A stretch of 64,000 bases of DNA, from contig OZ242195.1 in the NCBI GenBank assembly GCA_965205975.1, forward strand, positions 928,001 to 992,000, given 5' to 3'. The position numbers and the translations under genes were made by a program. This stretch comes from Candidatus Latescibacterota bacterium (GTDB lineage: Bacteria > Latescibacterota > UBA2968). The notes under the pieces were generated by a model, which saw nothing but the letters and a program-made list of their open reading frames with translations, ran no database searches and was not told the origin of the DNA. Shown piece after piece: positions 1 through 64,000 of the stretch (its first letter is position 1; every line of letters starts with the position of its first letter).

Positions 1-419
1 GGACGTCCGAGATTGGAGGCGGTCATACCGAGTTCTCGCATTGTCGCGTTGATGCGATCCATTCCAGCCACTTCAATCAATATGTTGGTGGCGGTGTTAT
101 CGCTGATGGACATCATCAAGTAGAGGAGATCTCCAAACGACAGTTGCAACCCGGTATGCATATGTCGCAGCACACCACTGCCGGGAGATTTATCCACAGA
201 GCGGATGATATATGTGTCGTCAAGCGCCAGTGTGCCGCGATCAATAGCTCTGTAGATCTCGATCATGATCGGAATTTTAACTGTGCTGGCCGCTGGAAAC
301 TGATGATCACCCCGTGAAGCCCAACGCTCTCCCTGAGGTGAAATTACACTGACGCCGATCATGCCGGGTGATTCGTGCTCTTTAACCGTTTGTTCTAGCT
401 TGCTCCAGTCTGTGGTCAT
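1..419 (-). CDS. Class A beta-lactamase-like serine hydrolase (partial, 3' end outside window)
   Basis: Manual translation from ATG at 419: MTTDWSKLEQ...FPAASTVKIPIM (SxxK)...GSGVL...LMMSISDNTATNILI (SDN loop). Not in the supplied ORF track. Confidence 0.85.
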   Translation of the reverse strand, partial: MTTDWSKLEQTVKEHESPGMIGVSVISPQGERWASRGDHQFPAASTVKIPIMIEIYRAIDRGTLALDDTYIIRSVDKSPGSGVLRHMHTGLQLSFGDLLYLMMSISDNTATNILIEVAGMDRINATMRELGMTASNLGR

Positions 420-442
420 GGTAACGTTCCTGAAACTCAGTC

Positions 443-676
443 TCAGTTTGCCAGTGCGTCTTTGGCTTTGCAAGGCAGTTCGACAAAGATAAAATAAGAT
501 GCGGGATACAAGTAGTCTTCCCACGATTCGTCAATGACTCTCAAATATCCCTCTTGCGCTGCTTCTTCGTCGGGTAAAATCTGGTATATTTTCCGCTTCT
601 CCAGATCGTCGCAATCTCTGTTCTCGATACACAGCGCGAATTGAGATTCTGATGGGTTCTTTTTCATTTCAGGCAT
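443..676 (-). CDS. Small conserved hypothetical protein (TA-neighbourhood type)
   Basis: 77-aa ORF with LEKRKIY...RVIDESWEDYLYP, overlapping the upstream UPF0175 gene. Confidence 0.7.
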   Translation of the reverse strand: MPEMKKNPSESQFALCIENRDCDDLEKRKIYQILPDEEAAQEGYLRVIDESWEDYLYPASYFIFVELPCKAKDALAN

Positions 677-899
677 GCAGTTCTACATCCATAGTCTCTG
701 GCGTATCCACTAAGATGGAAAACCCGAACCGCGGCAGCAATTCCTCGAATACACGGCGAGAGATCCCGAGCGTGAGGCACGCTTCTTTCTCTGAGAGTTT
801 TCCTACGTGGTAGAGTGTTGCAATCAAGGCTTCTCTGAAATACGCCTGGTCGAGGCGAGCAAGCGCAGCCGTGTCAGGTAAGTCTAAAGAGATTTTCAT
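669..899 (-). CDS. UPF0175 family putative antitoxin
   Basis: LYHVGKLSEKEACLTLGISRRVFEELL HTH-like signature. Confidence 0.75.
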   Translation of the reverse strand: MKISLDLPDTAALARLDQAYFREALIATLYHVGKLSEKEACLTLGISRRVFEELLPRFGFSILVDTPETMDVELHA

Positions 900-913
900 T
901 GTATGCCCATTGT

Positions 914-1102
914 TTATGAAGTGACCAACTCCTTACATGCATAAATATCTTCTTGAGTTAGTGAAGGATATTCTGCGAGGAGATCCTCGACAGTGTCCCC
1001 ATTGGCCAACATCCCCAGGATTAGATGTACCGGGATGCGGGTACCTTTAATACAGGCTTGTCCGTGACAAACCCTGGAATCAATGGCAATACGTTCATGC
1101 AT
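914..1102 (-). CDS. DUF433 domain protein (putative antitoxin)
   Basis: VCHGQACIKGTRIPV...LANGDTVEDLLAEYPSLTQEDI. Confidence 0.9.
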   Translation of the reverse strand: MHERIAIDSRVCHGQACIKGTRIPVHLILGMLANGDTVEDLLAEYPSLTQEDIYACKELVTS

Positions 1103-1209
1103 TTTTTATTTCCAGTAAAAGGACTTTCACTTCTTACCTATATCAGGCCCATCACTTGCATCGCAACCCTGGCAATCTCGGAAAGTGCGCATTCGCCGGT
1201 GACGCGCTC

Positions 1210-1286
1210 CCTGAAACTCAGCCTCAAGTTGCCGATAACAGTGCTTTCTCTGGCTTTACGATGCAGTTTGGCAAGGACGAAATAAG
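1210..1286 (-). pseudogene. 3' remnant of a paralogue of the 443..676 gene
   Basis: Minus strand CTTATTTCGTCCTTGCCAAACTGCATCGTAAAGCCAGAG...CTGAGTTTCAGG aligns with 429..498 CTTATTTTATCTTTGTCGAACTGCCTTGCAAAGCCAAAG...CTGAGTTTCAGG (YFVLAKLHRKARE vs YFIFVELPCKAKD). Confidence 0.7.
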
Positions 1287-2069
1287 CGTTGAGTGTAATG
1301 CCTTGTTAGAATGAATTCTCTTTTTTGAAAGCCGCGACTCAACGATAGAAATATATTCCTCGTTGATGTCTGATAAAATTGCGGATCGATTGTGTTTCAA
1401 TGCAAACGCACCCGTAGTGCCAGAACCACACATGGGATCAAAAATTAAATCTTCTTCTTGTGTTGTCATAAAAAAAAGTGGCTCATAAACTTTTAATGGC
1501 TTTTGAGACGGATGGCCTGTCTGCTCATTCTTACCCACAAATCCCACCAATAAGGATGCTTCTATCACGCTCGTTGGCCCTGGCATATATCTCAGCTTCC
1601 CCGCCTTTAACTTTTCTTTTTGCACATCATTCAAAAAGTGTTCGGGATATAGTTTCGCATCTCTCTGAGAAAGGTGTAGGCAAGCATTCTGACTCGAGCG
1701 CCACCCTCGAATAACAGATGGGTTATTTTTGTAATACCAGGTCAGCCATGCAACGAGCTTGTACTCGGTTGGTATTCGATTAAAATACTGAGCTACAATC
1801 TCGGGAAATCCCCACAAGAATACATGGTCAGAGACATCAATTAGTGCTTCGAGTATGGATATAACAAAATCATTGTAATCATCCCTTATTTCTCCAAAAC
1901 CCTTGTTATACCATGGGTCGAGCATTGTAACACGCGGCTTGATGCCCGCTAATTTAATCAGGTTGATGGATTCAAATACATCCATTGGTGGTAGTATTAC
2001 AGTACGACCCTTTTTGGTTCCATTATTGCGCGTGACTTTGTCGAGGTCCCCTAAAGTCATTTGAGTCAT
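1224..2069 (-). CDS. Site-specific amino-DNA methyltransferase, beta class (partner of the KpnI-like endonuclease)
   Basis: Catalytic DPWY precedes HPSQKP and SAM-binding FDPMCGSGTTG. Confidence 0.9.
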   Translation of the reverse strand: MTQMTLGDLDKVTRNNGTKKGRTVILPPMDVFESINLIKLAGIKPRVTMLDPWYNKGFGEIRDDYNDFVISILEALIDVSDHVFLWGFPEIVAQYFNRIPTEYKLVAWLTWYYKNNPSVIRGWRSSQNACLHLSQRDAKLYPEHFLNDVQKEKLKAGKLRYMPGPTSVIEASLLVGFVGKNEQTGHPSQKPLKVYEPLFFMTTQEEDLIFDPMCGSGTTGAFALKHNRSAILSDINEEYISIVESRLSKKRIHSNKALHSTLISSLPNCIVKPEKALLSAT

Positions 2070-2083
2070 GCCTACCCCCTTTA

Positions 2084-2776
2084 CTATTTGTTGTCATTGA
2101 TTTGATATCCAAAATAATCAAGCAAAAAAGAGAATACCATCCGCTTCTCCGGTTCACTTGCGGCTTGCACAATAGCATAAACATTGATTCTACCAGTACT
2201 ATTATCCCAAAAGTTCTTTTTCATAACTTGATGGCGCGCACATAGGACTCTCCATTGATTTGGATCACCTGGGTCGGTCTCTATGTTTATCGAATGTGGT
2301 GACTTATGATCGGGTGTGAGTTTTACTGTGCCTCCTCCGATTGGATCTATATCCCCGCCCTTGAGTCCGCACCGAATACCATCCTCTTCCCATTCACAAG
2401 CGTAGTTCGCTGTTTCCAATACCTTTAACCACACGCCATTATGTGGCCGAACCCTCCTGTTGATCCTCGGCCTCTTTTCAGAGGTGGGCATGAGGTACTC
2501 CTGGAGTTTTAAGTCACCTCTATTGCGCCATGATAAAATTGTGTATCCATCATCCGTTCGCAACTCCGATAATCTTTGATGCCAATTTTCTGGTTCTTTT
2601 TTTGTTATCGGGTCTATAGCTGCTTTGATGATTTGTTCTCTCAATAGAATCTTGCCGAGATTATCAAGAAAAAGAGCTTCGATTCTCTTTTTGATACTAC
2701 TTTGGTTATATGGTCCTTTTACTTCACCATAAATTTTCTCCGCTTCGGACTTAAAATAATTTTCTTTTCGATTCAT
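2084..2776 (-). CDS. Type II HNH restriction endonuclease, KpnI-like
   Basis: IEALFLDNLGK, PENWHQRLSELRTD, GDIDPIGGGTVKLTPDH and LCARHQVMKKNFWD match my recollection of R.KpnI. Adjacent MTase. Start taken at ATG 2776. Confidence 0.85.
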   Translation of the reverse strand: MNRKENYFKSEAEKIYGEVKGPYNQSSIKKRIEALFLDNLGKILLREQIIKAAIDPITKKEPENWHQRLSELRTDDGYTILSWRNRGDLKLQEYLMPTSEKRPRINRRVRPHNGVWLKVLETANYACEWEEDGIRCGLKGGDIDPIGGGTVKLTPDHKSPHSINIETDPGDPNQWRVLCARHQVMKKNFWDNSTGRINVYAIVQAASEPEKRMVFSFLLDYFGYQINDNK

Positions 2777-2804
2777 TATTTTTTTGCCTTTGCTTGTTGG
2801 CCTC

Positions 2805-3854
2805 TCAATCAACAATGGGCAGATGAACCGTTGCGCCGCGTTCGACGGAGCGGAATACTGCTTCGGTGAATTCCATGTATTTCACGCCCTGGTAGAAGGT
2901 TGATTCAGCGGGTTTGCCGGTTTTGATCATGTCGATGAAATCTGCCTCAACCGTCCACTCGCGCATGTCGGATGCGGGGACATCCAATTCCCGCAATGCG
3001 CCATCGCTGGATTTTGCACCCAATATCCGCTGCTCGTCCAAAACGGGGGAGGTTTCGTAAATGAGTGTGCCGTCCGTGCCGTAAATTTCAATGGATTCAC
3101 CCGGCGCGTGGTGCGCGGTGCCGGAGAAGAGATAGACCGCAGTGGCGCCGCTTTCCATTTGCGCCAAAATATTCACGGTGTCTGGACGATCTACTGGTCC
3201 CATGCCGTCTTCTGTGGAGCGCTCGGTGACATAAGTTTCTGCGTGTGCGGATACGGATTTGGTATAGCCACACCAGCGGTGTACAAATTCCACCAGCATG
3301 CCCACGCTCATGGTGTTTAAGCCGGAAAAGCGACCGATTTGTCGCCAGTGTAATGGGGTATTGGGGTCAATGCCCCCAGGCGTCATTGAGCGGATGACGA
3401 TGTTGCGAATATCGCCGACATATCCTTCGGCGATCAATCGCTGCATGAACCAGTCGCCTTTTAGTGCGTGCGGTGGCTGGCATATCTGGTGCGCGAGTTC
3501 CGATTCCATTGCTGCGGCATACATGATTTTTGCCTCGCGCAGATTCATTGCCATACGCGCTTGCACAAATGCATGCTTGTCCGCATTGAGGGATTCGAGT
3601 ACAAACTCGCAGTGTTTGTACGGCCAGGTGCCAATCATTACGGCATCGAGGTCATCTCGCGCGATGAGCGCGTGGGGATCGGTCATCAGGTCGGGATTCA
3701 GTCCAAATTCAGCCGCTATTTTGCCGCCACTCTCTTCACTGCGGTTGCATATTGCCACGACCTCGGCATCGTCAATTTGAGCAAGACCCGGGAAGTGGCG
3801 GGTGCGAAAAATACCGCCGGCACCAATAATACCAATGCGAATTTTATCTGCCAT
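2805..3854 (-). CDS. Gfo/Idh/MocA family oxidoreductase
   Basis: IRIGIIGAGGI Rossmann start, AVMIGTWPYKH. Start MADKIR after a GGAGG RBS. Confidence 0.9.
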   Translation of the reverse strand: MADKIRIGIIGAGGIFRTRHFPGLAQIDDAEVVAICNRSEESGGKIAAEFGLNPDLMTDPHALIARDDLDAVMIGTWPYKHCEFVLESLNADKHAFVQARMAMNLREAKIMYAAAMESELAHQICQPPHALKGDWFMQRLIAEGYVGDIRNIVIRSMTPGGIDPNTPLHWRQIGRFSGLNTMSVGMLVEFVHRWCGYTKSVSAHAETYVTERSTEDGMGPVDRPDTVNILAQMESGATAVYLFSGTAHHAPGESIEIYGTDGTLIYETSPVLDEQRILGAKSSDGALRELDVPASDMREWTVEADFIDMIKTGKPAESTFYQGVKYMEFTEAVFRSVERGATVHLPIVD

Positions 3855-3867
3855 TACAACCTCCATT

Positions 3868-4863
3868 TTACGGCATGGTCAAATCTTCGTAGCCCGTCAG
3901 GTGATATTCATATCCCAGATAATCCAGCAAATTGCACAGTGCGCGGAATGCCACGCCAAAACCATCAATGCCACTAAAGCCGCCAAATTGTCCACCGCCC
4001 TTTACGTGCGGTTCCAAATCGATAAATACACCCGGTACACCCAGTTCCTGAAACTGGCTTTGCAGGCGCGGGACGAGTGTTTTAAAATCCCGCAGGACCA
4101 TTTCATGCCCGGCATCGCCCTGATCAACGGGGATAAACCGCGTCAGCCCTCGCTTTGTTGCGCTGTCCAGCATCGGCTGATTGGCCGGCGCGTTAAATCC
4201 TTTAATGTGTATCCATCCCAATCCGGGCTTTGTTTTTTCATATTCGGCAAAAACACTGTCCGGGCTGTGTCCCATGCTTTCCATATTGCCCACATCCATG
4301 ATGATACAGGTATTGGGACTGTCGATCTTTTCGTGCAATGCGATCAGTGTTTCGCCGTCTCCACCGATTAAATGCGATTCCACTTCAGAGCCGTAGATCA
4401 GCCCTTCGCTTGCACACAGGGCGACAATTTCTGAGAGCTGATCTGCCGCCTGGTTCAAATGCGGCCAGGGATCGGTCCCATGCGGATGGTAATAGCTAAA
4501 GCCGCGAATGAGTTTTGTGTCAAATGCATGGGCGAGTTCGATGGCGCGTTTGACATCTGTCTCCAAGTATTCCTTAAACGGCACATAGCGATTGTCTGTA
4601 CCGTCATCTATGTCCAACAATTTCACCTTTCCGAGCGGGGAACCAATGCTCGATACCGAAATACCAAATTCGCCGTGCAATTTTTGGAGTTGTACAATCT
4701 CCTGCGCGGTCAATTCCATTGCGTTCTTTACCCCGTTGCCCATGTCGATAAACCGGATTGTGTAATAAGACAAGCCAAGCGCGCGCATCATGGTAAATTG
4801 CTCTTCGGCGCGCTTGCTCACCGGTCCCTCGTCGGCAAAACCCGATAAAATCACCTCTGCCAC
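3868..4863 (-). CDS. Sugar phosphate isomerase/epimerase (xylose isomerase-like TIM barrel)
   Basis: LSGFADE, SSIGSPLGK, IRGFSYY, DVGN, IHIK, LEPH motifs. Confidence 0.85.
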   Translation of the reverse strand: MAEVILSGFADEGPVSKRAEEQFTMMRALGLSYYTIRFIDMGNGVKNAMELTAQEIVQLQKLHGEFGISVSSIGSPLGKVKLLDIDDGTDNRYVPFKEYLETDVKRAIELAHAFDTKLIRGFSYYHPHGTDPWPHLNQAADQLSEIVALCASEGLIYGSEVESHLIGGDGETLIALHEKIDSPNTCIIMDVGNMESMGHSPDSVFAEYEKTKPGLGWIHIKGFNAPANQPMLDSATKRGLTRFIPVDQGDAGHEMVLRDFKTLVPRLQSQFQELGVPGVFIDLEPHVKGGGQFGGFSGIDGFGVAFRALCNLLDYLGYEYHLTGYEDLTMP

Positions 4864-4877
4864 AATTATACTCCTTT

Positions 4878-5336
4878 CTATGAATCAGGCCAGGTCACTG
4901 GAATAAGTCGCAGTGTGCCATCACCTTGATCGCAACCTGGCGTGATCTCAATTGATTGACTCGTTTTGTAATCTGCACCCTCCAATACAACACTTATTGA
5001 AAAAGTACACGATCCTCCGGAGGCTATTTCAGCGGGGGTACATACATCTTCATGCGTCCCCAATAGCGTATCATTTTCACCCAACACACGTACGCGCACT
5101 TTAAGACCCGTGAGGTCCAGACCCGATTGGCTGTCAACCGTGCCCTCAATGTGGATAATATTCACGCTTGTAGGCGAACCGGCATCGCCCGCAGGCGCAT
5201 TAACAGTTTCACCTCTAATGGAGGTCAGGCTCAAAACGGTTAAATCGTCGGGTATAAAAGTACGCGAGCCGGTAGAATCATCTTTAGAGCATGCAAAGAA
5301 AAAAAAGATAGATAAAAAACTAATGATGTATTTCAT
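4878..5336 (-). CDS. Putative lipoprotein, Ig-like fold
   Basis: MKYIISFLSIFFFFACSK lipobox, beta-rich body. Confidence 0.65.
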   Translation of the reverse strand: MKYIISFLSIFFFFACSKDDSTGSRTFIPDDLTVLSLTSIRGETVNAPAGDAGSPTSVNIIHIEGTVDSQSGLDLTGLKVRVRVLGENDTLLGTHEDVCTPAEIASGGSCTFSISVVLEGADYKTSQSIEITPGCDQGDGTLRLIPVTWPDS

Positions 5337-5412
5337 CGCAGTGTCCTCTGTTGTGTGATACGGCGCATTTGACGCAACAATATACACGTCAAAATCGTAT
5401 CGGGCAAGGGAG

Positions 5413-5506
5413 CTATCAGTTATCAGTTATCGGTTGTCAGTTGTCAGTCCCAACTACTCAACCCCGGTGGGGCGGTGCGGGGTAACTGACTACTGACCAC
5501 TAACTG
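5413..5506. repeat. Inverted arms of heptamer tandem repeats around a short hairpin
   Basis: (YTRTCRG)x5 at 5413-5447, central accccg...cggggt at 5461-5483, ctgacta/ctgacca/ctaactg at 5486-5506. Confidence 0.85.
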
Positions 5507-5877
5507 CTTTCCTCAAAATCAAACGTCACTGCATCCTGCACACCAGATAGATTCGGACGCGGGGCAAATGCCATTGTCAATGCAATTTCCTGTACCTGTC
5601 CTGCCTCAAACCTGGAAAACCGATGGGTTGCACGGGAAATTTCTGCCTGGTTTGAGCCGCGCAATCTCCAGGTCATGATAAACGGGCTGATAATCGGTAC
5701 TGGTCCCGTATTGACGACATCGGCTGAGATATTGACCCCCACGATATCGCCATTCGCATTTTGGATCGGCTCGCGGCGCACGTTGGCAATGGACATAAAA
5801 TCCGAAAGAAGCTCGTTCTCGGGCGATATAGGAACGCCGCCACAACCGAGCAAAAGGCATACGATTAGCCACCTCAT
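5500..5877 (-). CDS. Putative lipoprotein (CARDB/Ig-like)
   Basis: MRWLIVCLLLGCGG lipobox, VVNTGP motif. Confidence 0.65.
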   Translation of the reverse strand: MRWLIVCLLLGCGGVPISPENELLSDFMSIANVRREPIQNANGDIVGVNISADVVNTGPVPIISPFIMTWRLRGSNQAEISRATHRFSRFEAGQVQEIALTMAFAPRPNLSGVQDAVTFDFEESS

Positions 5878-5884
5878 GGATTAT

Positions 5885-6664
5885 TTAGCCTCCAAAATAC
5901 GCCATGCCCACCAGACCGATAAGCCAGCAATAGTAAGCAAATTGTGCAAAATACCCGCCACTGAGTAAACCGAGGAGCCATCGAATGGCAAATACTCCGG
6001 ACACATAAGCTATAATAGCGCCAATCAGCAGGGGCCATAGCGCGTTCATTTGCGGTGGATGGGCGAGAAAATCGCCAACTTCTAATGCGGTTGCGCCCAA
6101 AATAATGGGGATGGATAGTAAAAAAGAAAATGTTGCGGCTTCGCGACCATCCAGCCCACGCCACAGGCCCATGCCAATGGTTGAACCCGATCTGGAAATT
6201 CCCGGCAATACGGCGAGTGCCTGTGCAAAGCCGATTAAAATTGCGTCTATAGATGTAATTTTCATGCGGTCCCCCCGCGCAAATCGCGTGCTCCACAAAA
6301 TACAACCGGTCGCAATCAAGAATCCGCATACGGCGATTGGGCTGGCAAAAGCCTCTTTGAGCAGGTCTTTGAATAGAATTCCCACGGCGCCAGCGGGAAT
6401 AGAGCCGATTATCAACAGGTAGATTGTGTGCCAGGATGCGCCATCGCGTCGCAAACATCCGATGACTAAGTTGCTGATTCGCGTTCGCAACGCGGTCACT
6501 ATAGCCAGCAATGTTCCAAAGTGTACGATTACTTCAAAGGTCACATTACCGGTTTGAATACCCCATGCCGCTTGTCCCAATGCGAGATGTCCCGAACTGC
6601 TCACGGGCAAAAATTCGGTCAGCCCTTGCAACAGTCCCAGGAGCATGGCTTCATAAGGTGTCAA
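5885..6664 (-). CDS. uppP: Undecaprenyl-diphosphate phosphatase
   Basis: QGLTEFLPVSSSGHL and PGISRSGST signatures. Confidence 0.97.
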   Translation of the reverse strand: MTPYEAMLLGLLQGLTEFLPVSSSGHLALGQAAWGIQTGNVTFEVIVHFGTLLAIVTALRTRISNLVIGCLRRDGASWHTIYLLIIGSIPAGAVGILFKDLLKEAFASPIAVCGFLIATGCILWSTRFARGDRMKITSIDAILIGFAQALAVLPGISRSGSTIGMGLWRGLDGREAATFSFLLSIPIILGATALEVGDFLAHPPQMNALWPLLIGAIIAYVSGVFAIRWLLGLLSGGYFAQFAYYCWLIGLVGMAYFGG

Positions 6665-7481
6665 GAGATCTCCTCAGCAATTCTATCACGGGTGCCATAG
6701 ATGCATCGTTACAGATTACAATATCGTAAGTGCTCAGATATGCATTACGATTTTCTTCGACTGCTTCGTTCAAGAATCCCACGCGGATGACACAGTCTGC
6801 ATCGGCGTCGTTCACCATCTGCGCATCTTCTATGGTGTCTCCCAGGAGCAGGACGCAGCTTCGTGGGGCACTTGCATGACGCGCTTTGTTAAAGCTGTGG
6901 ATTACCGGCTCACAAAATCTCGCCACTGCGCCATGTGTATCGAATATCAATTTGTTTGCCGTTACTGTCACATTGGTGGTGAGCAATGCTCTGACTTTTA
7001 AGAATTTTGAGATTACGTTGTCAATGCCCGCGGATAAAATTAATAGCGGTATATCCCTGTCTGCCAATATTTTAAAAAGATCGATGGAACCATCGCGCAA
7101 GCGCATGAAATCACGGATAGCAATGTCTTCTATTATCTCTTCGGTAAGTCCGTATTTCTGCATCATCTCAAGTGCCGCCATCCACCAGTCGTGCATGGCT
7201 TTTTGTTTTTTGCGGTGCGAGATCTTCTGCGATATTTCAATGGGGCGATACCGCGCGTACAGACAATCCATTTCGATGCGATATGCCTCTCCCAAATAGG
7301 CTCCGTGCGCAATTACCGAATAAGATGTCGCATCTTGCCCATCTTCTGTTCGCGCTTTTGTCAATGTGCGATCCCAATCGCTGACTACACACAGTTGTTC
7401 GGTTTTCGTATGGCTGTTCAATTGCGCGATTTTGCCCTGCAGGGCTACCTCATCAGCAATTAATACATGGTCCATTGACAA
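6651..7481 (-). CDS. Pyrimidine 5'-nucleotidase (cN-III/UMPH-1-like HAD)
   Basis: VVSDWDRTLT, MHDWW, LRDG, LILSAGI, VIHSFNK, LLLGDT...D, IRVGFLN. Confidence 0.85.
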   Translation of the reverse strand: MSMDHVLIADEVALQGKIAQLNSHTKTEQLCVVSDWDRTLTKARTEDGQDATSYSVIAHGAYLGEAYRIEMDCLYARYRPIEISQKISHRKKQKAMHDWWMAALEMMQKYGLTEEIIEDIAIRDFMRLRDGSIDLFKILADRDIPLLILSAGIDNVISKFLKVRALLTTNVTVTANKLIFDTHGAVARFCEPVIHSFNKARHASAPRSCVLLLGDTIEDAQMVNDADADCVIRVGFLNEAVEENRNAYLSTYDIVICNDASMAPVIELLRRSLDTL

Positions 7482-7504
7482 CCTTGATTTTTATAGTGAG
7501 ATTC

Positions 7505-7526
7505 GAGGCAGGGATGCCTCTCCTAC
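7505..7526 (-). repeat. GTAG-type REP palindrome
   Basis: Minus strand GTAGGA-GAGGCA-TCCC-TGCCTC. Confidence 0.7.
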
Positions 7527-7529
7527 GGG

Positions 7530-7554
7530 TTCGTCTATTCGTCTATTCGTCTAT
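7530..7554. repeat. Octamer tandem repeat (TTCGTCTA)x3
   Basis: Same unit as 47838-47865, overlapping the stop of the adjacent gene. Confidence 0.8.
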
Positions 7555-8739
7555 CCGCTCGCTGATTTCACCTGTTTCTCTGTCTTTCACAATTCGTTTC
7601 AAGCGTCCATCGGGCATGCGCTCGGTTTTCAGGGTGACAAACTGTGCGTCTGTTTCGGTCGATGCGGTCTCCCGATCTATTTCACCGCCGCGCCATTCCA
7701 TTTCTATTGGTTCCCACTGTTTTGTTTTTGCGGATTTGTAACACGCATCTATAATTGCATTGACAACATAGCCGTCGTACAGGGTTTCCATTGGTTCGCG
7801 TCCTTCATCCCAGGCGTTGAACATATCCACGAACATGTCCGAATATCCCAGTTCGGAGACCTCGTCACCCACGGGAAAGAGCCATCCCGTATCGCCTTCG
7901 GCTTTTTCTGCCACATAACCCCCTTGTCCCACAGCCGTGAACATGTCAAACCCGGTGCGCAACCAGTGGTTGAGCCAGATTGTTCCTTCTGTGCCTGCCA
8001 CTTCGTCCCGCAGGTCCATACCTCCGCGAAATGCCCATCCGACTTCAAATTGACCCATGGATCCATTTTCAAATTTGATCAGTCCAATTCCGTGATCCTC
8101 TGCTTCGACTGGGTGTACGAGTGTGTCAGACCAGCACATCGCTTCGACCGGGCGAATGCCTTTGCCGATGAAGTTGCGAATGATTTCGATACAGTGACAC
8201 CCCATATCGACGATCGCGCCGCCACCTGCTTTGTCTATGTCCCAAAACCAATCGCTGTGGGGGCCGGGGTGTGTTTCGCGTGATCGCACCCACAAGACGC
8301 GGCCCAATGCGCCGTTTTTCACGGATTCGAGGGCTTTTAAGGTTTTTGGGGGATATACCAGGTCTTCGAGATATCCGCCAAATACGCCTGCTTTTTCTAC
8401 TGCATTCAGGATTTGCCGGGCTTCATCAGCGGTGCGCCCGAGAGGTTTGGTACACAATACGGCTTTGCCAGCCTGGGCTGCGAGTGTTGCGGCTTCGAGG
8501 TGCAGGTCGTTGGGCAATCCGATTACCACGCCATCGGTTTCCTCGTCTTCAATTGCGGCTTTGAGATCCGTTGTCCATTTGGGAATGTCCCATTCTTCCG
8601 CAAATGTCCTGGCGCGTTCTTCAGTCCGCGAATACACGACTTGCACCCGATCAATTCCCCGATGTCTGTGCAAGGCCATGGTGTAAAACATTCCGATCAG
8701 TCCAGTTCCCAACATGGTCAATTTATGTCCTTCAGCCAT
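7543..8739 (-). CDS. Gfo/Idh/MocA family oxidoreductase
   Basis: [26 protein letters not shown]. Start MAEGHK after AAGGAG. Confidence 0.92.
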
Positions 8740-8798
8740 TTTAAACTCCTTTGTAAAAAAGTTATCAGAAATCACCCAAACAGCGTCGGTTGAATCAC

Positions 8799-9728
8799 CT
8801 CACAAGCCCGTGATGCCCAAGTTTTTAAACTTGGGAGGTAAGGGCTGAGAATTTGTTTTGCGTTAGCAAATTGATCCTTACCAAAGCGTGTTATGCTGAG
8901 TATATTTGTCAATATGAAACTCACCCTTCAAATACAACTGTTACCGGACGTTGCCACAGGCCAGAAGCTAAAAGCGACTGTTGCACGGTTCAATGAGGCT
9001 GCCAACTACCTTGCATCGAAGGCTTATGAGCGCACGTTGGCGAATAAGTTTGCCCTACAAAAGCTGTACTATTCAGACTTGCGTCGCCAATTTGGTTTGT
9101 CCGCACAAATGGCTATCCGTTGCATTGCCCAGGTTGTAGAAGCATTTAAGCGCGATAAAACGGTGCAACCGTCGTTTCGCCCTACTGCTGCTATGCCCTA
9201 TGATCAACGGTTGTATAGCTTTAAGGGCATAGATCGTGTTTCGTTGCTCACCCTTGAAGGGCGCGTGCTTGTGCCCATGCTTATGGGCAACTACCAGCGT
9301 GAGCAGTTCGGCTATGCCAAAGGACAGGCAGACCTTGTGCTTCGCAAAGACGGCAAGTGGTTCTTGCTTGTCTCTGTCGATGTGCCTGATGGCACGCCAA
9401 TACCGACCACTGACTTTATCGGCGTTGATCTCGGTACAACAAACCTTGCAGTGACAGACGATGGTGAAACATATAGGGGCGACACGGTTGAAAATGTCCG
9501 ACAGAAGATGCACGATGTGAGAAAGGCAATAGACACACCCAGGCATCCTTCAGATGCAAAGTGTGTGGTCACAAAGACCATGCTGACCGCAACGCCGCTC
9601 GGAACATCCGAGCAAGGGCTTTGTGTCAACAAGCCTAAAGTCTCGCCATACCCCCAATGGTGGTGTCAACCACCGGGGGAATCATGTGGCAGGGACAAGC
9701 CCACAGGCTTTAGCCGGGGGTGGTTGAC
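8799..9728 (+). mobile_element. IS200/IS605-family tnpB-only (IS1341-like) element, internally deleted
   Basis: Left-end hairpin cccaagttt/aaacttggg (8816-8835), tnpB remnants, right end ...caagcccacaggctttagccgggggtggttgac. No tnpA. Left boundary is 8799 or 8804, both after TCAC. Confidence 0.85.
8914..9638 (+). pseudogene. tnpB: TnpB RNA-guided endonuclease with internal deletion and frameshift
   Basis: N-terminus through RuvC-I (FIGVDLGTTNLAV). In another frame GNRHTQASFRCKVCGHKDHADRNAARNI (half Zn ribbon plus RuvC-III) ends at TAA 9636-9638. RuvC-II is missing. Confidence 0.9.
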
Positions 9729-9748
9729 GCCTTCATGTGTTAAGAGAA
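9560..9748 (+). ncRNA. Putative TnpB omega/reRNA scaffold plus flank-derived guide (5' limit uncertain)
   Basis: Hairpins 9651-9679 and 9700-9720 in the right end. By established TnpB biology the guide is the flank starting at 9729 (gccttcatgtgttaag...). Confidence 0.55.
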
Positions 9749-10232
9749 ATTTTTTCTTTTCCATCCCCCCAGCATATCCCGTTAGATGACCAGATGCACC
9801 GATTACACGGTGACACGGTACCACTATCGCCACGGGGTTTTTGCCATTGGCCGCGCCCACGGCTTGCGATGCGCCTGTATTGTCCAATGCACAGGCGATG
9901 TCGCCATAGGTTCGCGTCTCTCCAAAGGGTATCTCCAGCAATAATTTCCACACGCGCTTTTGAAAATCCGTTCCGCGCAAGTCCAGTGGCAAATCGAAAA
10001 CTTTCAGCGTCCCTTCAAAATACATCGCGAGTTGTTCGGTCGTAGCATTTATGATCGGATGATTCACAGCTCGGGGCAAATTTGTCTTCGCTTGTTCCGT
10101 GCGATCACCTTCAAATGCAATTGCATGTACGCCATTATCTGAGGCCAACACGGTCAACGGTCCCAATGGACTTGCCATATCTTCCCATAAGGTCTCTCGC
10201 GGTAATTGTTTGAATATCTGTAGATTGAACAC
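9666..10232 (-). CDS. ogt: Methylated-DNA-protein-cysteine methyltransferase, C-terminus replaced by IS sequence
   Basis: GTDFQKRVW, IVVPCHRVIG, GYAGG. GTG start after GGAGG. Confidence 0.95.
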   Translation of the reverse strand: MFNLQIFKQLPRETLWEDMASPLGPLTVLASDNGVHAIAFEGDRTEQAKTNLPRAVNHPIINATTEQLAMYFEGTLKVFDLPLDLRGTDFQKRVWKLLLEIPFGETRTYGDIACALDNTGASQAVGAANGKNPVAIVVPCHRVIGASGHLTGYAGGMEKKKFLLTHEGVNHPRLKPVGLSLPHDSPGG

Positions 10233-10331
10233 AGCGACCTCCGTGGATAAGTCTTGCCTTATATTATACAAAAAAACGGGACGTATGCTCAAAAGAACAT
10301 ACATCCCGTTAGGGGAGAAAGATGGACAGGT

Positions 10332-10466
10332 TTACTCAATCGGCTTAAAACAGTATCCCACATCTCTCACTGTGCGGATCATTTCCTGTGCTGTGCCCAG
10401 TTTTATGCACAGGCGACGAATATGTGCATCTACCATCCGTCCATTGTCCAGATGGTTGTATTCCAT
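10332..10466 (-). pseudogene. Isolated OmpR/PhoB winged-helix C-terminal fragment (44 aa)
   Basis: Manual translation MEYNHLDNGRMVDAHIRRLCIKLGTAQEMIRTVRDVGYCFKPIE resembles RTVDVHIRRLRxKL...IxTVRGVGY. Confidence 0.75.
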
Positions 10467-10558
10467 CTCCAATCTCGTTCTTGAATCCCCTTGTATTCCG
10501 TGTTATATTGAACGGTCTTTGGAGTATCTACTATTTCAACTAAGATAGGTACAAGGCC

Positions 10559-11386
10559 ATGACTAAATATAGAGAACCAGCAGATGTATTACTTACACTT
10601 GGCGATCCACGAGAACTTTCGGATCAATGGCTCGATTATTCGGAATACGGGATTGGTGCAGGACATATTCCCGATCTGATCCAACTGGCGACCGATTCAG
10701 AATTGCATTGGGCAGATTCAGAAAGTCTGGAAGTTTGGTCATCCTTACATGCTTGGAGAGCTTTGGGACAGTTGCGTGCAGAGGAGGCGATTGAACCCCT
10801 CCTAAATTTGTTTCACGAACTCGAAGAAGATGATTGGGTCGGAGAGGAATTGCCCAGAGTATATGGCATGATCGGGGCGGCTGCTATTCCCGCTCTTACA
10901 GCGTATCTTGCGGATACCTCTCGCAATATATCTCCCCGGATTAGTGTAGCATATGCGCTGGCTGAAATTGGGATGTCACATGCCGAAGCGCGAGAGGCAT
11001 GTATTACCGCTTTAACACGGCAACTGGAGGCGTTTTGGAAAAATGACCGCGAGTTGAATGGATTTCTGATCAGTTATCTGGTTGACCTGCAAGCGGTAGA
11101 AACAGCACCGCTTATGCAAAGAGCTTATGCGGCTGGTCGTGTAGATGAGATAGTTATGGGAGATTGGGAAGATGTACAGGTTGCGTTGGGATTGAAACCT
11201 TATGTCGAAAGAGATGCCGACTTCTTCAGGGACGATATCGAAGACATGGACCCAGAAGATAGACCCTTTGCTTTCAAGCCTCAGAGTGCTGCAAAACGCA
11301 AGAAAGCAAAAACAAAACGAAACATGGCGCGAAAATCTCGAAAGCAGAATCGAAAAAAGAAGAAAAGAAAAAAGAGGAAGAGATAG
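10559..11386 (+). CDS. DUF1186/HEAT-like helical repeat protein with lysine/arginine-rich tail
   Basis: HAWRALGQLRAEEAIEPLL, VDEIVMGDWEDV, tail ARKSRKQNRKKKKRKKRKR. Confidence 0.7.
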   Translation: MTKYREPADVLLTLGDPRELSDQWLDYSEYGIGAGHIPDLIQLATDSELHWADSESLEVWSSLHAWRALGQLRAEEAIEPLLNLFHELEEDDWVGEELPRVYGMIGAAAIPALTAYLADTSRNISPRISVAYALAEIGMSHAEAREACITALTRQLEAFWKNDRELNGFLISYLVDLQAVETAPLMQRAYAAGRVDEIVMGDWEDVQVALGLKPYVERDADFFRDDIEDMDPEDRPFAFKPQSAAKRKKAKTKRNMARKSRKQNRKKKKRKKRKR

Positions 11387-11406
11387 CGGTGTGAAGTGTA
11401 AAGAAA

Positions 11407-11427
11407 TATCCGCAGATAACGCAGAAG
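11407..11427 (+). repeat. Left arm of decamer inverted repeat
   Basis: TATCCGCAGATAACGCAGAAG, with 11407-11419 the perfect reverse complement of 12602-12614. Confidence 0.75.
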
Positions 11428-11479
11428 TGAAAAAATATAAGCTATAATCTGTTCAAAGTATTGAGAAAGGTTCTTGAAT

Positions 11480-12445
11480 ATGCCACTGGAAAACCTGCTG
11501 ACATTGATAGAAAAGCTTCGAGAGCGCATTGACAGTCATGGTGCTGCGCTCAGACAAAGCGAAGCGTTGACCCGCTACGCGCTGATTGATCCCCTTCTAC
11601 GTGAATTGGGGTGGGATACTGAAGATCCTGATGTGGTTGTGCCTGAGTATAGTTCAGGCGGTGGTCGAGTGGATTACGCGCTGTGTAAAAATGGTAAATC
11701 CGTAATCATGCTGGAAGCCAAAAAATTGGATACGCCCTTGAATGATGCAATCGGTCAAGGCATTCAATACTGTCTCGTGGAGGGAACCGAATACTTTGTG
11801 GTGACTGATGGCAGGTGTTGGGAAATTTACGAAACACACAAACCCGTTCCCATAGATGATAAGCGAATAGTCCAATTTGATTTGAAAGATCCATTGATTG
11901 TAGATGTGTGTCTGAAAGCATTAGCCTTGTGGAGACCCAGCGTAATTTCAGGCCAGATTACTGTTGGGGAACCCCCCGTTATCGGACCGCCTGATAATAG
12001 GACTAACACAACAGAGCCTCAGCCCGCTGAAGAAACTACTGTTCAGCCAACGTCGTCTGTTTCAGATGAAGATGGATGGGAGCCGCTTTCAGAGTTTAAC
12101 CCAGAGCCAAAGACGCAGCCCCCAACTGAAATAATGTTTCCCGATGGCTCACACGCTTCGCCCAAACGCTGGTATGAAATATTGACAGAAATCGCACGTT
12201 GGCTTGTGGAGAACGGTAATTTATCTGAGAGCCAATGTCCTATTTTGCGGGGGCCTCGTTCAAAGAAATCACTGGTGGATATCGAATCTGTTCATTCAGA
12301 TGGAACCTCTTTCTTCAATTTCAAATCAGTAGGTTCATTATATATTGATACACATGGCAATGCCATGACTCTAATCAATAGGAGCAAATACCTCATCCAG
12401 CATGTTGACCAAGACCCAGCCCAATTCAAAGTCCGTCTTCCTTGA
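11480..12445 (+). CDS. Solo restriction-endonuclease-like protein (HsdR N-terminal PD-(D/E)xK domain)
   Basis: LIDPLLRELGWD, VVPEY, RVDYAL, LEAKK, VVTDGRCWEIY. No helicase domain. Confidence 0.8.
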   Translation: MPLENLLTLIEKLRERIDSHGAALRQSEALTRYALIDPLLRELGWDTEDPDVVVPEYSSGGGRVDYALCKNGKSVIMLEAKKLDTPLNDAIGQGIQYCLVEGTEYFVVTDGRCWEIYETHKPVPIDDKRIVQFDLKDPLIVDVCLKALALWRPSVISGQITVGEPPVIGPPDNRTNTTEPQPAEETTVQPTSSVSDEDGWEPLSEFNPEPKTQPPTEIMFPDGSHASPKRWYEILTEIARWLVENGNLSESQCPILRGPRSKKSLVDIESVHSDGTSFFNFKSVGSLYIDTHGNAMTLINRSKYLIQHVDQDPAQFKVRLP

Positions 12446-12485
12446 CCACGGCGGCGACCATTGGGGTTAGATGCTGATAAACAAC

Positions 12486-12511
12486 GGGCGACCACAAGGG
12501 ATCGCCCCTAC
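12486..12511 (-). repeat. GTAG-type REP palindrome
   Basis: Minus strand GTAG-GGGCGA-TCCCTTGTGG-TCGCCC. Confidence 0.8.
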
Positions 12512-12570
12512 ATAACCATAAGGATTTTATCACTGGATAGAGGCACTCCAGTGCAGTCTCTGATCATCCT

Positions 12571-12614
12571 TTCACCTGCGTTTATCTGCGTTTATCTGCG
12601 TTTATCTGCGGATA
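12571..12614 (+). repeat. Right arm decamer tandem repeat (TTTATCTGCG)x3-4 ending ATCTGCGGAT
   Basis: Directly visible. Confidence 0.9.
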
Positions 12615-12637
12615 CTTTTTGCTTTTAACAACTGTCC

Positions 12638-14593
12638 ATGGCCCTTTCATCCGAAATACAAGCTGAAGCATCTCCCGCGCCGGATACGATAACGTTTCGG
12701 TCTATTTTGTTGGGGCTGGTGACCATTGCGGTTGCGACGTGGTACATGAGCTATTTTGCGGGGAATCTGGTCAAGAGTTATTTGCCTGTGGCTGCTTTGA
12801 TTCCCTTTGTGATGTGGGTGGGGATCAATGTGGGGTTGATTCATTTTGCGCCGCGATTTGCATTGTCCCGCATTGAGTTGCTCACGATTTTTTCGATGAT
12901 GTGGATTGTCGGCAGTTTGCCAGCGGTGGGGTGGGGGTTTTACGCGGTCAGTCTGATTCCGTCGCCAGAGTTTTTCGCCTCGCCGGAAAATCGCTTGCGA
13001 GACGCAGTCATTCCCTTTTTGCCCAGGTGGTTCTTTTTAGACGCCAATATACCCGATGTGCGGGCGGTGTACACCGGGCGTCATCGCAGCGATCCCGTGC
13101 CGTGGTTGCTGTGGGTGCGGCCTTTTTTCTGGTGGTTTGTCGGCTGTATCAGCGCGGTGATGGCGGGATTTTTCGGCAGTGTGCTTTTTTTCAAGCAGTG
13201 GCAGGAGAAAGAGCGTCTGGTCTTTCCCATGTCCGAATTTCCCGTGGCTTTGATCGAGGGCGCAGATGAAGGTCGCGTGCCTGCTGTGTTGCGAGACAAA
13301 ATTTTCTGGATCGGGTTCTGGTGTGTGGCCGGTGTGATTTGCTGGAATATAGTGGGTTATTTTCAACTGAATTTGCCACGAATTACGGTTTTTGACCATT
13401 ATCGCACCAAAGCGGTAGATTTGGGACCGCATTTCCCGGCTTATTATTTGCGTGTGCAACCGCTGATTATGGGCCTGGCATATCTTTGTCCGGTGGATAT
13501 GTTGTTCAGTGTGTGGTTTTACAATGTGATCAATATTTTTAAGGTGGGGCTGCTGAATCGAACGGGCTTTACAGTGGGATTAGAAGGACAACCCGCCAAG
13601 GCCGGTGAGATTGCGATGCTCGAGATGCACGGTGCGCTGGCGTGTTTGGTGTTGTGGTCGGTGTGGGTTGCGCGGAAGCACTTAAAGGAGACAGTTCAAA
13701 AAGCGTTGAACCGTTCTCGCGCTGTTGACGATGGCGTGCCAGTTACATATCGTACGGCCTGGGTTGGCCTGTGTTTGGCAACAGTTGGTATCGGCGGCTG
13801 GATGATGTCCTCGGGGGTGGGGTTCTGGGCGGTGGTGGGACAGCTCATTCTGATGTTTATGTGTTATTTTGGCATTGCGAAATACGCGGCCGCAACCGGA
13901 TTTACCTTTCTCAATCCCGCTGGCGGTAAGGGCGTGGCGCTGATTCACTCTTTGATTGGCACGTCGAGACTTTCGCCCACGTCGCAGTCGATGCTGATTT
14001 TGTTCAATCGCAATGTGTTTTTAGGGGCGTCAATCCGAACGACCTGTCTGGCTGCTATTCCGCATATTTTTCGCATGTTTGGCAATTCGTTGCGCCGGCA
14101 TCCGTGGATATGGGGGATGGTTCCGCTGGCATATTTGATCGGGTATATGAGTGCGGGTGGTTTTTATTTGTTTCGGTGTTATGATGAAGGCGGGTTGAAT
14201 GGGCTACTGGTGTCGTGGCCTATGGATGCGCTCATTTCACGGGTGCCCTATATTGAGGGCAGCAAAATATCGGTTTTTGATACGCAGAAGCTCGGTGTGT
14301 GGTTGTTTGGGTTTGCCGAAGCGGGTGTTTTGACTTATTTGCGTTCGCAGTTTGCATGGTGGCCTTTTCATCCGGTCGCTATTGCGTTTCCGCCCGGGCG
14401 ATATGCGTTTTGTTTGTTGCTCGTGTGGCTGGTGAAGGTGGTTGTGTTGCGATTCGGGGGCGTGCAGCTTTACAGGCGGTCGCTGCCGTTCTGGTATGGC
14501 GCGATTGTCGGGTATTTGTTTGGCATTGCGCTGTCGAGTGTTGTGGATGCGATCTGGTTTCCAGATGGCGGACATTTTGTTCACGGTTGGTAA
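12638..14593 (+). CDS. DUF6785/DUF6784 polytopic membrane protein (putative transporter)
   Basis: KQWQEKERLVFP, FWIGF, WWPFHPV, LRFGG...YRRSLPF. Confidence 0.8.
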   Translation: MALSSEIQAEASPAPDTITFRSILLGLVTIAVATWYMSYFAGNLVKSYLPVAALIPFVMWVGINVGLIHFAPRFALSRIELLTIFSMMWIVGSLPAVGWGFYAVSLIPSPEFFASPENRLRDAVIPFLPRWFFLDANIPDVRAVYTGRHRSDPVPWLLWVRPFFWWFVGCISAVMAGFFGSVLFFKQWQEKERLVFPMSEFPVALIEGADEGRVPAVLRDKIFWIGFWCVAGVICWNIVGYFQLNLPRITVFDHYRTKAVDLGPHFPAYYLRVQPLIMGLAYLCPVDMLFSVWFYNVINIFKVGLLNRTGFTVGLEGQPAKAGEIAMLEMHGALACLVLWSVWVARKHLKETVQKALNRSRAVDDGVPVTYRTAWVGLCLATVGIGGWMMSSGVGFWAVVGQLILMFMCYFGIAKYAAATGFTFLNPAGGKGVALIHSLIGTSRLSPTSQSMLILFNRNVFLGASIRTTCLAAIPHIFRMFGNSLRRHPWIWGMVPLAYLIGYMSAGGFYLFRCYDEGGLNGLLVSWPMDALISRVPYIEGSKISVFDTQKLGVWLFGFAEAGVLTYLRSQFAWWPFHPVAIAFPPGRYAFCLLLVWLVKVVVLRFGGVQLYRRSLPFWYGAIVGYLFGIALSSVVDAIWFPDGGHFVHGW

Positions 14594-14606
14594 GGGGGAG
14601 TGCGAT

Positions 14607-16829
14607 ATGTCTGATGCAGAAATAAAAGAGTTATATGGGGGTGCGATAGTGAGTCCATCGGAAGATGTGGTGGCCGGATCTTATGGCACCTGGACGCTGA
14701 CTTATACGGCAGGGGAAAAAGGGATTGCGAGAGGAGGGACAATTCGGATTTATACGGATGCGGATTCAGACCGCGCTACTCCTCAGATGGATGATCCCAC
14801 TGGGGCGGATTATTTGACGGTTGACGCGCCGAGAGAAGCGCGTGTGGGTACTCTGGTGCAGAGTATGATGTCGCTTTTGCTGACTGTGAATGGACGCGCT
14901 TTGGCAGCGGGTGAGGAGGTCTCGGTGACTTATGGCGATACGACAGGTGGCGGACCGGGTTTTCGGTCGCAGACTTTTGCCGAGGCGCAGCACTTTTTCT
15001 GGGTAGCTGTCGATGCGGGAGATGGTGAGGCCGCGTTATTGCCCGATCCGTCGTCTTTGCGCATTGTAGGGGGCGAGGCTGTGAAGCTGGTGATCAATGC
15101 GCCGTCTATTGTCGAGTCTGGCAAACCGTTTCGCATTCAGGTCAAGGCCGAAGATGCCTGGGGCAATCCTGCGGTCTCTTATCGAGGGGATGTGACCCTC
15201 AATGGCCATGATGTGCAGGTGTCTCAAACCGTGAGTTTTGGCGATGCAGACGGTGGCGTGCGATGGATGGATGAGTGTGTGGTAGAGCGCGGAGGCGTTC
15301 ATCGTATTGATGCCGACGATGGCACACTGGTAGCGCAGAGCAATCCGATCGCGTGTCGCAATGCAGCACCGCAATTCGCGTTGTATTGGGGGGACTCACA
15401 CGGCGGTCAGGTGGCTATGGCGGAGAAGATTCCCGATTTTTTCAGGTATGCGCGAGATGTTGCAGCGATCCACTTTGCGGGGTATCAGCGCAACGATCAC
15501 GTTTTGAGCAAACGCGATTGGGTGTTGCAGCAAGAGACGGAACACGCGTATAATCAGCCGGGGCAATTTGTCGCTTTACCGGGCTTTGAGTGGTCGGCAC
15601 AAACCACGCGAGGCGGGCATCACAACGTGTATTTTCGGCGGCACGATCAGCCGATCCGCCGGTCTGGACATGAGGGATTGGATGACAAGTCGGACGAAGA
15701 TACGGACTTGAGGCATATTACAGAGGTCTATGAAGCGTATCGCGGGACGGATACGGTGATTACGGCTCATGTGGGCGGTGAGCATTCCGATTTGCAATAC
15801 CACGATCCCTATCTGGAACCCGCTGTGGAAGTGACATCGGATCACGGGACATTTGAGTGGATTTTGAAGGAGACCTTTGAGCGCGATTATCGCATGGGAT
15901 TTTTTGGCGGGAGCGATAGCCACAACGGGCGACCGGGCGGCGATACGCCGGGTTTTCAACACCGCCGTTATGCCAAGGCGGGATTGGCTGCGGTGTACGC
16001 ACCAGAGTTGACGATTGAGAGTGTCTTGGATGCGTACAAAGCGAGGCGGATTTACGCGACGACAGGTGCGCGGATTTTGCTGCATACTTCGTGCGAAGAC
16101 CATTTGATGGGGGAGGAGTTCACAACGGGAAATACACCGCATATCTCGGCTTTTGTAGCGGGTACTGCGCCGTATGAATCTGTGGAATTGTACCGTGGGT
16201 TGGAACGGATTTATAGCCATCCGATTGAAGGAGAAAAAGACCGCACTCGCGTGCGTATTTTGTGGGAGGGCGCGAGTCGCAAGAGCAGTTATTCCGGGGT
16301 GATCTGGGAGGGGACACTGAGGGTGTCGGGGCGCGCGATTAATGGCGTTGAAAAAATTCGGTTTGACAGTCCGAGGTCCCGCGTTTATGATGTGACTGAT
16401 GAGGGGTTGCGCTGGTATTCTGTGGCGTGTGGGTATCGCAGTGGTATTATTCTCGACTTGCCGGGCGATGGCGATGTGGATATTGAATGCGTGGTGAATA
16501 CTTCGGTTATTACCGGTCCCTTATTCGGCGATCAGGGTATCAAACCGCCGAGGCGCATGTCTTATGCACCGGCTGAAAAGGTCGGATTTCACGTCGGGTC
16601 AAGTGATCTGGAAAATGGTCCGGTGACAATGGAACTGGGACCATTGAATCGGCGCGTGACCATTGATTTTGCGCCCGAGGCACAGGCCGTGGGTGAGGTG
16701 TCGTTCGATTTTACCGATGAAGACGCAAAGCCGGGCATTAATCCGTATTATGTTCGCGTGGTGCAAACCGATATGGAGATGGCCTGGAGCAGTCCAATTT
16801 TTGTAGATTATGCCGTGGAGGAGGATTAA
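14607..16829 (+). CDS. DUF3604 family protein (PHP-like metallohydrolase domain)
   Basis: YWGDSHG, GFEWS, GGHHNVYF, GGSDSHNGRPG, RRIYATTG, AWSSPIFV. Confidence 0.8.
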   Translation: MSDAEIKELYGGAIVSPSEDVVAGSYGTWTLTYTAGEKGIARGGTIRIYTDADSDRATPQMDDPTGADYLTVDAPREARVGTLVQSMMSLLLTVNGRALAAGEEVSVTYGDTTGGGPGFRSQTFAEAQHFFWVAVDAGDGEAALLPDPSSLRIVGGEAVKLVINAPSIVESGKPFRIQVKAEDAWGNPAVSYRGDVTLNGHDVQVSQTVSFGDADGGVRWMDECVVERGGVHRIDADDGTLVAQSNPIACRNAAPQFALYWGDSHGGQVAMAEKIPDFFRYARDVAAIHFAGYQRNDHVLSKRDWVLQQETEHAYNQPGQFVALPGFEWSAQTTRGGHHNVYFRRHDQPIRRSGHEGLDDKSDEDTDLRHITEVYEAYRGTDTVITAHVGGEHSDLQYHDPYLEPAVEVTSDHGTFEWILKETFERDYRMGFFGGSDSHNGRPGGDTPGFQHRRYAKAGLAAVYAPELTIESVLDAYKARRIYATTGARILLHTSCEDHLMGEEFTTGNTPHISAFVAGTAPYESVELYRGLERIYSHPIEGEKDRTRVRILWEGASRKSSYSGVIWEGTLRVSGRAINGVEKIRFDSPRSRVYDVTDEGLRWYSVACGYRSGIILDLPGDGDVDIECVVNTSVITGPLFGDQGIKPPRRMSYAPAEKVGFHVGSSDLENGPVTMELGPLNRRVTIDFAPEAQAVGEVSFDFTDEDAKPGINPYYVRVVQTDMEMAWSSPIFVDYAVEED

Positions 16830-16830
16830 A

Positions 16831-17625
16831 ATGGATGTGACGCGCATTTCGGCGTGTAGTTTTCCGCTTCGGGAAAGAGATCTGGATTATACGTTTAAGG
16901 TGATTTCCGAAGCGGGTTTTGACAAAATTGATCTGGTGGGGCGTATGCCGCATTTTTCGGTGACAGATCCAGATTACGATATGGATGAACTGCGTCGGGT
17001 ATGCGATAAGTACGGCGTGGGATTGGCAAATATCGGGTCGTACTGCGGGCGGGATTTTGTCTCTGATTCAGAAGATGACAGACAGGCGGCAATGGATGAG
17101 ATGAAAAAGACACTGGATGTGGGGAAGGCGTTTGGTTCAAAGTCCATTCGCATTATGCCGGGTGATGGCAAGCGCGCTTCGATTGATACGATAGTGCCCT
17201 ATTTTCAGAAATCTGCGGAATACGCCGAGAAATTGGGTATTTACATGGGGATTGAAAATCACGGTACTGAAATTTCTGGCAATCCAGAGGCTTGTCAGGA
17301 GATTTGTGAGAAGGTCGATTCAGAGTATTTTGGGATTTTGTACGAGCCGTGCAATTTGATGGCTGCTGGTGCAGATTATAAGTCCGCTTTTGATGTGTTT
17401 AAGGATTATATCGTGCATGTGCATATCAAGGATGGTGATTACAACTCGGAAGGGAAGTGGGAGCGTTGCATGCTCGGTGACGGTATTATCGATTATCATT
17501 GGGTGTGGGATCAGGTGGAAGCACTGGGCTACGACCGGGATTACGCACTGGAGTTTGAGGTGGGCGATATCGAACCCGTTGAGACGGGGTACCGGAAGTG
17601 GTATGAGACGTGGGAGAAGGCGTAG
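16831..17625 (+). CDS. Sugar phosphate isomerase/epimerase (TIM barrel)
   Basis: GIENHG, VHVHIKD, LGDGIID, LEFE, strong GGAGG RBS. Confidence 0.88.
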   Translation: MDVTRISACSFPLRERDLDYTFKVISEAGFDKIDLVGRMPHFSVTDPDYDMDELRRVCDKYGVGLANIGSYCGRDFVSDSEDDRQAAMDEMKKTLDVGKAFGSKSIRIMPGDGKRASIDTIVPYFQKSAEYAEKLGIYMGIENHGTEISGNPEACQEICEKVDSEYFGILYEPCNLMAAGADYKSAFDVFKDYIVHVHIKDGDYNSEGKWERCMLGDGIIDYHWVWDQVEALGYDRDYALEFEVGDIEPVETGYRKWYETWEKA

Positions 17626-17675
17626 GGGCTTGGGGGCTGGTGGGCTGATCGCTGGCTGCAGGAAAAATTTTCGCC

Positions 17676-18350
17676 TCACAATAGCTCAATTGCCGCGTCG
17701 AGGCGGGAGAGTATGCGGTCGGCTGTGTCGTGATTTTGATGTGCGGTAAAGAAATTGGGTACGGCGAAGACGGTCATGCCAGCGGCTTTTCCAGATTGTA
17801 CGCCAGCCTCGCTGTCTTCAAATACGATACAGGTTTCGGGCTGGACATTGAGTTTTGCGGCGGTTTTGAGGTAGATTTCCGGGTCGGGTTTGGTGTGGGT
17901 GACGTCGCTGCCCGAAAAAATAGCGCCAAAGATGTCGTGGAGTGCGCTGGCATTTACGTGGGGCAAGACGCCGTTTTGAAGTGTGGCGCGCATGCGCTGG
18001 CGCGGTGTGGATGATGCAATGCCCAGTTTGTAGTGTTTGTTTTGAAGGTGTGATAGCAGGTCGAGAAAGCCAGGCATGAGGTCAATTTGATCGGGATCTG
18101 ATATTGCGGTTTCAAAGCGGGTCATCCACGCTTCGTGAAAGTCTTCGGGACGGATCGACAAGTCGTAGCGTTTGACGGCGTCTGCGCTGTTGTTTTCCAC
18201 GGGATGTCCAACACAGCGCACATAACCTTCGCGCGGTATGTCAATTCCCAGTTCGTTGAGGGTCTGGTTATAGGTGTTGTAATAAATATTTTCCGTATCG
18301 ACAATCAGGCCGTCCATATCAAATATGACGGCCTGGTATGGTTTATGCAT
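17676..18350 (-). CDS. HAD family phosphatase (beta-PGM-like)
   Basis: IFDMDGLIVDTE, ASS, KPDPEIY, VFEDS. Confidence 0.92.
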   Translation of the reverse strand: MHKPYQAVIFDMDGLIVDTENIYYNTYNQTLNELGIDIPREGYVRCVGHPVENNSADAVKRYDLSIRPEDFHEAWMTRFETAISDPDQIDLMPGFLDLLSHLQNKHYKLGIASSTPRQRMRATLQNGVLPHVNASALHDIFGAIFSGSDVTHTKPDPEIYLKTAAKLNVQPETCIVFEDSEAGVQSGKAAGMTVFAVPNFFTAHQNHDTADRILSRLDAAIELL

Positions 18351-18359
18351 AGTTTTATC

Positions 18360-19673
18360 CTACAAGCTCAAGGTGAGAAGTGAGTCTTCTTGGAGTTTAT
18401 GGAAATCGGAAAAATCCCGTGCAGCGCGGATGTGTTGCGGCGTCAGATCCGGAAAATCAACTAACAGTTCATCCTCAGTCATCCCTCCAGCCAGGTATTC
18501 CAATACGTCATATACGGTAATTCGGGTGCCTTTGAAGCATGGCTTGCCACTACGGACAAAAGGTCGAGGCTCAATGTAGTCTTCAAAGCTCATTTTGCGA
18601 TACTTTGCAGTACTTTCTTTTATCCAATTCCTGTCTTCCGTTCGTGTAATTTTAATGTAATCTTCAAAGCTCATTTTGCGATACTTTGCAGCATCGCGCA
18701 TGATGCGATACCTTGCAGCATTCTCTTCTGGACGATTCCTGTCTTTAGAATGTGCGGCTTTATTGCGTCCGTACTCGCGTATCCTTTGGGAGAAACCAGC
18801 GGCATCCGCGAGGGCGATCCACTTTTTGTCATTGGTAGCCAAGACGTAGTCATCATCAGTCGCGTAAAGAAAAAAATCAATATCCCCACTATCGTTTTTT
18901 TCGGGCAAAAGCCCTTCCGTCATGAGGCGGATCAAATATTGCGTGTATATGTGGGAGTAGCACTCTATCCTGGTAATGGCATCGGTTAATTTATTTACTT
19001 TTTCTTTGGTAATTACACGGAGATCATTATTATCTGCCTTAAATAAAGCACGCATCTGGCAAGCAGATATAACCTGGGAAAACCATTCTCTCGACTTCAT
19101 TCCATAGAAGAACTTTTTTTTCCCTTCGCCGCGTAGTTTCGGCATAGACGAAGGTCGCTTTTTCGGATCTTTTGAGTACCACTCTTGAAACCCCGGGATG
19201 TTCTCCTGCATCAAGGAGATAAGAGAATCTACCCACTCTTGCTCGCCCCTCTCGCGCCATGTCGCTGTAAACGGTACATCCAGGCTCCATCGGTCACGAA
19301 GTTCGTAGTCCGGTACGCCTCTGCGAACTTCCTCAAGGCTCTGACCTGTGGTCAGAGCGTGGACAGCGTCGGAATATGAGGATGGCGGTTCCGCCAACTT
19401 GTAACCAAATACCATAGCCAGATGCGACTCGGGATCCGGAAGTTCGTCTATCCGGTGCTTGAGAATGACATTAGCCGCTGCCTTTCGATCTTCATAAGAC
19501 CTGTCATTGAGTTTAGATACCAACTCAATGATTGAGATGGGAGAGTAGCAGAGGTGCTCTCCAGGTTGTCTGACATCCTCAATGCGGATGCGATTCAGTC
19601 CTATGTCGTAAAGCACATTCGTATCAAGAATCACTATCTTGGCCGTATTGTGCTCCTTTTTGTTCCCCATCAC
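18360..19673 (-). CDS. PIN-like domain fused to C-terminal DUF433
   Basis: ILDTNVLYD, DSGDIDF...VLATNDK, then SGKPCFKGTRITVYDVLEYLAGGMTEDELLVDFPDLT. Confidence 0.75.
   Translation of the reverse strand: MMGNKKEHNTAKIVILDTNVLYDIGLNRIRIEDVRQPGEHLCYSPISIIELVSKLNDRSYEDRKAAANVILKHRIDELPDPESHLAMVFGYKLAEPPSSYSDAVHALTTGQSLEEVRRGVPDYELRDRWSLDVPFTATWRERGEQEWVDSLISLMQENIPGFQEWYSKDPKKRPSSMPKLRGEGKKKFFYGMKSREWFSQVISACQMRALFKADNNDLRVITKEKVNKLTDAITRIECYSHIYTQYLIRLMTEGLLPEKNDSGDIDFFLYATDDDYVLATNDKKWIALADAAGFSQRIREYGRNKAAHSKDRNRPEENAARYRIMRDAAKYRKMSFEDYIKITRTEDRNWIKESTAKYRKMSFEDYIEPRPFVRSGKPCFKGTRITVYDVLEYLAGGMTEDELLVDFPDLTPQHIRAARDFSDFHKLQEDSLLTLSL
18573..18691. repeat. 38-bp direct repeat, 81-bp period (AKYRKMSFEDYI x2)
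   Basis: 18573-18610 vs 18654-18691, one mismatch. Confidence 0.9.
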
Positions 19674-19836
19674 GGCGCAGATTTTTGTGAGGAGAGACAG
19701 TGCTTACTACGCGACTGCGATCTTGTATTTCAGCGGCTTTATAGCGGGCCACCAATTGGTTAAGATCGCCGCCGCACTCTTCCAGGAGTTTCTGCCTTAT
19801 CTGGTGTATTTCTTCAACAATGGGATCGCGTTTCAT
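19624..19836 (-). CDS. Small putative antitoxin (RDPIVEEI type)
   Basis: MKRDPIVEEIHQIR, paralogous to 23424..23612. Confidence 0.65.
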   Translation of the reverse strand: MKRDPIVEEIHQIRQKLLEECGGDLNQLVARYKAAEIQDRSRVVSTVSPHKNLRRDGEQKGAQYGQDSDS

Positions 19837-19853
19837 AGTTTTCTTCTTTTGAT

Positions 19854-19925
19854 CTACTCAGGTGGATAAATTTGAAAATGAAATCTGAGCCGAGTGGGTA
19901 TATCCTCGTCAAGTAGTATTCGCAC
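19854..19925 (-). pseudogene. Truncated DUF5615 PIN-like toxin N-terminus
   Basis: GTG-RILLDEDIPTRLRFHF then stop after 23 codons, overlapping the DUF433 gene end. Confidence 0.6.
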
Positions 19926-20157
19926 TATGTGTTCCCAGATGATCCAGAGCCTTGGATGAGACTTCGAGATAGGATTCGACCTGCCAACGTGTGACAGTGG
20001 GAAAATCCTTTAGAAATTCTCCAATGTCATAACCTCCTTTGAGATAATCCACGAGTGTATCAACAGGTACCCGAGTGCCCGAAAATACCAGATCTCCACT
20101 GTGAATTTCAGGATCACGCGAGACAACGCGCCCCATTTCAACCGTATTGTATTTCAT
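19909..20157 (-). CDS. DUF433 domain protein
   Basis: DPEIHSGDLVFSGTRVPV...FLKDFPTV. Confidence 0.88.
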   Translation of the reverse strand: MKYNTVEMGRVVSRDPEIHSGDLVFSGTRVPVDTLVDYLKGGYDIGEFLKDFPTVTRWQVESYLEVSSKALDHLGTHSANTT

Positions 20158-20191
20158 TTTCGGTCTCCTTCTGTTGCTTCGCATCTTACCG

Positions 20192-23100
20192 TCATTCAGT
20201 CGGGATTGTCACCAGATTTTTCTCCGTATCATTATACAATATATCAAGTTCTTGCTGAATCTCAAGGGTGATACCAATAGCCGTTACCATTCGGCAATAG
20301 GTACGGATGTCGTGGAGTTCGAGACGACGGTCTTTGCGGTCTTTTAGCCATTTGTCGCAGACTTGATAGCCGCCGATTCGATATTCGTAAACGTCTGGAG
20401 AGATGGGGCCGAAATAGTGCGTTTTGTTGATATACATGCGGCATTCATCTGGGGCATAGTAAAAGCCCTGTGTTTTTGTCCGTGCGACCATTGCGTCGCC
20501 TTCGCCCTCGAAGCGGCAGACAGGCGGATCGAGTTCTGGGGATGTGAGGAGATGGAGGTCGGATAGTCGTTTGCCGAGCGATGCTACTTTGATGAACAAG
20601 GATTTGTCCGCTGTGAATGGGACGCGCGGGAAGTCGCTTCGCAAAAACTCTGCGTATTTCTCGCGGTAGGTCGGGGCATGGAGAATGGCGTAGATGTAAT
20701 GGAAAATCGCCTCGGGCGATGGCTCGCTACCATGCGCGTTCTCCAGTGCTGCAAACAGATTCGGATTGAGGTTCGGTTGTCGCTCTGTTGGTTCGAGTTG
20801 CGCGAAGAGGTCATCGCGGTCAGCGGTGGGGTAGAGGTAGAGAGGACAGATATAGCCGCGCTCTCGGGTTTTGTTCGAGACATAACAATCATTAGCAATA
20901 CCGTTTGTAACCAAGCAATGCTGCCAGGTTTCACTGACAATTTGCCGACAAACCAGAAGTGCCTGATTCTCTCCAGCAAGCATGTGTTGCATAACTTCCG
21001 AGCGAGGGCGGCAGATAAAACCCCGTGACCGGCCCGTGTAATACGTGTGGCGCGTGTCAAAGGGTCGATATGATACCGGGACAATCATTTCAAGTGAAGG
21101 ACCAGAGTTCAGTAAGTCCTTTTGCGCCCATTCAACCTTCCAATCTTGTGCATCTTTGCCGAGTTCGTACGCCTGTCGCGCCAATTCCTCATCCATTTGC
21201 GAAAACGCACGTACGAGGTCCCACGCTTCTTGCTCTGACCAGCGAATTGTCAGGCGGTCACGTGCGGTGACAATCCCGACACTGTTGATTGGGAATATAT
21301 CGGAAACAGAAGGGAACCGGCGATACTCGGCTTCGCGTGCGTCGTCGCGGGGGATGAACATATAGAATGGCGAGCGCGGGGTTATTTTTTGCCATTCTGT
21401 GCCGCCGAGGTCATGATCGTCCAAATAGTCATACTTGCTTTCGCGTGTGCCGTAGCGTTCGGCGTAATGTATGATTGCATCGCGCTTTTTCTTTTTGCCG
21501 CGCTTGACGAAAAAAGCGATTGCCACACCTTGACGGATATCGAAGACGTTTTTATCGGGGCTGCCGTCCGGAGCCGTCTCTTTTTTCAACGAATTGCCGT
21601 GCAGGTCGAGGATATAGATGTCGTCGAAGGTGTGCATCAGGCTTTGGCGCATGCCTCGAAAGGTGGGGTTGTCGAGGTAGCTGTGGTTGGTGATCATGCC
21701 GACGACGCCCCGCCCGGCTTGCTCAATTTTCCATTGGGCAAAACGGAGGAATTTAACGTAGTCGTCTTGAAGCCATTTCGGATTTTTCTCACCCAATGGC
21801 TCGCCATCTACCTGTTTGTACCCGCCGATCAATTCGCCTTCCACCATCTTGCCATCAATCAATTCTCGTATCCAAGTGCCGGTGTTGCTCGAATGCCCCG
21901 AATAGGGTGGATTGCCCTGGATGAGGAGGATCGGGGTTTGCTTTTTGACTGCGCCAGCCAGACGCGATTCTTCTGCCAGCGCGGAGAGGCCGGGCAATCG
22001 GCTCTGTTCCAGTTCCTCTGTGTCGAGGGTGTTGGTGAGGTAGAAGGGCACGCGCTCGTTGTCGTCAAGGCGGTGGCCGAGTTCTTCGAGGAAAAAGCTC
22101 ATTTTGAGATGGCCGACGGCATAAGGCGCCATCATGAGTTCGAGTGCGTAGAAATTTTTAAGAATATGGGAGCGGATGAAGTCTGTGCGTCCGCCGCTGC
22201 CGTACTTGGCCTCGAACTCGGCGACAGCTTCTTGGGCTGCCTGAGCCACAAAGGTCATGGTGCCGGCTGCGGGATCAAGCAGGGTGACGCCATCGGAGGC
22301 GAGGCCATCGCGCTTGTCAAATTCCGTCTTGAGGAGGCCGTGCAGGGATCGCACGATGTAGCCCACCACGGGTTCGGGCGTGTAATAAACCCCCCGTCGT
22401 TCGCGCTCGTCGGGATCGTATTGCGCCAAGAAGGTCTCGTAGAAATGCACGATGGGGTCGTTACCCTTGCCTTTGCGGTAGTAGCGTTCAAGAATACCGG
22501 GCGCGTCGGCCACGGCCAAAACTTCGGCGAGGTCATCTACGCACCAGGCGAGTTGATCGGGCAAGTCGTCAAGCGAGATGTAGCGAAACAGATCCCGCAA
22601 GACGCCGATGGTATGCGGGATATTATCAAACGCCACGCGCCGATTGAAGCCATCGCCAGATCGGGTACGTGCGGCGAACAGGCCGTAGGTGATGGTTTGT
22701 GCGAATAGATCGGCGAAGTCTTCGGGTGTCAGCGATCCGATGAGGTAGGTTTGGAAGGCTTCAAAGAAACCGGCGATTCTGCTGTCCTGTTCATCGCTCA
22801 ATTGCTCGCCGATTACATCGCGGAGGAGGCGTGTACGTTTTGCCAGTTCAACGGCGAGGGATTCGGCGGTAAATGTTTGGGGGAGTGCGAATTCCAGGAA
22901 TCGGTTCAGGAGGGCGTAGAGGTCATTTTGATTTTCAAGTGGTGGCGTTGTACCCAGTTTGTTGAGCACGATGGGACGGCCAGATAGGACGGTCTCGACG
23001 CGTTCGCCATTTCGGTACAGGCGAAATTCGAGGAAGTTGGTGAGGATGAGATTCGGAAAGGTTTCGCGGTAGCGTTTGAGTTGTTCGGTATTTTCGATAC

Positions 23101-23392
23101 GATCCAGGCGATCTTCGGTGGGATTCTTGGCTTCGATGTAGCCGATGATGCGGTCTGTTCCATTCCAGAGTCGGAAATCTGGATTCCCGCCCTCGGTGGG
23201 TCTTGGAAGCGTGGTGACGTGTACCTGGGACCGCTCAGTGACTTGGGCCATTTCCTTCAGCATATCTGCCAGTGCGGGATAAAAACTCTCCTCCCGCGCA
23301 TCGCCTTGTTGGGCTACAGCAGTTAGGTTTTTCAGATACCTTGAGAAGCATGTGCTGGCGCGGTGTACGTCAGTGATGGTCTTTTTGCTCAC
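20192..23392 (-). CDS. Type IIG/ISP-like single-polypeptide restriction-modification enzyme (nuclease + m6A MTase + TRD)
   Basis: GNPDF...GYIEAK, GVYYTP, LDPAAGT, GNPPY, YRPFD, YRIGGYQVCDKWLKDRK. Confidence 0.92.
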   Translation of the reverse strand: MSKKTITDVHRASTCFSRYLKNLTAVAQQGDAREESFYPALADMLKEMAQVTERSQVHVTTLPRPTEGGNPDFRLWNGTDRIIGYIEAKNPTEDRLDRIENTEQLKRYRETFPNLILTNFLEFRLYRNGERVETVLSGRPIVLNKLGTTPPLENQNDLYALLNRFLEFALPQTFTAESLAVELAKRTRLLRDVIGEQLSDEQDSRIAGFFEAFQTYLIGSLTPEDFADLFAQTITYGLFAARTRSGDGFNRRVAFDNIPHTIGVLRDLFRYISLDDLPDQLAWCVDDLAEVLAVADAPGILERYYRKGKGNDPIVHFYETFLAQYDPDERERRGVYYTPEPVVGYIVRSLHGLLKTEFDKRDGLASDGVTLLDPAAGTMTFVAQAAQEAVAEFEAKYGSGGRTDFIRSHILKNFYALELMMAPYAVGHLKMSFFLEELGHRLDDNERVPFYLTNTLDTEELEQSRLPGLSALAEESRLAGAVKKQTPILLIQGNPPYSGHSSNTGTWIRELIDGKMVEGELIGGYKQVDGEPLGEKNPKWLQDDYVKFLRFAQWKIEQAGRGVVGMITNHSYLDNPTFRGMRQSLMHTFDDIYILDLHGNSLKKETAPDGSPDKNVFDIRQGVAIAFFVKRGKKKKRDAIIHYAERYGTRESKYDYLDDHDLGGTEWQKITPRSPFYMFIPRDDAREAEYRRFPSVSDIFPINSVGIVTARDRLTIRWSEQEAWDLVRAFSQMDEELARQAYELGKDAQDWKVEWAQKDLLNSGPSLEMIVPVSYRPFDTRHTYYTGRSRGFICRPRSEVMQHMLAGENQALLVCRQIVSETWQHCLVTNGIANDCYVSNKTRERGYICPLYLYPTADRDDLFAQLEPTERQPNLNPNLFAALENAHGSEPSPEAIFHYIYAILHAPTYREKYAEFLRSDFPRVPFTADKSLFIKVASLGKRLSDLHLLTSPELDPPVCRFEGEGDAMVARTKTQGFYYAPDECRMYINKTHYFGPISPDVYEYRIGGYQVCDKWLKDRKDRRLELHDIRTYCRMVTAIGITLEIQQELDILYNDTEKNLVTIPTE

Positions 23393-23423
23393 GGAACGAT
23401 CCTGTTGTCACCCGATACGGCGA

Positions 23424-23612
23424 TTACCTGGTGAGACTATCCGGTTTCGTAGCTGTTGTGACAGAACGCGGTGGCAACGAAACAATTTTGTGACCACTTT
23501 TTTTTTGTTGCTCGCGGGCGGCGCGGCAGATCGCTTTGATGTCGTGATGAAACCTCGCTGCATACACCTGGCGATTGCGGCGAATTTCTTCAACAATGGA
23601 ATCACGCCACAT
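23424..23612 (-). CDS. Small putative antitoxin (RDSIVEEIR type)
   Basis: MWRDSIVEEIRRNR directly after the PIN gene, GGAGG RBS. Confidence 0.65.
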   Translation of the reverse strand: MWRDSIVEEIRRNRQVYAARFHHDIKAICRAAREQQKKSGHKIVSLPPRSVTTATKPDSLTR

Positions 23613-23614
23613 GA

Positions 23615-24082
23615 TTATACCTCCATGAGTTCTTGGGGTGTACAGATTGTTGGCGGTTCGTAACCAAAGGTGCGGCAAATTGTCTCGATTTGAGGACGCA
23701 GTATAGCGTTGGCTATATGCGTACAATTCCAGGTTAGCAGGTAGGCCATGCTGTGAACAGTTGCAATCGCAATGTGTAAGGCATCGACTTGGGCCTTCTG
23801 GGGTAGAGGTACTTGCTGGACTAATACCTCAGCGAAATTCTCAACGGTTCCTGTGACATCAAGTTGTCGGATATCAGCGATCATCTCCAGACGCTCTTTA
23901 ACAGCACTCTCATCTCCTACCTTGCATTCGTCAATGACAAATTGCGAAATGAATATATCAAAACTTTCTCGATGTTCGTTCCACCAATCGTGGGTTAATC
24001 GTTGGTTCGCCGCTGTAATTAAATCACGGCTCGGCCGCGATGCGAGATAACCGATGATGCTGGTTTCGATATAAACTGTCAT
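23615..24082 (-). CDS. PIN domain (VapC-like) toxin
   Basis: VYIETSIIGYL, DALHIAIA, YLLTWNCTHIAN, ICTPQEL. Confidence 0.88.
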   Translation of the reverse strand: MTVYIETSIIGYLASRPSRDLITAANQRLTHDWWNEHRESFDIFISQFVIDECKVGDESAVKERLEMIADIRQLDVTGTVENFAEVLVQQVPLPQKAQVDALHIAIATVHSMAYLLTWNCTHIANAILRPQIETICRTFGYEPPTICTPQELMEV

Positions 24083-24135
24083 AGGACGACCGCCATACGA
24101 ATCGCCATTATCAAGAAGCATTTCGACTACTTATG

Positions 24136-26061
24136 TCAATATTCAACAGCTTCTCGCGCGACGACGCGCTGGGCAGTGGCTGCGATTGCTTCGGGTGAGA
24201 TGCCCGCTTCGTCGCGTAGCGCGCCCTGTGAGCCGTGTTGGAAAAAGCGATCGGGTATGCCGAGGGTGTGTACGCGCTGGCCCTCTCGCATCTGGTCGCT
24301 CAAATAACGCGTAACGCCTGATCCGAATCCGCCTTCGATGGTATTTTCTTCAACGGTGATCAGTATCTGATAGCGGTCGGCCAGATCGTCGAGCATTTCC
24401 AGATCCATGGGTTTGACAAATCGGCAATTGATCACAGCGGCAGAAATGCCAGCTTCCATGAGTTTTTCTCGCGCCTGGCATGCGTGATCTACCATTGTGC
24501 CCACTGCGAGGAAAACCAGATCCTCACCATCGGCCAATGCTTCCCAGGAACCGATTTTCAAGACTTCGGGATCGCGCCCTGTAAGCGGGGTGTGTACATT
24601 GCCGCGGGGATACCGAATGGCAAAGGGGTTATCGACTTGCTGCACTGCCGTGTATAACAAATCGCGCAATTCATCGCCGTCTTTTGGCGCGCTTACGATC
24701 ATATTGGGCACACAGGTCAGGTAGGACAGATCAAAATCGCCGTGATGCGTGGGACCATCTGCACCCACCAGCCCGGCGCGGTCCATACAGAAAATTACCG
24801 GTGCCGATTGCAGGGCGACATCGTGGATGATCTGGTCGTAAGCCCGTTGCAAGAATGTGGAATAAATCGCTGCGACGGGGCGCATGCCCTCGAGTGCCAT
24901 TCCAGTTGAAAATGTTACGGCGTGCTGTTCGGCAATGCCCACATCAAAAAAGCGGTCGGGATGCGCTTCGGAAAAAATATCCAGACTCGTACCTTCGGAC
25001 ATCGCGGCTGTTACGCCTACAATGCGGCTGTCATTATTGGCAAGCTCAATCATCGCTTCGCCAAAAACCGTCTGATATTTGGGCAGTGGGGTTTTGGGCG
25101 ATGGCGGGCTGATTGAATGATACTTTATTGAATCGACACCATACGGGTCTTCCTCTTCTTCTTGAATTGCGCCCTTGCCCTTGATGGTGTGGACATGCAA
25201 TAGCACAGGTCCCTTCAAGTCCCGCACATTTTTCAGGGTTTTTACCATCTCTTCCAAATTATTGCCATCCAGAGGTCCCAGGTACAGAAATCCCAGTTCC
25301 TCAAAAAGAATGCCTGGTACCAGCAGGCCCTTTAAACCCTCTTCGAATCCACTCAGTGCATGGCGCAAATTTGTGCCGACAACGGGAATGCGCCCGGCTA
25401 AATTCCAGACTTCTCTTTTAATTTTTTTGTAAAGTGGATCGTTTGTAATGCGGTCTCTAACGCGATTGTAAATCGGATCGGTAATAATGCGTGTCAAATA
25501 ATGCGAAATAGCACCGACATTGGGCGAGATTGACATGCGATTGTCATTGAGAATGACCAGCAAATCGCGGTTGGATGCACCGGCATTGTTCAATCCCTCA
25601 AGAGCAATGCCGCTGGTCATGGCACCATCGCCAATAACGGCGACTACTTTGTGTTTTTCGCCCATTAAATCGCGCTGTGTCGCAAATCCCAATGCTGCAG
25701 AAATTGATGTGCCCGCATGGCCTACGGCAAATGTGTCGTACGGGCTTTCTGATCGCATCGGGAACCCGCTGATGCCGCCCGGCTGACGAATGGTTTTGAG
25801 TGCTTCGCGCCGCCCGGTAAGCACTTTGTGCCCATAAGCTTGATGCCCGACATCCCACACTATTTTGTCCTGAGGCGTGTTGTATAGATGGTGCAAAGCC
25901 ACCGTCAATTCCGTCGCCCCCAGGCTGGAACCAAAATGTCCACCAATCTCTGTCACCACGTCAATGATATATTGCCGCAATTCCGCACAGACCTGTTGCA
26001 ATTCTTCTATTGACAGGGACTTTAAGTCGTCAGGTGAATTGATTGTTTCGAGAAGGGACAT
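24136..26061 (-). CDS. dxs: 1-deoxy-D-xylulose-5-phosphate synthase
   Basis: GGHFGSSLG, WDVGHQAY, GDGAMT, DVGIAEQHAV, DGPTHHG. Confidence 0.98.
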   Translation of the reverse strand: MSLLETINSPDDLKSLSIEELQQVCAELRQYIIDVVTEIGGHFGSSLGATELTVALHHLYNTPQDKIVWDVGHQAYGHKVLTGRREALKTIRQPGGISGFPMRSESPYDTFAVGHAGTSISAALGFATQRDLMGEKHKVVAVIGDGAMTSGIALEGLNNAGASNRDLLVILNDNRMSISPNVGAISHYLTRIITDPIYNRVRDRITNDPLYKKIKREVWNLAGRIPVVGTNLRHALSGFEEGLKGLLVPGILFEELGFLYLGPLDGNNLEEMVKTLKNVRDLKGPVLLHVHTIKGKGAIQEEEEDPYGVDSIKYHSISPPSPKTPLPKYQTVFGEAMIELANNDSRIVGVTAAMSEGTSLDIFSEAHPDRFFDVGIAEQHAVTFSTGMALEGMRPVAAIYSTFLQRAYDQIIHDVALQSAPVIFCMDRAGLVGADGPTHHGDFDLSYLTCVPNMIVSAPKDGDELRDLLYTAVQQVDNPFAIRYPRGNVHTPLTGRDPEVLKIGSWEALADGEDLVFLAVGTMVDHACQAREKLMEAGISAAVINCRFVKPMDLEMLDDLADRYQILITVEENTIEGGFGSGVTRYLSDQMREGQRVHTLGIPDRFFQHGSQGALRDEAGISPEAIAATAQRVVAREAVEY

Positions 26062-26166
26062 GATGTCTCTCCTTGTGACAGGGTCAGAAATGCTATCCGA
26101 AACATATGTTTAATATAAGCAACACCTGAAAAATCACAAAGTTCTAAAAAATAAACCATAAACACA

Positions 26167-26203
26167 AAATCGGGCCTGCCGAGTTAGTCGATATGCCCGA
26201 TTT
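26167..26203 (-). terminator. Putative terminator hairpin after the SDR gene
   Basis: aaatcgggc ... gcccgattt, 9-bp stem followed by T-rich sequence on the minus strand. Confidence 0.5.
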
Positions 26204-26217
26204 CATTGTGCGATGGC

Positions 26218-26997
26218 TCAAAAAGCCGTGGGTCTTCCCTGCGCGCCGTCAACGGGAATGGACGCGCCGTTGATCCAACTCGCGCGGTCAGATGAGAGAA
26301 ATACGACGACATCGGCGACTTCGAAGTCCGTGCCGAGTCGCTGTGCGGGAAATTCGCGCGTGCGGAATATTTCGTATTCTTCCGGTGTTTCGTTTTGGAA
26401 TCGCTCCCAACCGCCACCGGGAAAAAGGAGTGAGCCCGGGCAGACGGTGTTGGCGCGGATGTTGTGGGCTGCCAATTCCCACGCGAGTGCGCCCGCGAGA
26501 AATATTTCACCCGCTTTGGTTGCGCCGTATTGCGCGCCCCGGTTTGCGGGTTTCCAACCAGAGATGGAAGAGATGGTGACAATACTGCCGCCATTTCTTT
26601 TTGTCATGTGGGGAACAGCCACGCGGCTGGCGCGAACCGCGTGAAAAAGGTTGAGGTCAAAGGTTTGTTGCCAGTCGGCGTCTGTGGAAGTGAGCAGTTC
26701 GCGCGATCCGGCTGTGCCGCCCACATTGTTGACGAGGATATCAACACCGCCGAGTTCATCTGCGGCTGCATTGACAAATCGTTCGGTTTCGCCGGGTTCG
26801 GCTACATCGAGCGCGAGTCCGAATGCCTTGACGTCGTGTGCGCGAATTTCTTCGAGTGTTTTGTCTATGCCCGCTTGCCCGCGCGCGCACAAGGCGACGT
26901 TGCAACCTTCTGCGGCAAATCGCAATGCGGTTGCGCGGCCAATGCCGCGACTGCCCCCGGTGAGGAGAGCGACTTTATTGGTGAGATTGAGGTCCAT
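26218..26997 (-). CDS. SDR family oxidoreductase
   Basis: TGGSRGIG, LVNNVG, YGATK, VDG. Confidence 0.95.
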   Translation of the reverse strand: MDLNLTNKVALLTGGSRGIGRATALRFAAEGCNVALCARGQAGIDKTLEEIRAHDVKAFGLALDVAEPGETERFVNAAADELGGVDILVNNVGGTAGSRELLTSTDADWQQTFDLNLFHAVRASRVAVPHMTKRNGGSIVTISSISGWKPANRGAQYGATKAGEIFLAGALAWELAAHNIRANTVCPGSLLFPGGGWERFQNETPEEYEIFRTREFPAQRLGTDFEVADVVVFLSSDRASWINGASIPVDGAQGRPTAF

Positions 26998-27008
26998 GAT
27001 CAGTTCCT

Positions 27009-28178
27009 TCAATCCTGTTCGACCTTCGGCGGGTGGGCGAAGTCGTGATACCGCTCGCGGATATTGCCATCGGTGGCGTCGCCTTTGTGAAAATAATAGC
27101 GATAAATGCCGACGAGCGACTCGCCCTGCGAGAGTGTGTGATGCCCACGCCGGCTTTCATCGCCGTAAAAATACGAGTGTCCAAAAGGATTGGCTGTCAT
27201 CAACCCGTAATTGCGTACGTGCCAGTGCGTGGGATGTCGAAAGCTGTCGGGGTGATCCATGATGGCAACGCCTGTTATATTGCCATTTACCGGTCCTGAA
27301 TAATGGCACCAGGGCGCGCGTTTTCCCCAGGTCTCGTCTTCATCGATGCCGCCAATGCCGTTCTCGATTTTGCCGCCCAGGTCGCGTTTTACTTCCATTG
27401 TCTCTTCTACGCGAATAGACGCCAGACCGCCTTCTTTTGTGTCACCGAATAACACATCCATATTTCGGGCGGTGAGCGTGAGGTGCAAATCCATGATTCG
27501 CACGGAAGAGGGCGTGTTGTACACAATCCACTCAGCGCGCTGATCCAAAATCTCGCGATTTCTGCCCGGAGGTCCTGTCCAACCATCCATGCCTACCCAG
27601 TCGCTATTCGATACAATTCGCCCCAATACGGATCCGCTTTCGAGCAATTCAAAGTCCCGATGCAAAATGCGCCCGTGAGATTCGCCTTCTGACCAGTTGT
27701 CCGCACCGTTCACTTCTCCGTGTGCAATCCAGACTGAGCGATGGTGATGGTGATCCATTTCTCGTCCGTCTGCTGGCGTGGCCAACCGCCGCGTTACCGA
27801 ATCGCCATAAGGTCCGATGACGGGATACAAAAGTGGTCGCGCCAGTTCTTTACCGTAACGATAGGTCGTAAAATGTTGGCCATCTATCGAGACAGATACT
27901 TCATTTTCTCCTTGTGTGACTTCCACATTGTGCCCGCGATCTTTGGATTCTTTTCCTATTGCGAGTTCGTACTCAGCAGTTTGGCCCGCTCCGAGATTAT
28001 CGACAATGAAATTGACCTGCAAACCGGCGCTTACGGGCGTTACCTGACAGGGAATTTCTGCATTTCCCATGTTCAAAGTTGCCGTTGTCGCGCTTTCCGG
28101 TGTTTCTACTACCGCTGAAACCGGACAGTTGATCCGATTGTGAGGGCCTGCGTGAACGGTTAGTTTTACTGTTGCCAT
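27009..28178 (-). CDS. DUF6807 ('PmoA'-labelled) carbohydrate-related protein
   Basis: RPLLYPV, DHHHHRSVWIAHG, FGDTKEGG, WGKRAPWC, WHVRNYGL. Start MATVK after GGAG. Confidence 0.75.
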   Translation of the reverse strand: MATVKLTVHAGPHNRINCPVSAVVETPESATTATLNMGNAEIPCQVTPVSAGLQVNFIVDNLGAGQTAEYELAIGKESKDRGHNVEVTQGENEVSVSIDGQHFTTYRYGKELARPLLYPVIGPYGDSVTRRLATPADGREMDHHHHRSVWIAHGEVNGADNWSEGESHGRILHRDFELLESGSVLGRIVSNSDWVGMDGWTGPPGRNREILDQRAEWIVYNTPSSVRIMDLHLTLTARNMDVLFGDTKEGGLASIRVEETMEVKRDLGGKIENGIGGIDEDETWGKRAPWCHYSGPVNGNITGVAIMDHPDSFRHPTHWHVRNYGLMTANPFGHSYFYGDESRRGHHTLSQGESLVGIYRYYFHKGDATDGNIRERYHDFAHPPKVEQD

Positions 28179-28338
28179 TGTTGTCCTCCGTAATAGTGAT
28201 ATAAGAATACCTGTCGCGTATGAGGTTACGAAATCCATTGCCAAAGTCAAGCCTTTCGCACAAAGCCGTTGACATCCCCCATGGGGGCAATTATCATAGG
28301 GTCGAAAACTGTCATTTTTAACCCATCTGGAGATCACT

Positions 28339-29265
28339 ATGTCCATTCTCGTCACTGGCGGCTCTGGCTTTGTCGGTTCCTGGGTCGCCAAACTCCTCGC
28401 CGAAGAGGGCGAAGACGTCATCGCTTTTGATATGTTCGAACGGCGCGATGATTTTTTGTCACAGGTGTCTGATCGCATCACGTTTGTTGAAGGCAATATC
28501 CTGGGCTTCGCACATATCAATGAAATTGTGCGCAATAATCCGGATCTCACGGGTATTGTTCACACGGCTGCGCTTTTGGGGGGAGATGTGCGCGACAATC
28601 CCCATTTTGCGACACAGGTCAATGTGGGGGGGACGCACAATATCCTCGAAGTTGCGCGACAGGTTGGCGGTCTCAAGGTGGTATATGTATCCAGCGGCGC
28701 GGTTTATGGCAAGCAAGACGGACCGCTGACTGAAGACACGCCCATGATTCCCAGTGATCCCTATGGCGCAACCAAGGCCATGTCGGAACATCTCTGCCAC
28801 CAGTATTATGCGACTTATGGGGTTGATGTTCTGTGTGCCCGTCTCTTTTTTTTATATGGTCCTCCCAATGCCCCCGGTCCGGACGCGGGTTTTAATACGC
28901 GCATTTTTGCCGGGCTGAGTGGACAGGATGTAAGTCTGCCCAAAGGCCGCGAGCAAAAGGCCGATTGGACTTATATCGAAGATGCCGCGCGGGGTGTTTT
29001 GCTCATGCTCAGGGCGACAAATGTCGCCAGTCGATCTTTTAATATTGCCACGGGTACGTACAATCCCGTTGACGAAATTATCGAAGTCGTGCAGCGGCAT
29101 TCGCCGGGCAATCCCCGGTATGAAGTTGGACCGGGCGTCAATCTCGAGCGCGGCGCGCCACTCGATATTACCCTTGCCAGAGACCAACTCGGTTACGAAC
29201 CCAAATACGATCTCGAATCAGGTGTGCGGGCCTACCGCGCCTGGTTTGATCAACGGGGTGTGTAA
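28339..29265 (+). CDS. NAD-dependent epimerase/dehydratase
   Basis: TGGSGFVG, SSGAVYG, YGATK. Confidence 0.92.
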   Translation: MSILVTGGSGFVGSWVAKLLAEEGEDVIAFDMFERRDDFLSQVSDRITFVEGNILGFAHINEIVRNNPDLTGIVHTAALLGGDVRDNPHFATQVNVGGTHNILEVARQVGGLKVVYVSSGAVYGKQDGPLTEDTPMIPSDPYGATKAMSEHLCHQYYATYGVDVLCARLFFLYGPPNAPGPDAGFNTRIFAGLSGQDVSLPKGREQKADWTYIEDAARGVLLMLRATNVASRSFNIATGTYNPVDEIIEVVQRHSPGNPRYEVGPGVNLERGAPLDITLARDQLGYEPKYDLESGVRAYRAWFDQRGV

Positions 29266-29281
29266 ATAACAGGAGAAGACA

Positions 29282-30220
29282 ATGTCAAACAAAACGCTTC
29301 GTTACTTAGACGATGGCAGTATTGAACTGTTTGAAAGGGAAGTGCTCGATCCCGGAGAGAACGAAGTTCAAATTGAAGGCGGCGCGTGTGGGATATGTTC
29401 GTGGGATGTGGTTACGGCCAAACTCGGCAACCAGATGCATCCCATGGCACCGCCGGGACACGAAGGCGTTGGTTATATCGCCAAAATAGGTGCTGGTGTC
29501 ACGGATTTCAAAGAGGGCGACCGGGTCGCTGGTGGTGGTTTTGCCAATGTCCGCAACTTATCCGCGCAGCGCGTTTTCAAAATCCCGGAATCCGATTTGC
29601 CGGATGAATACTGGATTGTCGAACCCGTGTCCTGTGCCGTTACGGGTATTGACCATTGCCAGATTCAGCCCGGGAATCGCATTGTGGTCGTCGGCTGTGG
29701 ATTTATGGGCTTGTTGATCTTGCAAGGACTTCTGCGCTACCCTCTCGACGATTTGATCGTTCTGGATATTGTTCAAAGTCGTCTGGATCTCGCGCAACAA
29801 CTCGGCGTTGGGGAGGTGTATAACACGGCTGAGGTTGATCTTTCTGATTTATCGCGCGAACTCAAGAGCAGAGAGATTGACGTGGTTGTCGATACTTCTG
29901 GTAGCCAGGCCGGGTTGGATCTATCTACCGATATTGTGAAACGCGGCGGGCGTATCAATCTCTTTGGCTGGCTCAAGGGGCAGACCGCCTCTTTTGATCC
30001 CACAAAGTGGCATTTGGGGGGATTTACCGTTGTCAATTCTGCGCCGGCTTCAAAATTGCGAGATACTTTTGATCCTGCGATTCGCCTCATTCACAAAGGT
30101 ATTATTGATCTCAAACCGCTGGTGACACATACGGCAACGCTCGAAGATTATCCGGATTTGATGGCGCAAATTTTGGCGGGCGATGAGAGCTATATCAAAG
30201 GAGTTGTGACGCTTAAATAG
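29282..30220 (+). CDS. Zinc-dependent MDR alcohol dehydrogenase
   Basis: CGICSWD, GHEG, EP, GCGFMG. Confidence 0.88.
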   Translation: MSNKTLRYLDDGSIELFEREVLDPGENEVQIEGGACGICSWDVVTAKLGNQMHPMAPPGHEGVGYIAKIGAGVTDFKEGDRVAGGGFANVRNLSAQRVFKIPESDLPDEYWIVEPVSCAVTGIDHCQIQPGNRIVVVGCGFMGLLILQGLLRYPLDDLIVLDIVQSRLDLAQQLGVGEVYNTAEVDLSDLSRELKSREIDVVVDTSGSQAGLDLSTDIVKRGGRINLFGWLKGQTASFDPTKWHLGGFTVVNSAPASKLRDTFDPAIRLIHKGIIDLKPLVTHTATLEDYPDLMAQILAGDESYIKGVVTLK

Positions 30221-30300
30221 AATATGGGATGAGATTATGAATACACCGGGTGAAACGCTGTACAAGTTGTACAAAGGGCAGAGATTTGCCCTGGTGATGA

Positions 30301-31026
30301 TTAGGTAGGTTTTGTCCAGTAGGCTTCGAGTTTGTCCTGGGGCTCAAAGCCGAGTATTGTGCGCAGGCGTGTATTTGGGAAGCGGTTGTGCGGCAGGTCT
30401 GTGGTGACAAAGAAGACTTCAAAGCGCGATGGGAGCGTTTGAAGATCGACTTCTATGGCGCACTTAACGGCTTGTGCGGCATCTCTGGCCGATATGCTGA
30501 GGGTGCTGTCGTCGGTGTTGTGTGGATCGGCGGTGGGCTCTCGAAAGCGCGAGAAGATGAGCGAGAGGACGTGTAGCGGATGGTGTTCGCTGAAGAGTCG
30601 GCAGATTTCGAGGCCGAGGCCTTTGCTCATCGCATAGAGTTCCGTGCCGGGTTGTGGGGGAATTTTTTCAGAAATGGTATGGTCGTAATCGAGGTAGGAA
30701 GGGCCGACGAGTGAGAAGCGAGGTCCCGTGTTGATAAAGCGTTTCATGTCACAGGCAACTGCGGCGCGGAGTGCGTTGTGCGTTCCCTTTGTGTTCACGC
30801 CAAAAGCAATTTTGCGATGGGTGCGCTGAACAGAGCAGTTGATGATGACGTCCATGCCCTCTGCAGCGGATATGACTTGAGCAAAATCGGATACATCGAC
30901 CTGCCGCGTGTCGTGCGGTGTATCGATGGGCATGAGGTCAGTGATGCGAAGATGGTGGTGGTCTTCGAGGGCTTTGACGACATAAGGACCGAGAAAACCA
31001 TTGCCACCGAGGATGAGGACGTTCAT
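30301..31026 (-). CDS. NAD(P)-dependent epimerase/uronate dehydrogenase-like protein
   Basis: MNVLILGGNGFLG, YAMSK. Confidence 0.8.
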   Translation of the reverse strand: MNVLILGGNGFLGPYVVKALEDHHHLRITDLMPIDTPHDTRQVDVSDFAQVISAAEGMDVIINCSVQRTHRKIAFGVNTKGTHNALRAAVACDMKRFINTGPRFSLVGPSYLDYDHTISEKIPPQPGTELYAMSKGLGLEICRLFSEHHPLHVLSLIFSRFREPTADPHNTDDSTLSISARDAAQAVKCAIEVDLQTLPSRFEVFFVTTDLPHNRFPNTRLRTILGFEPQDKLEAYWTKPT

Positions 31027-31030
31027 GGGA

Positions 31031-31837
31031 TTATTGGGTGATGCGCGGGCGATTTGTGCGGTAGGGCGGCTCGAGCAGGGCGCGTTGTGTGGGTGTAAAT
31101 TCGTCGAGTGCGTTTTCAACATCTGGCGGCAAATACCGCGCTGAATAGGTCAGGGTGCCGGGCGAATATTTGTAGAGAATAGATCTGCGTTGATGGTCGG
31201 CTGTCCAGGGGAGCGTGCCATGTGCCAGTGCTTCTGTGAAGATGATGGCCGATCCCGCTTTTGCCGAGACTTGCTTTACTACGCCCATATCCCGATCTAC
31301 ACGTGCAACATCGCGGGGTGTTTTGTAATTGGATTTGTGGCTGCCGGGAATGCAGGCAAACCCGCCCTCGCCGGGGTTGCAATCGGTGAGTACCCACGAG
31401 ACTACGGTGAGGCCACAGCGCATGCGCCCGTTGTGAAATTGGTAGAAGTGCGTCAGGTCGTCAGCGGTGCCCCCGCCATGGATGACATGGCCCTCGGCTC
31501 CTTTTTCCATGACGATGCCATAGAGGTGGTCGAGGCGACAGTCTTCGCGCAGCAATTCCGCGAGATAGGGTACGATATTTGGGTGGGCGAGTAAATCGCG
31601 GAAGGGTTGGCACCAGGGTTTGGGCCAGGTGAGCATGCCGCCCAAATCGGTGCGCCCGTGTTTGCCCTTGAGTGTTTTGGATTCGCCGGAGAGGGATTGC
31701 TCTGGCGGGCGAATGCGCATCCTGTCGGGGTTGTTGTCAATGGCTTTGTTACACGCGGCAATTTCTTCGGATGTCAGAGCGTTTTCGATGACGAGGTAGC
31801 CGTTGAGGTCGAAGAAGAATTTTTCGTGTTCGTCCAT
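31031..31837 (-). CDS. Phytanoyl-CoA dioxygenase (PhyH) family
   Basis: FDLNGYLV, IHGG, IPGSHK, EALAHG, RRSILYKY. Confidence 0.88.
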   Translation of the reverse strand: MDEHEKFFFDLNGYLVIENALTSEEIAACNKAIDNNPDRMRIRPPEQSLSGESKTLKGKHGRTDLGGMLTWPKPWCQPFRDLLAHPNIVPYLAELLREDCRLDHLYGIVMEKGAEGHVIHGGGTADDLTHFYQFHNGRMRCGLTVVSWVLTDCNPGEGGFACIPGSHKSNYKTPRDVARVDRDMGVVKQVSAKAGSAIIFTEALAHGTLPWTADHQRRSILYKYSPGTLTYSARYLPPDVENALDEFTPTQRALLEPPYRTNRPRITQ

Positions 31838-31873
31838 GTTCGAGATCCCTATTTAGTTTGGGGATGAGGTCAG

Positions 31874-32074
31874 TTAATCGTCGTCACCCTCGTCCCGCCT
31901 CATCCGATAGCGACCAATCCGCCGGATTAAAATCCACACGAGTCCAATAAGTGCGATATATTGCACCAGATCCCATATCCAGCCCTGCCAGCCCAGGATA
32001 CCCGGCCAGAGTGCCCCGATGCACAGGATGATAAATGCATCTTCCAAAATCAACCACAGCGGTCGCTCATTCAT
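31874..32074 (-). CDS. Small membrane protein
   Basis: Two hydrophobic segments, coupled to the slt-like gene. Confidence 0.6.
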   Translation of the reverse strand: MNERPLWLILEDAFIILCIGALWPGILGWQGWIWDLVQYIALIGLVWILIRRIGRYRMRRDEGDDD

Positions 32075-34238
32075 TTTTATATCCCAATGATATTTCTACC
32101 TCTGACTGTGCGTCGTTGAGGTAAGAATAAACGCGATAATTGCGGTACACGAGTTTTACATAATTGCGGGTTTCTTTATAGGGAATGCGCTCTATAAATT
32201 CATCGACGTCTTGTTTTGTGAGGCGTTTTGCCCATCTCTTGGCAGCATCCAGACCCGCATTATAAGCCGATAGTGCCAAACTAAGTTGCCTGTGTTTATC
32301 TTTTTGAAATGCCCTCATGTGGTCGGAGAGATGTTTCCCGCCCAATAAAATCGACGTGTGGGGGTCGTGCAGGTCTGCAGTTGAAAAATTTTTGAGCTTG
32401 ACAAGTCGGGCCATGTCCCGTCCTGTTTGCGGCATCACCTGCATCAGCCCGCGTGCGCCCGCGCGAGATACAGCAGTTGTATTAAACGCGCTTTCCTGTC
32501 GCATGATGGCGATCATGAGATTGGGATCCAGATTCATTTTTTGCGCTACCTGGTTGATCTCGCCCCAATAATACGTCGGGTACAATCGACGGAATGAAGA
32601 CCGCGTCAGGGATATTCCCTGTGTGCGTTCTAACATTACAATCTGTGCGGATACTTGAAGTGCCTTGTGCATGGCGCGAACGCGCTCATAACGCGGCTTC
32701 AAATCATCCAGCGCGAATAAATTGCGCCCGAGAATTTGCCGCGCGCGGTCGTATTCTCGCTCGGCATCTCGATATAATCCGATAGACGCCAGTACATCTC
32801 CTTTTGGGATATGCGTCGAAGGCGTATAGGATTGACCTACTGATAGGTGTTCGCCCGGTTGGGGTGCTTCGATATAGGCATTTTCTGTTTTGCCCAGGAC
32901 CGCATGCGCGCGCGTTGAGTAATAAGAGGTGGGAAACCCCTCTGAGGCGCGTTCAATCCAGAATCGCGCTTCTGCTTTTTGTCCTAATTTTTGGTAACAT
33001 TTGCCCGCCCAGTAATATCCCTGATCGCGCAGATGGCTCGCAGAGGTCTGACGCGACAGGCGCAAAAAGGCTTTGGCAGCAGCCGTGTATTGGCGCGTTT
33101 GATAAAGCGCGAATCCCGCCCGCCACGCAGCCTGGTCGGCATAAGTGCTTTTGGGATAGGTTGTCGCCAGTGCTATAAATAGTTTGCGCGCATCGCTATG
33201 ACGCCCCCGACGTTCATAGGCCATGGCAGCCTGCCAGAGTGCTTCGGGCGCGGTTTTTGCGTTGGGATAGCGGCGCACATATTCACAAAACCGCGTTGTT
33301 CCCGTTAAATCGTGCCCGAGCTTGATAGCACATCGGCCCAGGTAAAAAAGTGCTTCGGGCACATGATACACTTTGAAGGCGCGGTCAAACGCGCTTTCAG
33401 CTTTGAGATATTTTCGACTGCGATAATACACATGACCCAGTTCGCATTGCGCTTTTCCCCGCCATGTGGCATCTTGAGATTCAACGATCACTCGGCGCAA
33501 TAAAACGATAGCCTGTTGATATTTTTCGGCATGCATACAGGCCACACCGGCGTAAAACAGTTCTTCAACACCGCGCATATCACTCGGCGCGGGGAGCATT
33601 TCGAGAACGCCCGGATTTTTGGGATAGTTTTTGATCAATCGCAACCACATCTCGCGCGCAGCTATAGAATCGTCCAGAGCCGTCCATGCCACGACCAGCC
33701 CGGCCAGTGCATCGCCTTCGTGCGAGCGCTTGTCAATAAGTGTATGATAATATGCGATAGCGCCTTCTGCATTGCCCTGAGCAAGCGAGGCTCGCGCGGC
33801 ATTAAGTGTCGCCTGATCACCGAGCAGACTCACTGGCGTCATGTGCAGAATTTTTGCATAATGATCTTCAGCGTCTTTGGCTTGTCCCATAGCTTCGGCG
33901 CATTGTCCCATCCAAAAAGCCACATAATCGGCTATTTCTTTGTGCGCGGTGCCTGAAGACTGCAAAATTGTCAATGCGTCTGGATATTTGCCCAGATTCA
34001 TCAGACAAGTCGCGCGTTGTAACGCGGCGGTGTGAGTATTCCAGGCATCGCGAGTGTCCATATTGTCGAGTGCAGATAATGCTTCGGTAAATTTTTGCTG
34101 TGCAATTAGTTCTGCAACCCGAAAAATGGGATCGCGTTGTTCCCCTATTCCCAAATAGCCAACTATTACAAATACGGCGATAACGGGGAAGGTGAATAGC
34201 GCGATACGGCTCACTGATTTATTTTTTGAAAATGACAT
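32067..34238 (-). CDS. TPR-containing soluble lytic transglycosylase
   Basis: TPR-like repeats, RQESAF, GARGLMQVMP, AYNAG, ETRNYVK. Confidence 0.93.
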   Translation of the reverse strand: MSFSKNKSVSRIALFTFPVIAVFVIVGYLGIGEQRDPIFRVAELIAQQKFTEALSALDNMDTRDAWNTHTAALQRATCLMNLGKYPDALTILQSSGTAHKEIADYVAFWMGQCAEAMGQAKDAEDHYAKILHMTPVSLLGDQATLNAARASLAQGNAEGAIAYYHTLIDKRSHEGDALAGLVVAWTALDDSIAAREMWLRLIKNYPKNPGVLEMLPAPSDMRGVEELFYAGVACMHAEKYQQAIVLLRRVIVESQDATWRGKAQCELGHVYYRSRKYLKAESAFDRAFKVYHVPEALFYLGRCAIKLGHDLTGTTRFCEYVRRYPNAKTAPEALWQAAMAYERRGRHSDARKLFIALATTYPKSTYADQAAWRAGFALYQTRQYTAAAKAFLRLSRQTSASHLRDQGYYWAGKCYQKLGQKAEARFWIERASEGFPTSYYSTRAHAVLGKTENAYIEAPQPGEHLSVGQSYTPSTHIPKGDVLASIGLYRDAEREYDRARQILGRNLFALDDLKPRYERVRAMHKALQVSAQIVMLERTQGISLTRSSFRRLYPTYYWGEINQVAQKMNLDPNLMIAIMRQESAFNTTAVSRAGARGLMQVMPQTGRDMARLVKLKNFSTADLHDPHTSILLGGKHLSDHMRAFQKDKHRQLSLALSAYNAGLDAAKRWAKRLTKQDVDEFIERIPYKETRNYVKLVYRNYRVYSYLNDAQSEVEISLGYKNE

Positions 34239-34309
34239 TGTGAAAGCCTTTGCGATGAGGTCGGAAAAAATTGTAGTCTATAATGCACGCAATGTCAAGA
34301 TACAAAAGC

Positions 34310-34366
34310 ATCCGCAGAAAAAAGCGCGAGTAATTTGAGCGTTTTTCGCAGATGAACGCAGATAAA
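34310..34366 (+). repeat. Lone decamer-repeat arm
   Basis: atccgcaga...cgcagatgaa cgcagataaa, same family as 11407 and 12571. Confidence 0.65.
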
Positions 34367-34434
34367 AATAAAGTGACTGGCGGGGGCTGGGGGCACTTCA
34401 CAATTCATCCTTCACACTTTATCCCGGAGTTTTT

Positions 34435-35808
34435 ATGAAAGCACTTATTCTCGCGGCGGGAAAAGGCGAACGTTTTTTTCCATTTAATATTTTTCGTCCC
34501 AAGCCGATGTTTCCAATATGCAATCGCCCGCTTTTGGATTGGACGGTTTCGCGTTTGGTCGATGCGAATATTAGGGATATCGGCATTGTGGTGGGGCATC
34601 GGGGTGGTCGGGCGCGCAATTATTTTGGCGGTGGGCAACGATTTGGCTGTAAAATTACTTATATTGAGCAACCGCAGCCAAAAGGCACGGCGCATGCGGT
34701 GGGGCTGGCATCTGATTTTATTGGCACTGATGATGTTCTGGTCATTTTCGGAGATGTTTTTTTTAGTGCGGATGCAGTCCCACACCTGTTAAATGAGTTT
34801 AGAGATAGAAACTGTTCTGGTGTTGCTGGCATTGTCCAGGTTGACGATCTCTCATCTCATATACGCGCACACGTCGAAAAGGACCAGAGTTTGTCTTCTT
34901 ACACTTATAAACCTCGCGGTGGATCGGGTACTGCTCTGTCCGGTCTATATGTTTTCAAAAATGAAACTCTGTCCGATCTGGACAATACTTCCGATTTTGT
35001 GTCAAGGACCCAATTTGGTATTTTTCCACCTGAGGGCCAGGAAATTTGCGATGTTATCCCATTGCTCCACGGCGAAGGACGCGCGCTTGTTGCGGTCGAT
35101 TTGCCGGGGTCGTGGTTCGATATGGATTTGCCCTGGCATCCGAAAAATGTCACGCTTATGGCACTTGCCGAAATGGCTGATGCACTTACAGAAGCGGTTG
35201 TTGCGCCAACGGCTACTGTCGATTCCGATGCCCGTATTCGCGGTCCCATCTTTGTCGATGAAAATACCACGATTGCCCGAGATGTCTATATTGAAGGGCC
35301 AGTCTGGATTGGGAAAGATACGCAGATATTAGAAGGCTCCCACATCGCATCTCGTACTGTGATCGGCGACCGCTGCAAAATTGGTCCTTTTGCCAAGGTA
35401 TCGGGTACGGTGGATACCAACTGCCACATTACCTATTTGGGCGAGTTTAGCGGTATTATGCTGGAAGAGGGGCGCGTGACCCATCAGATTCAGCTTTCGG
35501 GCATTTTTGGCGAGCGCGCAGAAATAGGCGCGGGCACACAGGTGGGCACGCTGCGCTTTGACGATGCGGAGATCGAGGTCGAGGTTCAGGGGATTCGTCG
35601 AAAAGCCCCCGGTTTTACCGGTGTGTTGTTTGGGGATTACTCGCGTACGGGTATCGGTGCGATGATTATGCCCGGTCGCATTGTGGGGCCATGTGCGATG
35701 GTGGGCGCGGGGGTAGTGCTGATGAAAAACGCGCCGCCGTACAAAGCCGTACTCGTCAAGCAGGAACTCGATGTCATTGACTGGTCGCCCAATATTTATG
35801 AGCGATGA
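34435..35808 (+). CDS. Sugar-1-phosphate nucleotidyltransferase with hexapeptide domain (GlmU-like)
   Basis: LAAGKGER, PKPM, QPQPKGTAHA, left-handed beta-helix repeats, AGTQVGTLRFD. Confidence 0.85.
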   Translation: MKALILAAGKGERFFPFNIFRPKPMFPICNRPLLDWTVSRLVDANIRDIGIVVGHRGGRARNYFGGGQRFGCKITYIEQPQPKGTAHAVGLASDFIGTDDVLVIFGDVFFSADAVPHLLNEFRDRNCSGVAGIVQVDDLSSHIRAHVEKDQSLSSYTYKPRGGSGTALSGLYVFKNETLSDLDNTSDFVSRTQFGIFPPEGQEICDVIPLLHGEGRALVAVDLPGSWFDMDLPWHPKNVTLMALAEMADALTEAVVAPTATVDSDARIRGPIFVDENTTIARDVYIEGPVWIGKDTQILEGSHIASRTVIGDRCKIGPFAKVSGTVDTNCHITYLGEFSGIMLEEGRVTHQIQLSGIFGERAEIGAGTQVGTLRFDDAEIEVEVQGIRRKAPGFTGVLFGDYSRTGIGAMIMPGRIVGPCAMVGAGVVLMKNAPPYKAVLVKQELDVIDWSPNIYER

Positions 35809-35842
35809 GCGATTTTAGATCGACGGATCGCCCGATGTTCAC

Positions 35843-35889
35843 CAAACAAATACCCCTGTCTGATCATTTTGGACAGGGGTATTTGTTTG
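35843..35889. terminator. 18-bp perfect inverted repeat between convergent genes
   Basis: caaacaaatacccctgtc / gacaggggtatttgtttg. Confidence 0.65.
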
Positions 35890-35977
35890 CCTGTCCGCCT
35901 ATCTGCTGACAGGCAGCAGGTGGATGGGCAGGCGCGATCACAGATCGACCATTTCAATTTATCTTATTGGCTCGCCT

Positions 35978-36796
35978 CTATTTTTTGCCATTTTCCTCTT
36001 TCAATACAGAACGGATGGCTTCCATATCAATATCTGGATACGTCTTTTGAATGGCTGCAAATATTTCTCTCTGTCCTTCTTCTCGGCCTTCTTCTCGGCC
36101 TTCTTCTCTGGCTTGTTTCATGATGTATTGTGCAAAAGATGATTCGCGCATAATCGCATCCATAAGACCCTCCTGGGATAAAATACGACTAATCGTGGCT
36201 GGCGCATACGCTAACCCACTCAATATCGTCAACCCACCCAAAATGTCAACCTTTATTGATTCTTCCAACGGCAAACCTCTCGCAGCATCAATACACGACT
36301 GTAACCACGCTTCAGAATCCATTTCATCAGGACATTTCATCAATGGCGCAAATGGAAGCAAGCCCGCGTGTCCTTCATTGAGAATGTGCTGGCCTTCGAT
36401 CTCGATCAGTCTGATCACGCTGTATTGGAAGATAAGATGGTGACCAGGCAGGTTTTGGATATAGTGTCCCGGATCGTTCTTTCCCGCATTGGGACGCAAG
36501 TAGATCACGCTGGAATAGATCGGCAAGTGATGCGTCTCAATGGCTCTGACGGTATAGCCGGCCATTCGGATGGGCATTGTAGGATCGGTAGTGGTTTGAA
36601 ATTCGTGATGTACCAATGCCTCTTCACCTGCAATCTGAACTTTGATGAGGCTGTCCATGTGGTGTGTTTGTGTTGTTGGTTGTTCTGTGTCGAGGATGTC
36701 GAGAAATTGGACGTCGTCTCGTTGGAGAGAGAGTTGGATGAAGTCTTGAGGGTAGGTTTGGATGAAGTGTTTTGAGATGGTGTCGTATTGGGGCAT
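35978..36796 (-). CDS. Rpn family (recombination-promoting nuclease/putative transposase) protein
   Basis: MDSL...HHEFQT...MPIRMAGY, GLLPFAPL, MRESS, C-terminal REEG repeats (36075-36110). Confidence 0.85.
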   Translation of the reverse strand: MPQYDTISKHFIQTYPQDFIQLSLQRDDVQFLDILDTEQPTTQTHHMDSLIKVQIAGEEALVHHEFQTTTDPTMPIRMAGYTVRAIETHHLPIYSSVIYLRPNAGKNDPGHYIQNLPGHHLIFQYSVIRLIEIEGQHILNEGHAGLLPFAPLMKCPDEMDSEAWLQSCIDAARGLPLEESIKVDILGGLTILSGLAYAPATISRILSQEGLMDAIMRESSFAQYIMKQAREEGREEGREEGQREIFAAIQKTYPDIDMEAIRSVLKEENGKK

Positions 36797-36829
36797 GTGC
36801 TTGCCTTTGGTCTGTGTGTTTCTGAGGCA

Positions 36830-36855
36830 GGCGAAAGATGTTTCGCCGCCCCTAC
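36830..36855 (-). repeat. GTAG-type REP palindrome
   Basis: Minus strand GTAGGGGC-GGCGAAA-CATC-TTTCGCC. Confidence 0.65.
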
Positions 36856-37290
36856 ATGTAACCCTCAGACCTTATGCAAACCTTATGCCAATGATATGGA
36901 ATTGGGCGATGAATGGCAGGATAAGACGCGCTAATCTCCTTATTTTTCTTCAGTTATTGATCACTCAAATTTAAGAATTATCTGTTGAATCGGATCAGCC
37001 GCAGTGCAAATGTGAGGCAAAAAAGTGTACATTTTGAGCGATGAGTGAGTAGAGAAGTGAAAGATATGTGTTCGAATGTAGGGCGAAAAATGCCAGCCTT
37101 TATTGATTTATATTGTGCTGACATAGCGCACTGGCCTGTTGTTTTTTCCTATGACTATCGGGTTTATTTTTATAGGTTTATCATTATATTGCCTACCTTC
37201 CTGTACCTTTGTGCCGTGAACTGGTCTGGACTGCGACCAGTCATGCTCGAATTACTCGCCTTCATACACCGCCCGTGGATAATTATCGCC

Positions 37291-40290
37291 ATGCCAGACC
37301 CTGATCCCATCACATTAAACGCACGCCAGCGCGAAGCCGTTACCGCGCCGATAGGTCCCGTCCTCGTGCTTGCTGGGCCAGGCACGGGGAAGACGCGGGT
37401 GCTGACCGAACGCATTGCGTATCTGGTCTCGCGTCGCGGTGTTCTTCCGGAGAATATCCTTACGCTTACATTTACAAATAAGGCTGCGGCAGAACTGCAA
37501 ATCCGCTTGTCGCGCACATTGAGCAAAGAATCGGCGGAGGTTATTACCGCAGGTACATTTCACAGGTTTTGTATCTCGATTTTGCGCGAGCATAGAGAAA
37601 CGGTTGGGTTGCCGCCGCATTTTGGCATCGCCGATGAAGATCTTCAGCGCACGCTGATCTATCGCGCATTTCCACGCCTGAATCCCAATGAAAGCAATTT
37701 GAATAATGTGATGCAAAATGTGAATCGCCTGAAGTGGCAACGGCGATACAAACCGCATGTCCCGATGAAAAAAGGGGATGCGGAATTGCTCGATAAGTAC
37801 GAAGCTGAGCTAAAGAAAAACCGATTGATCGATTTTGACGATCTCATCTTTCTCGCTCATGACTTGCTTCATTCGCATCGCCAGATTTTGATGGATTATC
37901 GCGCGCAGTTTCAACACATCCTCGTCGATGAGTTTCAAGATACCGATCCGGTTCAATATGCCCTCGTTTATTTGTTGGGCGCGGCTCACCGGAGTGTTTT
38001 TGTGGTTGCAGATGACGAGCAATCCATTTATGGGTGGCGACATGCCAGGCCAGAACATATCGAACAATTTCAAGATGATTTTCTCAAAGGGCGACCCCCC
38101 ATTTTTCTTGAGGAAAATTATCGATCATCCGCAGAGATTTTGCATCTGGCGCGCGTGTTTATCGCCAAGAATGACGTGTTGTTTGAACGCAGTATCCGCA
38201 CCCAGAGATCGGGACGCCGCGTGCGGGGGATGGCTTTTGACACGTTTGAGGAAGAAGGCCAGTTTATTGCGGGCGATATCTGGGATCGCATCCGGGAAAC
38301 GCCCGATCTGGTTCACCGGGATATTGCGGTGCTTTATCCGCAACACGCAATAGGCAGCGAGCTCGAGCGCATTTTTATGCGCGCCAATGTTCCCTGCCTG
38401 ATGGCTCATCGCAGGGGATTGTTTGACCAGCCCGTGATCCGCCGCGCTCTGTCTGTGTTGCGCTATGCGCTCGATGGCGCGAATGATGCGAGCCTCGAGT
38501 TGTTTTTGCGGCGCGAACTCGAAGCAGTGGATCCCAAATTATACCCGGCGGTGCGGGGATTTCAGAAACAAAAAAATATCGGGAGTTTCAAACAGGCTGC
38601 TTTTCTGTATCCGCGAACGGTTTTGGAAGAAGAGGGCGTGAATGTAGAGTGCGCACTGGGTCTGGCTGGCGTGGTACACAATGCCGTGCAAAGAGGCGCG
38701 GTCGCATCTTTGTACCATCTGGTGGATGATATTCTGGATCAATTGAATACATCGGAGTTGCCGTCCCTGAAAAATCATCTCGATGACATTGTAGATCCGC
38801 TCGAACTGTCGGATCTCGATACCGCTCTGAATCGCGTGTTGCCACTCTGGCGCAGGGGCGGCACCTTATATGTGGCGTGTCGGGACGAGGTGCTGCGGCA
38901 TATGCTTACGACTCTGATTCGGGATGCACTGGCGCGGCCGGGTCTCATCATACGAGAGGCTGTGCCCGGTAGCCGATTGGATGTTTTATCCGATACTCTA
39001 ATTTTGTCCTTTGACGAAGATCCGCCGCAAACACCCGAACACTTTTTACATTTGGGAGGCATGGCGTGTGGTGCAATGCTCGCTGCTCTCAAATTGTGTC
39101 AGGCGATCCACTGCGTAGATTTGCCGGCGTATATGCCGGAATACACTGCCTTTGCGTTGGAAACCTCGGGTGACGATCCCGAGCATGCACAGATCACAGC
39201 TCTGGGTGCTGTGCGCGTGCGAGATGGGTGCGTTGTCGATACATTTTATTCACCCGTACGCCTGCGAGAGGACAAAGGCACGGCTCCTACATTTCAGGAA
39301 ATTTATCTCGCATTTCAGGCGTTTGTCGGTATTGACATTCTGGTCGCACACAATGGCTATGCGTTCGATTTTCAGGTTTTGCACCGCGAAGCCCGTCGCA
39401 ATGGCAGGTCTCGCATGCCCAATCCGACGGTTGATATATTGCCTATGGCGCGAAGCTATGGCGCGACGGCTGCACGAGATCTGCGCCCTCTTTGCGAGCG
39501 GTATGATATTGCGTCAGATCCAAATGATCCACCGGCACGCGCGCGTGCACTGGCTTTGTGTAGCGTGTTTGAAGCTATGAAGAAAGAACGCGCCTCTCGC
39601 TACCGGCGCATGACGCATGAACGCCTTCTGGATCAAGTTGCTCTGGGCTTGCTTTTTCGCGCGCGCAATGGCGTAAAGGATACGGAGTTTTCCCGCGAAG
39701 AACACGTGCATTTCAACCTAGGAGCGCAGCGTCTTTTGGGACCGGCCAATTTGTGTATTCGCAATCTCGTGCAGCACTACCCTCGGTTGGATGCCGACCG
39801 GCTGCGGGGGCAGACGCGGATGTTGCTCGGCGAAGATCCTCGTCCGGATGTGCTCGCGTTGCACGCTCCCGATCAGATTCAACGCTTTCGAGACCTTTGC
39901 GAACGCCATGGTGCTGCCGCGCCATCTCTCCAGGAGGGCATTCGCAATTTGCTCGATTTTGCCGATCTCTACAAAGTCGAATTGGATACCCCAGACCGCG
40001 ATGCCGTGCATTTGCTGACGTTGCACGCGGCAAAGGGGCTTGAGTTTCGAGAGGTCTATATTTGCGGTCTCGAAGATCGCATTTTGCCCAATGCACGCGC
40101 CCTGAATAGCGCAGATTTAGCGGAACAGCGCAGGTTGTTGTATGTGGGGATCACCCGCGCAATGGATCGTCTCACGCTTTCTTGCGTGCGTCATCGTCCA
40201 GGCCGAAATATGGCGCCTTCTCGATTCTGGGATGAACTCGGATTAGAGCGCGAAGGGGCGGATAAACGAATTCCCGATTCTGAATCATGA
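37291..40290 (+). CDS. UvrD/PcrA-like SF1A helicase with inserted DnaQ-like exonuclease domain
   Basis: AGPGTGKT, TFTNKAA, VDEFQD, QSIYGWR, ENYRS, TLHAAKGLEF, YVGITRA. Insert contains LVAHNGYAFDF. Confidence 0.92.
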   Translation: MPDPDPITLNARQREAVTAPIGPVLVLAGPGTGKTRVLTERIAYLVSRRGVLPENILTLTFTNKAAAELQIRLSRTLSKESAEVITAGTFHRFCISILREHRETVGLPPHFGIADEDLQRTLIYRAFPRLNPNESNLNNVMQNVNRLKWQRRYKPHVPMKKGDAELLDKYEAELKKNRLIDFDDLIFLAHDLLHSHRQILMDYRAQFQHILVDEFQDTDPVQYALVYLLGAAHRSVFVVADDEQSIYGWRHARPEHIEQFQDDFLKGRPPIFLEENYRSSAEILHLARVFIAKNDVLFERSIRTQRSGRRVRGMAFDTFEEEGQFIAGDIWDRIRETPDLVHRDIAVLYPQHAIGSELERIFMRANVPCLMAHRRGLFDQPVIRRALSVLRYALDGANDASLELFLRRELEAVDPKLYPAVRGFQKQKNIGSFKQAAFLYPRTVLEEEGVNVECALGLAGVVHNAVQRGAVASLYHLVDDILDQLNTSELPSLKNHLDDIVDPLELSDLDTALNRVLPLWRRGGTLYVACRDEVLRHMLTTLIRDALARPGLIIREAVPGSRLDVLSDTLILSFDEDPPQTPEHFLHLGGMACGAMLAALKLCQAIHCVDLPAYMPEYTAFALETSGDDPEHAQITALGAVRVRDGCVVDTFYSPVRLREDKGTAPTFQEIYLAFQAFVGIDILVAHNGYAFDFQVLHREARRNGRSRMPNPTVDILPMARSYGATAARDLRPLCERYDIASDPNDPPARARALALCSVFEAMKKERASRYRRMTHERLLDQVALGLLFRARNGVKDTEFSREEHVHFNLGAQRLLGPANLCIRNLVQHYPRLDADRLRGQTRMLLGEDPRPDVLALHAPDQIQRFRDLCERHGAAAPSLQEGIRNLLDFADLYKVELDTPDRDAVHLLTLHAAKGLEFREVYICGLEDRILPNARALNSADLAEQRRLLYVGITRAMDRLTLSCVRHRPGRNMAPSRFWDELGLEREGADKRIPDSES

Positions 40291-41069
40291 AAAAAGACAA
40301 AGTTTATTTTATTTCTGACGCGCATATAGGTGGGGGCAAATATATCCGTCCACCGCGCGTTCGTGAAAACGCGCTGATCGATTTTCTACGCGCTATTCGG
40401 AAAGATGCCGAGTGTTTGTATATTGTGGGTGATCTTTTCGATTTTTGGTTTGAATATCGGTCCGTCGTTCCCGCACATGGCGCGCGTGTGATCTTTGAAC
40501 TGTATCACCTTGTTCAAAGTGGAACGCGCGTCATTTATCTGCCTGGCAATCACGATAGCTGGCTGGGAGACTATTTATCCGAGCAGGTGGGGGTGGAGCT
40601 TCCCGGGCATTTTTGCGACGTCGTACACCAGAATCGCCGTTTGTATGTGACACACGGCGATATTTTTCAGCAAAATTGGAAATTTGAGTTGCGGCGGCGC
40701 ATTTTGAATCATCCGCTGTGTATCGCCCTGTTTCGGTGGTTACATCCAGATATCGGTGCTTATCTGGCGCGTATTGTGTCGCGGTCTTCGGACGCTGGGA
40801 TAGAAAAAGGGACGCAGAAGACAAAGAAAACATATCTGCCTTTATATTTTACTAAAAGCGCGGCAGAGAAATTTGCCGAGGGATTTGATTTTGTGATTTG
40901 TGGACATTATCACGCGCTGAGTGTTGAGCCGATGGACGGCGGGACACTTGTTGTGTTAGGCGATTGGATGAGATACGACACCTATGCTATACTCGAAAAT
41001 GGCGAGATTGTCTTAAAGCACTGGCATACAGCACCGGAAAAACCACTAAAAACATCGGCTGACTGCTGA
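40287..41069 (+). CDS. lpxH: UDP-2,3-diacylglucosamine diphosphatase
   Basis: SDAH, GDLFDFW, GNHD, HGD, GHYH, LGDW. Confidence 0.85.
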   Translation: MKKDKVYFISDAHIGGGKYIRPPRVRENALIDFLRAIRKDAECLYIVGDLFDFWFEYRSVVPAHGARVIFELYHLVQSGTRVIYLPGNHDSWLGDYLSEQVGVELPGHFCDVVHQNRRLYVTHGDIFQQNWKFELRRRILNHPLCIALFRWLHPDIGAYLARIVSRSSDAGIEKGTQKTKKTYLPLYFTKSAAEKFAEGFDFVICGHYHALSVEPMDGGTLVVLGDWMRYDTYAILENGEIVLKHWHTAPEKPLKTSADC

Positions 41070-41084
41070 TACAGGAGATTGCAA

Positions 41085-42563
41085 ATGATTTTGAGCATTG
41101 ATCAGGGTACTACGGGGACAACTGCGTTGGTGTTGGATTCTCAAGGGGAAATTTTGGGGCGAGGATATTCGGAATTTCGGCAGATATTTCCGCGTCCCGG
41201 CTGGGTATCGCACGACGCAACGGAGATATGGGATACAACACTGAAAGTTATTGACGCAGCAATCACAGAGGCGGTTATAGATGCCGTAGAAATAAAAGGT
41301 ATTGGCATTGCCAATCAGCGCGAGACAACTGTTTTATGGGATAGGAGTACGGGTGACCCCTTACACGACGCGATTGTCTGGCAGTGCCGACGTACGGCGG
41401 ATTTGTGCGCCCAATATCGCGCAGATGGCCTCGAAGATATGGTACGTGAAAAGACGGGATTGGTCATTGATGCTTATTTTTCGGCGAGTAAGATTGCGTG
41501 GTTACTCGACCGCGTCTATAGTCTGCGTGCGCGTGCGGAACAAGGTGAGGTGTGTTTTGGCACTGTAGATAGTTTTTTGTTGTACAAACTCACAGGGGGG
41601 GCTGTTCACGCGACTGATTATACCAATGCTTCGCGCACGATGATTTACAATATTCACAGAAGAAAGTGGGATGACGAGTTGTTGGAGATTTTTGATATCC
41701 CAGCGGGCATACTCCCCGAAGTGCGATCATCGGCTGGCGACTTTGGAACTACTGTGAATTTTGGCATTTTGCCTGCGGGTATTCCAATAGGGGGGATTGC
41801 GGGCGATCAGCAAGCCGCGCTTTTTGGGCAACGCGGCGTTCGGGCAGGCGATATTAAAAATACGTATGGTACGGGGTGTTTTACACTTTTTCAAACAGGT
41901 GATCGGGCGGTGCCGTCCGCGCACGGTTTGTTGACGACGCTTGCGTGTGGGCCTTCTGGACGCGTATCCCACGCGCTTGAAGGTGCAGTGTTCAGCGCGG
42001 GGGCGACGGTTCAATGGCTGCGCGACGGTTTGGGGATTATTGATACTGCCGCTGAGACCGAGGCATGGTCTCAGGCGATTGACGATACGGGGGGGGTGTA
42101 TTTTGTTCCCGCATTTACCGGCCTGGGGGCGCCGCACTGGGATGCGGATGCGCGTGGCGCGATTGTAGGGCTTACGCGCGGTACTGGACGCGCCCAGTTA
42201 GCACGCGCCGCTCTGGAGTCTATTGCCTATCAGTCCACCGATCTCGTCCATGCGATGGTCGCCGATGCGGGGCAGTCTGTAACGAGTTTGCGCGTGGATG
42301 GGGGGGCTGTGGTGAATGATTTTTTGATGCAGTTTCAAGCGGATATTCTGAATGTACCAGTGATTCGTCCAAAGTACGTGGAGACGACTGCATTGGGGGC
42401 GGGGATGCTGGCGGGATTGACGACGGGCGTGTGGGATAATGCTGACGCGCTTGCCGATATTAACCCACCGCAACGCACCTTTGAGCCTGCGATGTCGCAA
42501 GATCGTCGCGAAGCATTGCTGGCGGGTTGGCACAAAGCAGTAGAGCGCACACTGTTGGCGTAA
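41085..42563 (+). CDS. glpK: Glycerol kinase
   Basis: DQGTT, NQRETT, WQCRRT, YFSASK, GDQQAALFG, KNTYGTG, LGAPHW. Confidence 0.97.
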   Translation: MILSIDQGTTGTTALVLDSQGEILGRGYSEFRQIFPRPGWVSHDATEIWDTTLKVIDAAITEAVIDAVEIKGIGIANQRETTVLWDRSTGDPLHDAIVWQCRRTADLCAQYRADGLEDMVREKTGLVIDAYFSASKIAWLLDRVYSLRARAEQGEVCFGTVDSFLLYKLTGGAVHATDYTNASRTMIYNIHRRKWDDELLEIFDIPAGILPEVRSSAGDFGTTVNFGILPAGIPIGGIAGDQQAALFGQRGVRAGDIKNTYGTGCFTLFQTGDRAVPSAHGLLTTLACGPSGRVSHALEGAVFSAGATVQWLRDGLGIIDTAAETEAWSQAIDDTGGVYFVPAFTGLGAPHWDADARGAIVGLTRGTGRAQLARAALESIAYQSTDLVHAMVADAGQSVTSLRVDGGAVVNDFLMQFQADILNVPVIRPKYVETTALGAGMLAGLTTGVWDNADALADINPPQRTFEPAMSQDRREALLAGWHKAVERTLLA

Positions 42564-42575
42564 CTTATAGCATTC

Positions 42576-43748
42576 TCACTGTATTTGTTCCAAATAGGCA
42601 AGATGGGTTTGGGCAACTTTGTTTTGAGGATCAATGGCGAGCATATCGCGGTAGTGCTGACAGGCTGCCGCGATATCGTTTTTTTGTTCGGCAATGATGG
42701 CCAATCCGTGTAGAATGCGGGTATTTTCCAGAAGCTGTTCGCTAATGTGCTGTAGCAGTATTTCAATATCATCAATATAGTCGGGATAATGCAGTGATTC
42801 ATTATTTTCACGAGACAATGCCATGAGATTTAACAGTGGATTCACATTGCCTGAAACGCCGCTACCTCGACGCGGTTTGAGATCAATTTTATCCCCAATT
42901 TCGGGAAGGCCGAGAACAATGGCTTCAATCAGGGATTCAACCGCTTCATCTAATCGTTCCAGGTCAATTAAAACATTTCCTCGATTATAATGCACAGCGA
43001 GATTATCGGGCACCAATTCAGATAAGATGTCGTAAATCCTCAGTTCCTGTTCAGAATTTTTTGTCTTGGCCAAATATTCAGCCCGATCGTAGAGTTGCTC
43101 AATTTTAGTATGATTATTATCTACGATCTCTTGCGCTTGCTTCTCAAATTCTGGATGCACCAGTAAGACGAGTTGACCCTTTTGGTCTTGTGAAAACAAG
43201 GGCGTTTTGACTGTGTGCGAAATGTCGCCCAATTCCGAAATAATTTTGTTCAAAAACGCAGGGGATCGCGATTGAAAGATGGGTTTCCAGGTATTGAGGT
43301 CATGCGATACATCTACCGTCCACAATTCGAGAGATAAAAAACGCCTGAGCGTTGACTTCAACTGTTCTGTGGTATCAAAAAAGAACGATGTTAGGTAACC
43401 TTCTTCTACATAGTGGTGAACGAGCCATTGACGGAATTCGCGCTGGATAACCCAGGCGTCCTCCAGGCAATTGGTGAGCGTGAGTATCGACCAGAGCGGA
43501 ATATCCGAATCTACTTTTGCCAGCGCCTGATCAATGCTACACGACTCGCCTTCCTCATCATTCTGGGCCAGATGGACATCGTCGATAAAGTTTTCTATGG
43601 ACAATGCGCGTTTTTCTCGTTCGCTTTCTGCAATAACGAGAAAATTCCCCTGGAAATTTTCCCGGTCAATTGTCAGTGTGCGCACAAGTTCCCGATCGCT
43701 CATCACAGCGCACTGTTGTATAACCCGATCACTCATGCATAAACTCAA
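42576..43748 (-). CDS. TPR-containing hypothetical protein
   Basis: HYNRGNVLIDLERLDEA and YRDMLAIDPQN TPR-like motifs. Confidence 0.7.
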   Translation of the reverse strand: MSLCMSDRVIQQCAVMSDRELVRTLTIDRENFQGNFLVIAESEREKRALSIENFIDDVHLAQNDEEGESCSIDQALAKVDSDIPLWSILTLTNCLEDAWVIQREFRQWLVHHYVEEGYLTSFFFDTTEQLKSTLRRFLSLELWTVDVSHDLNTWKPIFQSRSPAFLNKIISELGDISHTVKTPLFSQDQKGQLVLLVHPEFEKQAQEIVDNNHTKIEQLYDRAEYLAKTKNSEQELRIYDILSELVPDNLAVHYNRGNVLIDLERLDEAVESLIEAIVLGLPEIGDKIDLKPRRGSGVSGNVNPLLNLMALSRENNESLHYPDYIDDIEILLQHISEQLLENTRILHGLAIIAEQKNDIAAACQHYRDMLAIDPQNKVAQTHLAYLEQIQ

Positions 43749-43963
43749 CGGTGATATTCGCGCAAAGACAAACGCTTTCGCGGTCGTTGGAAGTCACTGG
43801 GTTTTTCAGACACACTAACGTCATTGCGCATCTTGCGACCGAGCTTGCGAATCAGATGAACACCCCACCAGATTAGTGCCCCGATCACAGCCATTACCAT
43901 CCCAATGCTGCGACCGCTGGCACTTTCGAGACTCTTGAGCAAACTGTTAATCAGATCTTCCAC
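43745..43963 (-). CDS. Small membrane protein
   Basis: One hydrophobic helix, co-directional with purC. Confidence 0.55.
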   Translation of the reverse strand: MEDLINSLLKSLESASGRSIGMVMAVIGALIWWGVHLIRKLGRKMRNDVSVSEKPSDFQRPRKRLSLREYHR

Positions 43964-43978
43964 TGTTGATCGCTTTTC

Positions 43979-44944
43979 TTAAAAATACGGCTCGATATTT
44001 TTTTCGATGCGTTCGAGAATGGGCGTATTATCCACTTCGGTTTCAAATGGTTCGCCTGTTACGCGCTCGAACAGGTCGATGTATCGCGCGGAGACTTGTG
44101 TGCGAATTTCGTCATCTAATTCGGGAATATTATCGTCGGAAATTCCCTTATCCACGAGCCAGAGGCGCAAAAACTCTTTGTCCAGGCTTTCGGGTTCTTC
44201 GCCGCGCGCATGGAGGTCTTCATAAGAGTCCAGGATCCAGTAGCGCGAGGAGTCGGGCGTGTGAATCTCATCGGCGACGGTCAGATTGCCCTCAGGATCC
44301 AGTCCCATTTCGTATTTTGTATCCACGAGAATCAATCCGCGCTGTGCAGCGAGTTCTGTGCCGCGGGCGAATAATTCCAGAGCCACTTCCTCGACTTCTG
44401 CCCACCTGTCTGCATCGACCAGGCCGCGCTCGACAATTTCCTCTGGCGAGATCGATTCGTCGTGATCTTCTGCTTTTGTGGTCGGCGTAATAATCGCTTC
44501 CTCAAATTTCTGATTTTTTATCATGCCATCGGGCAAGTCAACGCCGCAGAATTTCCGTACACCGTTATTGTAATTCGTCCACACCGAGGTGTCCGTACTG
44601 CCGGTCAAGTATCGTCGCACGACGATTTCGACGGGTAACATATCGAGTTCGCGCGCAACCGTCACATTGGGGTCTGGTACGTCAAGTACCTGATTGGGCA
44701 CGATATCTGCGGTCTGATCAAACCAGTATTTTGCAGTTTTGTTCAAGACCTGTCCCTTCAAGGGGATCGCACCGAGTACGTGATCAAACGCGCTTTGGCG
44801 GTCTGTGGTGATGAGAATGCGCTTGTCTTCGAGCAGATAGATGTCCCGCACTTTCCCTTTTTGGTATTGATTCGTCCAGCGGTCAAATTTAGCTTCCAAT
44901 AAACAGTTATTCAGTTGTGAACGGATTTGTTCTTGAGAGATCAT
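43979..44944 (-). CDS. purC: SAICAR synthase
   Basis: GKVRDIY, TDRQSAFD, TPTTK, VDTKYEMG, DEIHTPDSSRYW, DKEFLR. Confidence 0.97.
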   Translation of the reverse strand: MISQEQIRSQLNNCLLEAKFDRWTNQYQKGKVRDIYLLEDKRILITTDRQSAFDHVLGAIPLKGQVLNKTAKYWFDQTADIVPNQVLDVPDPNVTVARELDMLPVEIVVRRYLTGSTDTSVWTNYNNGVRKFCGVDLPDGMIKNQKFEEAIITPTTKAEDHDESISPEEIVERGLVDADRWAEVEEVALELFARGTELAAQRGLILVDTKYEMGLDPEGNLTVADEIHTPDSSRYWILDSYEDLHARGEEPESLDKEFLRLWLVDKGISDDNIPELDDEIRTQVSARYIDLFERVTGEPFETEVDNTPILERIEKNIEPYF

Positions 44945-44973
44945 GGATATACACTCCTATAAAAAATAAATGC

Positions 44974-45003
44974 AACCACCGATTAACACAGATGGACACG
45001 GAT
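44974..45003 (+). repeat. Left decamer-repeat arm (degenerate)
   Basis: aaccaccgat taacacagat ggacacggat. Confidence 0.65.
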
Positions 45004-45060
45004 AATACGAATGAATGCGGTCAGCGAAGGGGGAGAGATAATTTTAACTTTCAGCCAGTC

Positions 45061-45414
45061 TTAGAGTGCCAGCACCGCACGGAGTAATCTATCTACTTCG
45101 GCTTGTAATTGCGGACCAAGACTTCCGAGACGACGAATGATGACTGATCGTTCTACTGTAGCTAATTTGTGCATCCGGATGACGGACGTAACGCGCAAGC
45201 CTGTCAAGCTAAATTCCGGGTGGTTAGACTCAACGGTGTAGTCGGTGGGAGCAAGCGTACCGCGTACAACGCTGGAAATTGCCACGAGCACTATGTCGTC
45301 TCCGAGTTGCCCTTGAGACACGATCACTGCGGGGCGAAGAGAGGTGCCGGTCAAATCGGTAAATGGAAATCGCGCCAGAACCACATTACCGCGCGAGAGC
45401 GTTGGGTGCGTCAC
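45061..45414 (-). CDS. PemK/MazF family toxin
   Basis: RGNVVLARFPFTD...RPAVIVS...GLRVTSVIRMHKL. Confidence 0.9.
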   Translation of the reverse strand: MTHPTLSRGNVVLARFPFTDLTGTSLRPAVIVSQGQLGDDIVLVAISSVVRGTLAPTDYTVESNHPEFSLTGLRVTSVIRMHKLATVERSVIIRRLGSLGPQLQAEVDRLLRAVLAL

Positions 45415-45641
45415 ACTGGTTCCCCATCCTTGAAGGAGTAAATGTCTTCTCCCTCCTTCTTCCAGAAGTCAAATGCGCCGCTTTCTTCTGAGAGGCGCAT
45501 GAGATCCTCTGTTGTCACATCATCTTCCTGCCTTTGCACAGTAATCTCTTCGTAGCGCTGTGCCAGTTTTACCAGCAGTTCGAGTTCGCTTTGCGGAACC
45601 AGCACTTTCTCACCGATACATTGTATGTGAATCGTTGCCAT
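45411..45641 (-). CDS. Putative antitoxin
   Basis: Acidic small ORF ending FDFW..EGEDIYS..DGEPV, 4-bp overlap with the toxin. Confidence 0.75.
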   Translation of the reverse strand: MATIHIQCIGEKVLVPQSELELLVKLAQRYEEITVQRQEDDVTTEDLMRLSEESGAFDFWKKEGEDIYSFKDGEPV

Positions 45642-45730
45642 TTTGGCTCCTGTTCTGTGTTCGTACTCGCTGCACCCCGTTGTGTGCTCGTGTTGCGGTT
45701 GCTGCCCATCTACAGATGATTTTGAATTTT

Positions 45731-45762
45731 CCATCTGCGTCCATCTGCGTCCATCTGCGGAT
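45731..45762 (+). repeat. Right decamer-repeat arm (CCATCTGCGT)x3 ending ATCTGCGGAT
   Basis: Directly visible. Confidence 0.9.
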
Positions 45763-45767
45763 GCTCT

Positions 45768-47756
45768 TTAAGCCGCGCGGAAATGCACTGCGTGACCCCT
45801 TTCTGGGAACCAGATCACATCCAGCATCATTGACAGGGCTACGCCCAGGACATAGCCGACGAGCAAGCCGATGAAAAAGGGGCGCGATTTGTGATAGACA
45901 GAGGGTCCGCCCACTTTGAGCATCACCAGTTTAATCAGCCAGGCGATGAATAAGGTGAAGCTGCTGGCGCGAATCAATGGTGTTCCCGAAAGTGCAAGGC
46001 CCACCGGGTGCAGGGGCCACCACACAAACCGATGGCGCATAAAAATGAGGCCAACCATCGCCAGACCGCCTATGCCGAAAAAGGCCAGATTTTCGGGGTT
46101 ATCCACGTAAAAGGGCGGATTATCGGCATTCTTGACCGCGTTGGCGGCATTCCTAAAATAATTGCGAGCACTTCTGGGAATCTCGCCGACATTAAAATTA
46201 AACGCGCCCTCGTCATAACCCAATTTCAACGTGAGAAAAATGCTCGTTATAAAACTTGCCGCAAAAGCGATGTAAAGCGCGGCTATCAACTTGCGGCGGT
46301 TATCGGTTATGCCCTCGGACAACTTGCCGACCTGGGCAGTCGCTGGCAAAAATAAGCCTTTGGCATTTCCCGTAATCAAATTGGCAAAACGAAACGCCAC
46401 ATGTGTGGTGGATGGAATCCCGACGTTGCCAAAAAAGGGTGCCACATAATTCCACGCAATCCCCGGTATCTGTGTGTAGGGCATGCCAGTGTCCGACAAA
46501 ATTTTTGCCATTCCAATATATCCACACACACACGCCATCAGCAGCAGGGCACTGATGATGGGGTCCATGTTCATCTGCATCATCCAGATAAACAAAAACG
46601 CGAGGCCCGCCACCACGCCGACCACGGCGGCGCGATAGGACAATAGTTCATCGCGGTCATCCACGGTGTCGTCTTTGCCGAGTGCTTTCATTATTACATC
46701 TCGCAAATGCAGCCGCGCCACCCAGAACATCGAAATCACCAGTACGACGAACGCGCCGCGCGTCTGCCATTGGTACACGCCGCGATAGGCAACGGGGACC
46801 ATGGATTTATATCCCAATTTATTGAGCCAGCCGCCTTCGACGATGAAAAGGAGATCGAATACCCACAAACTGAGCAGCACATCGAGACTGGCAAAATAGG
46901 AGAAGAAAATGGAAAATAAACCCACCGATGCCCGAATGCGCGGAAATTGTGGATCTATGATGTGCCACCTGCCCCCGTGAATGGGAAAACGCGGAAAATT
47001 TGGCAAGAAATAATTGATACAATTCCAGGCGATCATGCCAAATGCCAGGATAAAGCCAATCCAGAACAGGCGATTGTACATAAAGCCCGGCAATGCGCGT
47101 TTGTCGCCTCCTGGTTCGGACATCATATTGATTAGAGGAGCCATGGCCGGATATGCCAGGCGTTCGTTTTGCACCCACTGTTTTCTGAAAATGACGCCTA
47201 TACAGGTCAGTACTACAAACGCAGCTGTAAAAGCCATAAACCACCAGAACAGCGGCAGTACCCATATATCCCAGGGGATGGCTGCGCCTTCGGGACGGCC
47301 TTCAAAAAACCACGCTATTCCATTGCCCTCATTGGTGGGAATTAAAAAATCGGGCAGATGTGGGTGCAGCAATTCAGCCCAGTTGTTGTCTTCGGTAGCA
47401 TAGAAATACGGTGCAGAAATATATCCGATCAAAAAGCCCGTACTGGCCCAGATTGGCATGGTTGCGCCCACGAGGCCCATCGACAAAATGGTGTGCCATT
47501 CCCCGGATTGAAGAGAGAATCGCGCAAGTCTGCCCACCACCGCGAGCGCGATGAGCATGGTAATAAATACGATGAGCATGGCCATTGGAATGTGCGAGAG
47601 CACCATGCGCGAGCCGTGATAATGAAATCGAACATAGACCGCTATCACATCCAGCAGGACCACCAGGAGCAGTCCCAATCCGATGGCCCGCGGCGTAATG
47701 CCTCCGCGAGGGGATTGTTCGGCTTCGCGTTCAATATCTGGTATTTGTGTTGCCAT
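45768..47756 (-). CDS. DUF6785/DUF6784 polytopic membrane protein (second paralogue)
   Basis: KQWVQNERLAYP, FWIGF, WWPLHPVG. Confidence 0.8.
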   Translation of the reverse strand: MATQIPDIEREAEQSPRGGITPRAIGLGLLLVVLLDVIAVYVRFHYHGSRMVLSHIPMAMLIVFITMLIALAVVGRLARFSLQSGEWHTILSMGLVGATMPIWASTGFLIGYISAPYFYATEDNNWAELLHPHLPDFLIPTNEGNGIAWFFEGRPEGAAIPWDIWVLPLFWWFMAFTAAFVVLTCIGVIFRKQWVQNERLAYPAMAPLINMMSEPGGDKRALPGFMYNRLFWIGFILAFGMIAWNCINYFLPNFPRFPIHGGRWHIIDPQFPRIRASVGLFSIFFSYFASLDVLLSLWVFDLLFIVEGGWLNKLGYKSMVPVAYRGVYQWQTRGAFVVLVISMFWVARLHLRDVIMKALGKDDTVDDRDELLSYRAAVVGVVAGLAFLFIWMMQMNMDPIISALLLMACVCGYIGMAKILSDTGMPYTQIPGIAWNYVAPFFGNVGIPSTTHVAFRFANLITGNAKGLFLPATAQVGKLSEGITDNRRKLIAALYIAFAASFITSIFLTLKLGYDEGAFNFNVGEIPRSARNYFRNAANAVKNADNPPFYVDNPENLAFFGIGGLAMVGLIFMRHRFVWWPLHPVGLALSGTPLIRASSFTLFIAWLIKLVMLKVGGPSVYHKSRPFFIGLLVGYVLGVALSMMLDVIWFPERGHAVHFRAA

Positions 47757-47780
47757 TCGGTGTTCCTTAAAAAAATTCAG

Positions 47781-47865
47781 CGAATCAACGAATCAACGAA
47801 CCCCGCCCATCCCCCCAAAGGCAGTGTTCATTGCCATTCGTCTATTCGTCTATTCGTCTATTCGC
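47781..47865. repeat. Inverted arms of octamer tandem repeats
   Basis: (CGAATCAA)x2.5 near 47781-47800, ~37-bp spacer, (TTCGTCTA)x3.5 near 47838-47865. Confidence 0.8.
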
Positions 47866-47870
47866 GCTTT

Positions 47871-48605
47871 TTACAGTGCGCGTCCGCGCAAAACCTCGCG
47901 GCATTGTCCCTCGCTATTGCCCGTCACATTATAGGCAAAGGTATTCATGCGGCGATCTCGATGCGATGTGTTTGGTCCCGATCCGTGGATGGTCAATGCG
48001 CTAAAAAATACCCCATCACCCGGTTCCATCGGAACGGGCACCGCGTCTTCTCGCTCGCGATAGTGCCCCGGCAAAAATACGCCAAAACTCATTTGTGCAC
48101 GTTCGTGTTCTTGCAGACCCCATTTCTGGCTGCCGGGGATAAATTGAATACAGCCATTTTCATCGTCTGTCCCGTCAATGGCGAGTTGACAATTTACCAT
48201 CAGAGGCCGATTGTCTTCGCGTTTCCAATACGCGTAATCCTGGTGCCAGGGTATTGCCGTGCCATCGCGTGCGGCTTTCATCAATAGCTTGCTGTGATAC
48301 AGTGAGATATTCGGCCCGATCAGTGTCTCTATAATATCCAACATATCATCACAGCGCAATGCGCGATTTAACCCTGTGCTGACCACTTCGCTGTGCATCA
48401 ACTGTCGGATGCGTTTGGGCGCGTGCCCATCCTCGAATTCTTCCCATGAGATTCCGACTCTGTCGGGCATGTTTTTTGCCATTCGCTCGTGCAAGTCCGC
48501 AATTTCGCGTTCGATATGGGAAATCTCTCCGGAAGTGATCAATCCCTTTTTTAACACATATCCATTCTGGTCGTAGAATTTCCGTTCTGCATCCGTTAGC
48601 CCCAT
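47871..48605 (-). CDS. Phytanoyl-CoA dioxygenase (PhyH) family
   Basis: PWHQD, ENGCIQFIPGS, TIHGSGPN...RR. Confidence 0.92.
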   Translation of the reverse strand: MGLTDAERKFYDQNGYVLKKGLITSGEISHIEREIADLHERMAKNMPDRVGISWEEFEDGHAPKRIRQLMHSEVVSTGLNRALRCDDMLDIIETLIGPNISLYHSKLLMKAARDGTAIPWHQDYAYWKREDNRPLMVNCQLAIDGTDDENGCIQFIPGSQKWGLQEHERAQMSFGVFLPGHYREREDAVPVPMEPGDGVFFSALTIHGSGPNTSHRDRRMNTFAYNVTGNSEGQCREVLRGRAL

Positions 48606-48713
48606 TGGACACTCCTTTTGTAGTTTCAACCAGCATCTAATTTACAAATTATGACACGCTCTTGCAAAATCAATTATATTTATAGAGCGGAAATTAGAAA
48701 TAGGGAACAGAAA

Positions 48714-48732
48714 GAGAATGATTAACGTCATA
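48714..48732 (+). promoter_or_regulatory. Possible Fur-like box upstream of the beta-propeller cluster
   Basis: GAGAATGATTAACGTCATA matches 13/19 of GATAATGATAATCATTATC, but the context is AT-rich. Confidence 0.25.
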
Positions 48733-48837
48733 AGAGATTGATGTGTTTTTGGCCCAGGCACGATCTGGGGTATGTATGTTAGAAAAAAAACCGACCTTTT
48801 TTCACCGCCCAATTGGGCATTAAAATAAGGAAAGCCG

Positions 48838-50994
48838 ATGAAAATACGTATTTTTTTTGCTTTGTTGTTCTGTATCTCTCTTTTGGGAAGTATTTCTGAG
48901 GCATCTGATTGGACGCACTGGCGCGGTCCTATGCAAAATGGCGCTTCGCCAGAGACGGAGCTTATTTCTACATGGTCTCTTGATGGAGAAAATCTGATCT
49001 GGCGCCGCGAGTTTATCGGCAGATCTACACCGATTATTGTAAATGGTCGGGTCTATGTTATCGGGCGAACCGGCAAAGACATAACCGAGCAGGAGCACAT
49101 TGCGTGTTTTGATGCAGAAACGGGCGACCTCTTATGGGAAAAAAAGTTCAATGTCTGGCACTCAACCATAACCTTCAATCGTCTGGGATGGGCAAGCCTG
49201 GGGGCCGATGGCGAGACCGGTAATATTTACGCCCATCTCGTCAGTGGGTTATTGATCTGTTTTGATACCGATGGCTATGTCCAGTGGCAACGGTCTCTAA
49301 CCGAAGAATTTAACCGATTCTCCGGTTATGGCGGGCGATTGCACACGCCCGTTGTCGATGGCGATCTGGTCATCATCAGCATGGGCAATCGCGGATGGGC
49401 TGGTGTACCGCCTTCTCATCGGTATGTTGCCTTTAATAAACACACGGGTGAAACCGCGTGGATGGCTCGTCCAGGCGGCGGTGGGCAGGTCGATTTAACC
49501 GTTTACTCTACGCCTGTTGTCACGACAATTGATGGGCAGCGCGTGTTGGTTGCCGGCAATGGCAATGGCGGCATTTTTGCCTTTAAAGTCGCAACGGGTG
49601 AAAAAGTATGGGGTTTTCCATTCAGTAAGCGCGGCATCAACACCTCGCCTGTCGTGGCTGATAATCGCGTTTTTGTCACACACAGCGAAGAAAATGTCGA
49701 TAATACCGCCCTGGGTCGCGTTGCGTGTTTGGATGCGAGCACGGGCAAAGAAATCTGGCGACAAGACGGTATGACCGCGGGCTATGCTTCGCCAGCAGTC
49801 CACGATGGGCGCGTCTATGTTATAGATAATTCGGCCAATGTGCATTGTTTGGACGCCAGGACGGGGAAGCAATATTGGGAGCAAAATATCGGCACTGTGG
49901 GCAAGGGATCGCCGACATGGGCCGATGGCAAACTCTATGTTACTGAAGTCAATGGCGGCTTCCAGATTCTCAAAACGAACAATATGGGCGCGGAAGTTCT
50001 CGACAAAAAGAAAATCGCAATGCCCGAGGGCGGACATGCCGAGATCTATGGGTCGGTCGCTGTTGCGTATCGTCGTATCTATTTTGCGACCGAAGCCGGG
50101 TTATTTTGTCTGGGTGATAAAAACGCGCGATTTGAAGTAACACCTTCTCCTCAGACAAAGCACGAAAGCGCGCCCGCTGGTGCAAAACCCGCATCTATTC
50201 TATCTATTCCGGCTGAGGCTACTATACAACAGGGCGAGGTGTTGCCCCTGCGGGCAGAGGCTTATGATGAGAAGGGGCGCTTGATCGGCAATGCCGACGC
50301 CGAGTGGTTGTTGAACGGCCTGGCTGGAGAAATAAAGAATAATCAGTTTGTACCATCCCGACCGGGACAGGGCGGTTGGATCACGGCCAAACTGGGTGAA
50401 TTAACCCGACAGACATGGGTGCGCGTGGTGCCCGATGTGCCCTGGACAGAAGATTTTGAAAATGTCGAAGTTGGCACAAATCCATTGCACTGGGTGTGGG
50501 GAGGCAGGGGTTTTGCGGTGGAGGAAAAAGATGGCAACAAGGTCCTGGCAAAACCGCCGGCTGCACGCGGCTTAGATCGTTCAAATCTCTATGTGGCGCC
50601 GTACAAACTCAGTGGTTATACTATTCAAGCCGATCTTATGGGTACGCAAAACAAACGTCGTCGTCCCGATATGGGTCTCATCGCGCATCGCTATATTCTC
50701 GACCTTCAGGGCATTCACCAGCGCCTCGAAGTTCGGTCGTGGTCGTCGGATTTGCGCATGGCAAAACGCATCGATTTCCACTGGGACATGGGCGTGTGGT
50801 ACACCATGAAAATGAGAGTTGATATCGAAGGCGGTAAAGCTATTGTTCGGGGTAAAGTTTGGGAAAAAGGTCATACCGAACCCGATGCGTGGAGTATTGA
50901 AGTAGAGGATCCCCTGCCTATAGAAGAAGGCAGCCCTGCCCTTTACGGCTATTCACCCGCCACGATTTACTACGATAATGTGAAAATGTGGTAA
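48838..50994 (+). CDS. Secreted PQQ-like beta-propeller protein with C-terminal Ig-like and lectin-like domains
   Basis: Signal peptide, DWTHWRGP, repeated CxDAxTGxxxW blades, beta-sandwich tail. Confidence 0.85.
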   Translation: MKIRIFFALLFCISLLGSISEASDWTHWRGPMQNGASPETELISTWSLDGENLIWRREFIGRSTPIIVNGRVYVIGRTGKDITEQEHIACFDAETGDLLWEKKFNVWHSTITFNRLGWASLGADGETGNIYAHLVSGLLICFDTDGYVQWQRSLTEEFNRFSGYGGRLHTPVVDGDLVIISMGNRGWAGVPPSHRYVAFNKHTGETAWMARPGGGGQVDLTVYSTPVVTTIDGQRVLVAGNGNGGIFAFKVATGEKVWGFPFSKRGINTSPVVADNRVFVTHSEENVDNTALGRVACLDASTGKEIWRQDGMTAGYASPAVHDGRVYVIDNSANVHCLDARTGKQYWEQNIGTVGKGSPTWADGKLYVTEVNGGFQILKTNNMGAEVLDKKKIAMPEGGHAEIYGSVAVAYRRIYFATEAGLFCLGDKNARFEVTPSPQTKHESAPAGAKPASILSIPAEATIQQGEVLPLRAEAYDEKGRLIGNADAEWLLNGLAGEIKNNQFVPSRPGQGGWITAKLGELTRQTWVRVVPDVPWTEDFENVEVGTNPLHWVWGGRGFAVEEKDGNKVLAKPPAARGLDRSNLYVAPYKLSGYTIQADLMGTQNKRRRPDMGLIAHRYILDLQGIHQRLEVRSWSSDLRMAKRIDFHWDMGVWYTMKMRVDIEGGKAIVRGKVWEKGHTEPDAWSIEVEDPLPIEEGSPALYGYSPATIYYDNVKMW

Positions 50995-51026
50995 TCTTCA
51001 TAAACCCTTACATATAAAGGAATAAA

Positions 51027-52454
51027 ATGAAATTGAAAAGATTTTTAAGCGGATGTGTCATCGCTGGTTTGATTGTATCGGCTGGTATTGCCGAAGAGAC
51101 CATGTGGGGATTTACCCCGGATCGCAACCTCGTGTCAGACGCGAAGAATTTGCCGACGAGTTGGAATACAGAAACAGGGGAAAATATCGCCTGGAAAGCA
51201 GCCCTCGGCGCGCAGTCTTACGCTGGCCCCATCAGGATCGGGGGCAAAATATTTATGGGGACAAATAATCAGATCGAGCGCAACCCCAAAATCACGGGTG
51301 ACAAGGGCGTGATCATGGCTTTTCAGGAATCCGATGGAAAATTTCTCTGGCAAGCAGCGCATCCCAAGCTGCCCGCGGGGCGCGTCAATGACTGGCCACA
51401 ACAGGGCATTTGCTCCACGCCTTATATTCGCGGAGATCGGATGTATTATATCTCGAATCAATGTCGCGTGGTGTGCGCGGATACAGAGGGTTTTTTGGAT
51501 GGGGAAAATGATGGTCCGTACACAGGGGAAGAGGATACAAGCGACATCGGTGTGGATATTATCTGGGAATACGACATGATGGAAGAACTGGATGTGTTCC
51601 CTCACAATTTGGCGACCTGTTCGCCCGTGGGGGCGGGCAATCTGCTGTTTGTCATCACCGCCAATGGTGTTGATGAAGGTCACGTCGCCATTCCGTCGCC
51701 TCTGTCGCCCAGCTTTATTGCGGTCGATCTCAATACGGGGGAACTGGTATGGGAAAAAGCCTATCCGGGTGAAAGTATCTTGCACGGGCAGTGGTCCAAT
51801 CCCGCTTATGGCGTTATCAATGGCAAGCCGCAGGTGATCTGCCCTGGGGGCGATGGCTGGGTTTATTCGGTGGAACCCGAGACCGGGGACTTGATCTGGA
51901 AATTTGACTGCAATCCAAAAGATTCTGTATGGGAGTTGGGCGGACGCGGTACGCGCAATGCGATTATTTCCACTCCCGTTATTTACGATAACAAGGTTTT
52001 TATCGGTGTTGGGCAAGATCCCGAACACGGTGAGGGTATTGGTCATTTGTGGGCTATTGACGCGACGGGTACAGGTGATGTGACGGGAAGCCATGCGGTG
52101 TGGCACTTTGGCAATGAAAATTACAACCGAACTATTTCTACGGTGGGCATCAGCGATGGCCTGCTCTATGCAGCAGATCTGAGTGGGTTTGTCTATTGTC
52201 TCGATCTGAAAACTGGCACACAGCACTGGAAATACGACACATTTGCCGCGATATGGGGATCGCCTTTTGTGGCTGATGGGAAGGTGTACATTGGAGATGA
52301 AGATGGCGATGTGGCGATTTTGAAAGCCGGAACCGAGTTTGAATTGATCAACGAAATCAATATGGGCAGCGCCGTATATACCACGCCTATTGCAAAAGAT
52401 GGCATGCTCTATATTGGCACGCGCAATACGTTATATGCAATTAAGGGCAAATAG
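51027..52454 (+). CDS. Secreted PQQ-like beta-propeller protein
   Basis: Signal peptide, repeated AVDLNTGELVW/CLDLKTG blades. Confidence 0.85.
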   Translation: MKLKRFLSGCVIAGLIVSAGIAEETMWGFTPDRNLVSDAKNLPTSWNTETGENIAWKAALGAQSYAGPIRIGGKIFMGTNNQIERNPKITGDKGVIMAFQESDGKFLWQAAHPKLPAGRVNDWPQQGICSTPYIRGDRMYYISNQCRVVCADTEGFLDGENDGPYTGEEDTSDIGVDIIWEYDMMEELDVFPHNLATCSPVGAGNLLFVITANGVDEGHVAIPSPLSPSFIAVDLNTGELVWEKAYPGESILHGQWSNPAYGVINGKPQVICPGGDGWVYSVEPETGDLIWKFDCNPKDSVWELGGRGTRNAIISTPVIYDNKVFIGVGQDPEHGEGIGHLWAIDATGTGDVTGSHAVWHFGNENYNRTISTVGISDGLLYAADLSGFVYCLDLKTGTQHWKYDTFAAIWGSPFVADGKVYIGDEDGDVAILKAGTEFELINEINMGSAVYTTPIAKDGMLYIGTRNTLYAIKGK

Positions 52455-52470
52455 AAGAGGTCATTACAAT

Positions 52471-53559
52471 ATGGAAGTGTTGGCAACATCTTTTGCTGAT
52501 AAGATCAAAGAAGCGCGCGATACCCTCGATGCCCATGTGCGAGATATGGTCGCCTGGCATTTTAATCCCGGTACGGGATGTCCTTTCTGGCTGGAATTTG
52601 CAGAGGAATTGGATTTTGATCCTCGGCGGGAGATCGGTGGATACAGTGACTTGAAATATCTCGGGCATTTCCAGGACGAATGGTTGCGTGGGGGACCCGT
52701 GCGGCGATGGATCCCCAGGGGGAGTGAGGCACAGCGGACTTATGTCTTTGAGACGGGTGGCTCAACCGGTGTTCCCAAATATCGGATCAGCCAAAATGAT
52801 TTTCAGATCGACTACGAAATGTTCAGCGAGCACCTTTCTGAAGAAACATTTCCAAAAGGTGCAGACTGGTTGATGCTGGGACCAACAGGTCCCCGGCGAT
52901 TGCGTCTGGCTGTGGAATATCTCTGTCAGATTCGCGGTGGAATTTGTTTTCTCGTGGATCTCGATCCCCGATGGGTCAACAAGCTGATCACGCGCGGCGC
53001 GCTCCAGGAATTGGAGCTTTACAAAGCGCATGTTATCGATCAGGCGCTCACTATTTTGCGCGCGAACGATAATGTGAAGTGCATGTTCACGACTCCTAAG
53101 CTCCTCGAAGAATTGTGCGAAAAAATTTCCCTGCAAAAAGCCGGGATCAGCGGCATTTTTTGCGGCGGTACAGAGATGAATGCACAATTTAATCGGTTTG
53201 CGAGAGAAGAGCTTATCCCGGGCATCGATTTTGTTCCTACCTACGGCAATACCCTGATGGGACTGGCTTATTCCAAACCGCTCGAACCCGGAGATAACTA
53301 CGCGATTACGTATTATCCGCCCGTGCCCCGCGCGTTTATAGAACTGGTGAATCCAAATAATCCCGATGAAGAGGTCGATTACGACGAAGTCGGGCGCGTG
53401 ATGCTGACGACGCTCACAAAAGAATTTTTTATGCCCCGCTTTCTCGAACGCGATGAGGCCGAACGCGCCAAACCCATTGAGGCTTACCCCTGGGATGGCG
53501 TGAGAAACCTGGGGCTGTTCTCCGAATTGCAGGAATCAGTCGTCGTTGGGGTGTATTAA
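52471..53559 (+). CDS. GriC/EhpF-like truncated adenylate-forming enzyme (arylcarboxylate reductase component)
   Basis: WHFNPGTGCPFW, P-loop ETGGSTGVPK, GPTGP, DLDPRWV, YGNTL, FLERD. About 362 aa, lacking the ANL C-terminal domain. Confidence 0.75.
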   Translation: MEVLATSFADKIKEARDTLDAHVRDMVAWHFNPGTGCPFWLEFAEELDFDPRREIGGYSDLKYLGHFQDEWLRGGPVRRWIPRGSEAQRTYVFETGGSTGVPKYRISQNDFQIDYEMFSEHLSEETFPKGADWLMLGPTGPRRLRLAVEYLCQIRGGICFLVDLDPRWVNKLITRGALQELELYKAHVIDQALTILRANDNVKCMFTTPKLLEELCEKISLQKAGISGIFCGGTEMNAQFNRFAREELIPGIDFVPTYGNTLMGLAYSKPLEPGDNYAITYYPPVPRAFIELVNPNNPDEEVDYDEVGRVMLTTLTKEFFMPRFLERDEAERAKPIEAYPWDGVRNLGLFSELQESVVVGVY

Positions 53560-53581
53560 ATTGGGCGGATCGTTTATCCTA

Positions 53582-54727
53582 TCAGGGTAACCCCAACTCA
53601 TGGCAGAAAGTAGAAAATGGCAGCACGCGCGTGTTGTCTGTTGCATTGCCAAAATCCTTTGTGCCCAGATGTACCTGGTAAAATCGCGGAATATCTGTTC
53701 GCTCTCTGAAGTATCGACAGGTGGGAGAAGTACCGCGCTCGCCAGTTTTGCACTCAACGGCAAATTCCGCATAGCCGTCGCGGAGAACGACAAAATCTAC
53801 CTCGCGCTTGTCGGTATCTCGGATAAAGCGCAATTCCATGTCATATCCTTCTGTATCTTCGACGTAGTGGCAGTATTTCAGCAAGTGTCCGGCCACCATG
53901 TTCTCAAAACGGGCACCTGGGTCTGCTACGCGCGACCAGTCCCAGAAATACAGTTTTTTCTCCTTGCGCACAGCTCTGATCCTTTTCGCACCAAATGGTG
54001 GGATGCGGTAGCACAGGTACAGTCTTTCAAAAATCGAAAGCCAGCGTTCGACGGTTTCGTAAGCCACTTGTAATAGTTTGCTGAGGCTGTTGACCGAAAG
54101 CGGAGATCCCACGCAGGCGGGTAAGTGAGACAGTAGCAGGTCCAGCATGGATATTTCTCGTACATTTTCCAGGTCTCGGAGGTCTTCATAGATGACTCTT
54201 GCGGAATGCTCGCGTAGCCATCTGCGGTGAAATCGCGCCTCCCCCTTGAGAAGAGGCTCGGGAAAACCGCCAAATCTGAGCAATTGCGCCACGAGCGCGT
54301 TATCAGACTTTTGTCCGCATTCCATCAGGGTGAAGGGATGCAGGCGGTAGTAGTGATACCGCCCTTGCAAGGAGTCGCCGCCTTTGCGGTAGTAATCCAG
54401 CCGTGCCGAGCCAGTGACAATAAAAGAAACGGATGTCTTGTTTTTGTCGAATAGTCCCTTCATTAGATTTCGCCATTGCGCGTACTTGTGAATTTCATCG
54501 AAAATAATGCGGGTTTGTCCAGAAGGGAGTCTTCCCGCCAGAATATTCGCGCGATCGGCGAGTACATCCCAATTCAGGTAGGCGGGTGATGACTCATTCT
54601 GATCTTGCCCCAGCAGGGAGATTGCGAGTGTTGTTTTTCCAACCTGTCGAGGGCCGCCGACGAATATCATCCTGTTCGTGATATCTGATTCGATATGGTC
54701 TAAGATGTAGCGAGGTTCCATATTCAT
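53582..54727 (-). CDS. AAA_14 ATPase with DUF4143 and C-terminal PD-(D/E)xK-like motif
   Basis: GPRQVGKTT, FDEIHK, TGSAR, DSLQGR, GGFPE, KLYFWD, REVDF...VECK. Confidence 0.92.
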   Translation of the reverse strand: MNMEPRYILDHIESDITNRMIFVGGPRQVGKTTLAISLLGQDQNESSPAYLNWDVLADRANILAGRLPSGQTRIIFDEIHKYAQWRNLMKGLFDKNKTSVSFIVTGSARLDYYRKGGDSLQGRYHYYRLHPFTLMECGQKSDNALVAQLLRFGGFPEPLLKGEARFHRRWLREHSARVIYEDLRDLENVREISMLDLLLSHLPACVGSPLSVNSLSKLLQVAYETVERWLSIFERLYLCYRIPPFGAKRIRAVRKEKKLYFWDWSRVADPGARFENMVAGHLLKYCHYVEDTEGYDMELRFIRDTDKREVDFVVLRDGYAEFAVECKTGERGTSPTCRYFRERTDIPRFYQVHLGTKDFGNATDNTRVLPFSTFCHELGLP

Positions 54728-54745
54728 CACCTTTTTCGCATGTCG

Positions 54746-54809
54746 TGAGTATTTTAGACTATATCTTAATATACTCATGAGTGTTTTAGAGTCAATATGA
54801 AAATACTCA
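54746..54809. promoter_or_regulatory. Two tandem 32-bp imperfect palindromes (putative operator)
   Basis: tgagtattttagactatatcttaatatactca / tgagtgttttagagtcaatatgaaaatactca. Confidence 0.65.
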
Positions 54810-54942
54810 TATATCTCATTGTGCTTGCTTTTACTGGAAAGAAAAGCTAATTTTCTATGCTAAACGCGAGTTAAAGCCGCACCTGGAGATGATTTAACGG
54901 TTATCAAATTTCTTTTCTGAATGTTGTAGAGAGGCGAAATAC

Positions 54943-56367
54943 ATGATTCACTTACCCATTTTACGCGCGGGGGAACCGTACACGAGCTTGAGCGTTCAGG
55001 AAGTGTCGCATATTCAAACTGGCGAACCGCTCGTTCGGGTCAGTCAGGCAAACCGGGGGTTGGTCGCTAAGGACTTAAATGCAGCGACGGCGAACAAACA
55101 GGTGCTCGACAGGCTGAGTGTATCCGAACTCGTGGGCATAACCCGCGAAGCTGCGCGCTTATTTGCAGAAGCTGATTTGCCAATTGGTGACCATATCCAG
55201 ACGCCCGATGATTATGTCAAACAGGTTTCTGGCACAACGGGTATGCCCGAAGCGCTCTGCCGTGCGAATATGGAGAAGATTCAACTCGTGTGTACGGAGA
55301 TCGAAGCTATTTTAGGAGGTCTCACGCGCGGGTTAGATCTCGCTGTTCTCGATGAGGGCTGGCACAACCAGGATGGTCGCTCTCTCAGCTATATTTGTCA
55401 GGCCGATGCACTCGGAGCTATATTGCCGAGCAATTCGCCAGGGGTACACGCGCTGTGGGTTCCATCCATCCCGCTCAAAGTGCCCCTTGTTTTAAAACCC
55501 GGGCGCGAAGAGCCCTGGACGCCTTTCCGAATTGCACAGGCGTTTATAGAAGCGGGGTGCCCGCCAGAAGCGTTTGGGTTCTATCCGACGGATCACGGTG
55601 GTGCTACTGAAATTTTGATTCGATGTGGTCGCTCCATGCTCTTTGGGGGCGGGGCGACGGTCGCCCCCTGGCTGGGCGATCCCCGCGTGGAAATTCATGG
55701 GCCTGGGCAGAGTAAGGTCATTATTGGTGAAGATATGATAGATCGCTGGGAAGACTGTCTCGATATCGCCGTTGCTTCAATTACTGCAAATGGCGGTCGC
55801 TCTTGTATCAATGCGTCGGGCGTTTGGGTTCCCGCGCATGGTCGAGAAATTGCCGAAGCACTCGCAGAGCGATTGGCAAAAATTGTCGGGAGACCTCTGG
55901 ATGATCCGGAGGCGCAGATCGCGGCATTTACCAATCCCACATTCGCCGATCAAATTTCGACAGCGATAGACATCCATCTGAAAACTCCAGGAGCCGAAGA
56001 TTTGACCGAGAAATTGCGCGGTGATCGGTTGGTCGAGATCGATGGATTGAAATTCTTAAACCCCACGGTTGTCCGGTGTGACGATTTTGAACATCCTCTT
56101 GCAAATACGGAATATTTATTCCCCTACGCGAGCGTGGTCGAAGTCTCGCAGTCGGAAATTTTGGATAAGATCGGACCGAGTCTCGTGGTGACAGCAATAA
56201 CAGAAGACCGTGCATTTATCGATAAATTGCTCAATTCGCCCCATGTAGAAAGACTCAATGTGGGGGCGATTCCCACGCATCAGATTTCATGGGATCAACC
56301 ACACGAGGGCAATTTGTTCGAACACCTGTACCGGCAGCGCGCGCTGCAATGGGCGAAACAGGCATAG
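54943..56367 (+). CDS. ALDH-superfamily acyl reductase (GriD/EhpG-like)
   Basis: PSNSPGVH, LKPG, catalytic Cys in GRSCINAS, HGPG where ALDHs have ELGG. Confidence 0.8.
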   Translation: MIHLPILRAGEPYTSLSVQEVSHIQTGEPLVRVSQANRGLVAKDLNAATANKQVLDRLSVSELVGITREAARLFAEADLPIGDHIQTPDDYVKQVSGTTGMPEALCRANMEKIQLVCTEIEAILGGLTRGLDLAVLDEGWHNQDGRSLSYICQADALGAILPSNSPGVHALWVPSIPLKVPLVLKPGREEPWTPFRIAQAFIEAGCPPEAFGFYPTDHGGATEILIRCGRSMLFGGGATVAPWLGDPRVEIHGPGQSKVIIGEDMIDRWEDCLDIAVASITANGGRSCINASGVWVPAHGREIAEALAERLAKIVGRPLDDPEAQIAAFTNPTFADQISTAIDIHLKTPGAEDLTEKLRGDRLVEIDGLKFLNPTVVRCDDFEHPLANTEYLFPYASVVEVSQSEILDKIGPSLVVTAITEDRAFIDKLLNSPHVERLNVGAIPTHQISWDQPHEGNLFEHLYRQRALQWAKQA

Positions 56368-56370
56368 GAG

Positions 56371-57486
56371 ATGAAAGCATTTGATTTTTATCCCACTACG
56401 CGCGTGGTGTTTGGGGAGGGCACACTCGCGCAGTTGGGGGAATTATCAAAAGAATTGGGTGGAAGCCGCATTCTTTTTGTAACCGATCCAGGGATTGTAA
56501 GTGCCGGGCTTGCAGACCGTGCGATTGTGGTGCTTCGGCGCGCTTCCCTGGATTTTTTTGTATTTGATAGTGTAGGTGAAAATCCCACGACCGCGCATAT
56601 TGGGACCGGTGTCACGTTTGCAAAAGCACAGGGAAATATTGATTTGATCGTCGGTATGGGTGGGGGAAGCGCGATGGATTGCGCTAAGGGGATCAATTTT
56701 ATCCTGACAAACGGCGGACAGATGGAAGATTATCGGGGTATGGGCCATGCGGCAAAACCCATGTTGCCCTCTATTGGGATTCCAACGACTGCAGGCACTG
56801 GGAGCGAAGCACAGTCCTACGCGCTTATTTCCGATGCAAAAACACATGTCAAGATGGCCTGTGGCGACCTGAAAGCGCGATTTCGAAGTGTTATTCTCGA
56901 TCCGTCGCTGGTCGAAAGTGTGCCGAAAGATGTCGCAGCAGCAGCGGGTATAGATGCCATTGCACACGCCATTGAAAGTTATGTTTGTACGCGCCGCACT
57001 GCCATTTCTATGATGTTCGCACAAAAGGCGTGGCAATTGCTTTCATCGAGTTTTGAAAGCGTACTGAAGGATGCTGCCAATAGCGAGACGAGAGGGAAAA
57101 TGCTTTTGGGGGCGCACTTTGCTGGCGCGGCTGTTGAGAACGCCATGTTGGGTGCAGCACATGCGTGTGCCAATCCATTGACCGCGCATTTTGGTATTGT
57201 ACATGGTGTCGCTGTGGCACTTATGCTGCCCGCTGTCGTCCAATTCAATGGAGAAACCGAAAGTACGCGCTATCGTGGACTTGGAGCGGATGTTGATGAA
57301 CTCGTCGAGAAGGTCGTTTTTCTAAAAGAATGTGCAAATCTGCCTTCTCGATTGCGCGACCTCGGTGTAGCACATGACTGCCTTCCAATGCTGGCAAGAG
57401 ATGCGACCGAACAATGGACGGGTACCTTTAATCCGAGACCCGTGGATGAAGATGATTTTCTCGCCCTTTACGAATCTGTGTATTGA
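56371..57486 (+). CDS. Iron-containing alcohol dehydrogenase
   Basis: GGGSAMDCAK, PTTAGTGSE, DAIAHAIE, LGAAHA, HG. Confidence 0.95.
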   Translation: MKAFDFYPTTRVVFGEGTLAQLGELSKELGGSRILFVTDPGIVSAGLADRAIVVLRRASLDFFVFDSVGENPTTAHIGTGVTFAKAQGNIDLIVGMGGGSAMDCAKGINFILTNGGQMEDYRGMGHAAKPMLPSIGIPTTAGTGSEAQSYALISDAKTHVKMACGDLKARFRSVILDPSLVESVPKDVAAAAGIDAIAHAIESYVCTRRTAISMMFAQKAWQLLSSSFESVLKDAANSETRGKMLLGAHFAGAAVENAMLGAAHACANPLTAHFGIVHGVAVALMLPAVVQFNGETESTRYRGLGADVDELVEKVVFLKECANLPSRLRDLGVAHDCLPMLARDATEQWTGTFNPRPVDEDDFLALYESVY

Positions 57487-57492
57487 TCCGCA

Positions 57493-58593
57493 ATGAGAGT
57501 GCTTCTTTTTTTTCTTGTTTTTTATTTATTTTTTATTCCCGTCCATGCAGAAGAATGGAATCGCTTTCGCGGGGATGCACAATCTACGGGTGTTGCAAAT
57601 AGTAGCCTGCCCGCTGAACTGGATGTGTTGTGGACGGCACAGGTCGAAATAGGGATTGAATCCACCGCCGCAATTTGGCAAGACGCGGTGTATGTGGGCG
57701 GGTTGGATGAAAAGCTGTATGCTTTTGATTTTGATAGTGGTGCGATCAAATGGACGTATATGGCTACGGGTGAGATCAAGTCGTCACCACTGGTTTTTGA
57801 AAAAACCGTGTTTTTCGGTGATGGCAATGGCGTTTTTCACGCTGTTGATGCACAAACAGGTAACGCTCTGTGGACGTTTCAAACGGATGGGGAGATTATC
57901 TCGTCGGCAAATGCAACTGGGGGGCGCATCCTGTTTGGGTCTTATGACCAGTTTTTATACTGCCTCGCGCCGGACGACGGGTCGTTATTGTGGAAGATAG
58001 AAACGGATGGTTATGTTCACGGCATGCCGGCTATTGCACAAACTCACACACTCATCGCGGGCTGTGATGGTCTTTTGCGCGTTATCGATATTGCCAGCGG
58101 AAAAGAGCAATCGCAAATTGAACTCGGTGCTTATGTGGGTGCCAGCGCAGCTGTGCATCAGGCGCGCGCTTATGTGGGGACTTATGAGAGCCAGGTTTTG
58201 TGCATTGACTTAATGGCAAAAGAAATTGCCTGGCGATACGAACATCCGCAACGCAAATTGCCCTATTTTGCATCGCCATCCGTAACCTCTGAGCGGGTTA
58301 TTGTTGCAGGGCGCGACAAAATGGTTCACGCGCTTGATCCCAATACGGGCGATGTTTTGTGGACTTACATGTCCCGCTCCCGATTTGAAGCATCTCCCGT
58401 TGTGGTGGGTGATCGCGTTTTTGCAGGGACGACGGGGGGCAAAATCGTGGCATTAAATATCGAGACCGGTGAACTCGGTTGGGAATTTGTGACCGGATCG
58501 GAATTTGTTGCCTCGCCCAGTGTGGCGCGCGACCGGCTGATTATTGGCACAACAGATGGCACGTTATATTGTTTTGGAAAGGCGGAAGAATGA
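57493..58593 (+). CDS. Secreted PQQ-like (BamB-like) beta-propeller protein
   Basis: Signal peptide, WNRFRGD, regular AxDxxxGxxxW blades. Confidence 0.88.
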   Translation: MRVLLFFLVFYLFFIPVHAEEWNRFRGDAQSTGVANSSLPAELDVLWTAQVEIGIESTAAIWQDAVYVGGLDEKLYAFDFDSGAIKWTYMATGEIKSSPLVFEKTVFFGDGNGVFHAVDAQTGNALWTFQTDGEIISSANATGGRILFGSYDQFLYCLAPDDGSLLWKIETDGYVHGMPAIAQTHTLIAGCDGLLRVIDIASGKEQSQIELGAYVGASAAVHQARAYVGTYESQVLCIDLMAKEIAWRYEHPQRKLPYFASPSVTSERVIVAGRDKMVHALDPNTGDVLWTYMSRSRFEASPVVVGDRVFAGTTGGKIVALNIETGELGWEFVTGSEFVASPSVARDRLIIGTTDGTLYCFGKAEE

Positions 58594-59936
58594 GCGAGCA
58601 AATCCAGATTCCAGAGCCAGCGACAACCCGCAAAGTGTGGAAGGAAACAGATGTTGGTAGCGTATTTGTTTCCAATTATCCGCCTTACTCTTTCTGGCGC
58701 GATGAAAATACAGCAGAGATTGAAGAGATGTTGCACACATCCGATTCGGGGGATAGAGAAATATCGCTGGGCCTTTACATGCATATTCCATTTTGTCGAA
58801 AGCGGTGCAAGTTCTGTTATTTTCGGGTTTATACAGATCGCAATAGTGCTGAAATTCAAACGTATTTAGATGCTCTGGCAAAAGAGGTGGAAACGTATAG
58901 TACCTTGCCCCGTATTGCAGGTCGAAAATTGCACTTTGTTTATTTTGGTGGTGGTACGCCGTCTTATATCAGTGTCAAACACTTAAAGGCTCTGGTTGAC
59001 AGGGTCAAGGCTGTGATGCCGTGGGATGATGCGGAAGAGGTGGCATTTGAGTGTGAGCCTGGTACGCTTTCACAGTCCAAAGTTGAGGCTATTCGGGAAA
59101 TTGGCGTCACGCGCTTGAGCCTGGGTTTGGAGAACTTAAACGACGATATTTTGCAGGAGAATGGTCGCGCGCACGTCAGCAAAGAAATTTACAGGGCTAT
59201 GCCGTGGGTCAAGGCGCAGGAATTTGCACAGGTCAATGTAGATTTAATCTCCGGTATGGTCGGGGAGACGTGGGAGACATGGCGAGATACGGTGCAGGGC
59301 ACCATTGATCTCGACGCGGACAGCGTCACTATTTATCAGATGGAATTGCCGTTTAATACGACGTATTCAAAATCGATACGCGATGGAGGAGGTTTGCAGG
59401 TCGCAGATTGGCCTACCAAGCGCGCCTGGCACAATTACGCGATTGAAGAGTTTGCCAGAGCGGGTTATGAAACATCGAGTGCTTATACGCTGGTGAAAAA
59501 AGGTCGTCTGAACAAATTCGTCTATCGAGATGCTCTGTGGCGGAGCGCGGATCTCATCGGTACGGGTGTGGCTTCTTTTTCCCATGTGGGTGGCATGCAC
59601 TTTCAAAACCAGACGCATTGGGATCCCTATATCGAAACTGTTGGAAAAGGGCAGCTTCCGATCAATCGCTCTTTTGTGCCGACAAAAGAAGAGCAACTGA
59701 TCAGAGAGATGATTTTGCAACTCAAGCTCGGGCGGATTGAGACAGCGTATTTTCAGGATAAATTTGGCGTCAATATTTTGCAGCAATTTGGTGATGCCTA
59801 TCAGAAGCTCAGGGAATACGAGATGCTGGATTTCGATTCGCAGAGTATCACTCTGAGCCGGGAGGGACTTTTGCGCGTCGATCAGTTGCTTCCCGAATTT
59901 TATCACGAAAAATATCGCAATTCGCGCTATACATGA
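58590..59936 (+). CDS. HemN-like radical SAM enzyme
   Basis: YMHIPFCRKRCKFC, YFGGGTPS, RLSLG, NVDLISG. 4-bp overlap with the upstream gene. Confidence 0.92.
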   Translation: MSEQIQIPEPATTRKVWKETDVGSVFVSNYPPYSFWRDENTAEIEEMLHTSDSGDREISLGLYMHIPFCRKRCKFCYFRVYTDRNSAEIQTYLDALAKEVETYSTLPRIAGRKLHFVYFGGGTPSYISVKHLKALVDRVKAVMPWDDAEEVAFECEPGTLSQSKVEAIREIGVTRLSLGLENLNDDILQENGRAHVSKEIYRAMPWVKAQEFAQVNVDLISGMVGETWETWRDTVQGTIDLDADSVTIYQMELPFNTTYSKSIRDGGGLQVADWPTKRAWHNYAIEEFARAGYETSSAYTLVKKGRLNKFVYRDALWRSADLIGTGVASFSHVGGMHFQNQTHWDPYIETVGKGQLPINRSFVPTKEEQLIREMILQLKLGRIETAYFQDKFGVNILQQFGDAYQKLREYEMLDFDSQSITLSREGLLRVDQLLPEFYHEKYRNSRYT

Positions 59937-59966
59937 GCGATCACTACCACTAACTATGGAGGATTT

Positions 59967-61208
59967 ATGAAATACAGGCATTATTTCTTACTCGCTGTTG
60001 TGCTTTGCTTTTCTTCCGCACACGCGGATTGGCCCCAATGGCTGGGTCCCAATCGGACGGGTATTTCATCTGAAACGGGGTTGTTGACAATCTGGGCAAA
60101 AGATGGACCAGCGGTTGTGTGGGAAAAAGAACTCGGTGAGGGATTTTCCGGTATCTCGGTCGCAGATGGGCGGGTTTATACGATGTTTTCTGCCGGGGAG
60201 GACGAATTTGTCATTTGTCTGAATGAAAAAACGGGCGAGGAAATCTGGCGTTTCAGGACCGGTGCCAAATACTATGAGCGTCAAGGTGGGAACGGTCCCC
60301 GTTCTCAGCCTACTGTAGATGGTGATCGGGTTTTTGTGCTCAGTGCCGAGGGCTGGTTGTACGCGCTCAATGCAAAAGATGGGAAAAAACTCTGGCTGGT
60401 CGATCTTTACGATGGGTTGGGCAGTCGCGTGCCAAAATTCGGTTTTTCGACGTCGCCGCTGGTGGAAGGCGATTTGTTGCTTTTAGAGGTGGGCACACGG
60501 CAAGGGACGTTTATCGCTTTGGATAAGACCAATGGCGCTGTCAAGTGGGCGTCTCAAAACGATATTGTTTCTTATTCATCGCCTATTGCTGTAGATATTG
60601 CGGGTATTCGCCAGGTGGTTTTTGTTTCGGGCGAAGCCGCGGTGGGGCTTTCTCCCACGGATGGTTCGCTCTACTGGCGATTGCCCTGGTCCACATCTTA
60701 TGATCTGAATATTGCCACGCCAATTTTAGTGCCTCCAGATCACATCTTTATTTCTTCGGGTTATGACCACGGCGCAGCCCTGTTGCAAATTGAACCACAG
60801 GGAGATGGTTTGAGCGTTAAAAAGGTTTGGGAAAGCCGCGGCATGAAAAACCATTTTGGCACATCGCTCCTGATCGGCGACTATATCTACGGTTTTGACA
60901 ATGCAATTTTGAAATGTATTGAGGCAAAGACTGGCAAAGAACAGTGGAGACGCCGTGGATATGGTAAGGGGTCTCTTATTTATGCCGATGGACGGTTGAT
61001 CATTTTGAGCGATAAAGGCAAACTCGCTTTGGCAGATGTATCGCCCACAGAGTTTCGGGAAAAGGCCAGCGCGCAAGTGCTGTCGGGCAAATGCTGGACA
61101 CCACCAACACTTGCTAATGGGAAAATTTTTGTGCGCGATATGCACAGGATTGTATGCATGGATGTATCGGGTACGCAGGCGAAACCTGCGGATACGGAGA
61201 GCGAATAA
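59967..61208 (+). CDS. Secreted PQQ-like beta-propeller protein
   Basis: Signal peptide, DWPQWLGPNRTG, SYSSP, WTPPTLANG. Confidence 0.88.
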   Translation: MKYRHYFLLAVVLCFSSAHADWPQWLGPNRTGISSETGLLTIWAKDGPAVVWEKELGEGFSGISVADGRVYTMFSAGEDEFVICLNEKTGEEIWRFRTGAKYYERQGGNGPRSQPTVDGDRVFVLSAEGWLYALNAKDGKKLWLVDLYDGLGSRVPKFGFSTSPLVEGDLLLLEVGTRQGTFIALDKTNGAVKWASQNDIVSYSSPIAVDIAGIRQVVFVSGEAAVGLSPTDGSLYWRLPWSTSYDLNIATPILVPPDHIFISSGYDHGAALLQIEPQGDGLSVKKVWESRGMKNHFGTSLLIGDYIYGFDNAILKCIEAKTGKEQWRRRGYGKGSLIYADGRLIILSDKGKLALADVSPTEFREKASAQVLSGKCWTPPTLANGKIFVRDMHRIVCMDVSGTQAKPADTESE

Positions 61209-61257
61209 TAGTCGGAAAAGGCCGGGGGACTGAGATCTGACAATTGGAGAAGCCGCA

Positions 61258-63378
61258 ATGCGTTATTTTCGACAGCTTTTGATTTTTGTCTGTGTTTTGA
61301 GCATGATGGGTAATCTTATTTTTGCGCAGAATACAGAAGAGGAAGAGAAGAAGGAAGAACTGCCCGTTTATGCGGGGGAAGAGATTGTGGTGACGGAGAG
61401 CAAGGAAAAAGTGCCTACCGTGAGCACGATCGCGACGAAGATTCCCGTTCCGATCCGCTTGACGCCGGCGAGTATCGGTGTAGTCAATCACGGATTATTT
61501 CAACATCAAAGCGGCGTGGTTTTGGGGGATGCACTGCGAAATGTGAGCGGGGTCAATATCCAGACTGTATTTGGCGTTACGGATTTCTTTGTCATTCGCG
61601 GATTTGATTCTCTTTCCAGCGGGCTGGTGCTCACCGATGGCGCATCGGAGCCGGAAGCCACGTTTTACAATCTCTACAATCTGGAGCGCGTGGAGGTGCT
61701 CAAGGGTCCGGGGGCATTTTTATACGGCGGCAATCCGCTTTCTGGATCGGTAAATCTGAGTCGCAAACAACCGATTTTTACAAATGCGCTCCAGATCGGA
61801 GGTTCTTACGGTCCGTACAAGACGGGGCGCGGAACAGTAGATGCAAATTGGGCGGATGTCGATCAGGGTATTGCCTTGCGCGTCAATGCACTACGGCAGG
61901 TGTCTGATAGCTATCGAGACGATAAAGACAGCGGTTTGTGGGCTGTGAATCCCGCGGCGACGTGGCGGCCCAGTGACAAAACCACAGTGACCGCCAATTT
62001 CGAATATGTCACCAGCAGGTACAAATCGGATGCGGGCCTTCCCATTATTAATGGGGTGGTCGCAGATGTGCCGCGCACACAATCGTATCAATCGCCTTTT
62101 GATGCGTCCGATCAAGATATTTATCGGGCGCGCGTCGATCTTCACTCTCGCTTGTCGCGACAGGTCACGCTTCGCAACAAGTTCTATTATACCGATTTTT
62201 CATGGATATCTCAGGGTACGTTGTTCAGCGGCGTTTTTCCCAATGCTCAGGGGAGTCTGGATATTTTGCGATCACTCGTTCTTTTGGATGACCGTCAGAA
62301 AGTGTTGGGCAATCAGTTTGAGTTTTTATCTACATTCCGCACGGGACACGTAGAACACACGCTGCTTACCGGACTGGAATTGATGCAGTGGAAAGACAAA
62401 TTTACCTTAGATGTGGCTGCTTTGCCCAATATCGACGTGTTCACCCCCGTGGAAACTGCGAGCCAGCCATTTTTTATTATTCCAGGGCAATCGCAGGGGG
62501 CGGATTCAAAAAGTCTCGTTGTCGCGCCTTATGTCGTGAATCGCATTGTCTTTTGTCCATGCTATGAGGCATTTGTAGGTGTGCGATATGACCGCATTGA
62601 TTACGATGATCCCATGACTTCCACGTCTCGCAATTACAACAAACTGAGTCCTATGGCAGGTATGGTGTTTTCGCTTAAGGAGGATCTCTCGTTTTACGCC
62701 AATGTGGGTAAAGCATTTGCGCCTCCTTCGAGCCTGGTCGCAGGCCCGCGAGAGACCGAAGAGAGTTTTCAGATGGAAGTGGGCGCGAAAAAATACTTGT
62801 TGGACGACCGCCTGCACGCGAGTTTTGCCGTTTATCATTTGGCAAAAGACAACATCGGAATCCCCGATGCGACAGGTGTCACACAGCAAGATGGCGATCA
62901 ACGGTCTCGCGGTGTCGAGCTGGAGATGATGGTGCGCCCCGTGAGAAATTGGCACACATTTTTGTCCTACTCATTTTCCAATGCCACACTCACACGTTTT
63001 GCCGAGTTTGTTCCCGTGTTTACGCAGACGGGTATTACATACCAGCTTATGGATCGTTCGGGAAATAGGGCGGCTTTTTCGCCACGCCATATTTTCAATG
63101 TGTGGACAGCGAGGGGATTTGACAACGGGTTGGAATTTGGGATTGGCGCGCGCTATGTCACCAACCAGTTTATTGCCGCAGACAATCAATTTCAAATTGG
63201 GAATGTATTGACGCTGGATGCATCCGCGTCTTATACGTACAAGCAGATGAAATTTCGGATTAATGCGAAAAATTTAACCAATCGGGAATACGAAACGCAG
63301 GGTAGCCTTGGCGCTCCCACCTCAGTTATTCCGGCCAATCCATTTGGCCTGTATTGCGCTTTTGAAGTCAATATTTGA
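61258..63378 (+). CDS. TonB-dependent receptor (siderophore-receptor-like)
   Basis: EIVVT TonB box, IRGF, ERVEVLKGP...LYG, SRGVELE, NLTNREY. Confidence 0.93.
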   Translation: MRYFRQLLIFVCVLSMMGNLIFAQNTEEEEKKEELPVYAGEEIVVTESKEKVPTVSTIATKIPVPIRLTPASIGVVNHGLFQHQSGVVLGDALRNVSGVNIQTVFGVTDFFVIRGFDSLSSGLVLTDGASEPEATFYNLYNLERVEVLKGPGAFLYGGNPLSGSVNLSRKQPIFTNALQIGGSYGPYKTGRGTVDANWADVDQGIALRVNALRQVSDSYRDDKDSGLWAVNPAATWRPSDKTTVTANFEYVTSRYKSDAGLPIINGVVADVPRTQSYQSPFDASDQDIYRARVDLHSRLSRQVTLRNKFYYTDFSWISQGTLFSGVFPNAQGSLDILRSLVLLDDRQKVLGNQFEFLSTFRTGHVEHTLLTGLELMQWKDKFTLDVAALPNIDVFTPVETASQPFFIIPGQSQGADSKSLVVAPYVVNRIVFCPCYEAFVGVRYDRIDYDDPMTSTSRNYNKLSPMAGMVFSLKEDLSFYANVGKAFAPPSSLVAGPRETEESFQMEVGAKKYLLDDRLHASFAVYHLAKDNIGIPDATGVTQQDGDQRSRGVELEMMVRPVRNWHTFLSYSFSNATLTRFAEFVPVFTQTGITYQLMDRSGNRAAFSPRHIFNVWTARGFDNGLEFGIGARYVTNQFIAADNQFQIGNVLTLDASASYTYKQMKFRINAKNLTNREYETQGSLGAPTSVIPANPFGLYCAFEVNI

Positions 63379-63381
63379 ACT

Positions 63382-64000
63382 ATGCCCGACTTGACCACAG
63401 ACCGAAATGCGCTCTGGCAGCGGCAGTTGAAGCGGTTGCGAGGTATGCTGTCTTCAGTGCTGAATGGCAATGATTTTTATCGCAATAAGTTGAACCGGGT
63501 GGGTATTTATCGACCCGAGGATATTCAGACGCGCGATGATTACAGGCGGTTGCCCTTCACGACTAAAGCTGAATTATCGGCTGACCAGATGGCGTATCCC
63601 CCTTATGGCAGCAATGTGACTTTTCCGCCAGATCACTATATTCGCGTCCATCAAACATCGGGGACTACGGGAGAGCCTTTGAACTGGTTGGATACGGCAG
63701 AGAGTTGGGATTGGTTTGCGCGTTGCTGGACTTATGTGTATCGCGGAGCGGGCGTGACGGCAAATGACAGACTGTTTTTTGCCTTTTCCTTTGGCCCTTT
63801 TATCGGATTCTGGACCGGGCATGAGAGCGCGCGTTTAATGGGTGCGATGTCCATCTCTGGGGGTTCCATGTCGTCGATTCAGCGTTTGCAAGCGATTCAG
63901 GATCATCGGGTTACTGTTCTGATCTGTACGCCGACATATGCTCTGCATCTGGCAGAGGTGGCTGAGGCAGAAGGCATTGATATTGCAGGTGGAAGTGTTC
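63382..64000 (+). CDS. Phenylacetate-CoA ligase (PaaK)-like adenylate-forming enzyme (partial)
   Basis: Manual translation: FYRNKL...LPFTTKAEL...HQTSGTTGEP...FSFGPFIGFW...CTPTYALHL. Runs off the window. Confidence 0.9.
   Translation, partial: MPDLTTDRNALWQRQLKRLRGMLSSVLNGNDFYRNKLNRVGIYRPEDIQTRDDYRRLPFTTKAELSADQMAYPPYGSNVTFPPDHYIRVHQTSGTTGEPLNWLDTAESWDWFARCWTYVYRGAGVTANDRLFFAFSFGPFIGFWTGHESARLMGAMSISGGSMSSIQRLQAIQDHRVTVLICTPTYALHLAEVAEAEGIDIAGGSV

Follow-up and report, generated by a model that had tools for sequence, protein, structure and literature searches.

We report that a gene cluster found in a Latescibacterota genome is common to several little-studied phyla, and that a family of PQQ-like propellers, the WRGP family, occurs almost only in genomes that possess the export genes of this cluster. 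The reading that we favor, and to which we assign a probability of roughly 45%, is that a halogenated, methylated hydroxybenzyl glycoside would reach periplasmic propellers and serve them as a ligand or cofactor. We put forward only tentatively, and with some doubt, the narrower version, in which the compound would be a prosthetic group or redox cofactor of a new kind, aromatic and halogenated, derived from 4-hydroxybenzoate, glycosylated, exported by the ABC transporter and loaded by PropB onto WRGP propellers.

Organization of the cluster

The 17-gene cluster has 16 plus-strand genes that run from position 48838 to about 8.8 kb beyond the end of the window (the whole 64,000-nucleotide stretch analyzed; coordinates above 64000 extend its numbering), with one minus-strand AAA gene within this run and two further propeller genes 3' of it. 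Features described below lie on the plus strand unless stated otherwise. Among the ten plus-strand genes that begin inside the window, the intergenic gaps range from -4 to 49 bases, except around the AAA_14/DUF4143 insert. The first-pass annotation had described ten co-directional, mostly tightly spaced genes continuing past the window end. All ten are indeed on the plus strand, at the place and of the families given, but the AAA_14/DUF4143 ATPase gene (53582..54778, minus strand) splits the EhpF-like gene from the ALDH gene. This ATPase gene is a lineage-specific insertion outside the system: it was found at 38% identity or more in 7 of 80 related loci, all seven being the closest relatives, and in a contig from a relative's RNA library, position 53577 is joined to 54930, the ATPase gene being absent. 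Beyond the window, the cluster does continue: genes for a PltA-type halogenase, a GT4, a 163-aa membrane protein, a thioesterase, an ABC ATPase, a 1099-aa permease and two propellers follow. Its core, formed by the GT4, ABC ATPase and permease genes, lies there.

Conservation of the cluster

Conserved synteny, which had been expected in Planctomycetota and Acidobacteriota, was found in both phyla and also in Latescibacterota, Poribacteria and Calditrichota records. The association exceeds chance: in 80 loci, many of them on truncated contigs, the EhpF-like gene has as neighbors within 10 kb the genes for the ALDH (56), PropB (39), PropA (36), Fe-ADH (34), PropC (30) and the radical SAM enzyme (26). 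Sulfidibacter corallicola M133 is a cultured carrier.

Presence is nested across a panel of 80 genomes that were picked by EhpF status (48 with a close EhpF, 2 with a distant EhpF and 30 without), among which related genomes are not independent. The permease and PropB are each present in 50 genomes, and these are identical, namely the 48 EhpF-positive genomes plus G146 and G160; the EhpF-type reductase is thus present in 48 of these 50. GT4 was scored in 49, the G146 copy (39%) falling outside the threshold applied. The halogenase and the radical SAM enzyme are each present in 42/48 EhpF-positive genomes and in 0/32 elsewhere, and both are absent from the same six Acidobacteriota. It should be noted that these six genomes are drafts, several of them Blastocatellia, and that the two genes are adjacent in this phylum, so that a single deletion or a missing contig accounts for their joint absence. 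The PaaK-like ligase occurs in 37/48 EhpF-positive and 5/30 EhpF-negative genomes.

The genomes G146 and G160 hold the export/propeller set (the back end) without EhpF or ALDH. There, the back end adjoins polyprenyl-synthase, prenyltransferase/cyclase and Fe-S genes, and the PropB site residues are altered, which argues that the back end is not tied to one aromatic product.

Predicted enzymes and the pathway they suggest

The EhpF/GriC-like acid-adenylating enzyme (52471..53559, ATG start at 52471) matches the PDB structures of EhpF (3L2K/3HGU) over residues 16-348 with E=1.5e-44; its FETGGxTG loop and C-terminal GVY are invariant, and the P-loop is conserved in 46 sequences. Next in direction lies the GriD/EhpG-like ALDH-fold reductase (54943..56367), which retains the catalytic Cys (RSCIN) in alignment with that of KauB, the Glu of its ELGGKS motif being replaced by a conserved His. 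Based on these sequence features, we predict that the pair is an acid-to-aldehyde reductase with an aryl substrate, in agreement with the GriC/GriD-type assignment of the first-pass annotation. GriC/GriD are described as reducing an aryl acid via acyl-AMP (PMC10179220). The likeness to GriC/GriD (grixazone, Streptomyces griseus) and EhpF/EhpG (D-alanylgriseoluteic acid, Pantoea/Enterobacter agglomerans) lies in an EhpF homolog beside an ALDH-fold protein, with GriC, GriD and EhpG compared by description; unlike those systems, the present cluster couples the pair to a halogenase, a radical SAM enzyme, a GT4, an ABC transporter and propellers. Besides, a distant EhpF clade occurs in a lipid-type context, so the EhpF family is not necessarily aryl-specific. 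No GriI/GriH or phenoxazinone synthase GriF was found among the cluster genes. The phenazine (ehp/phz) pathway is rejected on its PhzF marker: not only does the window lack phz core genes, as had been noticed, but PF02567 (PhzC-PhzF) has no match anywhere in the 98% complete genome and was detected in 10/14 controls. The Fe-containing alcohol dehydrogenase (56371..57486) has the GGGS motif and Asp/His metal ligands.

The halogenase (65320-66567) has halogenases as its best PDB matches, including PltA, CmlS and ChlB4 (E 2.8e-67 to 2.3e-47), enzymes of a type that works on tethered substrates. It contains GxGxxG and WxWxIP (here WFWYIP) motifs, and K74 aligns with a PltA lysine that we take to be catalytic; QhpG/LodB models also score, below cut-off. 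By its motifs, it is a flavin-dependent enzyme of the PltA/CmlS type and is predicted to halogenate. The HemN-like (class C type) radical SAM enzyme (58590..59936) has an intact CxxxCxxC motif and stays below all NCBIfam cut-offs; scores of 186 against 400 bits (HutW), 181 against 325 (HemN) and 174 against 205 (HemW) reject it as an equivalog of any of the three. Its likeness to HemN and NocN makes it a predicted ring methylase. The PaaK/BagE-like aryl-CoA ligase (63382..64650) has 422 codons, the first 206 of which are inside the window (to 64000), and the 4HBT/YbgC thioesterase lies at 68404-68841.

The first-pass annotation left open whether the aromatic acid is imported or made. In 11 genomes, chorismate-lyase-like genes (by an Rv2949c-like Pfam or 2NWI homology) are located amid the tailoring genes, which indicates 4-hydroxybenzoate as the start; in Sulfidibacter (L202), the lyase, halogenase, thioesterase and ligase form a separate unit. 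A 43%-identical copy is located elsewhere in the Latescibacterota genome studied here, in which synthesis from chorismate is more likely than import. Import is not a core function, since an ortholog of the TonB-dependent receptor (61258..63378, above the TIGR01783 cut-off) occurs in only 7/48 EhpF-positive genomes and in 0/20 Planctomycetota. The receptor is thus accessory, and we predict it to be a salvage importer. A salvage pattern is also seen for the cluster-type SSS importer, which is kept in 3/3 tested genomes without halogenase and radical SAM enzyme.

The pathway proposed here builds on observed gene content, motifs, synteny and co-distribution, and its steps are deduced from family and context. 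A chorismate-lyase-like protein would convert chorismate to 4-hydroxybenzoate, which the PaaK-like ligase would tether to CoA. The halogenase and the radical SAM enzyme would then modify the ring by halogenation and, likely, C-methylation, after which the thioesterase would free the acid. The EhpF/ALDH pair would reduce the acid to the aldehyde through acyl-AMP and acyl-Cys, and the Fe-ADH would reduce the aldehyde to the alcohol. The GT4 (66586-67887, YCGSC motif) would attach what is likely a sugar to the hydroxybenzyl alcohol, and the 163-aa membrane protein (67901-68392) and the MacB/FtsX-type ABC transporter, consisting of a LolD-like ATPase (68900-69553) and the 1099-aa permease (69538-72837), would carry the product over the inner membrane. 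PropB, with PropA and PropC, may mature or load the product, which dispersed WRGP propellers would use, and the TonB and SSS transporters would salvage precursor or product.

The propellers and their possible role

All four propellers in the window have a Sec signal peptide as read by a simple script (positive N-terminus and hydrophobic stretch, without lipobox). PropA (48838..50994), an eight-bladed PQQ-like propeller of the WRGP type with a model pLDDT of 92.3, carries at its C-terminus two beta domains that match no Pfam family, and nearly always adjoins PropB. The latter (51027..52454), an eight-bladed propeller encoded by a core gene, has an invariant site on one face (K114, D122, H193, H219, H253, Q330, D331, E333, H334 and R368), and 19 of its near-invariant polar residues belong to loops on one face, against 1 on the opposite face; we predict a metal or catalytic pocket. 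PropC (57493..58593), a regular propeller above the Beta-prop_ACSF4 cut-off, lies beside GT4-ABC even in one EhpF-less genome. PropD (59967..61208), PropE (72907-74451, minus strand) and PropF (74598-75911) belong to the WRGP family, PropD being a candidate client. The propellers were rejected as PQQ-dependent dehydrogenases (TIGR03075 35-81 bits against a cut-off of 480; vicinal Cys-Cys absent from all six, PropA to PropF) and as BamB (TIGR03300 61-220 bits against 285; no lipobox).

The first-pass annotation had suggested that the product serves the propellers, and that the cluster be profiled against the expansion of the propeller family. A WRGP profile (A2) built from loci of EhpF-positive genomes gave matches at E<=1e-50 in 48/48 EhpF-positive genomes, from 2 to at least 23 in each (median 14.5; at least 23 in 10/48), and at least 23 in each of G146 and G160. 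The family is hence present in all 50 back-end genomes, with one weak match among the remaining 30; no match was obtained in G038 and G078, near-closed relatives (97% complete) without EhpF. The suggestion is supported, as the distribution of the wider propeller family follows that of the cluster. The genome studied here has eight matches at this threshold, four of them outside the cluster, and the genomes of genus g13 have five each, four near the cluster. WRGP paralogs have only Trp/Gly/Pro scaffold positions in common, and no catalytic or ligand position is invariant among them, which is unexpected for a single common cofactor.

The latter observation would suit another explanation, which we consider unlikely, namely that GT4, ABC and PropA/B/C form an envelope machine building and placing an amphipathic glycoside or glycolipid (aryl here, prenyl elsewhere), with the propellers as carriers or scaffolds instead of cofactor enzymes. 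The LolD-like ATPase and MacB/FtsX-like permease are consistent with it, as are the prenyl genes at the G146/G160 back end and a polyprenyl synthase-DUF116 gene found in 15/50 back-end genomes versus 0/30 others. The solved folds nearest to PropB, those of YxaL (Z 37.3, rmsd 2.2, 333 aligned) and BamB (Z 34.9, rmsd 2.5, 325 aligned), are of proteins not known to be enzymes. These two and tetrathionate hydrolase (Z 31.1, rmsd 2.5, 340 aligned) are likewise eight-bladed and PQQ-like, but PropB shares 16-22% identity with the three, lacks a lipobox and has long conserved top loops with the His/acid site. The tight conservation of this site with its four His on one face argues against an envelope machine, and the ferredoxin and 4Fe-4S membrane genes at the G146/G160 loci, with NuoEFG-like genes in G160, fit a redox role. 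Moreover, the polyprenyl synthase is found together with EhpF in 13 genomes and is therefore not a simple replacement for it.

Relation to known clusters and remaining alternatives

We found no characterized pathway onto which the cluster maps, as the first-pass annotation had anticipated. In layout it resembles PQQ biosynthesis with its quinoprotein clients: the genes for biosynthesis are joined by an accessory TonB receptor for salvage, some genomes have only part of the pathway, and a periplasmic family of one fold is expanded and confined to pathway genomes. Mycofactocin is presumably a further layout analog. Unlike in the PQQ system, the enzymes indicate an aryl acid and not a peptide, and the propellers lack quinoprotein scores and vicinal Cys-Cys; the pqqC model TIGR02111 had no match in the genome, nor in any control genome.

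The baaAB locus of Planctomycetales 10988, a chorismate-lyase-like gene beside a flavin halogenase gene, has been proposed, without genetic testing, to serve for 3,5-dibromo-p-anisic acid (bioRxiv 10.1101/723874). The likeness lies in this gene pair, which would lead to a halogenated 4-hydroxybenzoate. By the description of the locus, the halogenases differ, BaaB being Bmp5-like (~44% similar to Bmp5) and ours of the PltA/CmlS type, and that text mentions no reductase, GT4, ABC or propellers (bioRxiv 10.1101/723874).

A 2026 preprint reads a search-defined, uncharacterized 'Halo_AMP' pseudoclass of sponge-microbiome clusters as brominated natural-product clusters; its text assigns 9% of the families to Latescibacterota and 8% to Poribacteria, and often places PQQ-like, rSAM, GT, TE and TonB genes in them (bioRxiv 10.64898/2026.08.03.742642). 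The present cluster conforms to the search rule (in neighboring genes, PF04820 scores 93.7 and PF00501 32.2 bits, each above its cut-off) and shares these accompanying genes. The EhpF/ALDH pair and the link to a dispersed propeller family are not discussed in the Results text of the preprint (bioRxiv 10.64898/2026.08.03.742642); what is new here is that the cluster is linked to a propeller family and shows a nested profile.

With the halogenase and aryl-CoA ligase as the defining pair of Halo_AMP clusters, EhpF and GriC belonging to antibiotic or pigment pathways, and Planctomycetes producing dibromo-anisic acid and a 4-hydroxybenzoate ester, the product could instead be a secreted halogenated aromatic natural product for defense or signaling, with the ABC transporter as exporter and the propellers as carriers or self-protection. 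We doubt this: the genes are mostly single-copy, 40-70% identical across phyla, and co-distributed even when scattered on the chromosome; halogenase-less genomes retain the remaining genes; and the presence of 10 or more WRGP propellers in 34/48 EhpF-positive genomes exceeds the needs of self-protection.

It is very unlikely that the product is a metallophore, exported by the ABC transporter, recaptured by TonB and unloaded by the His-rich PropB. A receptor above the siderophore-receptor cut-off, the four conserved His of PropB and a Fes-like esterase fused to one WRGP propeller of the genome would fit, but the receptor is rare, the cluster genes include no periplasmic iron ABC importer, and carboxylate reduction and glycosylation would presumably strip chelating groups. 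Uptake (TonB/SSS) and degradation or detoxification of external aromatic acids by CoA activation, reduction to alcohol, glycosylation and efflux is most improbable. Although a PaaK-like ligase and a thioesterase, together with importers, are typical of aromatic catabolism, the in-cluster chorismate-lyase-like genes, biosynthetic-type halogenase and radical SAM enzyme indicate synthesis, and no ring-cleavage or beta-oxidation genes are among the cluster genes.

Implications

PQQ-like propellers are strongly expanded, without explanation, in Planctomycetota and Acidobacteriota, and the present findings would tie them to one biosynthesis-export system. If the product is secreted or placed in the envelope, soils and sponges would harbor, in this cluster, a widespread bacterial source of organohalogens. 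If the cofactor reading is true, the cofactor would be new and possibly halogenated. As a prosthetic group, it would unite the many 'BamB-like/PQQ-like' proteins of Planctomycetota, Acidobacteriota, Poribacteria and Latescibacterota in one cofactor-dependent periplasmic class, and some genomes would be those of auxotrophs salvaging intermediates.

Gene content of the cluster and its extension

The ten genes named in the first-pass annotation are all present on the plus strand from position 48838 onwards, but the run is broken by a minus-strand AAA_14/DUF4143 gene (53582-54778). This gene is a local insertion: of 80 related loci only seven carry it, each of them from a close relative, other relatives have other inserts or none at the same site, and it is skipped by an RNA-library contig of one relative. 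The junction between the genes for the EhpF/GriC-like acid-adenylating enzyme (EhpF) and its GriD-like partner reductase (ALDH) is an insertion hotspot (window 53560-54942, with equivalents at loci L089, L017 and L043), where relatives carry several unrelated genes. That the cluster continues past the window end was borne out by the downstream sequence, which adds a flavin halogenase, a GT4 and a thioesterase, a membrane protein of 163 aa, a LolD-like ATPase with a MacB/FtsX permease of 1099 aa, and two further propellers. Directly after one of these propellers, PropF, lies a TAXI-type TRAP transporter (L002:15924-18765), which is also near the cluster at L036, L095 and L222. At the other end, a PhyH-family dioxygenase gene (47871-48629), which belongs to a set of 48 paralogs in this genome, is divergent from PropA and is kept only by close relatives.

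A search of 73 kb against Rfam returned no matches, and promoter and terminator counts were no different from those in shuffled sequence. Contigs from RNA libraries of relatives (mostly 90-95% alike) covered 30, 28, 30 and 29 of 30 bins in four out of four runs from four studies; counted without a silent control, this coverage does not demonstrate expression.

Conservation and co-occurrence

The closest EhpF-like matches (97-98% identical) are from Ca. Latescibacterota, and an EhpF-like gene is present in 81 of 121 genomes of this phylum, as well as in 111 of 201 Planctomycetota-centred genomes (69 at E<1e-100 with 49-66% identity, one split and 41 distant at 32-38%). The proposed synteny was confirmed: the full cluster order recurs in other Latescibacterota, two planctomycetes have a nearly full set, and most Acidobacteriota examined carry the set split into three units. 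Small losses and inserts aside, the order in other Latescibacterota is PropA-PropB-EhpF-ALDH-FeADH-PropC-rSAM-(PropD, TonB)-PaaK-halogenase-GT4-membrane protein-thioesterase-ABC-permease, in which rSAM is a HemN-like radical SAM enzyme and PaaK an aryl-CoA ligase. In the two planctomycetes, G216 and G168, the near-complete cluster also contains an SSS/DUF3311 importer and a chorismate-lyase-like gene, and the three acidobacteriotal units are EhpF-ALDH-GT4-ABC-permease, PropA-PropB-(FeADH)-PropC and rSAM-halogenase-(thioesterase, PaaK). A distant EhpF-like gene (31-34% identity), with no ALDH partner nearby, is found at L146-L151 in six genomes (G139, G188, G200, G218, G266 and G263) that we take to be anammox bacteria; it lies in a conserved block with genes for an SDR, an SCP2-like protein, an MMPL-type transporter, a U32 peptidase, an aminotransferase and cytochromes, labels read by eye from the sequences, which is possibly a lipid pathway.

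Co-occurrence was profiled in 80 genomes taken from a first list of 129, many of them drafts (completeness figures cover Latescibacterota only): 48 with a close EhpF (20 Planctomycetota, 8 Latescibacterota and 20 Acidobacteriota, Poribacteria or Calditrichota), two with a distant one and 30 without. The permease and PropB were each found in the same 50 genomes, namely the 48 plus G146 and G160, and GT4 in 49, plus a 39% copy in G146. The halogenase and rSAM, each in 42 genomes, are absent from the same six; the SSS importer is kept in all three tested genomes lacking both, and is absent from G146 and G160. PaaK was detected in 37 of the 48 EhpF-positive genomes and, at 41-44%, in five of the 30 negatives. 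The TonB receptor occurs in only seven genomes of the panel, which rules it out as a core gene.

Propeller expansion follows this distribution. Matches to the WRGP propeller family, which has an N-terminal W.QWRGP motif and only scaffold residues common to its members, occur in 50/50 genomes having the back end (GT4, ABC ATPase, permease and PropB) versus one weak match (G085) in the other 30, for a panel picked by EhpF status, a profile built on EhpF-positive loci and related genomes that are not independent. The median in the 48 genomes is 14.5 matches, with at least 10 in 34 and at least 23 in 10 of them. Comparisons within genera point the same way (8 in G054 versus 0 in G082; 4 in G101 versus 0 in G040); in genus g13, four genomes have five each versus 0 and 1 in two others, most matches lying near the cluster. 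The WRGP profile replaced generic PF13360 counts, which were dropped because the cluster's own propellers make up most of the difference. One WRGP propeller is fused with an enterochelin-esterase-like domain (L086:4916-7288; G000:C1:3590916-3593291), and in Calditrichota and Acidobacteriota some that adjoin the cluster have ankyrin repeats, either fused to them or encoded alongside (L031:7691-9880, L196:14420-15316).

Propellers of the cluster

The genome encodes 11 PQQ-like propellers, six of them in the cluster. The four in the window, PropA (48838-50994), PropB (51027-52454), PropC (57493-58593) and PropD (59967-61208), fall below the BamB and quinoprotein cut-offs, and none of the six has a lipobox or Cys-Cys. 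Fold searches return only generic propellers (BamB, YxaL, tetrathionate hydrolase), with no assignment for the C-terminal domains of PropA, and the ESM Atlas gives PQQ_2 clusters only. The PropB model has eight blades (pLDDT 92.1). When its loops are assigned to faces by means of the strand list, one face holds 19 near-invariant polar residues, four of which are His, and the other holds one; because these residues crowd one face, a metal or catalytic pocket is predicted there. A PropB-PropA complex prediction (score 0.00, mark 0.32) was counted neither for nor against pairing.

Proposed front-end chemistry and possible products

The EhpF-like protein matches the solved EhpF at E=1.5e-44, and 30% of positions are invariant among 46 aligned sequences. 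The ALDH-like protein retains the catalytic Cys and has a conserved His in place of Glu in the ELGGKS motif, a change that, given ALDH chemistry, would fit a non-hydrolytic reductase. The respective papers describe adenylation and reduction of 3-amino-4-hydroxybenzoate by GriC/GriD (PMC10179220) and onward processing of phenazine dicarboxylate by EhpF-O (PMC3175449). In the halogenase, the GxGxxG and WFWYIP motifs are present and a Lys aligns with PltA, its top PDB matches being halogenases, and the HemN/NocN-like rSAM enzyme is under every NCBIfam cut-off. In 11 genomes, chorismate-lyase-like proteins of two related families are encoded alongside the tailoring enzymes; one family has an Rv2949c-like Pfam match, the other has no Pfam family, and both match PDB 2NWI and each other (94% probability). 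In the genome studied here, a chorismate-lyase-like copy (43% identical) and an SSS importer (52%) are located outside the cluster. The claimed absence of phz core genes holds genome-wide for PhzF, and a pqqC search of the genome, run without a positive control, gave no matches.

We give a probability of about 0.45 to a 4-hydroxybenzoate-derived, tailored and glycosylated benzyl alcohol that is bound by periplasmic propellers, every chemical step being inferred. CoA-tethered 4-hydroxybenzoate would be tailored by the halogenase and rSAM and then released, the acid would be reduced to the benzyl alcohol and glycosylated, and the glycoside would be moved into the periplasm, where propellers would bind it; SSS and TonB would provide salvage. 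That the cluster defines a new cofactor is less likely than not. A secreted halogenated natural product is rather unlikely. An envelope glycoside with the propellers as carriers is equally so, and is kept alive by the back ends of G146 and G160 beside prenyl-type genes. A metallophore is improbable, and catabolism marginally more so.

In G146 and G160, permease, GT4 and PropB-like genes accompany large WRGP expansions, but EhpF and ALDH are absent. Their back end (L198, L199, L216; G160:C25, G146:C13) lies beside prenyltransferase or squalene-cyclase-like, ferredoxin and 4Fe-4S membrane genes, with polyprenyl synthase-DUF116 and NuoEFG-like genes in addition in G160, and the site residues of their PropB-like proteins differ. 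These neighbouring genes form a second front end to the same back end. A prenyl synthase is present in 15 of the 50 back-end genomes, G146 and G160 included, and in none of the other 30; replacement of the aryl module by the prenyl module is ruled out, EhpF also being present in 13 of the 15. Since G146 and G160 keep GT4-ABC-PropB and the WRGP family without EhpF and ALDH, these are the invariant unit, to which the aryl reductase usually provides the front end.

Relation to described systems

A 2026 preprint on sponge and seawater samples lists 840 halogenase-plus-AMP-binding clusters, with frequent PQQ-like domains and no characterised product (10.64898/2026.08.03.742642). Our cluster falls under the search rule of that study as given there, and the locus type is therefore probably already in print. 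Planctomycetes make halogenated or 4-hydroxybenzoate products, which the accessible parts of the reports do not tie to this cluster (10.1101/723874, PMC12078418, PMC11848864). Literature searches outside subscription journals gave no description of an EhpF pair together with GT4, ABC and propellers. The enzymes belong to known families, and the searches turned up no characterised counterpart to their assembly, in line with the first-pass annotation's view of an uncharacterised pathway cluster.

In summary, the system is real, widespread and uncharacterised. It is a biosynthesis cluster, probably with client proteins, and the exceptions G146 and G160 support the view of a delivery system with clients.
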